Origin: a virus | Taxonomy: Duplodnaviria; Caudoviricetes | Strand: one strand, 5' to 3' | Virus record (IMG/VR): IMGVR_UViG_3300034093_001339 | Span: 1-34,358 of that record | Length of the DNA: 34,358 nucleotides | Shown: positions 1 to 34,358 of the stretch, piece by piece | How positions within the stretch are numbered: the stretch's first letter is position 1 | Layout: the number at the start of each line of letters is the position of its first letter | Program-made: the position numbers and the translations under genes | The notes under the pieces: generated by a model | What the model was told of the DNA's origin: nothing | What the model saw: the letters and a program-made list of their open reading frames with translations, nothing else | The model's database searches: none

Positions 1-44
1 TGTTAATCAGAATGTCCGTGGTTCGACCCCACGTCAGGGAGCCA
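1..44 (+). tRNA. trnN: tRNA-Asn(GTT), 3' part (cut by window edge)
   Basis: TGTTAA anticodon loop remnant, T-arm CGTGG-TTCGACC-CCACG, ends GCCA. Confidence 0.85.
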
Positions 45-75
45 AAATTTTAAACGTAACAGTGAAGGAAATCAC

Positions 76-297
76 ATGCCTAAAGTACGTAACGACTTTA
101 AAGTATATCCATACCAAGCTACTGCTAAACCGGGTGTTGAGCAATGGCAAGTACGGTCTGGTAGCACTGATGTGCATATTACATCTAACACACTTGCTGA
201 AGCAGAACGTGTTGCCGCTGCATTAAATGCAGATCCATACTACTTGGAACGTGGCAATACACAAGCTGATCGTGCTAAGATGAAGCCCGCAGCATAA
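76..297 (+). CDS. hypothetical protein (73 aa)
   Basis: ORF with GAAGGA SD, fills gap between tRNAs. Confidence 0.7.
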   Translation: MPKVRNDFKVYPYQATAKPGVEQWQVRSGSTDVHITSNTLAEAERVAAALNADPYYLERGNTQADRAKMKPAA

Positions 298-369
298 AGA
301 ATAAAAACACGGTACTGCTTAATCGAAGCAGCTAAGTCGTCCAACTAAGGACAAGAGCCAAACACATAT

Positions 370-457
370 GGAGCGATGGCCGAGAGGCTTAAGGCAACAG
401 GTTGCTAACTTGTCGTACCGCAAGGTACCGTGGGTTCGAATCCCACTCGCTCCGCCA
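370..457 (+). tRNA. trnS: tRNA-Ser(GCT)
   Basis: GGAGCGA/TCGCTCC acceptor, loop TTGCTAA, long variable arm, GCCA. Confidence 0.95.
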
Positions 458-465
458 AACTATTT

Positions 466-541
466 GGGGTATTAGCTCAGTTGGGAGAGCGACTGGTTTG
501 CAACCAGTAGGTCAACGGTTCGATCCCGTTATACTCCACCA
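466..541 (+). tRNA. trnA: tRNA-Ala(TGC)
   Basis: cloverleaf, loop TTTGCAA, G3:U70, ACCA. Confidence 0.95.
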
Positions 542-550
542 AATAACAAT

Positions 551-626
551 GCGGGATTAGCTCAGTTGGTAGAGCGTCTGCTTTACACGCAGAATGTCGG
601 CAGTTCGAACCTGTCATCCCGCACCA
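551..626 (+). tRNA. trnV: tRNA-Val(TAC)
   Basis: TCTGC-TTTACAC-GCAGA arm, ACCA. Confidence 0.95.
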
Positions 627-691
627 AGATACACCTAGTGTGTAACGAGGAGAGGTTGTAGGTCCTTGTACAAAAAATCTTCAAAATAATT

Positions 692-768
692 GGCCTGTTA
701 GTCGAGTGGTTTAAGATGCTTGCCTGTCACGCAAGAGATCACGGGTTCAATTCCCGTACAGGTCGCCA
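692..768 (+). tRNA. trnD: tRNA-Asp(GTC)
   Basis: CTTGC-CTGTCAC-GCAAG arm, GCCA. Confidence 0.95.
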
Positions 769-855
769 ATACATACTTTGCCAAACAATAATAATGGGGC
801 GGAATTTGTAAGCCGTTTAGAAGTGTGTTAGTTTGTCCAAACTTAAAATGGTCAT

Positions 856-930
856 GCGGGTGTAGCTCAGTGGTAGAGCGCTGTCCTTCCAAGTCAGATG
901 TCGAGGGTTCGAATCCCTTCGCCCGCTCCA
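856..930 (+). tRNA. trnG: tRNA-Gly(TCC)
   Basis: GCGGGTG acceptor, loop CTTCCAA, TCCA. Confidence 0.95.
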
Positions 931-931
931 A

Positions 932-1039
932 CATTACTTTGATGATACAATGGTTAATCCATCATAGAAAAGCAGTAGTGATACTGTTGTCCGACGATAA
1001 CATCATAGGGGTAAGGAACATTGTATCTTCTAAGTAATG
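932..1039 (+). ncRNA. wrapper-stem RNA cassette, family 1 copy 1
   Basis: CATTACTTTGATGATACA...TGTATCTTCTAAGTAATG terminal stem shared with 6172-6290 and 7501-7602; internal GTGA tetraloop hairpin 971-988. Confidence 0.7.
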
Positions 1040-1046
1040 ATTTTTA

Positions 1047-1121
1047 GCTGGTGTGGCCCAATGGTAAGGCAACTCACTTGTAATGAGTAGATTGGGAGTT
1101 CGATTCTCTCCACCAGCACCA
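1047..1121 (+). tRNA. trnT: tRNA-Thr(TGT)
   Basis: ACTCA-CTTGTAA-TGAGT arm, ACCA. Confidence 0.95.
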
Positions 1122-1129
1122 AAAACAAT

Positions 1130-1158
1130 GCGGATGTGGTGTAATGGTAGCCACGCTG
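1130..1158 (+). pseudogene. orphan 5' fragment of tRNA-Leu (acceptor 5' strand + D arm)
   Basis: GCGGATGTGGTGTAATGGTAGCCACG nearly identical to the start of tRNA-Leu at 1615. Confidence 0.85.
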
Positions 1159-1197
1159 AAAAGATGCATTAATGTGTTTACTGTGATAAATAAACGT

Positions 1198-1629
1198 ATG
1201 CAACAAATAACTGAATATATCACATTGCCGCAGACTGTGCGACAGCAACACCTCAAACTTGCCGAACCTTGCATTGAACGAGGTGGACAAAGCATGTATC
1301 TAAAGGGGTTGCTTGCACATATTTTAGATACAACAATCCCGTCAGGTAGCAAAATTCATGTGTGCCACGCATGTCATAATGCACTATGCAGTAACCCAAA
1401 TCATTTGTATTGGGGGACGCCAGGAGAAAATGCTCTTGACCGAGACTCTCAGCACAAGCTAACTGTATGGGATAAAATGGTTCAAAAATACGGGCTCGAT
1501 GAAGCTCGAAAGATGAATAGCAAGACCGGTAATAAGAATGGTGCCGGTAATAAAGGAAAACCAAAATCCGAAGAGCACAGAAAAAAAATTGCTCTTGCGT
1601 TGACAAAGAATAATGCGGATGTGGCGTAA
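1198..1629 (+). CDS. HNH homing endonuclease with C-terminal NUMOD3-like motif
   Basis: CHACHNALCSNPNHLYWGTPGEN HNH/zinc-loop motif; GKPKSEEHRKKI; probable ATG 1198 just after ATAAATA; stop lies inside tRNA-Leu. Confidence 0.85.
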   Translation: MQQITEYITLPQTVRQQHLKLAEPCIERGGQSMYLKGLLAHILDTTIPSGSKIHVCHACHNALCSNPNHLYWGTPGENALDRDSQHKLTVWDKMVQKYGLDEARKMNSKTGNKNGAGNKGKPKSEEHRKKIALALTKNNADVA

Positions 1630-1698
1630 TTGGTAGCCGCGGCAGACTTAGAATCTGTTTCCTCTGGAGTGGGGGTTCGAGTCCCTTCATCCGCACCA
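1615..1698 (+). tRNA. trnL: tRNA-Leu(TAG)
   Basis: GCAGA-CTTAGAA-TCTGT arm, long variable arm, ACCA. Confidence 0.95.
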
Positions 1699-1705
1699 AA
1701 GTATT

Positions 1706-1782
1706 CGGAGTGTAGCTCAGTTTGGTAGAGCGCCTGGTTTGGGACCAGGATGTCGTGGGTTCAAATCCTGTCACTCCGACCA
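1706..1782 (+). tRNA. trnP: tRNA-Pro(TGG)
   Basis: CCTGG-TTTGGGA-CCAGG arm, ACCA. Confidence 0.95.
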
Positions 1783-1785
1783 ACT

Positions 1786-2110
1786 ATTATAGTGTTGAGC
1801 AACAACAACACGGTTGCAGCAATGCAGCCCGCTATAATCGGTAAGCTAGGACCGTTTGTTGTAACTGTCAAATGAGAAGACTGAGTAACTAGTTTTAGAC
1901 CTAGTGAAAAAGGCCAACCGACTGTGACGGGTATCCCGGGTTGAGAGAGGTTGGGGTGAATGGTGTTGTGTAACCAAAACAATATGCACTCATGGGGTAT
2001 CGTGTCAAACGTCTAAAAGCCTGCTGCAACGAAATGGCAGCTCTGGATGACGGTAACCAGAATGAAATTTTATAAAGCCGTGTCCCATGATAAGAACATA
2101 GTGGACCGGC
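1786..2110 (+). ncRNA. candidate structured ncRNA(s)
   Basis: no credible ORF; dense helices incl. ATTATAGTG/CGCTATAAT, GGTTGCA-GCAA-TGCAGCC, CATGGGGTAT/GTGTCCCATG. Confidence 0.5.
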
Positions 2111-2115
2111 ACAAT

Positions 2116-2190
2116 GCGGGTGTAGCTCAGGGGTAGAGCGTCTGCTTGCCAAGCAGAATGTCGGCAGTTCGAATCTGCTCACCCGCTCCA
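2116..2190 (+). tRNA. trnG: tRNA-Gly(GCC)
   Basis: TCTGC-TTGCCAA-GCAGA arm, TCCA. Confidence 0.95.
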
Positions 2191-2194
2191 GTTT

Positions 2195-2270
2195 GTAGGT
2201 GTAGCTCAGTTGGTAGAGCGTCGGTCTCCAAAACCGAATGTCCAAGGTTCGAGTCCTTGCTCCTGCGCCA
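2195..2270 (+). tRNA. trnW: tRNA-Trp(CCA)
   Basis: TCGGT-CTCCAAA-ACCGA arm, GCCA. Confidence 0.93.
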
Positions 2271-2464
2271 AAATTGGGAGTTAGCCGCCCAAGACCAGTG
2301 TCCACGATATTCTCATTCCAACTTGACACTCTAATAAACTTTTGTATTGAGCGTAACCCACTATCGTTAAGACTGGGAGGTTTTGAGGGATGTTTTACCG
2401 TAAAAAACATAACGGGTATTGATGCATACCTAATGAAGGGTTGGCCCCCAGCATCGACTATTTT

Positions 2465-2541
2465 GCGTCCTTGGTGCCAGATGGATGGCCACAGGGATTC
2501 TAACCCCTAGGAGGCAGGCTCGATACCTGTAGGACGCACCA
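2465..2541 (+). tRNA. atypical tRNA (Arg TCT-like, or CTA-reading), 8-nt anticodon loop
   Basis: perfect GCGTCCT/AGGACGC acceptor and ACCA; AGGG-ATTCTAAC-CCCT arm; T loop CTCGATA. Confidence 0.65.
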
Positions 2542-2559
2542 TTTACGAAGGAACATGCT

Positions 2560-2736
2560 ATGTTTATGACCAAAAAAGAAATCGAAACTGCTGTTCGAGT
2601 TTGGCCAGCTAACGCAGAGGCTCCGCTGACTAGAGATCAGCAAATAGAACTTATGACTACAGCACGGGTGAGACACCTTGCTAAAATTGAAAAAACCATC
2701 AGATTAATCAAAGGAAAAAATGATGTCGTAGATTGA
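2560..2736 (+). CDS. hypothetical protein (58 aa, MFMTKKEIE...)
   Basis: GAAGGA SD; open frame read manually (below ORF-track cutoff). Confidence 0.6.
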   Translation: MFMTKKEIETAVRVWPANAEAPLTRDQQIELMTTARVRHLAKIEKTIRLIKGKNDVVD

Positions 2737-2800
2737 ATATGCTTGTGGGGAATTAGTTTTCCACTTTAACAAAAAACACTTAGAAGATGATAATATTCCG

Positions 2801-3316
2801 ATGTGGGTTGTTAAGATGCGAGGCGAAACATTTTATGTTAGTCACGTTGAATGTAGCATTCCGTGGAGCACAAAAGAAACGCCAGACAACAACCACACCA
2901 AAGGTAGCGTCAAAGTTAAAAATTGTTTGGTCGTGATTGATGATAGCAACACTGCAATCATTACAAAGCTGACTGAAGAAGATAAGAAACGGCTCAGTAA
3001 CAAAAAACAGTTTATCAGAGTTATCACCAGCTCTGGTGCGAAACTAATCAATGCTATTGAAGAGATTGGTATTGAGACCGGTACTGTCAAAAGAGCAGGC
3101 GGCGGGTGTGGTACGTTGTGGTTTATTACAGAACTGTATAACTACGATGAGTTTTTTCAACTGAAGTTTGTGATGATTGGCACTGATTTTAGAGTGTTAA
3201 TGGAAAACGAGGACTACTACAAGCTGTATGGTTCAGCTAAGGAAGAAGACACTTGGTTGGACGAAGATACGGATGATGAAGATATTGACGATTACGAATC
3301 GTTATACGAAGAATAA
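2801..3316 (+). CDS. hypothetical phage protein with acidic tail; probable true start 2720/2723 blocked by in-frame TAG
   Basis: ORF track; frame stays open upstream to TAG 2729-2731, preceded by SD AAGGA and ATGATG. Confidence 0.75.
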   Translation: MWVVKMRGETFYVSHVECSIPWSTKETPDNNHTKGSVKVKNCLVVIDDSNTAIITKLTEEDKKRLSNKKQFIRVITSSGAKLINAIEEIGIETGTVKRAGGGCGTLWFITELYNYDEFFQLKFVMIGTDFRVLMENEDYYKLYGSAKEEDTWLDEDTDDEDIDDYESLYEE

Positions 3317-3317
3317 T

Positions 3318-3393
3318 GCTGCTATAGCTCAGTTGGTAGAGCACCTGATTAGTAATCAGGGTGTCGGGAGTTCGAATCTCTCTAGCAGCACCA
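3318..3393 (+). tRNA. trnT: tRNA-Thr(AGT)
   Basis: CCTGA-TTAGTAA-TCAGG arm, ACCA. Confidence 0.93.
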
Positions 3394-3394
3394 G

Positions 3395-3402
3395 TATAAA
3401 TA
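3395..3402 (+). promoter_or_regulatory. T4-like late promoter TATAAATA
   Basis: exact T4 late consensus; (A)TAAATA recurs before genes at 1186, 7754, 9339, 16977, 18806, 21113, 25479, 33224. Confidence 0.65.
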
Positions 3403-3460
3403 CATATGGTACTTACTGTTTACCCTAGGGAGAAGGCGAGTAAGTTAAAAGAATGCGTGT

Positions 3461-4267
3461 ATGACTGCCAATGTATTTTATAAAGGAAACAGCAACATGG
3501 TAACTAAATTAGTTGTAGGATTAACTGACTCGTTGCAGAGTGAATTTGTATCAAAACCAGATGAATCTAAGGATCATTATGATGATCAGACTGTATCGGT
3601 TGATGTATATGCTATTCCTGCATCATGTAATGTGACAGCAACCGAAACATTAGAATGGATACTCGATACTGAACTGCCAGGTGTTTCTAGTTTAAATACT
3701 ATAGTAGAACAAATGAAAACTAGGCTATTACTCAGAGACGTTATAATTATTAAACGAAATCCAATAGATGGGTATACTAGTTTTAGTTTAATCTTTGGAC
3801 TATTAAATTATGTCCCAAACCCAGCAGTAACATATACTGAATTTATAGATCAAGATTACAACTCATTGATAGAATCTCCTAGATTTGGTGATCTTGTATT
3901 AGAAGAAGTATACGGCTATGAAATTAACGGCGTTCCACATACCAGTTCATTGTCATATGCAGTTGATCACGACACAACAGAATATTTAGCAAATGCTTAT
4001 CCTCCCCGTAGCACGGTGCCAATGTTTAATGTTAGATTTACTATCGGTGAACAGAACAACAAACCACAAACTGAACTGGCTCCCGAGTTTATTGATTGGT
4101 TCAATAATAATCTAAGTTCTCTAAGTGCAAAAGGTTGGGATATTAATAACTCAAAGTCAAGAGTTGGGTTTTATGTTGCAGGCAGGTTAGTCGGAGATCC
4201 ATGGGAACAGTATTTGAAATTAGCAAACAACCCTTACATATGCACTATTAATATTGTAGAAGAATGA
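3461..4267 (+). CDS. hypothetical protein, paralog of 4272-5042 (start may be 3497)
   Basis: long ORF; shared blocks VGLTD, FGD, GDPW, IC..VEE. Confidence 0.85.
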   Translation: MTANVFYKGNSNMVTKLVVGLTDSLQSEFVSKPDESKDHYDDQTVSVDVYAIPASCNVTATETLEWILDTELPGVSSLNTIVEQMKTRLLLRDVIIIKRNPIDGYTSFSLIFGLLNYVPNPAVTYTEFIDQDYNSLIESPRFGDLVLEEVYGYEINGVPHTSSLSYAVDHDTTEYLANAYPPRSTVPMFNVRFTIGEQNNKPQTELAPEFIDWFNNNLSSLSAKGWDINNSKSRVGFYVAGRLVGDPWEQYLKLANNPYICTINIVEE

Positions 4268-4271
4268 TACG

Positions 4272-5042
4272 ATGACTAAAATAAATTTTGTTATTGGACT
4301 AACAGATGTTGAAGATTATGACGGATTTGTTTATGATACATTTCCGAATGAAGATAACATTGATAGAGTATCCTATAATATACAACGAGCAGATACTAGT
4401 ATAGAAAAAGATTCGATTGTGTGGGAATTAGATCTAACATTAGATGCTACTAAAAACATAATAAAGGTATGGGAACATATCATAAGAAGACCTCACCTTG
4501 CAATGATCCATCGGGTAGCTACAAAAAATGTTCTAGCACCGACCTATACTAACTATAATTTAAATATACATTTTACAAATTTGATTCCTATTTTATCTGA
4601 CTATAAATTAACTCTGACTAATAGTGATTATGAAAAATTCACTCAAGCAAGTAATTTTGGCGACATGTATTTGGATCAATTTGTATTGTATCAAGCCAGT
4701 AATATAAATTGGCAAACCACGTTGGAATATGCATGTGTGCATGACACGATTGATAAACTTAATGTACATAATCCATTAACGGTATTACCAGGATTTGTGT
4801 TTGACTTTGAATTAAAACCCAATCAGTTTAATACTACAGCTAGGCGTGATCTGCGTTTTGTTGAATGGATTAATGAAAATAAAGATGCACTTGCTGAAAA
4901 AGGATATACATTGGATGATCCATATTGCACTGTTGGTAGATTGTGCATAGGTAAACTGATAGGTGATCCGTGGGATGAGTATCAAAAGTTACAAAAATAC
5001 AGTAGGATATGTCGTACCAGTATGGTAACAGTAGAAGAATAA
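4272..5042 (+). CDS. hypothetical protein, paralog of 3461-4267
   Basis: long ORF; collinear similarity with upstream gene. Confidence 0.85.
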   Translation: MTKINFVIGLTDVEDYDGFVYDTFPNEDNIDRVSYNIQRADTSIEKDSIVWELDLTLDATKNIIKVWEHIIRRPHLAMIHRVATKNVLAPTYTNYNLNIHFTNLIPILSDYKLTLTNSDYEKFTQASNFGDMYLDQFVLYQASNINWQTTLEYACVHDTIDKLNVHNPLTVLPGFVFDFELKPNQFNTTARRDLRFVEWINENKDALAEKGYTLDDPYCTVGRLCIGKLIGDPWDEYQKLQKYSRICRTSMVTVEE

Positions 5043-5045
5043 TTT

Positions 5046-5133
5046 GGAAAGCTGGGCGAGTGGTTTATGCCTGCAGTCTTGAAAACTGCCGAACCGCAAG
5101 GTTCCGTGAGTTCGAATCTCACGCTTTCCGCCA
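5046..5133 (+). tRNA. trnS: tRNA-Ser(TGA)
   Basis: GCAGT-CTTGAAA-ACTGC arm, long variable arm, GCCA. Confidence 0.95.
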
Positions 5134-5169
5134 AAAATAAAAAAATGTGTCTAAATTGTCAAAAAGATG

Positions 5170-5198
5170 TTGACACAAGATGATAAATAAAGTATAAC
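5170..5198 (+). promoter_or_regulatory. sigma70 promoter with embedded ATAAATA late motif
   Basis: TTGACA-17 nt-TATAAC. Confidence 0.8.
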
Positions 5199-5241
5199 AG
5201 TATTGTAAGTTAAGAGACTTCCAAGCTAAAGAGATAAACAA

Positions 5242-5334
5242 ATGAACCTCACTATGCAACAACATATGATTCAGATTAACGTTGAAAAACGCCATGAGTA
5301 TCGCTTTGGTATCATGGAGGGACTGCGAAACTAA
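5242..5334 (+). CDS. putative attenuator leader peptide (30 aa, MNLTMQQHMIQINVEKRHEYRFGIMEGLRN)
   Basis: AGAG SD; ORF overlaps alternative hairpins and ends ~25 nt before an intrinsic terminator. Confidence 0.65.
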   Translation: MNLTMQQHMIQINVEKRHEYRFGIMEGLRN

Positions 5335-5357
5335 TAGTGTAAACATACACAAGTTTC

Positions 5358-5392
5358 AAAACCCTCCAGTAGCAATACTAGGAGGGTTTTTT
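5358..5392 (+). terminator. intrinsic terminator (attenuator 3:4 hairpin)
   Basis: AAAACCCTCC-AGTA-GCAA-TACT-A-GGAGGG-TTTTTT. Confidence 0.85.
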
Positions 5393-5510
5393 ATTGAACT
5401 AAAGTGGAAATGCGGAACGTGACTGCGAGTAACCACTATAAACAAACTCAAATGGGCGGCCTCGGTGATGAAAGCGCAAGCTGAAAAATCCGAGAGATAA
5501 ACAAAACTAC

Positions 5511-5622
5511 AATTCTGTTTACACATGCACAACAGCCATACCTAGCTAGGTGGTAGTGGAACTATAAGTATCAAGATACAAAAACACGTTCGATTCGTGG
5601 TTGTGCAGATGTAAACAGAATT
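5511..5622 (+). ncRNA. wrapper-stem RNA cassette, family 2 copy 1 (tRNA-like cargo)
   Basis: AATTCTGTTTACA-CA-TGCACAAC / GTTGTGCA-GA-TGTAAACAGAATT stem; T arm CACG-TTCGATT-CGTG. Confidence 0.7.
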
Positions 5623-5698
5623 GGTGCTATAGCTCAGTTGGCAGAGCAGTAGACTCATATTCTACGTGTCGTAGGTTCGATTCCTACTAGCACCACCA
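5623..5698 (+). tRNA. tRNA-Met or Ile2 (CAT)
   Basis: GTAGA-CTCATAT-TCTAC arm; G1:C72 so not initiator. Confidence 0.9.
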
Positions 5699-5704
5699 AA
5701 ACAT

Positions 5705-5782
5705 GGCCCCATAGTTTACGATTGGTTAGAATACTGGACTTTCAATCCGGAGAAGCGGGATCAACGCCCGCTGGGGCTACCA
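5705..5782 (+). tRNA. trnE: tRNA-Glu(TTC)
   Basis: CTGGA-CTTTCAA-TCCGG arm; atypical T loop ATCAACG. Confidence 0.88.
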
Positions 5783-5801
5783 AAAAAAAGTAAAATAGTT
5801 C

Positions 5802-5830
5802 TTGACAAGTAAGAGCTCTTACACTATATT
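5802..5830 (+). promoter_or_regulatory. sigma70 promoter with palindromic operator in spacer
   Basis: TTGACA-AGTAAGAGCTCTTACAC-TATATT. Confidence 0.8.
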
Positions 5831-5862
5831 ATACATGTAGGAAGAAAAAAGAGGATACTGCA

Positions 5863-6000
5863 ATGTCAGAAGTTACCAAATGTGTTGCTATTGTTGCTAA
5901 TCTTGCGGTTGCTGTAATGTTGTTAAGTATCTATGTTAACTACGATCCCATGCGTTCAGCAATTAACTCTGCTGTGTTGCAGGCGATTATAAGCGAATAA
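5863..6000 (+). CDS. small hydrophobic (single TM) protein, 45 aa
   Basis: GAGGA SD, promoter upstream, CVAIVANLAVAVMLLSIYV. Confidence 0.65.
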   Translation: MSEVTKCVAIVANLAVAVMLLSIYVNYDPMRSAINSAVLQAIISE

Positions 6001-6007
6001 AGAATTT

Positions 6008-6091
6008 GGGCATCACCCCGCAAGGTGCGGGAGCGGACTGTAAATCCGTCGGGGAAACCCACGCTAGGTTCGATTCCTAGGATGCCCACCA
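6008..6091 (+). tRNA. trnY: tRNA-Tyr(GTA) with extended D stem
   Basis: GCGGA-CTGTAAA-TCCGT arm, long variable arm, D arm CCCGCA-AGG-TGCGGG. Confidence 0.9.
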
Positions 6092-6097
6092 AATAAT

Positions 6098-6172
6098 GCC
6101 TCGGTAGCTCATTGGTAGAGCGTTCGCCTGAAGAGCGGAGCGTAGGGAGTTCGATTCTCCCCCTTGGCACCA
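6098..6172 (+). tRNA. trnF: tRNA-Phe(GAA)
   Basis: loop CTGAAGA; two acceptor mismatches. Confidence 0.85.
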
Positions 6173-6290
6173 TTACTTTGATGATACACTAGAGAGCAGA
6201 TAGCCTTTTGTAACTAAGACAACTCCGTAGGTTACAGACTTGAGCGCAGCATGGTTAGGGAGTTGCCGGCTAGTGTATCTTCTAAGTAAT
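6172..6290 (+). ncRNA. wrapper-stem RNA cassette, family 1 copy 2 (pseudoknotted cargo)
   Basis: ATTACTTTGATGATACACTAG / CTAGTGTATCTTCTAAGTAAT. Confidence 0.7.
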
Positions 6291-6300
6291 AGGAGTAAAG

Positions 6301-6690
6301 ATGTTAGAGTGTTTAATCATTGGGGATAGTATTGCACAAGGTATAGGGCAACACAGATCAGATTGTGTATCAGAAGCTAAAGTAGGTATTAACAGTCGTA
6401 ACTATGTCGAGACGTATACATTACCCGAATCAAAGTTAACAGTAATTAGTCTTGGTAGTAACGATTTAGGTATGAGCAACCAATATACTGTGCTATATAA
6501 CTTGCGTGGCGAAATTAAAGGCATTGTGCTATGGATATTGCCAGCTAACAATGACGAAGCGAGGAGCAATATACTAACTATTGCAAACATTCATAACGAT
6601 AAAGTTGCTGATATTAGACAACTGCCGTTAAGTAAAGATGGTGTTCATCCTACTACAAAAAGCTATAAAGCACTAGCAAAACAATTTTAA
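6301..6690 (+). CDS. SGNH/GDSL-family hydrolase
   Basis: IIGDSIA, SLGSND and DGVHP motifs. Confidence 0.85.
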   Translation: MLECLIIGDSIAQGIGQHRSDCVSEAKVGINSRNYVETYTLPESKLTVISLGSNDLGMSNQYTVLYNLRGEIKGIVLWILPANNDEARSNILTIANIHNDKVADIRQLPLSKDGVHPTTKSYKALAKQF

Positions 6691-6691
6691 T

Positions 6692-6714
6692 GCGCTGGTA
6701 GCTCAGAGGCGGAG
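6692..6714 (+). pseudogene. orphan 5' fragment of tRNA-Lys
   Basis: GCGCTGGTAGCTCAGAGGCGGAG vs GCGCCGGTAGCTCAGAGGCAGAG at 6870. Confidence 0.75.
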
Positions 6715-6751
6715 AAACCCCGTATGCGCTATCAAAATTAAGGAAACTGTA

Positions 6752-6964
6752 ATGGTTGAAAAGTTAAATTTGTCAAAAGAAGAAATAGCAAAGATAGAAG
6801 AGATTAGAAAAAATCCTCCACCAATGACAGACTATGTTAGGCAATATATTGAAGCCTATAGAAAAAAATGCGCCGGTAGCTCAGAGGCAGAGCAGGGAGC
6901 TCTTAACTCCAAGGTCGAGGTTTCAAAATCCTCTCGGCACACCAAAATAACTCTTGACAAGTAA
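6752..6964 (+). CDS. hypothetical protein reading through tRNA-Lys(CTT)
   Basis: AAGGA SD; ORF track. Confidence 0.5.
   Translation: MVEKLNLSKEEIAKIEEIRKNPPPMTDYVRQYIEAYRKKCAGSSEAEQGALNSKVEVSKSSRHTKITLDK
6870..6944 (+). tRNA. trnK: tRNA-Lys(CTT)
   Basis: loop CTCTTAA; T arm GAGGT-TTCAAAA-TCCTC; ACCA. Confidence 0.85.
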
Positions 6965-6982
6965 GACGTCTTACTATATAAA
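6954..6982 (+). promoter_or_regulatory. sigma70 promoter with perfect 16-bp palindrome in spacer
   Basis: TTGACA-AGTAAGACGTCTTACTA-TATAAA. Confidence 0.8.
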
Positions 6983-7008
6983 CATAGTGTAGCAAGAAGG
7001 AACACGAT

Positions 7009-7158
7009 ATGGCTTACTGTATTAAGGTAGACGGCGAAATAGTGCTGGTCGCAACTGATGAAAAAGATGCACTCGCAATGATTGCTTCTAGTAAACTGGA
7101 TCCGCAGTCCAAAGGCAAAAAAATTGTAATGGAAGTGTACGGAAATGGAAAAGAGTAA
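7009..7158 (+). CDS. hypothetical protein (49 aa)
   Basis: GAAGGA SD, read manually. Confidence 0.6.
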   Translation: MAYCIKVDGEIVLVATDEKDALAMIASSKLDPQSKGKKIVMEVYGNGKE

Positions 7159-7309
7159 AACAATGATCCACAGCGGTAACCTAAGCTACTTGAACAGTGT
7201 GCATCGTAAATACGGTGTATGGAAATACAACATGTTCATGCTGAAACAGTGGAGCAACGGTAAGATGACTGTTGAATTTAGGGAGAAGGAAAGTGAAACG
7301 AAAACCTAA
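7145..7309 (+). CDS. hypothetical protein (54 aa)
   Basis: overlapping open frame between neighbours, read manually. Confidence 0.5.
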   Translation: MEKSKTMIHSGNLSYLNSVHRKYGVWKYNMFMLKQWSNGKMTVEFREKESETKT

Positions 7310-7436
7310 AGTGCCGAAGGAGCGTAATCCATTTGTTCAACATTTGGTTATGAAACATTCCGGACCGCACGGTAAAACTAAAAAAGCCGAACGTAGAGCA
7401 GAGAAGATTGCTTTACGCAAACAAATGGACCGGTAG
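7293..7436 (+). CDS. small basic protein (47 aa, MKRKPKVPKERNPFVQHL...)
   Basis: GAAGGA SD, GTG start, stop TAG inside tRNA-Lys(TTT). Confidence 0.65.
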   Translation: MKRKPKVPKERNPFVQHLVMKHSGPHGKTKKAERRAEKIALRKQMDR

Positions 7437-7501
7437 CTCAGAGGCAGAGCAGGGGGCTTTTAATCCCAAGGTCGAGATTTCAAAATTCTCTCGGTTCACC
7501 A
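7427..7501 (+). tRNA. trnK: tRNA-Lys(TTT)
   Basis: loop CTTTTAA; T arm GAGAT-TTCAAAA-TTCTC; ACCA. Confidence 0.88.
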
Positions 7502-7602
7502 TTACTTTGATGATACACTGATACCGAAGGGCACGACGGTTTGGTTAGTACCCCTGATGCCGGGCGAATGGTTCGAATCCAACAGTGTATCTTCTAAGTA
7601 AT
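7501..7602 (+). ncRNA. wrapper-stem RNA cassette, family 1 copy 3 (tRNA-like cargo)
   Basis: ATTACTTTGATGATACACTG / CAGTGTATCTTCTAAGTAAT; TGG-TTCGAAT-CCA T arm. Confidence 0.7.
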
Positions 7603-7608
7603 GAATAT

Positions 7609-7683
7609 TGCCTCTTAGCTCAGTGGTAGAGCAAACGGCTGATAACCGTTAGGTCACTAGTTCAAATCTAGTAGGGGCAACCA
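7609..7683 (+). tRNA. trnI: tRNA-Ile(GAT)
   Basis: AACGG-CTGATAA-CCGTT arm, ACCA. Confidence 0.95.
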
Positions 7684-7689
7684 AAATAT

Positions 7690-7747
7690 ACTTCCGTAGC
7701 TCAACTGGACAGAGCACCACGCTACGAACGTGAAGGTTGGGGGTTCG
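7690..7747 (+). pseudogene. tRNA-Arg(ACG) truncated in the T loop
   Basis: D arm, CACG-CTACGAA-CGTG arm and GGGGGTTCG, then unrelated sequence. Confidence 0.85.
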
Positions 7748-7765
7748 CAAATGATAAATAAACAT

Positions 7766-8479
7766 ATGAACTATAAAAAACATTATGATTTATTAATCGA
7801 GCGAGCAAAGATAAGACAATTAACAGATTATGTTGAAAGACATCATATTGTTCCTAGATGTATGGGCGGAACAGACGATAAGTCTAATTTAGTAGAACTA
7901 ACGCCCGAGGAACACTATGTAGCACATCAGTTATTAGTTAAGATGTATCCAGAAAACGACAGTTTAGTTTATGCTGCTACTAAGATGACGGTGGCATCAA
8001 AGACAGTAAAAAGAAAAAACAAAAGATATGGCTGGCTTAAAAGACGCTATCAAAGTGTTTGTAAAAAAAGGATAGGAAATAAAAATCCTAGTTATGATCG
8101 TAGTTGGTATTATTGTCCAGAAACTTTAAATGAAGGAAAATTTCTATCAAGTAATATTCCAGCTGGTTGGATAAAAGGACGAAAATCAATAACTAAAGAA
8201 AACACTAAATGTTCTTCGTGCGAAACTGATACTAATAGTAAAAAATCTAAATGGTGTAATACATGTCGACGTATACATGGAAATTACAAAAAAGATGGTG
8301 CTAAAAAACAAGTTAAATCTAAAGATGCGTTTACTACAGAAGAAAAAACAAACGCATTAATAGACAATAACGGAAATATCCGCAAAGCGTTATTTTCGTT
8401 AGGATTAAATGATAGCGGATCACATTATAAAAAAATGAAAGAAATAAAGGCGTCTGTATACCCTCTGGCTACGAACTAG
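7766..8479 (+). CDS. HNH homing endonuclease (T4 MobE-like N-terminal HNH)
   Basis: ERHHIVPRCMGGTDDKSNLVELTPEEHYVAHQLL; C-terminal CxxC pairs; probable ATG 7766 after ATAAATA. Confidence 0.9.
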   Translation: MNYKKHYDLLIERAKIRQLTDYVERHHIVPRCMGGTDDKSNLVELTPEEHYVAHQLLVKMYPENDSLVYAATKMTVASKTVKRKNKRYGWLKRRYQSVCKKRIGNKNPSYDRSWYYCPETLNEGKFLSSNIPAGWIKGRKSITKENTKCSSCETDTNSKKSKWCNTCRRIHGNYKKDGAKKQVKSKDAFTTEEKTNALIDNNGNIRKALFSLGLNDSGSHYKKMKEIKASVYPLATN

Positions 8480-8529
8480 TTGAAAGGTTAACTGGACACA
8501 TGGGGGTTCGACTCCTCCCAGGCGCACCA
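8450..8529 (+). tRNA. non-canonical (strand-rewired) tRNA-Arg(ACG)-like RNA
   Basis: acceptor GCGTCTG/CAGGCGC+ACCA, T arm intact, anticodon hairpin precedes the D-loop sequence. Confidence 0.7.
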
Positions 8530-8591
8530 AATAGTTATAACGGACTTGGTTGTGTGCGAAACACGTAATACCAAGTTGCACAAACAGAAGC

Positions 8592-8720
8592 GATTCTGTT
8601 TTCACATGCACTATGGTTGGGGCCAAGCGGCTGGCCTGAATCCATAATACTCCTTGGGTGATGCCTTTCGGGAGCAAGCTAGGTTCAAATCCTAGACGTA
8701 GTGCAGTTGAAAACAGAGTT
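8592..8720 (+). ncRNA. wrapper-stem RNA cassette, family 2 copy 2 (tRNA-like cargo)
   Basis: GATTCTGTTTTCA-CA-TGCACTATG / CGTAGTGCA-GT-TGAAAACAGAGTT; T arm CTAGG-TTCAAAT-CCTAG. Confidence 0.7.
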
Positions 8721-8722
8721 GT

Positions 8723-8798
8723 TGGGGGATAGTGTAGTCGGTAACATAACTGACTTTGAATCAGGAGATGGCAGGTTCGAGCCCTGCTCCCCCAGCCA
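8723..8798 (+). tRNA. trnQ: tRNA-Gln(TTG)
   Basis: U1:A72, loop CTTTGAA, GCCA. Confidence 0.93.
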
Positions 8799-8799
8799 A

Positions 8800-9156
8800 G
8801 ACAACATTATATAGTGGTTCGAAACGTTATATGATGAGAATGCTTCCCACCCTGTGGAACCTCGGGGTGAGCAGATTGGCTTGCCACAGCGCAGGTGAAG
8901 GGGTAAAAGTCCCAATGGGGGTTCTGGGAATTAGTATTGATCCATCCTCTGATCCGCTAACTGATTCTAGATAAGGGGTTAGCCAAGATGGTGACGTCGA
9001 CCTTAGCTAAAGCTGGCGAAATATACAGGTCGTTAAACTGGCTACAACCTGAGTAGAAATAAACGTTGTGAAACTGCTCTCGAAATTCAAATAGGTGACG
9101 GCAATCACCTTAACTGGGAGACTACATACCGTTGTTTTGCCGAACTTTGGTGTAGT
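8800..9156 (+). ncRNA. candidate large structured ncRNA
   Basis: no credible ORF; back-to-back helices and a possible pseudoknot. Confidence 0.55.
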
Positions 9157-9157
9157 A

Positions 9158-9229
9158 GACTGTTTCGTCTAGAGGATAGGATAAGCCCCGTAAAGGGGCG
9201 AGACATGGGTTCGAATCCCATAACAGTTT
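9158..9229 (+). pseudogene. tRNA-like RNA with 5-nt anticodon loop, no CCA
   Basis: GACTGTT/AACAGTT acceptor, GCCCC-GTAAA-GGGGC, ATGGG-TTCGAAT-CCCAT. Confidence 0.7.
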
Positions 9230-9249
9230 TGCTCCTAGTTAGAAATTAT

Positions 9250-9325
9250 CTGTTCGTAGCTCAACTGGAAGAGCAAGGGATTTCTACTCCCTAGGTTGAG
9301 GGTTCGAGTCCTTCCGGGCAGGCCA
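9250..9325 (+). tRNA. trnR: tRNA-Arg(TCT)
   Basis: AGGGA-TTTCTAC-TCCCT arm, GCCA. Confidence 0.93.
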
Positions 9326-9351
9326 AATTACACCAACTGATAAATATTTGC

Positions 9352-9789
9352 ATGAAGATATACGAAGTTTATCAAGGTAAAATAAATTGGATTGCTCCTA
9401 ACGCAGATCGTGAGCATGACGAAGTTCTTTATCAACTTGAAAATTATGACCCACAGCATATGCCAGATTGGGCGCATGAACGTTTGCAGCAACTAGCAGA
9501 TAAAAGAGTATTTCGTGCTGCAATTGCAAGGGCAAAAGTAAAATTGTTGTCTAGGAACGATGTAAGGGGCGCAGGCAACACAGGTGATAGTTGGACCGAT
9601 ACGCTCAAATGGACTGAACCTGCAAAAAGTGCCCGTGCACCAACACTATACGGAAATGATAAGAAGGTAGAGCGCCCTATATATCTTCAAGATCCTAGTA
9701 CTGGTGGGCTTTGGTTACTAGGCGGACATCATCGTAGCACATACGTTACTGCTGTTCTTAAACAACCAGTAGAAGCTACTATAATTTAA
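9352..9789 (+). CDS. ParB/Srx-like domain protein, probably late-expressed
   Basis: PIYL...LLGGHHR motif; ATAAATA directly upstream. Confidence 0.55.
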   Translation: MKIYEVYQGKINWIAPNADREHDEVLYQLENYDPQHMPDWAHERLQQLADKRVFRAAIARAKVKLLSRNDVRGAGNTGDSWTDTLKWTEPAKSARAPTLYGNDKKVERPIYLQDPSTGGLWLLGGHHRSTYVTAVLKQPVEATII

Positions 9790-9813
9790 TATACAACAAA
9801 GGTATCAATCACA

Positions 9814-10974
9814 GTGACCCCGGCATTAATCACTCGTAACACCTTAGCAGGTATTACAACAAGTCTTGCTATGGTGCCAGAGGTTGTTGCATTTGCATTG
9901 TTAGCACAAGTTAACCCATTAGTTGGCTTATATGCGGCTGTGATACTAGGGTTAGTTACATCTATATTTGGTGGAAGGCCCGGTCTTATTAGCGGAGGTG
10001 CTGGCAGTTTAGCTGTTGTATCTGTGGCACTGGTAGTATCACACGGTGTCGAATACCTGTTTGCATGTATTATACTCATGGGTATTATACAGTTTGTATT
10101 TGGTGCATTAAAACTAGGTAAGTTAATAAAACTAGTCAGTCCAAGTGTAATGACAGGGTTTGTTAATGGATTGGCATTGGTAATTTTTCTAGCACAACTA
10201 GAGCAACTCAAATCAAACGGTTTATGGTTGCAAAGTTACGAACTTGCTAGTATGTTAGGCTTGATTGCTATTACAATATTTGGTGTATACATTGCTCCAA
10301 AAATTACACGCCACATACCTGCAAGTTTATTTGGGATTGTGTTAGTGACTGTGTTTGTGATGATATTTGGCATTGATGCTAAAACTGTAGGTGATATTGC
10401 TCATATTAGCGGTAACTTACCAACGTTACATATACCCAACATACCGTGGACGCTAGAGACGCTGTGGATCGTAGCACCTTACAGTTTTATATTAGCAGCA
10501 GTTGGGCTAATAGAAACTTTACTTACTGCTAACCTTGTGGACGACTTTGTGCAAAATCACAAAACACAACCAAATAAGGAAAGTATAGCGCAAGGCATAG
10601 GTAATATACTAACAGGCTTGTTTGGCGGTATGGGCGGATGTGCTATGATAGGACAGACGGTTATCAACTTAAAAGCAGGCGGCACCCACAGGCTTGCTGG
10701 TGTAGTAGAAGCACTTTCTATACTTGCATACATTGTATTTGCCAGTGCTGTTATTGAATCTATTCCTATTGCAGCATTAGTTGGTGTTATGTGTATGGTA
10801 TGCTATTATACATTTGATTGGACTAGTTTCAAAATTATAGATAAACCCAAACAAGATGTTGCGATTATTGTAATAGTAACTACTGTAACGGTATTGCTAA
10901 ATCTTGCATATGCTGTCATATTAGGTATTATACTAACATACATATTTCAAAAATTTGAAAAGGAGTCGTTATGA
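9814..10974 (+). CDS. sulP: SulP/SLC26 inorganic anion transporter lacking STAS domain
   Basis: LAMVPEVVAFA, FGGRPGLISG, GGMGGCAMIGQT motifs; many TM segments. Confidence 0.92.
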   Translation: MTPALITRNTLAGITTSLAMVPEVVAFALLAQVNPLVGLYAAVILGLVTSIFGGRPGLISGGAGSLAVVSVALVVSHGVEYLFACIILMGIIQFVFGALKLGKLIKLVSPSVMTGFVNGLALVIFLAQLEQLKSNGLWLQSYELASMLGLIAITIFGVYIAPKITRHIPASLFGIVLVTVFVMIFGIDAKTVGDIAHISGNLPTLHIPNIPWTLETLWIVAPYSFILAAVGLIETLLTANLVDDFVQNHKTQPNKESIAQGIGNILTGLFGGMGGCAMIGQTVINLKAGGTHRLAGVVEALSILAYIVFASAVIESIPIAALVGVMCMVCYYTFDWTSFKIIDKPKQDVAIIVIVTTVTVLLNLAYAVILGIILTYIFQKFEKESL

Positions 10975-11222
10975 GAACAAAAGCATTTAGACGACATCAA
11001 ATAGAACGTAAAAAAGCGTGGGCTACAAATGCTGCACATGAGTGGTATAGGAATTTTCCAGAAACTCAACCTACAGCACGACAAATTGGTAGACTGTTAC
11101 ATACACCTAAAGCATGTAGTTGCTGGATGTGTGGTAACCAACGTCGGCTTGACGGCGATACTATACAAGAAAGAAAAAGCAAAGATATCCTGCGAAGTAG
11201 TGTTAACGGTCAGCACACTTGA
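10971..11222 (+). CDS. hypothetical basic Cys-motif protein
   Basis: AGGAG SD; CSCWMCGNQRR; stop inside tRNA-His. Confidence 0.75.
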   Translation: MRTKAFRRHQIERKKAWATNAAHEWYRNFPETQPTARQIGRLLHTPKACSCWMCGNQRRLDGDTIQERKSKDILRSSVNGQHT

Positions 11223-11267
11223 TTGTGGATCAAGGAGAGCAAGGTTCGAATCCTTCCCGCAGGACCA
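11189..11267 (+). tRNA. trnH: tRNA-His(GTG), bulged acceptor, A73, no G-1
   Basis: CTTGA-TTGTGGA-TCAAG arm; CCTGCG(AA)G/CCGCAGG-ACCA. Confidence 0.8.
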
Positions 11268-11283
11268 AAATTCGGAGACTACA

Positions 11284-11493
11284 ATGAAATCAACTGCACG
11301 AAATGTAGGCAATGTTAACCTTAAAGGTAAGAAGACTAGACTACTTCGATGTGGATGCTGTTCTGCATTCAACTGCAAAGAAGATGAATTGCGTAAAGAA
11401 CACAAAAAAGAAATGAGATATGCCCCTGTAACGGAAATTGGTAAACCTCTTCAGTCGAGAGCTGCAGGATTTATGGGTTCGAGTCCCATCTAG
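11284..11493 (+). CDS. hypothetical protein (CGCC motif) overlapping tRNA-Leu(GAG)
   Basis: GGAG SD before ATG 11284. Confidence 0.6.
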   Translation: MKSTARNVGNVNLKGKKTRLLRCGCCSAFNCKEDELRKEHKKEMRYAPVTEIGKPLQSRAAGFMGSSPI

Positions 11494-11500
11494 GGCACCA
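11422..11500 (+). tRNA. degenerate tRNA-Leu(GAG)-like
   Basis: CAG-TCGAGAG-CTG, T arm ATGGG-TTCGAGT-CCCAT, ACCA; acceptor mismatches, C33. Confidence 0.6.
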
Positions 11501-11507
11501 ATATATA

Positions 11508-11536
11508 TTGACATCTACCCTTAGATGCGTTACATT
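11508..11536 (+). promoter_or_regulatory. sigma70 promoter
   Basis: TTGACA-17-TACATT. Confidence 0.7.
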
Positions 11537-11561
11537 ATAGTGTAAACAACGGAGAACTTAC

Positions 11562-12212
11562 ATGACGCTAACACGTCTAATTGGTGATATTCACGGTCTC
11601 GTGAATGATTACCGAGCATATGCTATTGATAAATTTGAAGGTCCTGTTGTCCAAATCGGCGACTTTGGTATTGGGTTTGGGCAAGGTGACTATTGGCACG
11701 AAAGCGTAGATGATTTTCATAAGCGCCACGGTCATCGTTTTATTCGTGGCAACCATGATAATCCCGGCATGTGTAAAACTATGCGTAGTTGGATTAAAGA
11801 TGGCACAGTTGAAAACGATGTAATGTTTATTGGCGGTGCGTGGAGTATTGATAACCCTGATGCTCCTCCGGGTTGGTATAAGCGCAGTGCTGGTTATGAT
11901 TGGTGGCCAGAGGAAGAATGTTCAGATGAACAGTTTGAACTGATGTTTGATGTTTATAAGACTGTTAAGCCACGTGTTATGATTACACATGACTGCCCTG
12001 CTAAAGTGTCCTACCCTATGTTTTGGGGTAGTGGGTTTATCAAAGGCCCCGTGTATCCAAATAGAACAGGTGCATGGTTTGATCGTTTCATTGATGCACA
12101 CGAACCTGATGAATGGTATTTCGGACATTGGCACAAGACTATGGCACACAAGCATGGTCGCACTACGTTTCAATGCATTGGTGAACTTGATTATGTGGAT
12201 GTTGAACTGTGA
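11562..12212 (+). CDS. calcineurin-like metallophosphoesterase
   Basis: GDIHG, GDFG, RGNHD, THDCP, GHWH motifs. Confidence 0.92.
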   Translation: MTLTRLIGDIHGLVNDYRAYAIDKFEGPVVQIGDFGIGFGQGDYWHESVDDFHKRHGHRFIRGNHDNPGMCKTMRSWIKDGTVENDVMFIGGAWSIDNPDAPPGWYKRSAGYDWWPEEECSDEQFELMFDVYKTVKPRVMITHDCPAKVSYPMFWGSGFIKGPVYPNRTGAWFDRFIDAHEPDEWYFGHWHKTMAHKHGRTTFQCIGELDYVDVEL

Positions 12213-12382
12213 GTGAACATACTTGGGAATACTGTGACCTCTGCGAACATGATGTTGTTATCTGCGGCAAATGTGGTAATAACACCTGCAATGGCGGTCA
12301 CGGCACAGTTGATGGTAAAGAGTGTGATGAATGCGAATCTGCTTATCAACTATACTTCGCAGGAATGAACAATGAAAAATGA
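12209..12382 (+). CDS. small Cys-rich protein (57 aa)
   Basis: GTGA overlap; CDLC, CGKC, C, CDEC; read manually. Confidence 0.65.
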   Translation: MSEHTWEYCDLCEHDVVICGKCGNNTCNGGHGTVDGKECDECESAYQLYFAGMNNEK

Positions 12383-12578
12383 TAATGACATCTTCATGCC
12401 AGAAAAGTCAGAATGGGTTTGTTATATTAGTGGTGATCCTTCTAAGTTAGGCGGTAGTGTAACATTCCGTCCCAACAAAGACAAAGAACCAAATTGGTTT
12501 CATAGAAAAATGCACGGGTTGCTACTTGGTGTGAAATGGCATAAAATAAAACTTGACACGCCCAAGCCTAACTGCTAG
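12372..12578 (+). CDS. hypothetical protein
   Basis: AGGA SD; ORF track. Confidence 0.7.
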   Translation: MKNDNDIFMPEKSEWVCYISGDPSKLGGSVTFRPNKDKEPNWFHRKMHGLLLGVKWHKIKLDTPKPNC

Positions 12579-12607
12579 CATATAATTATAGCAACAGGAG
12601 ATACAAG

Positions 12608-12811
12608 ATGACACACAAGTTTCGAGTTACTGTAGTTGAAAGTGAGCGTGGTTGGGGTCGGCGTTATGAATCCGTAGACTTTGATACTTTTTCAGAAGCT
12701 AAGGTCTACCGGGATCACATTAACAGCCAAAACAAACCAGTTGGTCCTGGCGAATTTGCTCCAGATTGGTACATGATTGCGGAAAAAGAAATCCGTGTAA
12801 TTGAGAAATAA
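12608..12811 (+). CDS. hypothetical protein
   Basis: AGGAG SD; promoter TTGACA(12553)-17-TAGCAT. Confidence 0.75.
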   Translation: MTHKFRVTVVESERGWGRRYESVDFDTFSEAKVYRDHINSQNKPVGPGEFAPDWYMIAEKEIRVIEK

Positions 12812-12814
12812 ATT

Positions 12815-12836
12815 AAGGCCTAAGGGCCTTTTTTTT
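12815..12836 (+). terminator. intrinsic terminator
   Basis: AAGGCC-TAAG-GGCCTT-TTTTTT. Confidence 0.8.
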
Positions 12837-12893
12837 ATTGACTTTTGTACCGAGATGTATTACATTAACAATGTAAGCAGTAAGGAGAGACAT

Positions 12894-13343
12894 ATGCTTG
12901 TAGTTTTTGACATTGATGGAACGCTTGCCAACTGCGAGCATCGTTTGCATCACGTTCTTAGCAAGCCCAAGAACTGGCCTGCATTTGACGCTGGCATTCC
13001 GAATGATACAGTAATTCCGCAAGTTGCTGCAATGTTCTTTACTCTGCGTGATGCGGGTCATGACATTGTTTTTGCTACTGGTCGTAACGAGCGTAGTCGG
13101 GATGCTACAGTTGCGTGGCTTACAGCTAATGACTTTTGGCGTCCCTGGTCTCATCTCTACATGCGGAGCAAAGATGACTACCGTAGCGATGATATTGTAA
13201 AGCGTGAACTACTAGACGACATTGTTGCAGACTACGGTAAAAAGCCAGACATGGTGTTTGAAGATCGGCCACGGGTTGTTAAAATGTGGCGGGACAACGG
13301 CATCTTTGTTTTTGATGTGAAACAAAAAGACGAGGACTTCTAA
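12894..13343 (+). CDS. HAD phosphatase, like the 3'-phosphatase domain of T4 Pnkp (PseT)
   Basis: FDIDGTLA, ATGR, MR..DDYRSDDIVK, FEDR; AAGGAG SD before ATG 12894. Confidence 0.9.
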   Translation: MLVVFDIDGTLANCEHRLHHVLSKPKNWPAFDAGIPNDTVIPQVAAMFFTLRDAGHDIVFATGRNERSRDATVAWLTANDFWRPWSHLYMRSKDDYRSDDIVKRELLDDIVADYGKKPDMVFEDRPRVVKMWRDNGIFVFDVKQKDEDF

Positions 13344-13605
13344 TGAATGATCACTTCGCAAATCTTTTCTTTTTCCTACTGTGGGCAGAACGTGATGATC
13401 CTAACAGTTGGTATGGCGGCGTTAAGATCTCTGCTGCAATTGACTCGTTGGCAGCTATTATGAATATACCAGCTAGCGAGTTACGAAAGCTAATCGACTA
13501 ATTTAACAAACTTTGGAGGACATCTGATGAATATTATTTTGACAAAGATGCGGCGTTAGAGCATATTAACACTTTAGATGCTGCAGCAAGAGAGTTGGAT
13601 AGACA

Positions 13606-13764
13606 ATGAACTTTGATGAATGGTTTGAAGAACATAAAGACGAACTTGCACAACTACTGCGTGGGGATCAAGAAGAAGCACTATATAAGGCATGGCTTGC
13701 AGGATATACTGCAGGCTTGGGCGAGATGGGCGAGTTTGCTAGAGAGTTGTGGACATTGAAATGA
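13606..13764 (+). CDS. hypothetical protein (52 aa)
   Basis: MNFDEWFEE...; ATGA overlap with next gene. Confidence 0.55.
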   Translation: MNFDEWFEEHKDELAQLLRGDQEEALYKAWLAGYTAGLGEMGEFARELWTLK

Positions 13765-14120
13765 CATACTGGTCACTGTTTTTAGACGACATCCGTTTTC
13801 CTGAAGATGTAAAATTTTTCTACGGTCCCTATAAAAACCTTATAATCTGCCGCACGATGGATGATGCTGTGTGGGCAGTCAAGCAGTATGGCTTGCCCAC
13901 ATTCATCAGTTTCGACCACGATCTTGCTGACGAACACTACGGCAAAGACACAGGCGAGAACACTGGCTATACGTTTGCCAAATGGTTCTGTGACTATATA
14001 ATGGACAATGATTTGAATTTGCCTGTAGGATTCGGATATCATGTACATAGTATGAACCCTGTCGGTGCTGAAAACATCCGCAAGTATATGGAAAACTTTT
14101 TGGAGTTCAAAAATGGGTGA
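13761..14120 (+). CDS. cyclic-phosphate-processing receiver-domain protein
   Basis: LFLDDIR, ISFDHDL, HSMNPVG motifs. Confidence 0.8.
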   Translation: MTYWSLFLDDIRFPEDVKFFYGPYKNLIICRTMDDAVWAVKQYGLPTFISFDHDLADEHYGKDTGENTGYTFAKWFCDYIMDNDLNLPVGFGYHVHSMNPVGAENIRKYMENFLEFKNG

Positions 14121-14307
14121 CGAAAAAAACTATGAAGTAGTAAAAGGACTTTGGATTGGTTCAAAGTATGGTGATCTTCGGCGTGAACGGGCTGTGCTTA
14201 TGAAACGGCTCGTTCACAATAATGATGTGTCAGTTAAGCCAAAAATCCGTGAACTTACACAAGAAATATACGAACACTGGCTGCATAAGGATAACACCGA
14301 TGATTGA
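14113..14307 (+). CDS. hypothetical protein
   Basis: GGAG SD; overlapping operon packing. Confidence 0.6.
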   Translation: MGDEKNYEVVKGLWIGSKYGDLRRERAVLMKRLVHNNDVSVKPKIRELTQEIYEHWLHKDNTDD

Positions 14308-14500
14308 ATTTAATACTTTAAAGTTTGGCGATAAAGTGTATATCGCTAAGGATACAAACAACGCTTTCAGTAAGAAGAAGATCAAAAAGATCATTAGGGG
14401 TGTTGAATGGTTTAGATATGATATTGCTGGTATAGACGAATTTTTTGTAGGATTTAAAGATTACGACGACTTCATAACATTTAAGACGGCGTGGGCATGA
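14300..14500 (+). CDS. small protein with C-terminal D..F[KR]..W motif
   Basis: AAGGA SD; ends DDFITFKTAWA. Confidence 0.6.
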   Translation: MIEFNTLKFGDKVYIAKDTNNAFSKKKIKKIIRGVEWFRYDIAGIDEFFVGFKDYDDFITFKTAWA

Positions 14501-14715
14501 CTGTGTACTGTGTAAGGATCGGAGATAAAGCCGAATGGCCTTACCCGTATGATAATTTTGCGGAGATGGTAAGTTGGGCAAAGGACTGTTGTGTTAGCTA
14601 TATGCATTACACTGTAGCAGATACATCAGACGTTAGCGAATGGGATTGGCTTGCAACATTTACTTTTGAAACATACGAAGATAGTATAGCTTTTAGACTA
14701 CGCTGGAAACACTAA
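14497..14715 (+). CDS. small protein with C-terminal D..F[KR]..W motif
   Basis: ATGA overlap; ends EDSIAFRLRWKH. Confidence 0.65.
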   Translation: MTVYCVRIGDKAEWPYPYDNFAEMVSWAKDCCVSYMHYTVADTSDVSEWDWLATFTFETYEDSIAFRLRWKH

Positions 14716-14732
14716 CATATATAGAGGGTAAC

Positions 14733-14990
14733 ATGCTAACTAAACAAGAACTAACTGAACAACTGTTAACCGGCGTATATAACGTTACGTTTACTAAAGT
14801 GGACGGTACTGAAAGAACAATGCCCTGCACACTTAGAGAGGATATCCTACCGCCTGCTAAACAGGAGGATCCACTTTCACTAAAGAAAGTGCGGGCAATC
14901 AATGACAACGTCCTAGTAGTATACTGCACAGACAAAAACGAATGGCGAAGCTTTCGTGTAGCTAATGTAATAAATGTTACCGCCGCCTAA
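14733..14990 (+). CDS. WYL_2/Sm-like SH3 beta-barrel protein
   Basis: VTFTKVDGTERTMPCTL...WRSFR. Confidence 0.8.
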   Translation: MLTKQELTEQLLTGVYNVTFTKVDGTERTMPCTLREDILPPAKQEDPLSLKKVRAINDNVLVVYCTDKNEWRSFRVANVINVTAA

Positions 14991-15180
14991 CCGATTTGTT
15001 TATCAGAAGCATATCCAAACCTTTTTTTGGGCGGATTGTGATTTCTATAGACAAAACAAAGAAAGCATACTACAATGGGCAGAGTTTTATAACTGTAACG
15101 TGCCATCAAAACTTCATGGTTGGATAGAATGTCCTGATGATGATGTGGTGGCAGCATTTAGGATAACGTGGGGATGCTAG
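14974..15180 (+). CDS. small protein with C-terminal D..F[KR]..W motif
   Basis: ends DDVVAAFRITWGC. Confidence 0.6.
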   Translation: MLPPPNRFVYQKHIQTFFWADCDFYRQNKESILQWAEFYNCNVPSKLHGWIECPDDDVVAAFRITWGC

Positions 15181-15353
15181 TCAACATAACTAAAAGCATG
15201 GATCCTGGAGCTCAGGGAAAAATGTTTGATTGGCTGTTTACAGAATTTGGCGGACCTTCTCGTGGACGTTGGCGTCTCGTAAACCTAGCCTCTATTGAAT
15301 TTAACAATATGGAAGATGGTGTGTATTTTAAACTAGTGTGGAATCATATATAA
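15174..15353 (+). CDS. small protein with C-terminal D..F[KR]..W motif
   Basis: ends EDGVYFKLVWNHI. Confidence 0.6.
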   Translation: MLVNITKSMDPGAQGKMFDWLFTEFGGPSRGRWRLVNLASIEFNNMEDGVYFKLVWNHI

Positions 15354-15616
15354 TGTCAAAATGGGACAAGCATAGCCGAAGGTGGGAACCAAGTTTCAAA
15401 CAACGGCTCGGGGATCGTGCGGCAGCTAAAAATAAACCCGAAAAGAAAACGTATATAGTAACACCCCCTAGATCAAGATACGATGATTGGGGTAACTCTC
15501 CGCCAGCTGTCCATTGGCGTATCTATATGGACGAATATTATTATGAATACAAATCACTTACATACGATGAAATGATTGAACTAAAATTGCGTGGATATAC
15601 GGTTAAGCCCACATAA
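15353..15616 (+). CDS. hypothetical protein
   Basis: TAATG coupling. Confidence 0.65.
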   Translation: MSKWDKHSRRWEPSFKQRLGDRAAAKNKPEKKTYIVTPPRSRYDDWGNSPPAVHWRIYMDEYYYEYKSLTYDEMIELKLRGYTVKPT

Positions 15617-15676
15617 AAAGGTTGACTTCGATATGTCTTGAATGTATAACTTAACAGTAAGTTAGAGGAGGGCACG

Positions 15677-16354
15677 ATGCCTGCGATCAAAGTATATAAA
15701 GCAAACGGAAAAATGGTTCCCGTAAGTGAAGCAAAAGTTGCTAAGGCATATCAATGTCCTTGGACTAGCAAAGTATTCGCTACTAAAGCTGCGTATACTA
15801 AACATCTTAGCGAACTTCGTGAGGATCGTATGCATCGTCGTGCTCGTCAAAATATCCGAAACAGGAAACTTGACGATCTAATCAATCAACCCTCTTTCCA
15901 AGATATTGTTAACTGGATCGAAACTAACCCTGAGTTTTTCTTTGATGGTCTTATTAAAGCTGGGCATAGTGGGTGGGCTCACCGTAGAGCGCATCTTCGT
16001 GAAGAGTTTTGGATTAAGATTACTAAACTTAATCTACACTGGAGTGACCGTGTTAGCAACAGTCACAATCGTCCACGTGATGGTGTTTCTAACTGGGAAA
16101 GAAATGTCGACAAACCGATGGGGTATCCGGGGTGGGCAGGACGTATTGAATTCCAGCTTAGTCATAACTTTGGATTTGGTAGTGATGTTCTAAGCAATAC
16201 TGGTATCCATACTGGATCGGGCGGTGGCGGCAGTGATAATCACTTTGGTTATGAAGTTAAGTTTTTTGCTAGCGATTGGCCTGGGCTGCGTGGTGCTGCT
16301 ATTGCCAATAAGCTAGCAGGTATCCACGAACCCAATTTTGAGATTGCAAATTAA
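15677..16354 (+). CDS. hypothetical protein
   Basis: promoter TTGACT(15622)-17-TATAAC; GAGGAGG SD. Confidence 0.85.
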   Translation: MPAIKVYKANGKMVPVSEAKVAKAYQCPWTSKVFATKAAYTKHLSELREDRMHRRARQNIRNRKLDDLINQPSFQDIVNWIETNPEFFFDGLIKAGHSGWAHRRAHLREEFWIKITKLNLHWSDRVSNSHNRPRDGVSNWERNVDKPMGYPGWAGRIEFQLSHNFGFGSDVLSNTGIHTGSGGGGSDNHFGYEVKFFASDWPGLRGAAIANKLAGIHEPNFEIAN

Positions 16355-16377
16355 GTAAAGAAACATAGGAGTTAAAG

Positions 16378-16923
16378 ATGACACATAAATTCGTAGTAGG
16401 TGATTTAGTTCGCAAGCGATATGGAACAAAAACAATTGTTGTTAGAGAACTCTACAGCAACGTTCTATACGGATATTACAAACATAGCGGAACAAGCACT
16501 GGTCGACTAAACCCAGGCGACCTTGTTAAAGTAGAAAACACAGATAACGTAGAAGAAAAAGGATATGGAAAAATGAAGGGTAAACTGTTTCAAACCAAAG
16601 ACGGTGCTTTTGGTATCGGTCTTGCAGTTAACAGCCAAGGCAAATATGTCTTGGAAATGAAAGGCACTGGCGATCTGGTGGCGTATGACAAGAATGAAGT
16701 AGAACTTGTTATGCCGTTCACTTACAATGTGCAGTTCAACGGAGTAGGCACTGAGTATGCTTATCTTGGCAAAGAAGGCGTTGTGAAGGTAGGTGACCTA
16801 TTGCTGAAAACTGACACTAAAGGTTTCAGCATTGGTCGAGTAACTGCCGTTAACACTAAAAGCGAACGTGCTACCAAGCACTTCGACGGTGCTAAAATCG
16901 TGACAGAGGCACTTGATCAATGA
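16378..16923 (+). CDS. hypothetical protein (repeated VGDL, SH3/KOW-like)
   Basis: AGGAG SD; ORF track. Confidence 0.8.
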   Translation: MTHKFVVGDLVRKRYGTKTIVVRELYSNVLYGYYKHSGTSTGRLNPGDLVKVENTDNVEEKGYGKMKGKLFQTKDGAFGIGLAVNSQGKYVLEMKGTGDLVAYDKNEVELVMPFTYNVQFNGVGTEYAYLGKEGVVKVGDLLLKTDTKGFSIGRVTAVNTKSERATKHFDGAKIVTEALDQ

Positions 16924-16958
16924 GCGATATATGGGTAATCTCGGATACCCATTTTTAA
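16920..16958 (+). pseudogene. N-terminal stub of a metallophosphoesterase (MSDIWVISDTHF*)
   Basis: ATGA-coupled start, SDTHF motif then TAA. Confidence 0.7.
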
Positions 16959-17002
16959 TAAAAAACTCCTTTTAGCATAAATAGTTAAGAGGAGTTTTTT
17001 TA

Positions 17003-17191
17003 ATAGCTGTTAATATATGTTTAAAGTGTAGCAAAGAATATCGTGTAAAACCATCCCTGCAACAGAAGAGCAAATATTGTTCTATAATATGTAAAGGAGC
17101 ATATCAGAGTATAAATCGTAAAGGATTTAACAATTCAAACTTCGGTAAAAAGTGGAGTTCAGAAAAAAAGAACAACAGTCTGGGATTCTAA
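17003..17191 (+). pseudogene. remnant of homing endonuclease N-terminus
   Basis: CLKCSKEY...KYCSIIC and NSNFGKKWSSE; no ATG; SD-sequestering hairpin upstream. Confidence 0.6.
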
Positions 17192-17524
17192 CATTCTATT
17201 CTACACACCCCAAATGGTCGTTTGCTAGAGTTAATGATAGGGGGTGTGTAACAGAGGTTGCTGAAAAGAACCCTATCTCAACTAATGCAACAGTTGGGTA
17301 CTACTATTGGAAGAAGGGCTCAGACTTTGTAAAGTATGCTGAGCAAATGATTAACAAAAATGTTCGTGTCAATAATGAATTTTATGTCTGCCCAGTGTTC
17401 AACGAAGCTATTGCTGATGGTAAAAACGGTTCGTATTGTTGAAGCAAAAGCTATGTGGGGTCTTGGCACTCCAGAGGATCTTAATTACTATTTAAAAAAT
17501 TTTGGAAATATAACAAATGAATGA
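17182..17524 (+). pseudogene. C-terminal fragment of sugar-nucleotidyltransferase, frameshifted
   Basis: HPKWSF, EVAEKNPIS, EFYVCPVFN, then MWGLGTPEDL in another frame after an A5 run near 17425. Confidence 0.8.
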
Positions 17525-18350
17525 GACGTGTTTTCTTGCCCCTGTACACAGTAAAGGATTTAAATACGGCATAGACTATGTCAAAAGTTATAATAAGTTT
17601 TACAATGATGATCATTTGTATTTGGTATTTTCCAATCAAGATGAAATGAATGATTTTAGATACTTGGTTGGATCAGAAGCTCGATATAGACCAATATTAT
17701 GTACAGAACATTTAACATATTCAAAACCAATATCACAGAAAAAGTTATTTGGCGTAAATTATGTATTTCAAACTACATCATTCAATCAAGTTGCGGTTAC
17801 TGATGTTGATTGTATATTCGTAAAGCATGTTAATTATGATCAACTAATGCTCGATCGAGCCGCCCGCTCCAAGTTTTTTACCAGTAGTTCAAACAATACA
17901 GACGTAGTTAATAAGGTAGGTAGAGCAGCAGCCAAAAAGTTTTTTACACCATTAGATGTAAAAAAACTCGAGACATTGACAAACGGATTTACAGATTATT
18001 TTTGGTTTAATGATATACCTGTTTATTCACGAGAATATTTTAAGTTATTTAAACAGTACATTAACTATCCATCTACTATTGATAAACTTGAATATACAAC
18101 ATTTGATTTTATACTATATGCATATTACTTATTATTAAAATCTTACGCTGTAATTGAACCAATTACAGTTAACGGAAACCGGCCGCCAATCCAAGATAAA
18201 GGTAGTTTCATTGAGAGTCAACGTGTATTTAACCCTAACTACTTTAAGCAAGCAATTGAGCAATTTCGACCGATGTGGTTAATTGACCTTATCGAAAGTG
18301 ATAATCAAGATGTTATGATAAAACTGCATGTTGATAGGATTAAAAAGTGA
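17517..18350 (+). CDS. hypothetical protein, possible glycosyltransferase
   Basis: 277 aa ORF, DVD motif, context. Confidence 0.7.
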   Translation: MNETCFLAPVHSKGFKYGIDYVKSYNKFYNDDHLYLVFSNQDEMNDFRYLVGSEARYRPILCTEHLTYSKPISQKKLFGVNYVFQTTSFNQVAVTDVDCIFVKHVNYDQLMLDRAARSKFFTSSSNNTDVVNKVGRAAAKKFFTPLDVKKLETLTNGFTDYFWFNDIPVYSREYFKLFKQYINYPSTIDKLEYTTFDFILYAYYLLLKSYAVIEPITVNGNRPPIQDKGSFIESQRVFNPNYFKQAIEQFRPMWLIDLIESDNQDVMIKLHVDRIKK

Positions 18351-18543
18351 AGAATGTAGTTTTTCAGTATTTTCTTAATTTTAATGGAGTTGGTAAACAA
18401 GGAGCTTACTATACTACTGAAGGCATTCCTGATTGGGCAGCGAGTTGAATCCGATGCAAAAATTGCAGGATATATATCTGATTGGTATAAAAGCCAAGGA
18501 TATGAAACTCAAGTTCAAGTATTCGAATACGAGGAAACATGAA

Positions 18544-18792
18544 ATGACTAATATTGTAAAAGATATTATTGAACAAGAAGTAACAGTTGATGATTGGGTT
18601 GCATATATCAGACCCTATTATCATAATCTAGCTGTTGGGCGTATTGTAAAGTTTACACCTAAAATGGTTAGGGTATTGCACAAAGGTAAAAGTAAAGCCA
18701 GTAATGATATTGGCGATCTAGTTAAAATTACTGATGTTGTAAAGATCGACACTGAACAAATCATAGTTTTACGTTTGGCTGGAAAAATGTAA
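18544..18792 (+). CDS. hypothetical protein
   Basis: GAGGA SD before ATG 18544. Confidence 0.7.
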   Translation: MTNIVKDIIEQEVTVDDWVAYIRPYYHNLAVGRIVKFTPKMVRVLHKGKSKASNDIGDLVKITDVVKIDTEQIIVLRLAGKM

Positions 18793-18925
18793 GATTATCT
18801 GCTAATATAAATAAACGTATGAAACATAGAATTAATCAGTCAGCTGATTCTCTTAGAGAGTCTAACGTCGTCATTGGACATCTTGACAAGATTTGCAGTT
18901 TTTAAGTGGGATACTAAAATAAAAC

Positions 18926-19420
18926 ATGATCGTGGTAATAGCCAGTGAACCCAATTCTGACTTTTCAGTAGAAGACACAATATTAAATAGGTCTTACTGT
19001 ATTGCATATAACTCACATTTAACAGTTGATAGCGATTTAACAATCTACCAGCATTTGACACTAGCAGGCATTCGATTGCAAGAAATACTGTTATTTGAGA
19101 CTGAACATATGCTCGATGCTGCCACAACACCTGTTCTAGTAATTCTTGATAACTCGTTTGAGTTTGATAAATTCACAAACAAACAAATCAGCACTGATAC
19201 TATATTTTTTGACAGCTTACAAGATAACATTAAACCTACTGCAATTTATGGTAGTATTGTTTCTGTTACTAAAGTTCTTAGGAGTGCTAACAAACTTCAA
19301 TTTCTACTAAAAGATAACAATGCAGTAGTTAAATTTCCGTTTCTTGGACCATGTCATGAACTGTTTCAATTGTTGTGGTATTCTGTAAAAATAGGTTTAA
19401 AAGTATATGAAGCAAAATAA
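18926..19420 (+). CDS. hypothetical protein
   Basis: ORF track. Confidence 0.65.
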   Translation: MIVVIASEPNSDFSVEDTILNRSYCIAYNSHLTVDSDLTIYQHLTLAGIRLQEILLFETEHMLDAATTPVLVILDNSFEFDKFTNKQISTDTIFFDSLQDNIKPTAIYGSIVSVTKVLRSANKLQFLLKDNNAVVKFPFLGPCHELFQLLWYSVKIGLKVYEAK

Positions 19421-20255
19421 AACAGCAATTTTTATTAGAGGTTATAAACGTACATGGGACTGGATTAAGAATGATACATTTAAAACCTTCAATCAAGCAT
19501 ATGGCGACGATATAGATTGGTACGTCGCTGTGTGGAACAGCAACACTGCTGTATACGACTCAATGCTAAAAGACTTTGATGGTAAAAATCTTAAATCGTT
19601 TCATATGATAGACGAAAAAGACTACCCGATGCCAATAACTATCAGGGGGTACGAAGAACCTGGATTCCTTCACAAATGGACTCATAAAATTGATACTTAT
19701 TGGCGCTTGGCGTATCTAGATCAATTGTTAGGTATAGATAAAATCAAATATGAATTTGATACTGGTATTCAGTATGACACGGTTCTGTTTACACGATTTG
19801 ATCTATACAATATCATTGGTCACGACAATAAGAAATATGTAAAACCAAAACCCTTTACAATTTCTTCAGAAACTACCAGAGACGAAGATCTTGATTTTTC
19901 AATAATTGATGATTGGCAGTATATAACAGACTCGCTTACGTCGGACATTGTGTCTTTTAGATTTTTTGACACTTATATCAATGATTATTACAATCAAGCC
20001 ACACCCTTATCACCAGAGACGTTACTTTCTAGTTACATGTTTAGAAATAGTATAGCATACGATGCTAAAACTGCACATCGATATTTTACATCGTTTATAA
20101 TACGACCAGACCAAGTTGATATATTCCCGTTACCATCAATAATCAATGTTTGTCGGCCAAACTCTTGGCTATGCGAATCTATTGAATACAAGCTACACCA
20201 TTGCAATAAAACGAATATAGATCCAATTGAATACCATATTCGAGGAATGACTTAA
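19407..20255 (+). CDS. hypothetical protein, glycosyltransferase-like
   Basis: KTAIFIRGYKRT and YDTVLFTRFD blocks. Confidence 0.7.
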   Translation: MKQNKTAIFIRGYKRTWDWIKNDTFKTFNQAYGDDIDWYVAVWNSNTAVYDSMLKDFDGKNLKSFHMIDEKDYPMPITIRGYEEPGFLHKWTHKIDTYWRLAYLDQLLGIDKIKYEFDTGIQYDTVLFTRFDLYNIIGHDNKKYVKPKPFTISSETTRDEDLDFSIIDDWQYITDSLTSDIVSFRFFDTYINDYYNQATPLSPETLLSSYMFRNSIAYDAKTAHRYFTSFIIRPDQVDIFPLPSIINVCRPNSWLCESIEYKLHHCNKTNIDPIEYHIRGMT

Positions 20256-20330
20256 TAAAACGAGTAATGCATAATAAAAAATCTGATAATTATGTTAGTG
20301 GAAGAAAAATAACAAAAGGAGGGGGTGGCA

Positions 20331-21095
20331 ATGAAACATAGAATCGTCTTAGTTACGGGAGGTTTCGACCCTCTACACAGTGGGCATATTGCCTACTTTA
20401 AAGAAGCAAAAAAATTAGGTTCAAAATTAGTAGTTGGGTTAAACAGTGATAATTGGCTTACACGTAAAAAGGGTAAGCCATTTTTAACGATTGATGAACG
20501 AAAAATTATCCTAGAAGCACTTGAGATAGTAGATAGCGTTATCACATTTGATGATAGTGATGGTAGTGCTAACCTAGCCATATACAAGTGTTTGCAGCAA
20601 CACCCGGAATGCAAAATAATCTTTGCAAACGGCGGAGACAGGACCAACACTAATACACCAGAATACAACACGTATGGAAAAATGCCCTGGGTTGAGTTTA
20701 AATGGGGCGTTGGCGGGACTGATAAAAAAAATTCAAGCAGTTGGATTTTAGATAATTGGAAAACACAGCGTACCGAACGTGATTGGGGATACTGGCGTGT
20801 GCTGGATGATAAAGGCACAATCAAAACTAAAGAACTAGTTATTAACCCAGGCTGCAATTTAAGCGACCAAAGACATTTTCATCGCAGTGAGCATTGGTAT
20901 GTTTTGACAGGCAACATACAAATAGACACTGAATACAACAACAAATGGCAAGTGCAACTACTGTCTCCCAATACTACATACGTGATTGGTCCTAATGTTT
21001 GGCACAAAGCAACAAACACAGGCGATACTCCGGCGCACATTATCGAAATCCAATACGGAGAACGGTGTGTTGAAGATGACATTGAACGAAGATAG
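20331..21095 (+). CDS. cytidylyl/adenylyltransferase fused to cupin (mannose-6-phosphate isomerase type II-like)
   Basis: TGGFDPLHSGH, FANGGDR; RDWG, QRHFHRSEHW, IIEIQYG. Confidence 0.9.
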   Translation: MKHRIVLVTGGFDPLHSGHIAYFKEAKKLGSKLVVGLNSDNWLTRKKGKPFLTIDERKIILEALEIVDSVITFDDSDGSANLAIYKCLQQHPECKIIFANGGDRTNTNTPEYNTYGKMPWVEFKWGVGGTDKKNSSSWILDNWKTQRTERDWGYWRVLDDKGTIKTKELVINPGCNLSDQRHFHRSEHWYVLTGNIQIDTEYNNKWQVQLLSPNTTYVIGPNVWHKATNTGDTPAHIIEIQYGERCVEDDIERR

Positions 21096-21158
21096 TGTCA
21101 CTAAACCTACCCTATAAATATTAAACAGCGCATAGCGCATAAAGTCAAAGGATACATA

Positions 21159-21377
21159 ATGAGAAAGCTCGCAACCATTAAGCACGAAAACAAGCAAAGT
21201 CAAATCTATGTTAACCACGAACTACTTGTTGTAGAATTTTACGAAAACAACAAACGTGTAGGTGAAATAGAGTATCCAAACAAAAGTTATCACTATGTAT
21301 ATGACGCTGCAGAGAACTGGATCATGGGCATTCTAACACAGGCTACCATCAAAAATTATGGTATGTTAGTAGCATAA
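21159..21377 (+). CDS. hypothetical protein
   Basis: TATAAATA at 21113, AAGGA SD. Confidence 0.75.
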   Translation: MRKLATIKHENKQSQIYVNHELLVVEFYENNKRVGEIEYPNKSYHYVYDAAENWIMGILTQATIKNYGMLVA

Positions 21378-21392
21378 ATCGTAAAAAATAGG

Positions 21393-21421
21393 TTGACAAA
21401 GTAAGACATATCACTTATATT
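21393..21421 (+). promoter_or_regulatory. sigma70 promoter with degenerate operator
   Basis: TTGACA-AAGTAAGACATATCACT-TATATT. Confidence 0.75.
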
Positions 21422-21443
21422 AATACTGTAAGCGAAACAAGGG

Positions 21444-21650
21444 ATGTTTGAAATGGCAAAAGCAAAGATAGCATGTTACCGTGTTGTTAAGACAGGTAGA
21501 GAAGATCTCACTCGTGCGTTTAATTCTCGTATTGATGCCGAGATCCATGCTCGTAATTTTAACAAAATCCAAGGGAGTGGCTACAATTGGTCGAAGATGT
21601 GGGCAACAGTTGAGCGTGTTCGTGTTGACGGAACTAGCGAACTAATTTAA
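21444..21650 (+). CDS. hypothetical protein
   Basis: ORF after promoter. Confidence 0.65.
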   Translation: MFEMAKAKIACYRVVKTGREDLTRAFNSRIDAEIHARNFNKIQGSGYNWSKMWATVERVRVDGTSELI

Positions 21651-21667
21651 AAATTGTTAACAGACAA

Positions 21668-22075
21668 ATGGCAAAACAGGAGTTGATGATGCACTACACG
21701 TTTGACGAAAACATTGTGTCCGATTTGTATAAAGATGCCTACGGCTTCCGTCCAGGCGCTGACTTTTGGTCGGATTGGAAGAATGCGTCCAACAAAACCA
21801 AGCAGAAAGTTTGGGATGATTTGCTGATAGATCTTGAACACAGTATTGAACGTGACCGTGCAGATGCGGCTCGTGCTGCTGAGGAGTTTCTAGGCCGTAT
21901 CGAACAGATGATCGAATACGGTGCTGCTGATTATGAAACTGCACTGCGTTGGATTGTTGATGCCGAAGGTCCGTTTGATGATGATCAGGACATTGAGCAT
22001 TTTGTTTGGAAACAAGGACTGCTGTGTTGCGAATTTGGTCGCCAGCTGGTCAAAGATATCAAGGGAATTATGTAA
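21668..22075 (+). CDS. hypothetical phage protein (SDLYKDAYGFRP motif)
   Basis: ORF track; TAATG coupling to next gene. Confidence 0.8.
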   Translation: MAKQELMMHYTFDENIVSDLYKDAYGFRPGADFWSDWKNASNKTKQKVWDDLLIDLEHSIERDRADAARAAEEFLGRIEQMIEYGAADYETALRWIVDAEGPFDDDQDIEHFVWKQGLLCCEFGRQLVKDIKGIM

Positions 22076-22764
22076 TGGCTAAACCAAAAAAAGTCACGTA
22101 TGACACTAACAAAGTGTTGCAACTTGCGATCCTAGTTGACCGCAATCAGGGCTTCATTAAAAGTGGATTTGGGTTTTATGACCACAATACCAAAACTGCA
22201 ACTCATGATAACAAAACTGCTATCATGCGTATTTTGTACGGCACTGATTTAATGCCTGCTATTCCTGATGATGTTGTTGCAGATGCAGCAAAGATTACAA
22301 ACAGTTTTAAAGAAGAACTGGTTGGCAAAAAGTTGATGAACAAGATCAACAGCTTCGAGGAAAGTGTTCTCGGCACACTTTCAAATGATGAAACTGAAGC
22401 GTTTGGTATTAGCATCCTTGCTAGCCTTCCCAACAGTTTCCGTGTTCAATCAAAGCGTCAAGGACTGGATGATTGGTTTGATGCACATCGTGCCACTAGC
22501 GAGTTTGTTGGCGCAATTGGCGACCGTTTGCGCTTTGATGTTGAAGTCAAGGACGTTAAGTTTATCGCCAAGTTTGGTATCCATTTGGTTACCTGTGTGA
22601 ACAATGATGGTAACATTGTTAAGTTTTTCTTCAACCGTGAACCCGACATCAGCGGGTTGATTGAGGGCAAAAAGATGGTGTTGACTGGCAAAGTTAAAAC
22701 CCACGATGTAAGCAAGTTTAGCCAGTGCAAAGAAACTGTCCTAAATTATGTGAAAATCGAATAA
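22075..22764 (+). CDS. hypothetical protein with C-terminal OB-fold-like domain
   Basis: FVGAIGDR...GKVKTH...ETVLNYVK. Confidence 0.8.
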   Translation: MAKPKKVTYDTNKVLQLAILVDRNQGFIKSGFGFYDHNTKTATHDNKTAIMRILYGTDLMPAIPDDVVADAAKITNSFKEELVGKKLMNKINSFEESVLGTLSNDETEAFGISILASLPNSFRVQSKRQGLDDWFDAHRATSEFVGAIGDRLRFDVEVKDVKFIAKFGIHLVTCVNNDGNIVKFFFNREPDISGLIEGKKMVLTGKVKTHDVSKFSQCKETVLNYVKIE

Positions 22765-22834
22765 AAAAGGTTGACTCTTCCGCAGTTTGTGTTAATGTAA
22801 TGAAGTAGACAGAGAAACAGACGGAGTGACAAAG

Positions 22835-23851
22835 ATGCAGAAAGTAAACGTTTTGAATGGCTCGTATCGCAATGTCGAGATCAAAGACACTGTGTTCACG
22901 CTGGTCAAAGAATACACTGAAGGCAAAGACAGTAATTACATTACTGTTGACGGATCCGGACACGCTGGCTTGCCCGCAAACAAGGTTCGTATTAAGGTCG
23001 CAGGTCGTGAAGATTTTGAATTGCTCGACGGCGATGAAGCTGCAGAAGCTGATGTTAAATCAGCGCCCGAAGATGATGACGCTGTTATTGAACGCTTGCG
23101 TGAACGTTTCCAAGTTTTGGAAGATATGACGTATGCTTCGTGTGACGGTGTTGTGCGTGGTATGGTTGTTACTGGTCCTCCCGGCGTTGGTAAAAGCTAC
23201 GGTGTTGAAAAGGTCATCCGCGAAGCTGAACTGATGAACAAGATGGGCGGCAGCACTAGTGCTACTGGTCGCAAATATGGTATGGAAAAGGGTGCTGCTA
23301 GCCCAATTGGTTTGTTCAAACTGTTGTATGAATATTCCAATGCTGGTAGTGTGCTTGTGTTGGACGACTGCGATAGCGTGTTGTGGGACGAACAGTCACT
23401 GAACTTGCTGAAAGCGGCACTAGACAGCAGCCCTAAGCGTTACTTGAGCTGGCGTTCGGAAAGCCGTGTGTTGAAAAACGAAGGTATCCCCGAAACGTTT
23501 GAATTCAAAGGTTCGATCATTTTCATTACTAACCTCAAGTTTGACAAAACACGGGGCAAGATCAAAGATCACCTTGATGCTATTATGTCACGTTGCCACT
23601 ACTTGGACTTGACACTAGATACAATGCGTGAAAAATTCCTGCGCTGCCGTCAAATTGTTCAAGATGGCATGCTTTACTCTTACAATTTTAACCAAGCGGA
23701 TCAAGACGAGCTGCTGGGTTATATCTCCGATAACCGTAACAAACTCCGTGAAATGAGCTTGCGTATGGTTCTTAAGATCGCCGATCTCAAGCGTATGAAC
23801 GGTGATAAGTGGAAGCGTTATGTAGAAATGACCTGCATGAAGCGTTCCTAA
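22835..23851 (+). CDS. AAA+ ATPase
   Basis: Walker A GPPGVGKS, Walker B LVLDD, FITN sensor, SRC arginine finger. Confidence 0.9.
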   Translation: MQKVNVLNGSYRNVEIKDTVFTLVKEYTEGKDSNYITVDGSGHAGLPANKVRIKVAGREDFELLDGDEAAEADVKSAPEDDDAVIERLRERFQVLEDMTYASCDGVVRGMVVTGPPGVGKSYGVEKVIREAELMNKMGGSTSATGRKYGMEKGAASPIGLFKLLYEYSNAGSVLVLDDCDSVLWDEQSLNLLKAALDSSPKRYLSWRSESRVLKNEGIPETFEFKGSIIFITNLKFDKTRGKIKDHLDAIMSRCHYLDLTLDTMREKFLRCRQIVQDGMLYSYNFNQADQDELLGYISDNRNKLREMSLRMVLKIADLKRMNGDKWKRYVEMTCMKRS

Positions 23852-23915
23852 AACAGCGTCGGACAGTGGGCCTCCTCTGTCACAGTCACTCTCACTCCCA
23901 CTGTCCGACTACCTG

Positions 23916-23949
23916 GGGCTAGTAAGATATCTTACTAGCCCTTCTTTTT
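23916..23949 (+). terminator. intrinsic terminator containing the operator palindrome
   Basis: GGGCTAGTAAGATATCTTACTAGCCC-TTCTTTTT. Confidence 0.8.
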
Positions 23950-23970
23950 ACTAAGTATTTACAACGATAG

Positions 23971-23999
23971 TTGACATAATTTAATAAGCAGTTTATAAT
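23971..23999 (+). promoter_or_regulatory. consensus sigma70 promoter
   Basis: TTGACA-17-TATAAT. Confidence 0.85.
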
Positions 24000-24005
24000 A
24001 AAAAC

Positions 24006-25460
24006 ATGAAATGTAAAATCGTACTTAAAGATGAAGTTAATTGCAAAATCGAAGGACTAGCACTAACTACTCGTCGTAAACTAGAAAAAAAACTAAAGTT
24101 CTTGCTACCATACGCTTTCCATACCCCTTCTTATAAACTAGGAAGATGGGATGGGTGCGTAGGTTTCTTTACGACTGGAGGCAACACATTTATAAATTGC
24201 TTACCCACAATCCTGCCCATCCTAGATGAAGATAGGTATGAGGTAGAGATTGAAGATGAACGCACTGCATGGAAACTTGACTTTCCTGAAGTTACAGAAG
24301 GTCACTTTAGTCATAAGGTGTGGCCTAAAAAACACCCAGCAGCAGGTGAGCCTGTTATGTTGCGTGATTACCAAGTAGAAATTATTAACCAATTCCTTGC
24401 TAATCCACAGTCACTACAAGAGATTGCAACTGGTGCAGGTAAGACGCTTATAACTGCAGCCCTTAGTAACTTGGTTGAACCATATGGGCGTAGTATTGTT
24501 ATTGTTCCAAACAAAGACTTGGTTATCCAAACAGAAGCAGACTACATTAACTTAGGACTAGACGTTGGTGTTTATTTTGGTGACCGTAAGGACTTGAACA
24601 AAACACATACCATTTGCACATGGCAAAGCCTAAACATTATTGACAAACGATTTAAGGATGGTGAAAGCGAATATAGCCTAGCTGATTTTTCTGAAGGTGT
24701 AGTATGTGTTATGGTAGACGAGGTTCACCAAGCAAAGGCTGATGTTCTAAAAAAGCTACTTACGGGCCCGTTTAGCAATATCCCCGTTCGTTGGGGACTT
24801 ACGGGCACAGTGCCTAAAGAAGAATGGGAACGGCTTACTATTACAGTAGGATTGGGTGATGTTATCAATAAGCTAGCAGCAAGCGATTTGCAGGACATTG
24901 GTGTTCTTGCAAGTTGTGAAGTAAACGTTATTCAACTACAGGACAACGTAAGCTATGGTAACTACCAAAGTGAACTTACATATTTGACGACCAACAAAGA
25001 ACGGCTTGACTACATGGCTACGCTGATCCAATCATTAGCAGATGATGGTAATACACTTGTTCTTGTTGACCGTATTAGTGCAGGTGAAGGTCTAATGGAA
25101 AGATTAGGAGACTGTGCAGTATTTGTCAGCGGTAAGATGAAGTCAAAAAATAGAAAAGAAGAATATGACGAAATCTCTGACTCGGACAACAAAATTATTA
25201 TTGCAACATATGGTGTTGCTTCTGTAGGGATTAACATTCCCCGCATTTTTAATCTTGTGCTTGTTGAACCTGGCAAGAGTTTTGTTCGTGTTATTCAAAG
25301 TATAGGACGTGGTATTCGTAAAGCAAAAGACAAAGACAATGTCAGAATTTGGGATATCACAAGCAGTGCAAAGTTTAGCAAACGACACTTGACTGAACGT
25401 AAGAAATTCTATTCTGATGCAAAATATCCTTTTTCTATCACAAAAGTAAACTACAAATAA
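24006..25460 (+). CDS. uvsW: UvsW-like SF2 DNA helicase
   Basis: LRDYQ, ATGAGKT, DEVH, LTGT, QSIGRGIR. Confidence 0.93.
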   Translation: MKCKIVLKDEVNCKIEGLALTTRRKLEKKLKFLLPYAFHTPSYKLGRWDGCVGFFTTGGNTFINCLPTILPILDEDRYEVEIEDERTAWKLDFPEVTEGHFSHKVWPKKHPAAGEPVMLRDYQVEIINQFLANPQSLQEIATGAGKTLITAALSNLVEPYGRSIVIVPNKDLVIQTEADYINLGLDVGVYFGDRKDLNKTHTICTWQSLNIIDKRFKDGESEYSLADFSEGVVCVMVDEVHQAKADVLKKLLTGPFSNIPVRWGLTGTVPKEEWERLTITVGLGDVINKLAASDLQDIGVLASCEVNVIQLQDNVSYGNYQSELTYLTTNKERLDYMATLIQSLADDGNTLVLVDRISAGEGLMERLGDCAVFVSGKMKSKNRKEEYDEISDSDNKIIIATYGVASVGINIPRIFNLVLVEPGKSFVRVIQSIGRGIRKAKDKDNVRIWDITSSAKFSKRHLTERKKFYSDAKYPFSITKVNYK

Positions 25461-25502
25461 AAAATGTTACATAGACGCATAAATAAAAGAAAAGGAGCGT
25501 CT

Positions 25503-26210
25503 ATGTTTTTGACAAACAAGTATACAAGTTGGTATTATAAAATTATAGAAAATGCAAAGACAAGGTTGTTAACAGGTTATGTAGAACGTCATCATATCAT
25601 CCCCAAGTCGTTAGATGGATCAGATGACAGCAAAAATATAGTGTCATTGACTGCAAAAGAACATTTTGTCTGTCATCGACTACTTACCAAAATGACAGAA
25701 GGAAATCATCGATATAAAATGCTACATGCTTTGGGCGGTTTTGTGCAAGATGGCGGGAATGTTAGACGAAACATATCCAGTAGACAATATGAAATTGCAC
25801 GTAATGCAATACGAGAAGCAAGAATTGGTGTAAAACATACAGAGGAAACTCGATTGAAAATGAGCAAATTGGCGAAGGGTAGAGTACCGTGGAATAAAGG
25901 CCTAACTGGTGTTCAGCAAATCACAGAGGACCATAAACAATCAATGAAGGAGTTGTATGCAGGTAAATCTCTAGACGAGCGGTATGGAAGCACACAAAGA
26001 GCAAATGAAATTAAAGAGAAAATATCTTCTTCTAAGCTAGGAAAACCCTCAGGTATGGTAGGAAAGACACATACCGAAGAAACTAAAAATAAAATGAGTG
26101 AGGCGATGAAAGGAAAACGAGGGCCACAACAAAGAGTAGTGTGTCCGTGTTGTCTTAAAGAAAATAAAACAGCAAGACATGTTAAGTTTTGCAAGGTGGA
26201 ATATAAATGA
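25503..26210 (+). CDS. HNH homing endonuclease with NUMOD3 repeats
   Basis: ERHHIIPKSLDGSDDSKNIVSLTAKEHFVCHRLL; KHTEETR, PWNKG, HTEETK. Confidence 0.9.
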   Translation: MFLTNKYTSWYYKIIENAKTRLLTGYVERHHIIPKSLDGSDDSKNIVSLTAKEHFVCHRLLTKMTEGNHRYKMLHALGGFVQDGGNVRRNISSRQYEIARNAIREARIGVKHTEETRLKMSKLAKGRVPWNKGLTGVQQITEDHKQSMKELYAGKSLDERYGSTQRANEIKEKISSSKLGKPSGMVGKTHTEETKNKMSEAMKGKRGPQQRVVCPCCLKENKTARHVKFCKVEYK

Positions 26211-26707
26211 AGATACTAACTGTAGATAATGTGTCATATGAACTGGATTTGGTTCCAGAAGAGATTGACGACATTAGGTATTGTGTGTTAGACTACAGCG
26301 ATAAGGATAATGCGGATTACATTTTCGTACCTCTAGTATTTTTGGAAAGTTTTAGTAGCCCTGCGGCTGTGCTAAAGCTAGGCAAGTGGAACGTTACTGT
26401 GCCACTTGATTGGAGTTTGATTGTGTGTGATGCAGAGGTGGGGGATCCAGAAGTATTGCCCATTACAAGTTTAAATGACAGGGGATTTATGGCGTTTATT
26501 TTCAATCCTATTTCTGGATTTATGCCAGACTTTGGTGAAATTGAGATCATAAATATCTACCAAGAGATGCGTTGGTATTTCCCCAAACTAAAATATGGAC
26601 ACATATTGGCAATACCTCTTGAAACAGGACCAAATCCTAAGTGTGCATATTTTGTTAAAGAAACAGGTAAGATTCCTGATGTATTAAGTACGGATGATTT
26701 GTGGTGA
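26207..26707 (+). CDS. hypothetical protein (replication module)
   Basis: ORF track, ATGA coupling. Confidence 0.85.
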   Translation: MKILTVDNVSYELDLVPEEIDDIRYCVLDYSDKDNADYIFVPLVFLESFSSPAAVLKLGKWNVTVPLDWSLIVCDAEVGDPEVLPITSLNDRGFMAFIFNPISGFMPDFGEIEIINIYQEMRWYFPKLKYGHILAIPLETGPNPKCAYFVKETGKIPDVLSTDDLW

Positions 26708-27162
26708 GCAAACTAAACATTAATGAAGAAATGAGAGCAATTGATTGCCGTGATTTTGCTTGGTGGGATAATCTCACTAAAGACGAGCAAGCGGTAATGG
26801 AAAAGCAAATGTGGATTCAAATGCGTTGGGCAAGTTGTGTAGATGGTGCAAATACTGCACCCTATCTTATGATCGTTAACGACTTTACAAACTTGCACTT
26901 CAATTCACTACGTCATCATCCACAGTTGCAACACAGGCTGTTACAGTTAGCCGGTGCTGGTACTAAGCAACGTAGGGATTGGATTGCACCAGGCAAAAAA
27001 GGCAAGAAGAACAAACTAGCAGAATGGTTAATGACGCAATATCCAACTCTAAATGATGCTGAACTTGAGTTGATGATTGAAACAAACACCAAAGCAGACC
27101 TTGTTGACGTAATGGAACAGCAAGGCATGACCACTAAGGAAATTAAAGACCTATTCAAATGA
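26701..27162 (+). CDS. hypothetical protein, possible clamp-loader small subunit (gp62-like)
   Basis: size, HPQLQ..LL...WI...KK pattern, context. Confidence 0.6.
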   Translation: MVSKLNINEEMRAIDCRDFAWWDNLTKDEQAVMEKQMWIQMRWASCVDGANTAPYLMIVNDFTNLHFNSLRHHPQLQHRLLQLAGAGTKQRRDWIAPGKKGKKNKLAEWLMTQYPTLNDAELELMIETNTKADLVDVMEQQGMTTKEIKDLFK

Positions 27163-27812
27163 TTACGTGTGAGTATTGCAAACAATCGTTTAAACGTGAA
27201 AGCACCGCAGCAGTCCATATGTGCGAGAAGAAGCGCCGATGGATGCAAAAGGACATGCCCGAAACAATTGCAGGGTTCACTGCATTTGACTTGTTTTTCA
27301 GACTAAGTATGCAAAGCAAACCTAAGGTATTTGCAGAGTTTGTAGACAGCCCATACTACAGTTCATTTGTAAACTTTGGTAGCTATTGCCTCAACACGCA
27401 TGTGATTGATGCAGAGGCATACACACGCTGGCTAGTGCGTAATCAAGCTAAACTTAAAGATTGGGCTGCTGATCGTATGTATCTCAACTATGTAAAAGAG
27501 CATTTGAGAAAAGAATCAGTTGGTAGAGCGTTAGAACGATTTATTGAACATGCAAGTAAGACGTCTTACTTTGATACATTTTGGGAAACAGCAAGCGGTT
27601 ATCTTATTGCAGATTGGGTAGAAAGTGGTAAGATCAGTCCTTGGATTTTGCTATGCAGCCAACGTGCAAGTGATGCAGTGGGCCGTATGAATACTGAACA
27701 AATGAACAGAGTAGCAGCATGTATTGATGCTGATTATTGGTCGAAGAAACGAGATTTAAGCCCACACGATGCTGAATGGGTTAGTAGTATTATAGATGGA
27801 GTTAAAGTATGA
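27159..27812 (+). CDS. hypothetical protein with N-terminal zinc finger
   Basis: CEYC...HMC. Confidence 0.8.
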   Translation: MITCEYCKQSFKRESTAAVHMCEKKRRWMQKDMPETIAGFTAFDLFFRLSMQSKPKVFAEFVDSPYYSSFVNFGSYCLNTHVIDAEAYTRWLVRNQAKLKDWAADRMYLNYVKEHLRKESVGRALERFIEHASKTSYFDTFWETASGYLIADWVESGKISPWILLCSQRASDAVGRMNTEQMNRVAACIDADYWSKKRDLSPHDAEWVSSIIDGVKV

Positions 27813-27824
27813 GGGACTTAAAAA

Positions 27825-28394
27825 ATGGATATTGATATCGACTTTTCCTCTAGAGATGCAGCACTAAAGCTGTTTAAACATGTGCCTGCTAGATTACAAA
27901 ATCGTAAACATAACACGGGGGTGTATTTTCACAAAGTGCCAACAGATCCATTAAAGAATGTTTGCACAATAGATCACAAAGCAGCAGATGATGCTGGATA
28001 CTTTAAGTTGGACTTTCTTAACGTAAGTATCTACAAGGATGTGCGTAGCGAAGACCATTTGCAGCAATTGATGGATAGAGAACCTATTTGGGATTTACTG
28101 CAACATGATGAATTTATTAGTAAGTTGTTTCATGTAGCAGAACACAGTGATGTATTAAAAAAGCTAAAGCCCGACACTATTGAAAAGTTAGCAGCAGTTA
28201 TTGCTATCATTAGACCTGCAAAACGCTACTTAGTTAACTGTACATGGGATCAAATTTTGAAAGAGGTTTGGGTTAAACCAGATAACGATCAATACTTTTT
28301 CAAAAAAGCCCATGCGATTGCTTACTCACATGCAATCGTAGTACAAATGAATTTATTATGTGAACAGTTGCATACGGGAGCAAGCAATGAATGA
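27825..28394 (+). CDS. miniature DNA polymerase III alpha (DnaE)-like protein
   Basis: DIDIDF, H..GV, KLDFL, IRP, FKKAHAIAY motifs in 189 aa. Confidence 0.8.
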   Translation: MDIDIDFSSRDAALKLFKHVPARLQNRKHNTGVYFHKVPTDPLKNVCTIDHKAADDAGYFKLDFLNVSIYKDVRSEDHLQQLMDREPIWDLLQHDEFISKLFHVAEHSDVLKKLKPDTIEKLAAVIAIIRPAKRYLVNCTWDQILKEVWVKPDNDQYFFKKAHAIAYSHAIVVQMNLLCEQLHTGASNE

Positions 28395-29136
28395 AATAGA
28401 CAAAAACAGATTTGTCAGAGATATTGAGCATGATGGATTTACTGTCCACAAAGAAGTATTTGACAAGGATAAGATTGCAGAGCTAGATGCATTTGCTGCA
28501 ACACTGCCGCCACAACGTGGGCATGATAAAAATAAAAAGTGGTATGGTTGGAATCATGTTAGTGCTATGGAAAATCCACTAACTGATGTTGATTGGGGGT
28601 ATTATTGGACTGCAAACGTAGACCATCCAATTATTGATGAAATAAAAGCAGCAATGACCCCGTCTGTTGATCAAATTTTTGGTCACAAAAATTGGGTATG
28701 GCACGTGCAGGATTTTATTGTATTACAACCAGGTATGAATTTTAGAAGACCGCACATCGACACTCCCTATCGTTTCAAAGAATTTAGATATTCTAAGGAA
28801 TTCTTAGGACTACAGTTTATGGTAATGATGTGTGATTTTAATGAAGATAACGGTGCTACTGGATATGTTCCGGGTACACACAAGTATTTTTACGATGCAA
28901 TTGATATGCGAGATCACCCAAATAGTTGGGACTTGTTCTTTGTGGACAATTATACACAGTATACAGCACCAGCAGGAAGTATGGTTGCTTGGCACCCTAG
29001 ATTGTTACACAGTACAATGCCAAACAAAACAGATCAAGTGCGTAGGGCATTGTTAATTCACGCTGCAGAAAAAACAACTGCTCGTAGGTTAGAGGTAATC
29101 GACCCGCAAGTTAATGTTGTATTACGAAAGACCTAA
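28387..29136 (+). CDS. phytanoyl-CoA dioxygenase family 2OG-Fe(II) oxygenase
   Basis: HID, NGAT.YVPGTH, LHS..PN....RR. Confidence 0.88.
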   Translation: MNEIDKNRFVRDIEHDGFTVHKEVFDKDKIAELDAFAATLPPQRGHDKNKKWYGWNHVSAMENPLTDVDWGYYWTANVDHPIIDEIKAAMTPSVDQIFGHKNWVWHVQDFIVLQPGMNFRRPHIDTPYRFKEFRYSKEFLGLQFMVMMCDFNEDNGATGYVPGTHKYFYDAIDMRDHPNSWDLFFVDNYTQYTAPAGSMVAWHPRLLHSTMPNKTDQVRRALLIHAAEKTTARRLEVIDPQVNVVLRKT

Positions 29137-29513
29137 AATTTTCTTACTAGTTGAATATTTCTACGTTTAGCTCTACGTTGAACAATATTACTTAGACTAA
29201 CAATAGGCCCATGTATAACTACGAAGTCTTTAAGACTAAATGAGATTAGTGTGGGTCTATATTTTTCCCAACGACTTTTGAAAATAATGTTAATGGGTAT
29301 AAGTCTGTTTGTTCCCCACCACCATTCTTCACCAAGATCTAAAAACTCTTTTTTATCGTCGAGGTGTTTAATAGTCTCAAAATTATACATACTGGCCAAC
29401 TGATGGTCCACATTTTGTATTATTCCAACGTATTCGTTACCGCCATACGCAACAAGTGTTAAAAATGGAAAGTCTTCTAGTAAATTTTGGTATTTCTTAG
29501 GAATGTTTGTCAT
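29133..29513 (-). CDS. hypothetical protein
   Basis: only ORF in the gap; EYVGIIQN, EEWWWGTNRLIPI. Confidence 0.8.
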   Translation of the reverse strand: MTNIPKKYQNLLEDFPFLTLVAYGGNEYVGIIQNVDHQLASMYNFETIKHLDDKKEFLDLGEEWWWGTNRLIPINIIFKSRWEKYRPTLISFSLKDFVVIHGPIVSLSNIVQRRAKRRNIQLVRKF

Positions 29514-29556
29514 CTTATACTTACTTAGCAAATAAATACTATTGGAGATCTGCAAA

Positions 29557-30354
29557 ATGATATATCAAGGCACAGCATACAATTATAACCAACGTAGTGA
29601 GATACTACTTCCGAATAGAGGAGGTACTACCTATTATGGACCTCAAAATCACAAACCTCTAATAGTTTACGCAGGGTTAGATTGTGATTTAGAGTTTTTT
29701 GTTAAAACCCCTGACCGCAAATCAGTTAACTTAACTAACAAAACATTTGTTGCCAAGATTGTTGACAGAACGGCTAGTGCTGTTATCTTAACTAAAACTC
29801 TTGCTGTAGTTGACTATAACAGTGGTAACATAGTAATGAAAATCCTACAAGGTGATACTACAAACTTTAGTGCAGGATTGTACGATCTCGTTATTACTTA
29901 TACTGATATGCAAAGTAGAACTTTTGGACTTAGCAGTGACCAAAACAACAGAATCAGTTTTGTTCTAGAAATCAAAGATAATCCACTTGGTATAGTTATT
30001 GCTGACAGTGCAGTGAATGATACATTCATTTCCAGCGGTTCTAATTTGTATACAAACAGAAATGCAAGCACAGCACAATCATTTAACCAAGACGGCACTA
30101 ACACATGTGCAGTATATACAACAGGGTACACGGGCGTATTTTATGCACAGGGCTCACTGGAGTTAAACCCCACTGAAACGGATTGGTTCGACATACAACT
30201 AGACCCAGAATCAGCAAACGACAGTTGGACGTTTACTACCAGCACAGGTGTAACACCATTTACATGGGATGGTATGTTTATGTGGGTAAGATTTTATCAC
30301 ACACCTGCTGTAGGCAACACAGGAACACTTGACAAAGTACTTTATAGAAGCTAA
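29557..30354 (+). CDS. hypothetical protein, probable virion structural (beta-rich)
   Basis: ATAAATA and GGAG upstream; Thr/Gly-rich. Confidence 0.75.
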   Translation: MIYQGTAYNYNQRSEILLPNRGGTTYYGPQNHKPLIVYAGLDCDLEFFVKTPDRKSVNLTNKTFVAKIVDRTASAVILTKTLAVVDYNSGNIVMKILQGDTTNFSAGLYDLVITYTDMQSRTFGLSSDQNNRISFVLEIKDNPLGIVIADSAVNDTFISSGSNLYTNRNASTAQSFNQDGTNTCAVYTTGYTGVFYAQGSLELNPTETDWFDIQLDPESANDSWTFTTSTGVTPFTWDGMFMWVRFYHTPAVGNTGTLDKVLYRS

Positions 30355-30363
30355 TATAGCTTT

Positions 30364-31380
30364 ATGTTAGTCTTGGATTTCGTAAAACAAACAATGCCTG
30401 CATCTTGGCGATTAACGCCCAGTGGTTGGGTGAGTGGCAATTGCCCTATGTGTGCTACACGTGGACATAAAGCCGACACACGGCGTCGTGGTGGTATAAT
30501 GTTTGTAGACGACAAGTTTCAGTATAACTGTTTTAACTGCAGCTTCAAAACTGGATGGAGTCCTGGAAAACGTATAAACGAAAATCTTAAAGAACTGTTG
30601 TTAAAGTTTGGTGCAGACCCTGCACAAATACAGCGTGTTAACTTTGAACTACTCAAACAACAAGAAAACCAAGATGTAGCAAAACAGTTTATACCTGAAG
30701 AAAAAGTAGAAGAAGTAAAAGTAGCGTGGGCAGATCATGAACTACCTGCCGAAAGTAAACTGCTACACGAAGTTGATACTGACACATTATCAGAGGAAGA
30801 GCTAGTAAAGTTTGTGCAAGCGTGTGAGTATCTTGAAAGCAGACACCTGGGATTTTATCCTAACTGGTATTGGTCCCCGTTCAAGCACTTTAAGAATCGT
30901 GTAACACTGCCGTTTTATCACAACGGTAAGGTAGTGGGGTATACTTCACGTTGGGTGGGTAATACTCCAGACAAAGAAACACCCAAGTATTACTTGTCTA
31001 GTCCTAGCAACTTTGTTTACAATTTGGATGCACAAACAACGCACGAGTATGTTATAGTTACAGAAGGGCAGCTAGATGCCCTGCTAGTGGGGGGTGTTGG
31101 TATGAACGGTAATACACCCAGTCCCAAACAATGCAGTATAGTAGAGCAGCTAAACAAGCGTATAGTGCTGCTACCCGATGCTGACAAAGCAGGGATGGAA
31201 ATGGTAAAGACTGCAGTTAAACGTGGATGGAACGTTAGTTTTCCACCATGGGAAGATTGCAAAGACGCAGGTGATGCAGTGCAGAAGTACGGCAGACTAT
31301 TCACAGTGCGTAGTATATTAGACAGCATAGAAACAAGCAGTACTAAGATACAGATAATGGCAAAGCAGTATTGTAAATGA
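30364..31380 (+). CDS. dnaG: DNA primase
   Basis: CPMC/CFNC zinc domain, TOPRIM VTEG.LDA, PDADKAG, KDAGD. Confidence 0.9.
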   Translation: MLVLDFVKQTMPASWRLTPSGWVSGNCPMCATRGHKADTRRRGGIMFVDDKFQYNCFNCSFKTGWSPGKRINENLKELLLKFGADPAQIQRVNFELLKQQENQDVAKQFIPEEKVEEVKVAWADHELPAESKLLHEVDTDTLSEEELVKFVQACEYLESRHLGFYPNWYWSPFKHFKNRVTLPFYHNGKVVGYTSRWVGNTPDKETPKYYLSSPSNFVYNLDAQTTHEYVIVTEGQLDALLVGGVGMNGNTPSPKQCSIVEQLNKRIVLLPDADKAGMEMVKTAVKRGWNVSFPPWEDCKDAGDAVQKYGRLFTVRSILDSIETSSTKIQIMAKQYCK

Positions 31381-31592
31381 AATGGAACAATGCTATAGTA
31401 GCTAAACGTGTAAGCACTCATAAAAAGTTTGCATGGTTTCCCATTAGATTAGAAAATGGAAATCTACTATGGCTTACTCCTTATTACGAAGAAGTGTATT
31501 TTTATTCTTCAGGGTTTGGCTACAGAAGTTTAGCAAGCTATTATTATACTAAAGACGAATATATGATGAGAAAGTTGAGTGGGGTTGAATGA
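31377..31592 (+). CDS. hypothetical protein
   Basis: ATGA overlaps on both sides; FAWFPIRL. Confidence 0.7.
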   Translation: MKWNNAIVAKRVSTHKKFAWFPIRLENGNLLWLTPYYEEVYFYSSGFGYRSLASYYYTKDEYMMRKLSGVE

Positions 31593-32980
31593 GCGAAGAT
31601 TATAATGAAGAATTACAAAAACTATACATAGAATTTCTATTGGCTGACAAAGATTTGTTTGTCCGCTGCAATGCTATTTTGCAAAGCAAATATTTTAGCA
31701 GACGTTATCAACCCACTGTTGACTTTATTAAAGAACACGTAGACAAATATGGGCAACTGCCTACTATTGAACAGATCAGTGCAAAAACAAATGCTAAAAT
31801 AGATGACCTAAGTAACAAGGTCACTAAAGAGCATAAATCTTGGTTTATGGATGAGTTTGAAAAGTTTTGCAGACACAAAGCACTTGAAGGTGCAATTCTT
31901 GCTAGTGCTGATAAGTTAGAAAAAAATGATTATGGTGCAGTTGAACAGCTAATTAGGGACGCAGTGCAAATTGGTCTTGCAAAAAGTTTCGGCACAAACT
32001 ATTGGGAAGATCCTGCAGGACGTATTCAACGGATCAAAGACAACAGAGGTCAAAATAGTTCAGGGTGGACTACATTTGATAACGTGCTATATGGTGGATT
32101 CAATCCAGGCGAACTTAACATTTTTGCAGGTGGGTCGGGGTCTGGTAAATCGCTGTTCATGCAAAACTTAGCATTAAACTGGGCATTGCAAGGAAAGAAT
32201 GTTGTTTACATCAGCTTAGAACTTAGTGAAGAACTTTGTAGTATGCGACTTGATGCTATGCTTACGGGCATGAGCACAAAGGACGTTATGAAAAAATCAG
32301 ATGATGTTGAACTCAAAGTTAAGATGGCAAGTAAAAAAGCAGGTCGTTTGCAGATTGTGCAGTTACCCAATGGATGTAACGTAAACGACATTAAAGCATA
32401 CTTGCGTGAATACCAAATCCAAAACAACATCGAAGTGCAAGCATTACTTATTGACTATTTGGATCTTATGATGCCTGCAGGTCACAAAGTGCCAGCAAGC
32501 GATCAGTTTATCAAAGATAAGTTTGTATCGGAAGAATTGCGTAATCTAGCAGTAGAACTACATATCTTGTTTGTTACAGCATCACAGTTGAATCGTAGTG
32601 CAGTTGATGAAGTTGAATTTGACCACAGTCACATTGCAGGTGGTATTAGTAAGATCAACACAGCAGATAACTTGATTGGTATTTTTAGCAGCCGTGCAAT
32701 GCGTGAGCGTGGGCGTGTGCAAATTCAGTTTATGAAAACACGTAGTAGTAGTGGTGTGGGGACAAAACTTGATCTTGCGTATAACATGGAATCACTGCGT
32801 ATTACAGATTTGGATGAGGATGATCGTGATGATGAAACTAGTCAAGTCACAAGCATTTATCAAAAGCTAAAGACTAAGAGTACAATTACAGCAGGTGAAC
32901 AAGTTGTGGATGAATCTACAGCAAGTCAATCTGTGTCGAACTCTGACAGACTTAAGAACCTACTTAAACGAAGAGAGTAG
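31589..32980 (+). CDS. dnaB: DnaB-like replicative helicase
   Basis: GGSGSGKS, SLELSE, IDYLDL, ASQLNR, KTR. Confidence 0.95.
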   Translation: MSEDYNEELQKLYIEFLLADKDLFVRCNAILQSKYFSRRYQPTVDFIKEHVDKYGQLPTIEQISAKTNAKIDDLSNKVTKEHKSWFMDEFEKFCRHKALEGAILASADKLEKNDYGAVEQLIRDAVQIGLAKSFGTNYWEDPAGRIQRIKDNRGQNSSGWTTFDNVLYGGFNPGELNIFAGGSGSGKSLFMQNLALNWALQGKNVVYISLELSEELCSMRLDAMLTGMSTKDVMKKSDDVELKVKMASKKAGRLQIVQLPNGCNVNDIKAYLREYQIQNNIEVQALLIDYLDLMMPAGHKVPASDQFIKDKFVSEELRNLAVELHILFVTASQLNRSAVDEVEFDHSHIAGGISKINTADNLIGIFSSRAMRERGRVQIQFMKTRSSSGVGTKLDLAYNMESLRITDLDEDDRDDETSQVTSIYQKLKTKSTITAGEQVVDESTASQSVSNSDRLKNLLKRRE

Positions 32981-33202
32981 TTGCTGAGGTAACAGCAGTA
33001 GAACCTTATCTTAGGATATATATGATGATCTATACAGCGAGCAGTAGCCAAAACGGAGTCAATAATATGAGCCTGTGTGTGCCAAATTGTAAGCCTGTGT
33101 TTTGCTCGCCGCCATTAATGTTGCTATTCTTATAATCATGGATCTATGTATAGAAATCAGGAATTTGCATTATGCTATAAGTTTCGCTCCTACCTCAGCA
33201 AT
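32980..33202. ncRNA. candidate rod-like structured RNA
   Basis: TTGCTGAGGTA/TACCTCAGCAA closing stem plus nested stems; no ORF. Confidence 0.5.
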
Positions 33203-33237
33203 AATATTTACCAATGGAACCGCTAAATAGTGTTACA

Positions 33238-33504
33238 ATGAAGAAAAATACGAGATCTATACTAGAAGAAATTAATGCTATGTCTCCCAAAAAAGACAAG
33301 CGCCAATTAGTTGAGTCGAATGCTAGACATGTGATGCAAACTGCAATCAATTTGATCGAAATGATTGATAACAGTTTTCCTCCTGAGGTAGCGGAAGATT
33401 TACAAAAGCGCCTTATTAATAGTATTCGAACTAAGGATCCTAAAAAGTTTATTAGAGGAATACAGCGAATTGAAGATAACGGACATCCTACACGGGACGC
33501 ATAA
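33238..33504 (+). CDS. hypothetical protein
   Basis: CTAAATA late-like motif upstream; MKKNTRSILEEI. Confidence 0.8.
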   Translation: MKKNTRSILEEINAMSPKKDKRQLVESNARHVMQTAINLIEMIDNSFPPEVAEDLQKRLINSIRTKDPKKFIRGIQRIEDNGHPTRDA

Positions 33505-34234
33505 AAGACACTACAATCGTGGCCCCAGAACAAAAAGATTATTGCAAAACAGCCTAGTAGTAAACGAGGGCGGCAACATGTTTAGTGATGCTGCCTCTTT
33601 TAAACACGAAATGATTCCTGCAATCGTTGACAGCGTTAACACTGTGCTTAGTAAAACAGGCATCAAAGCTATTCCGATTGGTAGTGGTGCAACTCCGACT
33701 CCGGGCAAAGTAAGTGGTGATCTTGATCTTATTGTAGATCAAAACGAACTTGCACAATTTTTTAGCACAGATGATCCAAAGGTTATTCGTAAAAAATTAA
33801 GACAGTTATTTGATCTAGCTGGGTTCGAAACAGGGCAAAGCGGTGTTAGTGTACATGTAAGAGTTCCATTGGGCGATCAAGCACACCAAGTAGATATTAT
33901 GGTAACACAAAATGCAATGGACGTATCAAAATTCCATACACATGCTATTCCGCAAGGCAGCAAATACAAGGGGGTTAACAAGCAAATTGCTATGTCATAC
34001 CTTGCAAAACAACGAGGCTTGAAGTGGAGCGCATTTAAGGGCTTGCTAAACAGAACAGATGATAGTATGGTATCTAAGGATGTAAACGACATTGCAAAAA
34101 TCCTAATCGGGTCCAATGCTACTGCACAGGACTTGGGTAGTGTTGAATCTATTGCAAATGCATTACCACCGCAAGAGTCTGCCCAAATGATGGCAGATCT
34201 TAAAGCAGATCCTAATTGGAAGGAACTTCCATGA
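33470..34234 (+). CDS. pol-beta superfamily nucleotidyltransferase-like protein
   Basis: IGSG, SGDLDL, QVDIM motifs. Confidence 0.7.
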   Translation: MKITDILHGTHKRHYNRGPRTKRLLQNSLVVNEGGNMFSDAASFKHEMIPAIVDSVNTVLSKTGIKAIPIGSGATPTPGKVSGDLDLIVDQNELAQFFSTDDPKVIRKKLRQLFDLAGFETGQSGVSVHVRVPLGDQAHQVDIMVTQNAMDVSKFHTHAIPQGSKYKGVNKQIAMSYLAKQRGLKWSAFKGLLNRTDDSMVSKDVNDIAKILIGSNATAQDLGSVESIANALPPQESAQMMADLKADPNWKELP

Positions 34235-34358
34235 GAGCCCGTGAACTTTTAACCGAAGCGACAAAAGTGGGTCGTGAATGGCAACACTTAGAAGATCTGG
34301 TATTTGTTGACGGAAGCCAGGGTGCGCTAAATGCTGCGAATATTTTAAAGAACGTGGG
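34231..34358 (+). CDS. hypothetical protein, 5' part (runs off window)
   Basis: AAGGA SD, ATGA overlap, MRARELLTEATKVGREWQHLEDLVF. Confidence 0.75.
   Translation, partial: MRARELLTEATKVGREWQHLEDLVFVDGSQGALNAANILKNV

Follow-up and report, generated by a model that had tools for sequence, protein, structure and literature searches.

Three elements with the same terminal arms lie among the tRNA genes of the window, by which is meant the whole stretch of 34,358 nucleotides analysed here (Caudoviricetes, record IMGVR_UViG_3300034093_001339). Each 17-nt arm is present in exactly three copies on the plus strand, with the 5' arm starting at 933, 6172 and 7501 and the 3' arm at 1022, 6274 and 7586. 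Shuffled sequences average 0.34 and 0.17 matches to these arms at up to three mismatches, and no shuffle reaches six. The three elements with identical arms described by the sequence-only reading are thereby confirmed, as three exact pairs against about 0.3 chance matches. The elements and the features that surround them are as follows.

856..930, +: tRNA-Gly(UCC), upstream of element 1
933..952, +: element 1, 5' arm of the Family-1 stem; C932 pairs additionally with G1039
953..1018, +: element 1, insert of 66 nt, no homologue found, no T-arm
1019..1038, +: element 1, 3' arm
1047..1121, +: tRNA-Thr(UGU), downstream of element 1
5510..5623, +: Family-2 stem (second wrapper type) with a T-arm insert
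5802..5830, +: sigma-70-like promoter match (11/12, consensus only), upstream of tRNA-Tyr/Phe and element 2
6098..6172, +: tRNA-Phe(GAA); element 2 begins with its CCA-terminal A
6172..6192, +: element 2, 5' arm
6193..6269, +: element 2, insert of 77 nt, no T-arm; found again in L034, as an identical copy with the same gene neighbourhood, and nowhere else
6270..6290, +: element 2, 3' arm
7427..7501, +: tRNA-Lys(UUU), whose CCA-terminal A opens element 3; the usual cassette anchor in other phages
7501..7520, +: element 3, 5' arm
7521..7582, +: element 3, insert of 62 nt, with a T-arm at 7569-7581
7583..7602, +: element 3, 3' arm
7609..7683, +: tRNA-Ile(GAU), downstream of element 3
8592..8720, +: another Family-2 stem, its insert likewise with a T-arm
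11189..11267, +: tRNA-His with A73 and no encoded G-1, a host clue
12801..13343, +: polynucleotide kinase-type phosphatase of a tRNA-repair module, sharing 64-79% identity with its counterparts in distant phages that carry cassettes

A near copy of the promoter match at 5802..5830 starts at 6954, upstream of element 3.

The arms pair into the Family-1 stem, a helix of 19-22 pairs with two internal mismatches, both of them U.U in the window, which is continued beyond the shared arm by the inner pairs ATG/CAT, CTAG/CTAG and CTG/CAG; register, U.U pairs and inner pairs are all as originally described. The elements had also been said to start at or within a base of a tRNA's CCA, which is true of elements 2 and 3, as they share the A of the CCA, and is not true of element 1, whose arm begins at 933, 3 nt past the CCA of the tRNA-Gly that ends at 930. 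Folding of whole elements gives z values of -3.5, -2.8 and -3.6 for elements 1, 2 and 3, and the interiors, when folded by themselves, do not exceed the stability of shuffled sequences (z -0.04, +0.97 and +1.26). The three interiors belong to three separate insert families.

Arms and inserts across phages

The same arms were found in 13, 15 and 1 viral stretches by three scans and in 40 metagenome stretches. There are 50 distinct Family-1 elements, with 31 insert families. A looser scan returned 32 matches, and all 23 with pairing arms lay among tRNA genes, compared with none of the nine unpaired ones. The elements sit in phage tRNA clusters on the strand of the tRNAs, 32 of the 50 directly behind a tRNA-Lys(UUU); 35 share the A of the CCA and three begin 2 nt later, and on the 3' side the next tRNA is in many loci only 0-1 nt away. 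Some loci hold tandem arrays of 2-4 units, in which the tRNA-proximal unit is the least diverged in three of five arrays, tied in one and not so in one. The carriers are distant phages: the helicase of the window is 26% identical to those of G002 and G004, capsid, portal and helicases are about 24-35% identical between carriers, and G001 and G002 have 39 of 432 ORFs in common. A scan of bacterial and archaeal genomes for the arms gave a single match, which failed the pairing filter. In BLAST, the 50,697 records of cultured phages gave chance matches only, both to elements 1-3 and to the Family-2 element at 5510-5623 and one unwrapped spacer RNA. The cultured Aeromonas phage avDM12-TAAL has a stem of the same design. 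The 100-149 kb region of PA5oct is devoid of any tRNA, and no description of such a cassette was found in the literature.

Variation of the arms follows the rules of RNA pairing. Among 39 distinct wrappers, pair 11 is never Watson-Crick (37 U.U, two C.U), and pair 8 is U.U in 31, U-A in five and U.C in three. Conserved symmetric mismatches had been taken as a sign of recognition at the RNA level; this stands for pair 11 and does not for pair 8, which is unequally kept across phages. Compensatory pair changes are seen at positions 4, 5, 9 and 16-19, and pairs 16-20 contain seven G.U and no A.C among 125, with one C.A pair (L173) in a control scan that left the 3' outer arm free. The invariance of the arms is partly by design, because the search patterns fixed many arm positions. 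Within insert families, conservation is 0.93 for arms against 0.87 for inserts (31 pairs). That the changes retain pairing or give G.U points to the RNA level.

The inserts are individually conserved, interchangeable modules. Five of the 31 families are found in a further stem type as well, four in Family-2 stems and one in a third stem, and inserts shared between stem types often bring their inner 4-5 pairs along. The insert of element 3 is kept in L020 and L190 although the arms there have diverged, and a scan with its motif gave 51 matches, three of them real and all within Family-1 stems; for window inserts 1 and 2 no homologue was found in another phage. A strict tRNA T-arm is present in nine of the 31 families, against 0.15 in shuffles, and absent from the other 22, among them the families of window elements 1 and 2, and it recurs in 30 of 55 Family-2 elements. 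The interiors had been called unrelated, and indeed they have no common sequence, but about a third of the families share this T-arm design. Several inserts open with the T-arm, as if permuted (the first unit of L020; L011 in Family-2). An Rfam comparison of the cargos, which the sequence-only reading had suggested, was made for the window, 20 loci at gathering score (the best 150 of 218 rows), the L132 array, 20 short loci and L157, and returned no family for wrapped inserts except one tRNA-like match, an insert of the L132 array that scores 37.6 bits as a tRNA with the stem serving as its acceptor stem.

Support for the idea that unrelated cargos share a modular handle acting at the RNA level thus comes from the 31 insert families, the presence of inserts in two stem families, arms that tolerate G.U and change in a compensatory manner, and the lack of duplications or a recombinase. 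Taken alone, this modular RNA-cassette part of the explanation is one in which we have high confidence.

Host, proposed stem processing and rival explanations

The single feature pointing to a host is the tRNA-His, which suggests that it is probably alphaproteobacterial: A73 is found in all 25 tRNA-His of the set and the full G1-U72 signature in nine of them. Sulfate-permease homologues and BLAST searches with tRNA-His yielded no host name, and the 23S rRNA adjoining L040 was discarded as a host clue, as it looks like an assembly chimera at a tRNA-Ile. The carriers have Rnl1 ligase, kinase and phosphatase in common at 57-80% identity, with Rnl1 present in five of five genomes at 61-72% identity between phages. 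As this is well above the conservation of the core proteins, it agrees with a common host and with pressure exerted by defences that cleave tRNA. The ligase Rnl1 is widespread among T4-like phages and thus not specific to the cassette system.

The Family-1 stem spans about two helical turns and encloses the RNA that is presumably released, and a two-turn helix is the size favoured by E. coli RNase III (PMC1540722). The proposal of an RNase III-type substrate is consistent with this size and with the position of the stem, and it gains nothing from E. coli determinants: the proximal- and distal-box score is 7, which 41% of shuffles also reach (their mean is 6.4), and no top register of the stem has a distal box, with the known E. 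coli 16S cut placed correctly as a positive control. None of 18 processing stems of 16S/23S rRNA from alphaproteobacteria resembles the Family-1 stem significantly (best p 0.066). The best among 32 rRNA stems is the 23S stem of Comamonas (p 0.01, uncorrected and from one genome; 13 of 14 positions on one strand), which was rejected as mimicry of a host stem on these grounds and because it conflicts with the tRNA-His clue. Substrates of RNase III have no striking consensus according to a passage of PMC5371410, so that the near-identical arms exceed the known needs of the enzyme; the excerpt of PMC6121014 makes other preferences likely for the S. meliloti enzyme, and that of PMC7866481 gives no RNase III motif. 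The alternative of a site for a phage protein is not supported for the families examined, as RNase III, Ro60 and Nop are missing from all five carrier genomes, and any RNase III involved would therefore be that of the host. Contigs of four RNA runs, which share 0.05-0.11 of their words, contain pieces of the elements, and such contigs carry no information on strand, level, ends or habitat.

We are somewhat inclined to see in these elements a standard processing stem, likely cut by RNase III of the probably alphaproteobacterial host, which frees tRNAs and interchangeable small RNAs that are likely decoys. The elements would be transcribed together with the tRNAs, and a staggered cut inside the stem would divide this transcript and release the insert as a small stable RNA. 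In the central register that fits best, the GA/UC pairs flanked by the two U.U pairs would end up as 2-nt overhangs. Trimming of the trailer and removal of the leader by RNase P are established steps of tRNA biology, and in this way the upstream tRNA would lose its trailer and the downstream tRNA its leader. Cassettes may spread by ordinary recombination between the arms and the 3' end of tRNA-Lys among phages that share the probably alphaproteobacterial host. The released inserts, many of them tRNA-shaped, might then act as decoys for host proteins that attack tRNA, a function that on its own we put forward tentatively, at somewhat less than even chances.

Several rival explanations have to be weighed against such a processing stem. 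The stem could remain uncut, with RNase P and 3' maturation of the upstream tRNA releasing the whole hairpin of about 100 nt, in which case a single protein would bind the stem as a handle, in the manner of Ro60 on its stem in Y RNAs, and the insert would be a variable effector. The coincidence of element ends with the CCA, the short distance to the next tRNA, the better conservation of arms than of inserts, the constant mismatch at pair 11 and the lack of support from RNase III rules all speak for this; yet TROVE/Ro60 is absent from all five phage genomes, Rfam YrlA is unmatched on the wrapped elements tested, and none of 27 shared proteins scanned is of an RNA-binding family (six are of unknown function). 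A single sequence-specific binder is further disfavoured because the same insert occupies two stems of unrelated sequence, and we regard the uncut handle as rather unlikely. Alternatively, the arms could be DNA sites of a site-specific cassette system, an attC-, REP- or MITE-like single-strand hairpin inserting at the 3' end of tRNA-Lys by means of a host or unrecognised recombinase. The tRNA-Lys hotspot, the partly polarised arrays and the identical arms in unrelated phages would agree with such a system, which is nevertheless decidedly improbable, as G.U is favoured over A.C, inserts switch stem family and the orientation with the tRNAs is fixed. Moreover, the MITE/REP with target-site duplications that had been considered is contradicted by flank duplications of at least 3 nt in only one of 50 elements, by 110 scan matches, none of which shows a fused or empty site following a tRNA, and by the absence of tyrosine recombinase, HUH transposase and reverse transcriptase (PF00589, PF01797, PF00078) from five of five genomes, four of which are at least 90% complete.

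Two further readings concern the fate and function of the insert. After the cut, the Rnl1-type ligase of the phage could join the 5'-phosphate and 3'-OH and turn the inserts into small circular RNAs, for which the presence of the ligase in all five genomes and the inserts with a seemingly permuted T-arm could be cited. We consider this very unlikely, since the role of the T4 ligase in tRNA repair is established and repair by itself accounts for the enzyme; in addition, no back-joint at the elements is found among the joints listed in the RNA-run contigs, which are weak evidence for circles. Guide RNAs of a CRISPR-, TIGR- or box C/D-like kind, with the UGAUGA of the 5' arm as C box, would explain constant arms around variable interiors in arrays and are largely refuted, to the point of being scarcely credible. 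In the C/D kink-turn motif the C box lies opposite the GA of the D box, whereas UGAUGA here pairs with UC, so that no kink-turn is formed; the Nop domain is absent from all five genomes, the inserts are conserved and structured, and the window inserts have no match longer than 13-14 nt, or 16 nt at a T-arm, in the 1.13 Mb of DNA from related phages. Likenesses to hammerhead, kink-turn, loxP/dif and Ro60 motifs were considered and dropped.

The processing stem can also be embedded in a wider scheme, which we find doubtful as a whole, with two standard stems, common to the phages of one host group, serving a large traded library of structured RNAs and new units stacked in polarised arrays at the tRNA-Lys CCA in an integron-like manner. 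Such RNAs would mimic tRNA elbows or other ligands and jam tRNA-cleaving defences, possibly as circles closed by the ligase.

Comparison with known systems

The annotation of T4 species 1 and 2 describes them simply as small stable RNAs, and no role for them is known to us. Here, this type of RNA appears as a diverse and exchangeable library with clear boundaries, and its function becomes testable because each stem marks one RNA, dozens of families lie outside Rfam, and gain and loss can be traced across phages. Should the inserts prove to be decoys, the phages would hold an RNA-based repertoire of counter-defence beside their tRNA-repair enzymes, and the stem would be a natural scaffold for the expression of small RNAs in alphaproteobacteria.

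Conserved imperfect inverted ends, variable interiors of similar size and arrays with some polarity are also features of attC and REP/MITE elements, from which the cassettes differ in having no recombinase, duplication or empty site, an interior that is a conserved cargo, and variation that obeys RNA pairing. Bacterial Y RNAs have a two-part design. The combination of a conserved helix with a tRNA-like domain in YrlA (RF02553; Ro60/Rsr), as described in a passage of PMC8058203, resembles the wrapped elements, but these phages have no Ro60 gene (zero of five), the wrapped elements tested have no YrlA match at gathering score and two-thirds of the families have no strict T-arm. The RNase III stems of E. 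coli pre-16S/23S and T7 R1.1 (PMC1540722) are likewise helices of about two turns formed from both flanks of an RNA within a stable-RNA transcript; in contrast to the Family-1 stem they surround fixed RNAs and are not near-identical, and for the Family-1 stem, whose cut is a prediction, agreement with the E. coli boxes does not rise above that of shuffles.

The closest known system is that of the T4 species 1 and 2 RNAs (rnaC and rnaD; misc_RNA in NC_000866), non-tRNA RNAs that are small and stable, 119-139 nt long and encoded within the tRNA cluster of a phage, as the predicted RNAs of the cassettes would be. When folded, rnaC has a 3' T-arm and a closing stem as in the T-arm inserts; such a 3' T-arm is present in element 3 and the nine T-arm families and absent from elements 1 and 2. 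Host RNase III takes part in the maturation of T4 tRNAs in E. coli, according to the excerpt of PMC4810235. The T4 RNAs are, however, two fixed genes, and no 19-bp wrapper was found in the T4 cluster, in contrast to the one stem around at least 31 insert families, the arrays and the exchange between stem types seen here.

Wrapper elements in the window

The Family-1 cassettes are a real modular RNA cassette system and, on the most likely reading, for which the odds are somewhat better than even, a host RNase III processing stem would enclose interchangeable small RNAs. In the window, each 17-nt arm is present exactly three times (shuffles yield 0.34 and 0.17 matches), and the arms form a closing helix of 19-21 pairs with U.U at pairs 8 and 11, as the sequence-only reading had described. 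Its placement of every start at a tRNA's CCA holds for elements 2 and 3, which begin on the CCA's A of tRNA-Phe and tRNA-Lys(UUU), and fails for element 1, which lies 3 nt past the tRNA-Gly CCA. Folded alone, the three interiors are no more stable than shuffles, and none matched an Rfam family. At another locus, L020, element 3 keeps its insert at 95% identity and its arms at 84%. The inserts of elements 1 and 2 hold no T-arm (a tRNA-type arm) and lack homologues in other phages, both at the loci collected and in cultured phages, so their function is read from the family pattern only.

The 34-kb record carries 24 tRNA genes, all on the + strand within the first 11.5 kb, followed by T4-like replication genes. 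Its helicase is closest, among cultured phages, to that of the Pseudomonas jumbo phages PA5oct/Paride (52% identity), and its DNA matches cultured phages at the nucleotide level at tRNAs only.

Features of the tRNA region
932-1039, 6172-6290, 7501-7602: Family-1 elements 1, 2 and 3
5510-5623, 8592-8720: stems of Family 2, the second stem type around inserts
1130-1698, 7690-8529: HNH/homing endonuclease genes, each behind a 5' tRNA fragment (Leu; Arg), with a complete or partial copy after it
9814-10974: sulfate-permease (SulP) gene carried by the phage inside the tRNA region, with many homologues at 75-80%
1785-2110, 2272-2460, 8800-9150: long intergenic stretches between tRNAs, without ORF or Rfam match
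5243-5400: short reading frame, then a strong hairpin of terminator type (fold z -4.6), its 5' side complementary to the end of the frame

The endonuclease genes are inserted into tRNA genes. The three intergenic stretches are probably further unannotated RNAs; the one at 1785-2110 resembles a stretch of L097, and RNA-run contigs cover it. Pieces of 5243-5400 are also present in such contigs, and this stretch is possibly a translation-sensing attenuator within the tRNA cluster.

Spread among phages

The arms recur in other phages, with exact copies in 13 viral loci, 15 loci when the mismatch positions are left free, 1 locus when a longer interior is allowed, and 40 metagenome stretches. In a looser scan the arms pair in 23 of 32 matches, all 23 among tRNA genes, and the remaining 9 are without tRNA. 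The totals are 50 distinct elements and 31 insert families, a count outside which stand L173 and L190 (known families) and four further unclustered inserts. The CCA's A is shared by 35 of the 50 elements, three start 2 nt later and 12 come after another unit or other DNA; tRNA-Lys(UUU) directly precedes 32. Tandem arrays of 2-4 units at five loci are polarised to a modest degree, with mismatch counts from the tRNA outwards of 2,6,4; 1,7; 0,0; 5,7,8; and 2,0,2,5.

Carrier genomes range from complete ones of 195-201 kb up to jumbo phages of 342 and 519 kb. They are distant from one another (the window's helicase has only 26% identity to those of carriers G002 and G004, and G001 and G002 have 39 of 432 ORFs in common), so it is not phage descent that the stem tracks. 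At the level of titles and abstract openings, no description of such cassettes was found in the literature.

Several observations were made alongside. The tRNA cluster of the 342-kb carrier includes an amber suppressor-like tRNA with a CUA anticodon (L001 5329-5403). Two phages have a conserved, unwrapped RNA-like spacer of ~118 nt between two Family-1 units (L063 2602-2720, L132 1615-1733), which has no match in cultured phages or Rfam. At L040 1-2490 a phage tRNA cluster passes, at tRNA-Ile, into the rRNA operon of a bacterium; the junction is likely a chimera of the assembly. The 519-kb phage G006 has a YrlA-like match (L157 722-822) that overlaps a permuted tRNA-like stretch and, at 44.8 bits, stays under the gathering score, which is 69; a genome search found no TROVE gene there.

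Nature of the signal and the cutting enzyme

Across 39 distinct wrappers, the arms vary by compensatory changes (pairs 4, 5, 9 and 16-19) or towards G.U, and a further compensatory case, at pair 9, comes from L190. Many core arm positions are fixed by the scan patterns; pairs 16-20, mostly left free by them, comprise 115 Watson-Crick, 7 G.U, no A.C and 3 other cells. One C.A pair turned up in a control scan that did not constrain the outer 3' arm. Family-2 stems have 47 G.U vs 5 A.C, under a filter that favours G.U. The mismatches had been called conserved, which is true of pair 11, never Watson-Crick, and not of pair 8, which is U-A in 5 of 39 wrappers. That the arms are instead a DNA cassette site, to be weighed with the tandem arrays and the distant carriers, is unlikely. 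A flank duplication of at least 3 nt accompanies 1 of 50 elements only, no fused or empty site behind a tRNA occurs among 110 scan matches, and neither tyrosine recombinase, reverse transcriptase nor HUH transposase was found in five genomes (four at least 90% complete; positive controls detected). Searches of the same kind found no Ro60, Nop or RNase III, one of these gene searches taking in a partly different set of five.

At two helical turns, the Family-1 helix is as long as RNase III substrates typically are (PMC1540722, in part), and T4 tRNA maturation involves E. coli RNase III (PMC4810235, in part). A box score derived from PMC1540722 (in part) correctly recovered the established E. 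coli 16S cleavage site, whose position follows from the 115/33-nt ends (PMC9959188, in part). With these E. coli determinants, the wrapper scores 7 vs a null mean of 6.4, and 41% of shuffles reach 7; in the best central register the overhang falls between the two U.U pairs, one side has a complete proximal box, and there is no distal box. The host assignment uses a tRNA-His signature from PMC3064791 (in part): because tRNA-His in cassette loci has A73 and no encoded G-1 in 25 of 25 distinct genes, and G1-U72 in 9, the host is probably alphaproteobacterial. For comparison, tRNA-His carries C73 in two gammaproteobacterial phages and G1-U72 without C73 in a Ruegeria phage. The RNase III of S. meliloti likely recognises different motifs and requires a longer helix (PMC6121014, in part), and the failed E. 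coli box test is therefore weak evidence. The wrappers, moreover, show no resemblance to 18 alphaproteobacterial rRNA stems, and we infer RNase III as the likely cutter from geometry and place. An uncut stem serving as a protein-binding handle is a lesser though real prospect. Circularised inserts, which may be considered alongside an Rnl1 ligase in 5/5 genomes, are very improbable. In contigs of four RNA runs, which carry no strand or end information, an element-3 homologue is joined to tRNA-Ile and another insert to the 3' arm. Inserts acting as guides, with Nop among the genes not found in the five genomes, are scarcely credible. Separately, a Comamonas 23S processing stem (L167 3148-3161) matches the Family-1 5' arm at 13 of 14 bases in all three operons of the record, probably by chance.

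Enclosed RNAs and known systems

The inserts are modules: four Family-1 insert families are also enclosed by Family-2 stems and one by a third stem, with 78-94% identity between inserts in different stems, often including the inner 4-5 pairs. A strict T-arm is present in 9 of 31 Family-1 insert families vs 0.15 in dinucleotide shuffles, and in 30 of the 55 Family-2 elements called in the loci collected, a few of which overlap. One insert exceeds the Rfam tRNA threshold, the wrapper's inner pairs serving as acceptor stem. A partial copy of the stem's own 3' arm often precedes Family-2 stems (window 8575-8600 and many other loci) and can pair with the 5' arm as an alternative hairpin, making a two-state stem possible.

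In T4, cut tRNA is repaired by ligase, kinase and phosphatase-type enzymes. Among 31 genes common to carriers G001, G002 and G007, identity is 61-72% for an Rnl1-type RNA ligase, 59-67% for a kinase, 72-80% for a PNK-type phosphatase, also encoded in the window, and 57-65% for a metallophosphoesterase, with capsid, portal and helicases far below at 24-35%; other common genes (sugar-nucleotide enzymes, unknowns) are conserved as well as the repair set. Diverse, exchanged RNAs with an elbow, standing beside a tRNA-repair module, are in keeping with decoys for host proteins that attack tRNA, a tentative proposal at somewhat under even odds.

The cassettes would work like an RNase III stem with RNAs of the T4 species 1/2 type, the small stable non-tRNA RNAs of the T4 tRNA cluster, yet pass no membership test outright. 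T4 species 1 RNA has the same T-arm design as the inserts, but no wrapper was found in the T4 cluster. The cultured Aeromonas phage avDM12-TAAL carries, between tRNA-Met and tRNA-Glu, a 19-pair stem beginning ACCA around a 105-nt insert (L255 8945-9087), different from Family 1 in sequence and alike in design.

Follow-up and report, generated by a model that had tools for sequence, protein, structure and literature searches.

A leader ORF, an antiterminator and a terminator form a likely ribosome-coupled attenuator ahead of tRNA genes in a large phage

A block of phage tRNA genes is preceded by a short leader open reading frame (ORF) whose end overlaps an antiterminator that excludes an intrinsic terminator. 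Judged from its sequence and from modelled folding, this arrangement is likely a ribosome-coupled attenuator that reads the charged-tRNA supply of the block downstream. The window, by which we mean the whole stretch of DNA analysed, is a virus record of 34,358 bases with 24 tRNA genes, all on the plus strand and within the first 11.5 kb; phage replication genes come after them. Its DnaB-like helicase is 51-52% identical to those of the PA5oct/Paride group and 49% identical to that of Atu_ph07, and the window phage is therefore a large T4-like phage. Leader-peptide attenuation of the hisL/trpL type is known; what is likely new, as far as the sequence can tell, is the tRNA-gene target and a leader that is free of codon runs and matched to the downstream tRNAs.

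The locus has the hallmarks of a leader-peptide attenuator (Table 1). A short ORF lies between a promoter and an intrinsic terminator, an antiterminator at the end of this ORF excludes the terminator, and the regulatory codons are related to the downstream product, in that leader composition tracks the downstream tRNAs. The coordinates originally predicted for the promoter, the 30-codon ORF and helices 1:2, 2:3 and 3:4 were all confirmed on the sequence. Antiterminator 2:3 had been described as two helices (5315-21/5362-68 and 5327-32/5352-57), both of which are present, but a third, inner helix (5337-41/5346-50) had been missed. The sigma70-like promoter matches 11 of 12 consensus letters and, because its -10 element lacks the final T, is absent from the promoter-scan list. 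When both strands of the 34 kb window were searched with a strict detector, two terminators were returned, and only that at 5358-5392 has an antiterminator and an upstream ORF (uORF). In relatives, the counterpart of the upstream tRNA block has a complementary leader of its own; in the window's phage such a leader, if present, lies outside the window.

The non-coding element just 3' of the terminator is highly conserved and could be an antitermination or processing signal. It is also found in loci L156, L170, L179, L181, L394, L431 and L440, with a variant in L163 and L404. A consensus fold for this element was weak (-1.96 kcal/mol) and was discarded. In L001, L013 and L025 the same position is occupied instead by a sequence that we take to resemble the rrn boxA.

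Table 1. Positions of the elements of the putative attenuator and of the neighbouring tRNA genes and promoters in the window.
Feature	Position	Strand	Remarks
Upstream tRNA block: Asn 3' part (by eye), Ser, Ala, Val, Asp, Gly, Thr, Leu, Pro, Gly, Trp, Thr, Ser	1..5133	+	
sigma70-like promoter	5170..5198	+	TTGACA (-35, 5170-75), 17-nt spacer, TATAAC (5193-98)
ATAAATA motif, likely phage late-type promoter	5183..5189	+	overlaps the sigma70-like promoter
5' leader and ribosome-binding region	5218..5237	+	predicted default-off fold: pairs with 5299-5320 when untranslated
Leader ORF, 30 codons	5242..5334	+	stop ends 19 nt past the start of the GGAGGG arm; modelled sensing codons about 2-21
1:2 hairpin, weak, possible pause hairpin	5292..5317	+	-8.3 kcal/mol
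Antiterminator 2:3, three stacked helices	5315..5368	+	-20.3 kcal/mol
Intrinsic terminator 3:4 with U tract to 5392	5358..5392	+	hairpin 5358-5390, -18.3 kcal/mol
Conserved non-coding element just 3' of the terminator	5400..5460	+	no Rfam match
tRNA-Met(CAT), tRNA-Glu(TTC)	5623..5782	+	no other tRNA gene lies between the terminator and the promoter at 5802
Internal sigma70 promoter	5802..5830	+	14-bp palindrome in spacer
tRNA-Tyr(GTA), Phe(GAA), Lys(CTT)	6008..6944	+	
Second internal sigma70 promoter	6954..6982	+	related 16-bp palindrome
tRNA-Lys(TTT), Ile(GAT), Gln(TTG), Leu(TAA), Arg(TCT), His(GTG), Leu(GAG)	within 7427..11500	+	

Folding of the leader region indicated two mutually exclusive structures. 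The fold of 5200-5400 had a z of -4.08, with 0 of 200 shuffles as stable, and the spacer of the antiterminator was more structured than shuffles (z -3.3). The 2:3 fold is slightly more stable than the terminator (-20.3 and -18.3 kcal/mol, respectively), with only -8.3 kcal/mol for the 1:2 hairpin. The influence of ribosome position was modelled by moving a 30-nt ribosome mask, a crude footprint, along a transcript ending before segment 4 under equilibrium folding. With the mask at codons 1-20, 2:3 formed with a P of 0.98-1.0; P fell to 0.83 at codon 21 and to 0.10 at codon 22, and was 0 from codon 23. In silico, ribosome position therefore switches the fold at codons 21-23.

Since 2:3 forms with the ribosome at codons 1-21, a stall almost anywhere in that stretch would allow read-through, and 1:2 would be unneeded; the short transcript without a ribosome also folds into 2:3. 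Sensing had been placed over segment 1 (codons 15-25), and the model gives a wider stretch, codons ~2-21. With -8.3 kcal/mol, and a P of about 0 in competition with 2:3, hairpin 1:2 is probably too weak to act as the deciding anti-antiterminator. In equilibrium folds of the full-length RNA the terminator always wins, so that the outcome of the switch would depend on timing, that is, on kinetics. In the proposed mechanism, a ribosome that keeps pace would reach codon ~22 and cover the GGAGGG arm, and the terminator would form. If the ribosome were slowed anywhere within codons ~2-21, the arm would stay free, 2:3 would form before the 3' arm of the terminator is made, and the polymerase would continue into the tRNA genes. 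This ribosome-position logic is that of the his attenuator (PMC4046918).

Eight orthologues were aligned with respect to these elements. Terminator 3:4 is conserved, and all 11 gap runs inside the ORF, at 4 distinct positions, are 3 nt long, whereas those outside it are 1-5 nt long. For 1:2, 82.5% of the cells are paired, one pair is changed on both sides and two pairs are broken in six of the eight sequences. Pairing of the 5' leader with segment 2 was rejected as a family feature: apart from the window it was found, by eye, only in L440, and the 5' leader is A-rich and without visible complementarity to segment 2 in 6 of 7 orthologues.

The same layout recurs at other phage tRNA blocks. IMG/VR was scanned with patterns in which an arm is followed first by its complement and then by a second copy of the arm ahead of a T run; none of the patterns contained tRNA information. 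Three exact arm patterns yielded 53, 33 and 23 viral loci (109 in total, some of them copies of one phage), and a same-strand tRNA lies within 1.5 kb in 76 of the 109, 87 of which have that much flank. An ATG ORF whose stop lies 8-30 nt past the arm start was present at 73 of the 76 tRNA-linked viral loci, compared to 7 of the 33 without a tRNA. In the first set, that of 53 loci, 36 of 41 stops fall at +18, +19 or +22, and the window's stop is at +19. With z below -2 counted as more structured than shuffles, the inter-arm spacer, left free in the patterns, qualified in 32 of the 49 distinct tRNA-linked viral loci; the figures are 3 of 31 for the other viral loci and 30 of 120 for the bacterial matches listed.

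In bacterial genomes, the GGAGGG pattern gave at least 120 loci, 72 with 1.5 kb of flank; among those listed, three lie near a tRNA and none has both a tRNA and a uORF. The bacterial matches listed include leaders rich in Thr, His or Phe/Tyr/Trp whose stops lie at about +12 to +17, and this recovery of classical amino-acid leaders with similar stop distances serves as a positive control for the geometry. Metagenome loci with the pattern have a tRNA in 27 of 119 cases, 24 of these 27 with a uORF. The leader peptide of L409 is identical to that of the window and that of L440 differs at two residues. The antiterminator is conserved with at least three arm sequences. These results bear out the conservation of the antiterminator pairing in homologous loci, on which the original prediction had been staked: it is kept at many phage tRNA blocks, with differing arms, a fixed stop position and indels that keep the frame. 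A degenerate pattern was set aside, since most of what it found were ordinary terminators and a tRNA lay near 19 of its 121 matches (40 loci with 300-nt flanks only); matches with a fitting antiterminator were near a tRNA in 9 of 18 cases, compared to 10 of 103 without one. Separately, loci of Hyphomonadaceae/Alphaproteobacteria (including L262, L270, L274, L281 and L286) have a conserved 25-codon leader with an antiterminator and a terminator; this leader has no codon run, and no tRNA lies downstream.

The composition of the leader follows the tRNA genes downstream of it. As originally noted, the window leader has no run of one amino acid, the longest run being two Gln codons. It samples about ten amino acids, once to four times each, so that shortage of any of those tRNAs would count, and single scattered codons may stall ribosomes less than runs do. 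The observation that 21 of its 30 codons specify M, Q, H, I, E, K, R, Y or F was confirmed, and this fraction is enriched over the 0.41 found in 23 window proteins (p = 0.001). These are specificities of downstream tRNAs, but the list had left out two Leu tRNAs that also lie downstream. The reported absence of S, A, D, P and W holds (0 of 29; p = 3e-4), although this set was picked with hindsight; when all nine amino acids whose tRNAs lie upstream only are counted (S, A, V, D, G, T, P, W and N), they take up 7 of 29 codons, compared to 0.50 (p = 0.0045). Five of the 23 core codons (N, T, V, G) have no downstream tRNA.

A folding-based detector returned 296 loose calls, which stricter thresholds, set after the loose list had been viewed, reduced to 138 calls, 72 peptides and 31 families; five families with fewer than five tRNAs were dropped from the permutation test, leaving 26. 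The multi-codon match claimed for the window leader held across these families when tRNA blocks were permuted among leaders (26 families, z 7.5), none of 20,000 permutations being as good. The z was 6.7 for 19 partial blocks and 5.5 for 14 families after merging kin (0 of 20,000 each), values that overstate independence because leader families share ancestry. Matched codons made up 0.68 of the sensing stretch, compared to 0.50 (z 5.1), and 0.57 of the tail, compared to 0.50 (z 2.3). Where the block is complete, its leader mostly draws on 19-20 amino acids, and narrow blocks have narrow leaders, as in L194 (11 amino acids, 5 tRNA types, 0.85 matched); the match is poor in L157, L199, L225 and L153. 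Four contigs carry both a window-type leader and a complementary-block leader and were compared by matched fractions only, which were 1.00 and 0.70 (L158, L163), 0.91 and 0.74 (L167, L181), 0.95 and 0.86 (L179) and 0.77 and 0.95 (L431); ARAGORN at default settings missed tRNA-Tyr in L163 and L181. In 16 related leaders, the presence of a codon was compared with that of its tRNA gene: the two agree in 15 leaders for Cys and in 14 for Gln, both Gln mismatches being cut-off blocks. The window has Gln codons and a downstream tRNA-Gln, and neither a Cys codon nor a tRNA-Cys.

Composition also bears on an improbable alternative, a general translation-stress attenuator of the whiB7 or toiL uORF kind, which any slowing of the ribosome, for instance by antibiotics or ribosome damage, would open and in which the tRNA match is secondary or a matter of tuning. 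Such a switch would accord with a leader that lacks a codon run, uORFs that sense many stalls being known (PMC12121999), and with the 19-20 amino acids used before complete blocks and the lack of exact-anticodon bias. The modelled switch would answer any stall in codons 2-21. A general stress sensor does not predict, however, that composition follows the block, nor that Cys and Gln codons track tRNA genes.

At the level of anticodons, no preference for exact matches was found (178 compared to 180 expected of 378 codons; 5 compared to 6.9 of 13 in the window), and wobble-readable codons were favoured (104 compared to 88 of 154; z 2.7). That the match is clear for amino acids and absent for exact anticodons speaks for a sensor tuned to host amino-acid starvation, that is, to uncharged tRNA, with the added tRNAs competing better for scarce amino acids. 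This reading, which differs from the preferred one in its trigger only, also draws on the response of classical attenuators to uncharged tRNA (PMC4046918). We consider it very unlikely given the wobble-level match and the fact that an extra tRNA replaces a cleaved tRNA (PMC11555353) but does not cure a lack of amino acid. For the attenuator that reads charged-tRNA supply, whatever lowers charged tRNA would likely act as the trigger, be it cleavage or degradation of host tRNA or starvation. Amino-acid starvation fits as a trigger as well as anticodon nucleases do.

Of all 7-mers upstream of leaders, the ATAAATA motif, which we take to resemble the T4 late promoter, ranks first; it occurs in 15 of 31 families, compared to 1.4% of background windows. 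The window has 11 copies on the plus strand and 0 on the minus strand, and 9 of the 11 precede an ORF. We infer that transcription of the switch starts from a phage late-type promoter. The internal promoters predicted at 5802 and 6954 are both present and of sigma70 type; as they lie inside the block, only tRNA-Met and tRNA-Glu are wholly dependent on read-through. The proposed gating of the tRNA array would therefore apply fully to these two genes, whereas most of the block has internal promoters too. For the remaining tRNAs, the switch is likely a booster that adds a conditional extra supply to that from the internal promoters. An exact TTGACA is present between the terminator and the first tRNA in 12 of 31 families (raw count). 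The two internal promoters are near-identical, each precedes a short ORF, and each has a perfect palindrome (14-16 bp) between -35 and -10, a candidate operator; a WYL_2 protein is encoded at 14733-14990.

Scarcely credible is a plain terminator between the two tRNA blocks, in which the ORF and the complementarity would be vestigial or due to chance and the downstream tRNAs would be made from internal promoters: such promoters do exist and the full RNA folds into the terminator at equilibrium, but the promoter motif about 60 nt before the ORF, the conserved stop position and frame, the structured spacers and a composition that matches across unrelated leaders all argue against it.

The element was also traced in environmental and reference data. 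At least 70% of the words of 5000-6300 are present in 14 lake-water metagenome runs, or 11 without possible source samples, and no sequence variation inside the leader was found in four DNA runs. Pieces of the leader occur in four metatranscriptomes at a contig depth of 2-6, one contig (5104-5465) beginning upstream of the promoter; because these are contigs only, no start, end or level can be read from them, and DNA carry-over is possible. When the leader region was compared by blastn with 50,697 phage records, the best 20 of 1,412 records matched the tRNA-Met end only, and none of these 20 covered 80% of the query. Rfam covariance models gave no match over 5170-5500 at the gathering score or at E up to 5, which places the leader region in neither the T-box nor any other Rfam riboswitch family, and Pfam returned nothing for the leader peptide.

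Several other features lie among the tRNA genes of the window. Elements at about 935-1037, 6175-6290 and 7503-7600 end in a common pair of complementary arms but differ in their cores; one has a tRNA-like T arm, and they may be a structured RNA or a mobile cassette. At about 5515-5618 and 8586-8716 are tRNA-like inserts, each enclosed by a long outer stem that is conserved, detected at relaxed ARAGORN thresholds only; similar inserts are present in L170, L181, L201 and L431. Region 7690-8526 consists of an ORF (7730-8479; HNH-like by eye, with no Pfam match) flanked by two partial tRNA-like copies with an ACG loop by eye (weak Rfam matches), and 1127-1698 has a similar arrangement around a His-Me endonuclease-like ORF, before tRNA-Leu. 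A tRNA-like gene at about 2465-2541, detected at the relaxed threshold only, has CTA or similar in its anticodon loop and is possibly of the amber-suppressor type. A gene for a transporter of the sulfate-permease family (9814-10974) lies within the phage tRNA block.

The tRNA regions of six cultured jumbo phages were checked, and the leader and helices expected in related jumbo phages are present in three of them, Atu_ph07, Phosso and RsoM2USA. In Atu_ph07 and Phosso, leader, antiterminator and terminator precede the main tRNA cluster; the Atu_ph07 terminator lies near record position 339,090 on the minus strand, and the Phosso switch, whose leader has a GTG start, lies near 419,950. RsoM2USA has two complementary leaders, one fully matched to a block of 12 types and the other matched at 21 of 24 codons (by eye). 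The corresponding regions of Paride, XaC1 and XacN1 showed no switch of this kind, although the Paride group is the closest cultured kin by helicase. The cultured carriers have laboratory hosts (Sinorhizobium meliloti for Phosso, Agrobacterium tumefaciens C58 for Atu_ph07), and the element is about 230 nt long.

Why phages should encode tRNAs has long been asked, and phage tRNAs have lately been linked to escape from tRNA-cleaving defences; the PARIS work reportedly treats them as counter-defence. A broader reading of the switch, to which we give tentatively a little under an even chance, is that large phages possess a programmable tRNA-shortage alarm, in which block-specific leaders, rewritten when tRNAs move or are lost, would detect host tRNAs destroyed by nucleases and transcribe matching replacements. 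Were this true, leader sequences would map which tRNAs hosts attack in the wild, and such codon-by-codon feedback on tRNA supply would mean that phages monitor tRNA attack and answer it. The attenuator, if it works as proposed, would also extend attenuation from biosynthetic operons to tRNA genes, and its leaders could be compact reporters of charged-tRNA pools.

The trp/his attenuator layout first assigned to the locus stands as regards the promoter, the ORF and the competing helices, but the run of one amino acid is absent and the predicted 1:2 is weak. With the amino-acid operon attenuators (hisL, trpL, pheL) the locus shares a promoter, a short ORF, mutually exclusive antiterminator and terminator, and predicted read-through on stalling, and its stop-to-arm distance is similar to that of Thr-, His- and aromatic-rich bacterial leaders. 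Unlike these attenuators, the window switch precedes phage tRNA genes instead of biosynthetic enzymes, and it differs from the classical cases in its weak 1:2, the lack of a codon run and the internal promoters that bypass part of the block. Multivalent leaders, those of thrL and ilvGMEDA, are known among amino-acid operon attenuators. No account of attenuation of tRNA genes was found in the literature searched, whose coverage excludes most subscription journals and supplements.

Three systems are related in other respects. The Anabaena trn operon with TrcR is likewise a tRNA array switched on under translational stress, but it is controlled at initiation by a protein repressor (PMC8421152, PMC10272220); attenuat-, leader peptide and terminator have 0 occurrences in the text of PMC8421152. 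The T5 tRNA-Tyr that acts against retron-Eco7 is likewise a phage tRNA replacing one destroyed by a defence, and its expression level matters (PMC11555353). In contrast to an attenuator, rescue by T5 is attributed to a strong promoter, and attenuat- occurs 0 times in PMC11555353. The toiL and whiB7 leader uORFs (PMC12121999) resemble the window leader in having no single-amino-acid run and many possible trigger stalls. However, toiL acts via translation repression and Rho (PMC12121999), whereas the window has an intrinsic terminator and a leader composition matched to its tRNA set.

Follow-up and report, generated by a model that had tools for sequence, protein, structure and literature searches.

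Within the tRNA array of the virus described here, one short gene holds the parts of a tRNA-Arg(ACG) in an order other than that of the cloverleaf, and the question that it raises is whether such a gene can encode a working tRNA. The window, by which we mean the whole stretch of 34,358 bases of this virus record, has 24 tRNA genes called by ARAGORN as an array in its first 11.5 kb, with phage replication genes downstream. In the gene at 8450-8529 the full chain runs, in tRNA numbering, 1-9, 22-45, AAA, 10-21, 46-76 (Table 1), the two inner blocks 10-21 and 22-45 being exchanged such that the anticodon arm comes first and the D-loop lies before the T arm. The anticodon hairpin starts just seven bases past the acceptor strand, the D-loop sequence AACTGGACA is found three bases 5' of the T stem, and the gene ends in ACCA, with CCA encoded in 93 of the 227 genes of the family described below. 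This order of elements is the one stated in the initial annotation of the locus, and the sequences which that annotation had reported as common to this rewired gene and to a broken canonical tRNA-Arg(ACG) upstream are present in both, AACTGGACA at 7703 and 8490, CTACGAA at 7722 and 8469, and GGGGGTTCG at 7739 and 8502.

Table 1. Features of the rewired gene and of the cassette that contains it (positions in the window).
Feature	Position	Strand	Remarks
Rewired tRNA-Arg(ACG) gene	8450..8529	+	80 nt; tRNA-numbering order 1-9, 22-45, 10-21, 46-76
Acceptor stem 5' strand (1-7)	8450..8456	+	partner 8519-8525; 7/7 pairs (one G-U)
U8, A9, position-22 equivalent (U)	8457..8459	+	putative numbering
D-stem strand 23-25 (ACC)	8460..8462	+	entered straight from the 8-9 linker
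C26, U27, 4-bp anticodon stem, loop, U43, 44, G45	8463..8482	+	
Anticodon stem, loop and anticodon ACG	8465-8468 with 8476-8479; loop 8469-8475; anticodon 8471-8473	+	
AAA linker joining 45 to 10	8483..8485	+	partly fixed by search patterns
D-stem strand 10-13 (GGTT)	8486..8489	+	
D-loop sequence 14-21 as junction strand	8490..8498	+	identical to D loop of remnant 7690-7747
A14, A15, G18G19 and A20	within 8490..8498; A15 8491, G18G19 8494-8495, A20 8496	+	
CAU linker (46-48)	8499..8501	+	U48 is the Levitt partner of A15
T arm	8502..8518	+	5 bp, loop TTCGACT; T stem 5/5 paired
Acceptor 3' strand, discriminator A73, encoded CCA	8519..8529	+	A73 at 8526
Canonical tRNA-Arg(ACG) remnant	7690..7747	+	broken off in T loop; Rfam 24.2 bits, cut-off 29
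HNH-type homing endonuclease ORF	7751..8479	+	242 aa from ATG at 7751; second ATG 7766

The expectation that tRNA scanners would overlook such a gene was correct, as it is absent from ARAGORN's 24 genes and has no Rfam match at E up to 1. ARAGORN misses 224 of the 227 family genes, and 3 of the 6 homologs tried reach the Rfam RF00005 cut-off of 29 bits (29.8-40.9), so that individual members may be recorded in databases as low-scoring tRNAs. A model of the family (R1) gives 91.8 bits to the gene, itself a member of the training set, and 23.8 to the next-best tRNA of the window; neither this model nor the scan found a second rewired gene in the window. The gene is also, as had been claimed, the only complete ACG gene in the window, which begins inside the tRNA array. 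Among the Arg codons of 15 ORFs in the window, CGU is used most (73/207).

The remnant, the endonuclease ORF and the rewired gene form a cassette, in which the last 30 bases of the ORF overlap the rewired gene. The ORF corresponds to the phrog_655 homing endonuclease (E 1.1e-49) and had no Pfam match. The window's twin aside, 4 of the 61 ACG loci, L016, L025, L065 and, frameshifted, L007, have the same order of Arg(ACG) remnant, endonuclease and rewired gene; the endonucleases of these cassettes show 53-58% identity, the end of the ORF overlaps or adjoins the rewired gene, and the remnants differ in acceptor sequence and in the extent of their decay. From these sequences, it would seem that a single cassette inserted into canonical genes more than once, each time bringing the rewired gene as their substitute. 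The only close relative of the endonuclease found was that of the window's twin, distant ones coming from loci already in the set, and none of 8 loci examined in search of a syntenic relative had an unbroken canonical Arg(ACG) following Ile(GAU). We considered the remnant at 7690 as the 5' exon of an intron-split tRNA and rejected this, the window having neither a complementary 3' acceptor with CCA nor an Rfam intron match. An ATAAATA motif at 7752-7760, and also at 1184, 3395 and 9340, stands before the endonuclease and other ORFs and resembles the T4 late promoter consensus; the GTTCGCAA motif before it is kept in the cassettes even where the remnant has decayed. A leucine parallel is present at 1130-1698, where a tRNA-Leu 5' fragment (1130) is followed by a His-Me/HNH ORF and a full tRNA-Leu(UAG) at 1615 that the ORF end overlaps. 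The overlap with the HNH ORF, together with the three motifs in common with the upstream remnant, would suit a pseudogene or a recombination scar left by insertion of the endonuclease. Since most family members have no adjacent endonuclease, homing would explain the locus in the window and not the family, and it is these homologs, hundreds of them with compensatory changes, that refute a scar by their conservation and leave that reading with next to no probability.

The extent of the family was established with a series of pattern scans. A pattern of the loop order (anticodon, D, T loop) found 79 viral loci, of which 61 pass a descriptor of the full structure, a proportion that argues against a chance match; one of these 61 ACG loci (L028) is identical to the window's gene and so is not an independent homolog. 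With the anticodon free and A20 kept, the scan yielded 119 stretches out of about 160 in viruses and 50 in bacteria, acceptor and T stem being present in 115/120 viral and 10/50 bacterial matches, and all six Arg anticodons occur among the rewired genes. A pattern excluding A20 covered 120 of about 790 viral stretches (10 of 64 parts scanned), and 105 of its 121 matches pass, with the anticodons UAU (82), GAU (15), CAU (7) and UAC (1). The estimated totals of about 160 Arg-type and 790 other viral stretches, and about 3100 in metagenomes, include some chance matches. The combined scans gave 227 distinct rewired genes, 183 of them 80 nt long, after one descriptor match among 228 (L081, AGA) was dropped as a canonical Thr gene. 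Among viral matches to the linker signature, none of the 46 with G or U at position 35 is a rewired tRNA, and 2 of the 9 with A or C at both 35 and 36 are Val(UAC). Leu(NAG) and Ser(GCU) were covered by the partial A20-excluding scan and the metagenome sample, and the scans see forms with the linkers searched, other linkers being invisible to them; two weak matches to the model, L513 and L514, have GCU and AUG loops and possibly represent more remote rewired forms. To the proposal that homologs with the same order would be absent if the reading were wrong, the scans thus answer with 227 distinct homologs and a further 94 held-out ones. On this comparison the gene at 8450-8529 is no one-off Arg(ACG) gene but a member of a family with Arg, Ile, CAU and Val anticodons. 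Most common in the family is tRNA-Ile(UAU) (L251-L370, L517-L635), with 82 of the 105 genes from the A20-excluding viral scan and 57/108 held-out metagenome genes; it bears on the reading of AUA by phages without lysidine.

The family is widespread and mostly unannotated. At 57 of 61 ACG loci at least 2 canonical tRNAs lie within 3 kb. The window's gene matches 48 cultured-phage records, including 44 Streptomyces phages and 3 Microbacterium phages, and the Ile query also matches a Kehishuvirus (crAss-like) record of Bacteroides. Cultured phages carry rewired genes unannotated, and in the GenBank entry of Streptomyces phage Mildred21 one such gene is labelled tRNA-Phe and one tRNA-OTHER; the GenBank tRNA labels of phage A3Wally (L081, MZ150783.1) give the wrong amino acid for many anticodons. 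In bacterial genomes, 10 of 50 matches to the Arg-type pattern are real, 7 with canonical tRNAs within 1.5 kb and one beside a GOLLD RNA, surroundings which point to prophages or islands rather than housekeeping genes. A rewired Arg gene lies at 1464-1541 in the isolate genome of Mesorhizobium sp. Root552 (L209), and another at 1462-1541 in Achromobacter anxifer (L218), where a tRNA array, a GOLLD RNA and a tmRNA end are also seen, with a further region at 2119-2595. A single UCU query found no match in plasmids.

The structure of the family was drawn from its homologs, since a single sequence gives no convincing fold of the core: in single-sequence folding 8450-8529 does not adopt the rewired model (z -0.86), and the 36-nt core alone forms an ACC/GGU helix weakly (-3.4 kcal/mol, z +0.49). 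In the alignment, all seven acceptor columns have compensatory changes and the anticodon stem is 99.8% paired. The true D-stem consists of ACC 8460-8462 with GGT 8486-8488, and its three pairs are present in all 183 of the 80-nt genes, at positions on which the structural descriptor made no demand. The columns 8460:8488, 8461:8487 and 8462:8486 each have at least 4 pair types and are among the top covarying columns. On 118 diverse aligned genes this stem is paired in 354/354 cells with 50, 39 and 20 two-sided changes, while slid-register controls drop to 34-46% paired; RNAalifold recovers the ACC/GGT helix unaided, and when a tree is built with those columns left out, the strands of the helix change 26, 35 and 18 times at its three pairs, in each case jointly. 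The pairing of CCT with AGG originally proposed across the anticodon arm is wrong by a shift of register, 53 of its 354 cells being broken and two of its three pairs never compensating. The covariation sought in homologs was therefore found for the displaced D-stem and not for the CCT/AGG register, in place of which ACC/GGT covaries.

The tertiary core is conserved in the same manner. The Levitt pair 15:48 is A:U in 150, G:C in 23, G:U in 5, A:C in 4 and G:G in 1 of 183 genes; on the 118 genes it has 19 two-sided changes and 5 unpaired cases, and its joint changes on the tree number 25, against 41 if the two positions were independent. Such covariation is a mark of an L-shaped core. U8, A14, G18, G19, C56 and A58 are near invariant, with the reservation that most search patterns fixed G18G19 and the T loop and left position 48 free, and the canonical tertiary bases U8-A14, R15-Y48 and G18G19/T loop are kept, as judged at the level of sequence from this invariance and the 15:48 covariation. 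U8 and A9 are invariant in 183/183 genes and U22 in 180/183; C26 and G45 are likewise invariant, a putative pair without covariation, and the AAA linker bases, partly fixed by the patterns, are kept in 182, 183 and 183 of 183 genes. The anticodon stem has 4 pairs, with U-U at 27-43 in 159/183, where the canonical stem has 5 bp, and the anticodon loop, partly fixed by the patterns, has 7 nt with invariant U33 and A37. A secondary structure of just two hairpins and a weak thermodynamic fold could also describe a working tRNA with one long anticodon helix and an undocked, loose D-loop, as in D-armless mitochondrial tRNA-Ser. The near invariance of U8, A14, G18, G19, C56 and A58 and the covariation of 15:48 argue against a loose loop, as does A20, which tracks the Arg anticodon and would be sensible only if the loop sits where the arginyl-tRNA synthetase reads it, and we regard an undocked loop as very improbable.

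The identity marks of the family were followed in a held-out metagenome scan (3 of 64 parts), with a pattern that left free the anticodon, positions 20 and 48, the D-stem, the T arm and the acceptor. T arm and acceptor were present in 115 of 119 matches, giving 108 distinct genes, 94 of them new, in which the D-stem pairs hold in 108, 107 and 108 of 108; 15:48 is A:U or G:C in 98 and neither in the other 10. Position 20 is A in all 28 held-out genes with Arg anticodons and in none of the 80 A35 (Ile/Met-type) genes, all 80 of which have A73. The bacterial Arg identity set is A20, C35, U/G36 and A/G/U73, with the Ile marks tabulated likewise, according to Table 1 of PMC9976931, and the window's gene has this Arg set as A8496, C8472, G8473 and A8526. 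That the marks follow the anticodon suggests that selection ties synthetase recognition to the anticodon, as in working tRNAs.

If the rewired genes serve in decoding, they may stand in for canonical genes, and in the 50 longest of about 90 candidate records, taken whole, we looked for ACG and UCU genes of canonical order and for additional rewired genes, counting canonical Arg genes only where confirmed by ARAGORN. A canonical UCU gene is present in 2/28 records with a rewired UCU gene and in 12/22 without (Fisher p 0.0003), and a canonical ACG gene in 2/29 with a rewired ACG gene and 5/21 without (p 0.12, not significant), p values that overstate the scarcity because the records are related and often partial. 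For records at least 90% complete the corresponding counts are 0/11 and 2/5 for UCU, and 1/9 and 4/7 for ACG. Phages with a rewired gene thus mostly lack a canonical gene of the same anticodon, clearly so for UCU and without significance for ACG. Mildred21 carries rewired ACG, UCG, UCU and Ile(GAU) genes at 62-101 kb and, of canonical Arg genes, only CCU. There are counter-cases: Mildred21 retains a canonical Ile(GAU) beside the rewired one, canonical ACG is found next to rewired ACG in A3Wally, G014 and G027 (in A3Wally they stand on either side of an HNH gene, the canonical one first), and canonical UCU next to rewired UCU in G009 and G047. Two canonical-order Arg(UCU) genes, L453 and L457 in G018 and G028, have an odd, short anticodon stem, and in G018 the acceptor of this gene almost matches that of the rewired ACG gene in the same record, which hints at exchange from one form to the other.

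These counts bear on whether the RNA acts on the ribosome or off it, as a decoy or regulator that mimics tRNA and is recognised by synthetases or by tRNA-cutting defence nucleases. A synthetase-binding mimic would also keep identity marks, some phages retain the canonical gene alongside, the anticodons found are limited to Arg, Ile, CAU and Val, and host defences that cut tRNAs exist (PMC13096335). The scarcity of canonical UCU genes beside rewired UCU, the five cassettes in which a rewired gene takes the place of a broken canonical one, and the complete set of six Arg anticodons with invariant U33 and A37 are nevertheless poorly explained by a mimic, and we consider a decoy unlikely, if the least unlikely of the alternatives. 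The same base pairs would covary in either order if the transcript were cut and re-joined to give an ordinary mature tRNA of canonical order, and an RNA ligase gene is present in the tRNA regions of Mildred21 and A3Wally. Such processing would need three cuts and three joins inside 40 nt and would leave an 8-nt variable region, and hardly any variation is seen in the linkers where the blocks are newly joined; we give it only the slightest credence. Small shares of three metatranscriptome runs were covered, in contigs that show neither transcription nor RNA ends; no joints were seen among the matches listed in them. One contig of X3 equals 8450-8531 without difference, starting at 8450 and running into other sequence, and comes from a relative, maybe from DNA.

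A decoding tRNA of rewired chain order is therefore the reading that we prefer. It is quite probable that the gene at 8450-8529 encodes a charged tRNA that decodes, a working tRNA of undescribed architecture. The L-shaped tRNA with a permuted core, missed by scanners, that the initial annotation proposed draws support from the homologs, the covariation of D-stem and 15:48, the identity marks and the ARAGORN misses. The backbone would pass from the acceptor through the anticodon arm, D-loop and T arm back to the acceptor, likely reaching the usual L shape, with a 3-bp D-stem closing around the anticodon arm. In tRNA structures the canonical core is built on the triples 9-12-23, 45-10-25 and 46-13-22; the new links 9-22, 45-10 (via AAA) and 21-46 would join neighbours in this core, so the fold could survive the swap. 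Transcription would occur within the array, followed by processing, and RNase P, EF-Tu and the ribosome would mostly contact parts that the swap leaves as they are, the acceptor, T arm and anticodon loop. The host TadA would convert A34 to inosine, and the tRNA would likely be charged by the host arginyl-tRNA synthetase and read CGN codons (CGU/CGC/CGA) in place of the broken upstream canonical gene.

A homing cassette likely brought the gene to this locus as a replacement copy. During co-infection, canonical Arg(ACG) genes of the other phages would be targets of the HNH enzyme, and the reordered blocks would escape its cutting yet keep function. A possible second advantage is escape from tRNA-cutting defences, one of which cuts a tRNA variable loop (PMC13096335). 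More broadly, we put forward, with belief and doubt in equal measure, that this is a second tRNA backbone topology, by which phages of several bacterial phyla use non-cloverleaf Arg, Ile and Val tRNAs with ordinary host charging, the commonest being the scanner-missed Ile(UAU), and that selection favours rewiring because homing endonucleases then fail to find the gene, or host defences that cut tRNAs by reading the canonical core fail to find the RNA.

Canonical tRNA-Arg(ACG) (RF00005) and the rewired gene share the 7-bp acceptor, 5-bp T stem, TTCRA loop, 7-nt anticodon loop, discriminator and CCA, together with U8, A14, G18G19, R15:Y48 and A20. The rewired gene differs in having no D hairpin between the acceptor 5' strand and the anticodon arm, in a D-stem that encloses the anticodon arm, in a three-way rather than four-way junction and in the AAA linker. 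It is predicted to work like tRNA-Arg, yet it departs from the cloverleaf order by which RF00005 is defined. Circularly permuted tRNA genes, which occur in red algae, green algae and an archaeon, also encode tRNA parts out of order, with the 3' half before the 5' half and processing restoring the cloverleaf. The acceptor strands of the rewired gene (8450, 8519), in contrast, lie in normal order at the ends, and with only the inner blocks swapped no circular permutation gives this order. Y RNAs (YrlA, RF02553) form a tRNA-like elbow from reordered D and T elements; to our knowledge they have neither an open acceptor end with CCA nor anticodon-linked identity marks, and 8450-8529 has no Rfam match. 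Allo-tRNAs resemble the rewired genes in being non-standard, present in bacterial and phage tRNA clusters and missed by scanners, and differ in having altered acceptor/T-stem lengths (8/4 and 9/3) with the cloverleaf order kept (PMC5389517); the rewired family is 7/5 with changed order. D-armless mitochondrial tRNA-Ser(AGY) also has no D hairpin at the usual place (PMC9976931), whereas the rewired gene keeps the D-stem pairs and D-loop sequence, relocated and not lost. For the cassette, SegB of phage T4 may serve as a precedent for an endonuclease gene among tRNA genes: according to PMC2330249 it is a free-standing homing endonuclease in a tRNA cluster which cuts tRNA T-arm motifs and spreads itself together with flanking tRNA genes. 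Unlike SegB (GIY-YIG), the window's enzyme is HNH (phrog_655), its ORF occupies a truncated tRNA gene and brings a rewired one to replace it, and its cutting is predicted. Full-text searches, covering the main text of papers largely outside the subscription journals, found no description of the architecture, and the available part of PMC7886860 contains none.

The array holds further unusual features. A tRNA-Lys 5' fragment (6691-6714) is followed by a short ORF and a full tRNA-Lys(CUU) at 6870-6944, both Lys genes having unusual D and T loops. Three elements, 933-1038, 6172-6290 and 7501-7602, each directly follow the CCA of a tRNA and have complementary ends common to all three, which could close a stem around unrelated middles; none has an Rfam match, and that at 7501-7602 contains a T-loop-like hairpin. 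Neither ARAGORN nor Rfam reports the tRNA-like gene at 2465-2541, a cloverleaf with CCA; its anticodon loop is readable as UCU or CUA (a possible amber suppressor), and a similar loop occurs in G031, L450. Uncalled tRNA-like folds with an acceptor-like stem and T arm lie at 8608-8708, where there are also a long D-like arm and a long extra arm, and at 5526-5610. Long non-coding stretches at 8820-9240 and 1790-2110 are probably structured, and a weak tRNA-Leu(UAA) call at 9157 may belong to the former. The tRNA-Thr at 3318-3393 has an AGU anticodon, an A34 tRNA of a kind rare in bacteria.

By the comparison of its members, the rewired family is a real, conserved and new structural variant of tRNA. 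As far as we know, cloverleaf order has been treated as universal for cellular and phage tRNAs, the known exceptions losing an arm or being permuted at the level of the gene. Because cultured Streptomyces, Microbacterium and crAss-like phages carry rewired genes, the family is directly testable at the bench, and it offers a new scaffold for engineered tRNAs. A family that would make the contacts of the L shape on a different path of the chain could reveal what synthetases, modification enzymes and the ribosome actually require. Phage tRNA inventories change with the recognition of genes that are unannotated or mislabelled in GenBank, and the tools behind statements about codon usage in phages, or about Arg and Ile tRNAs that they lack, are blind to rewired genes.
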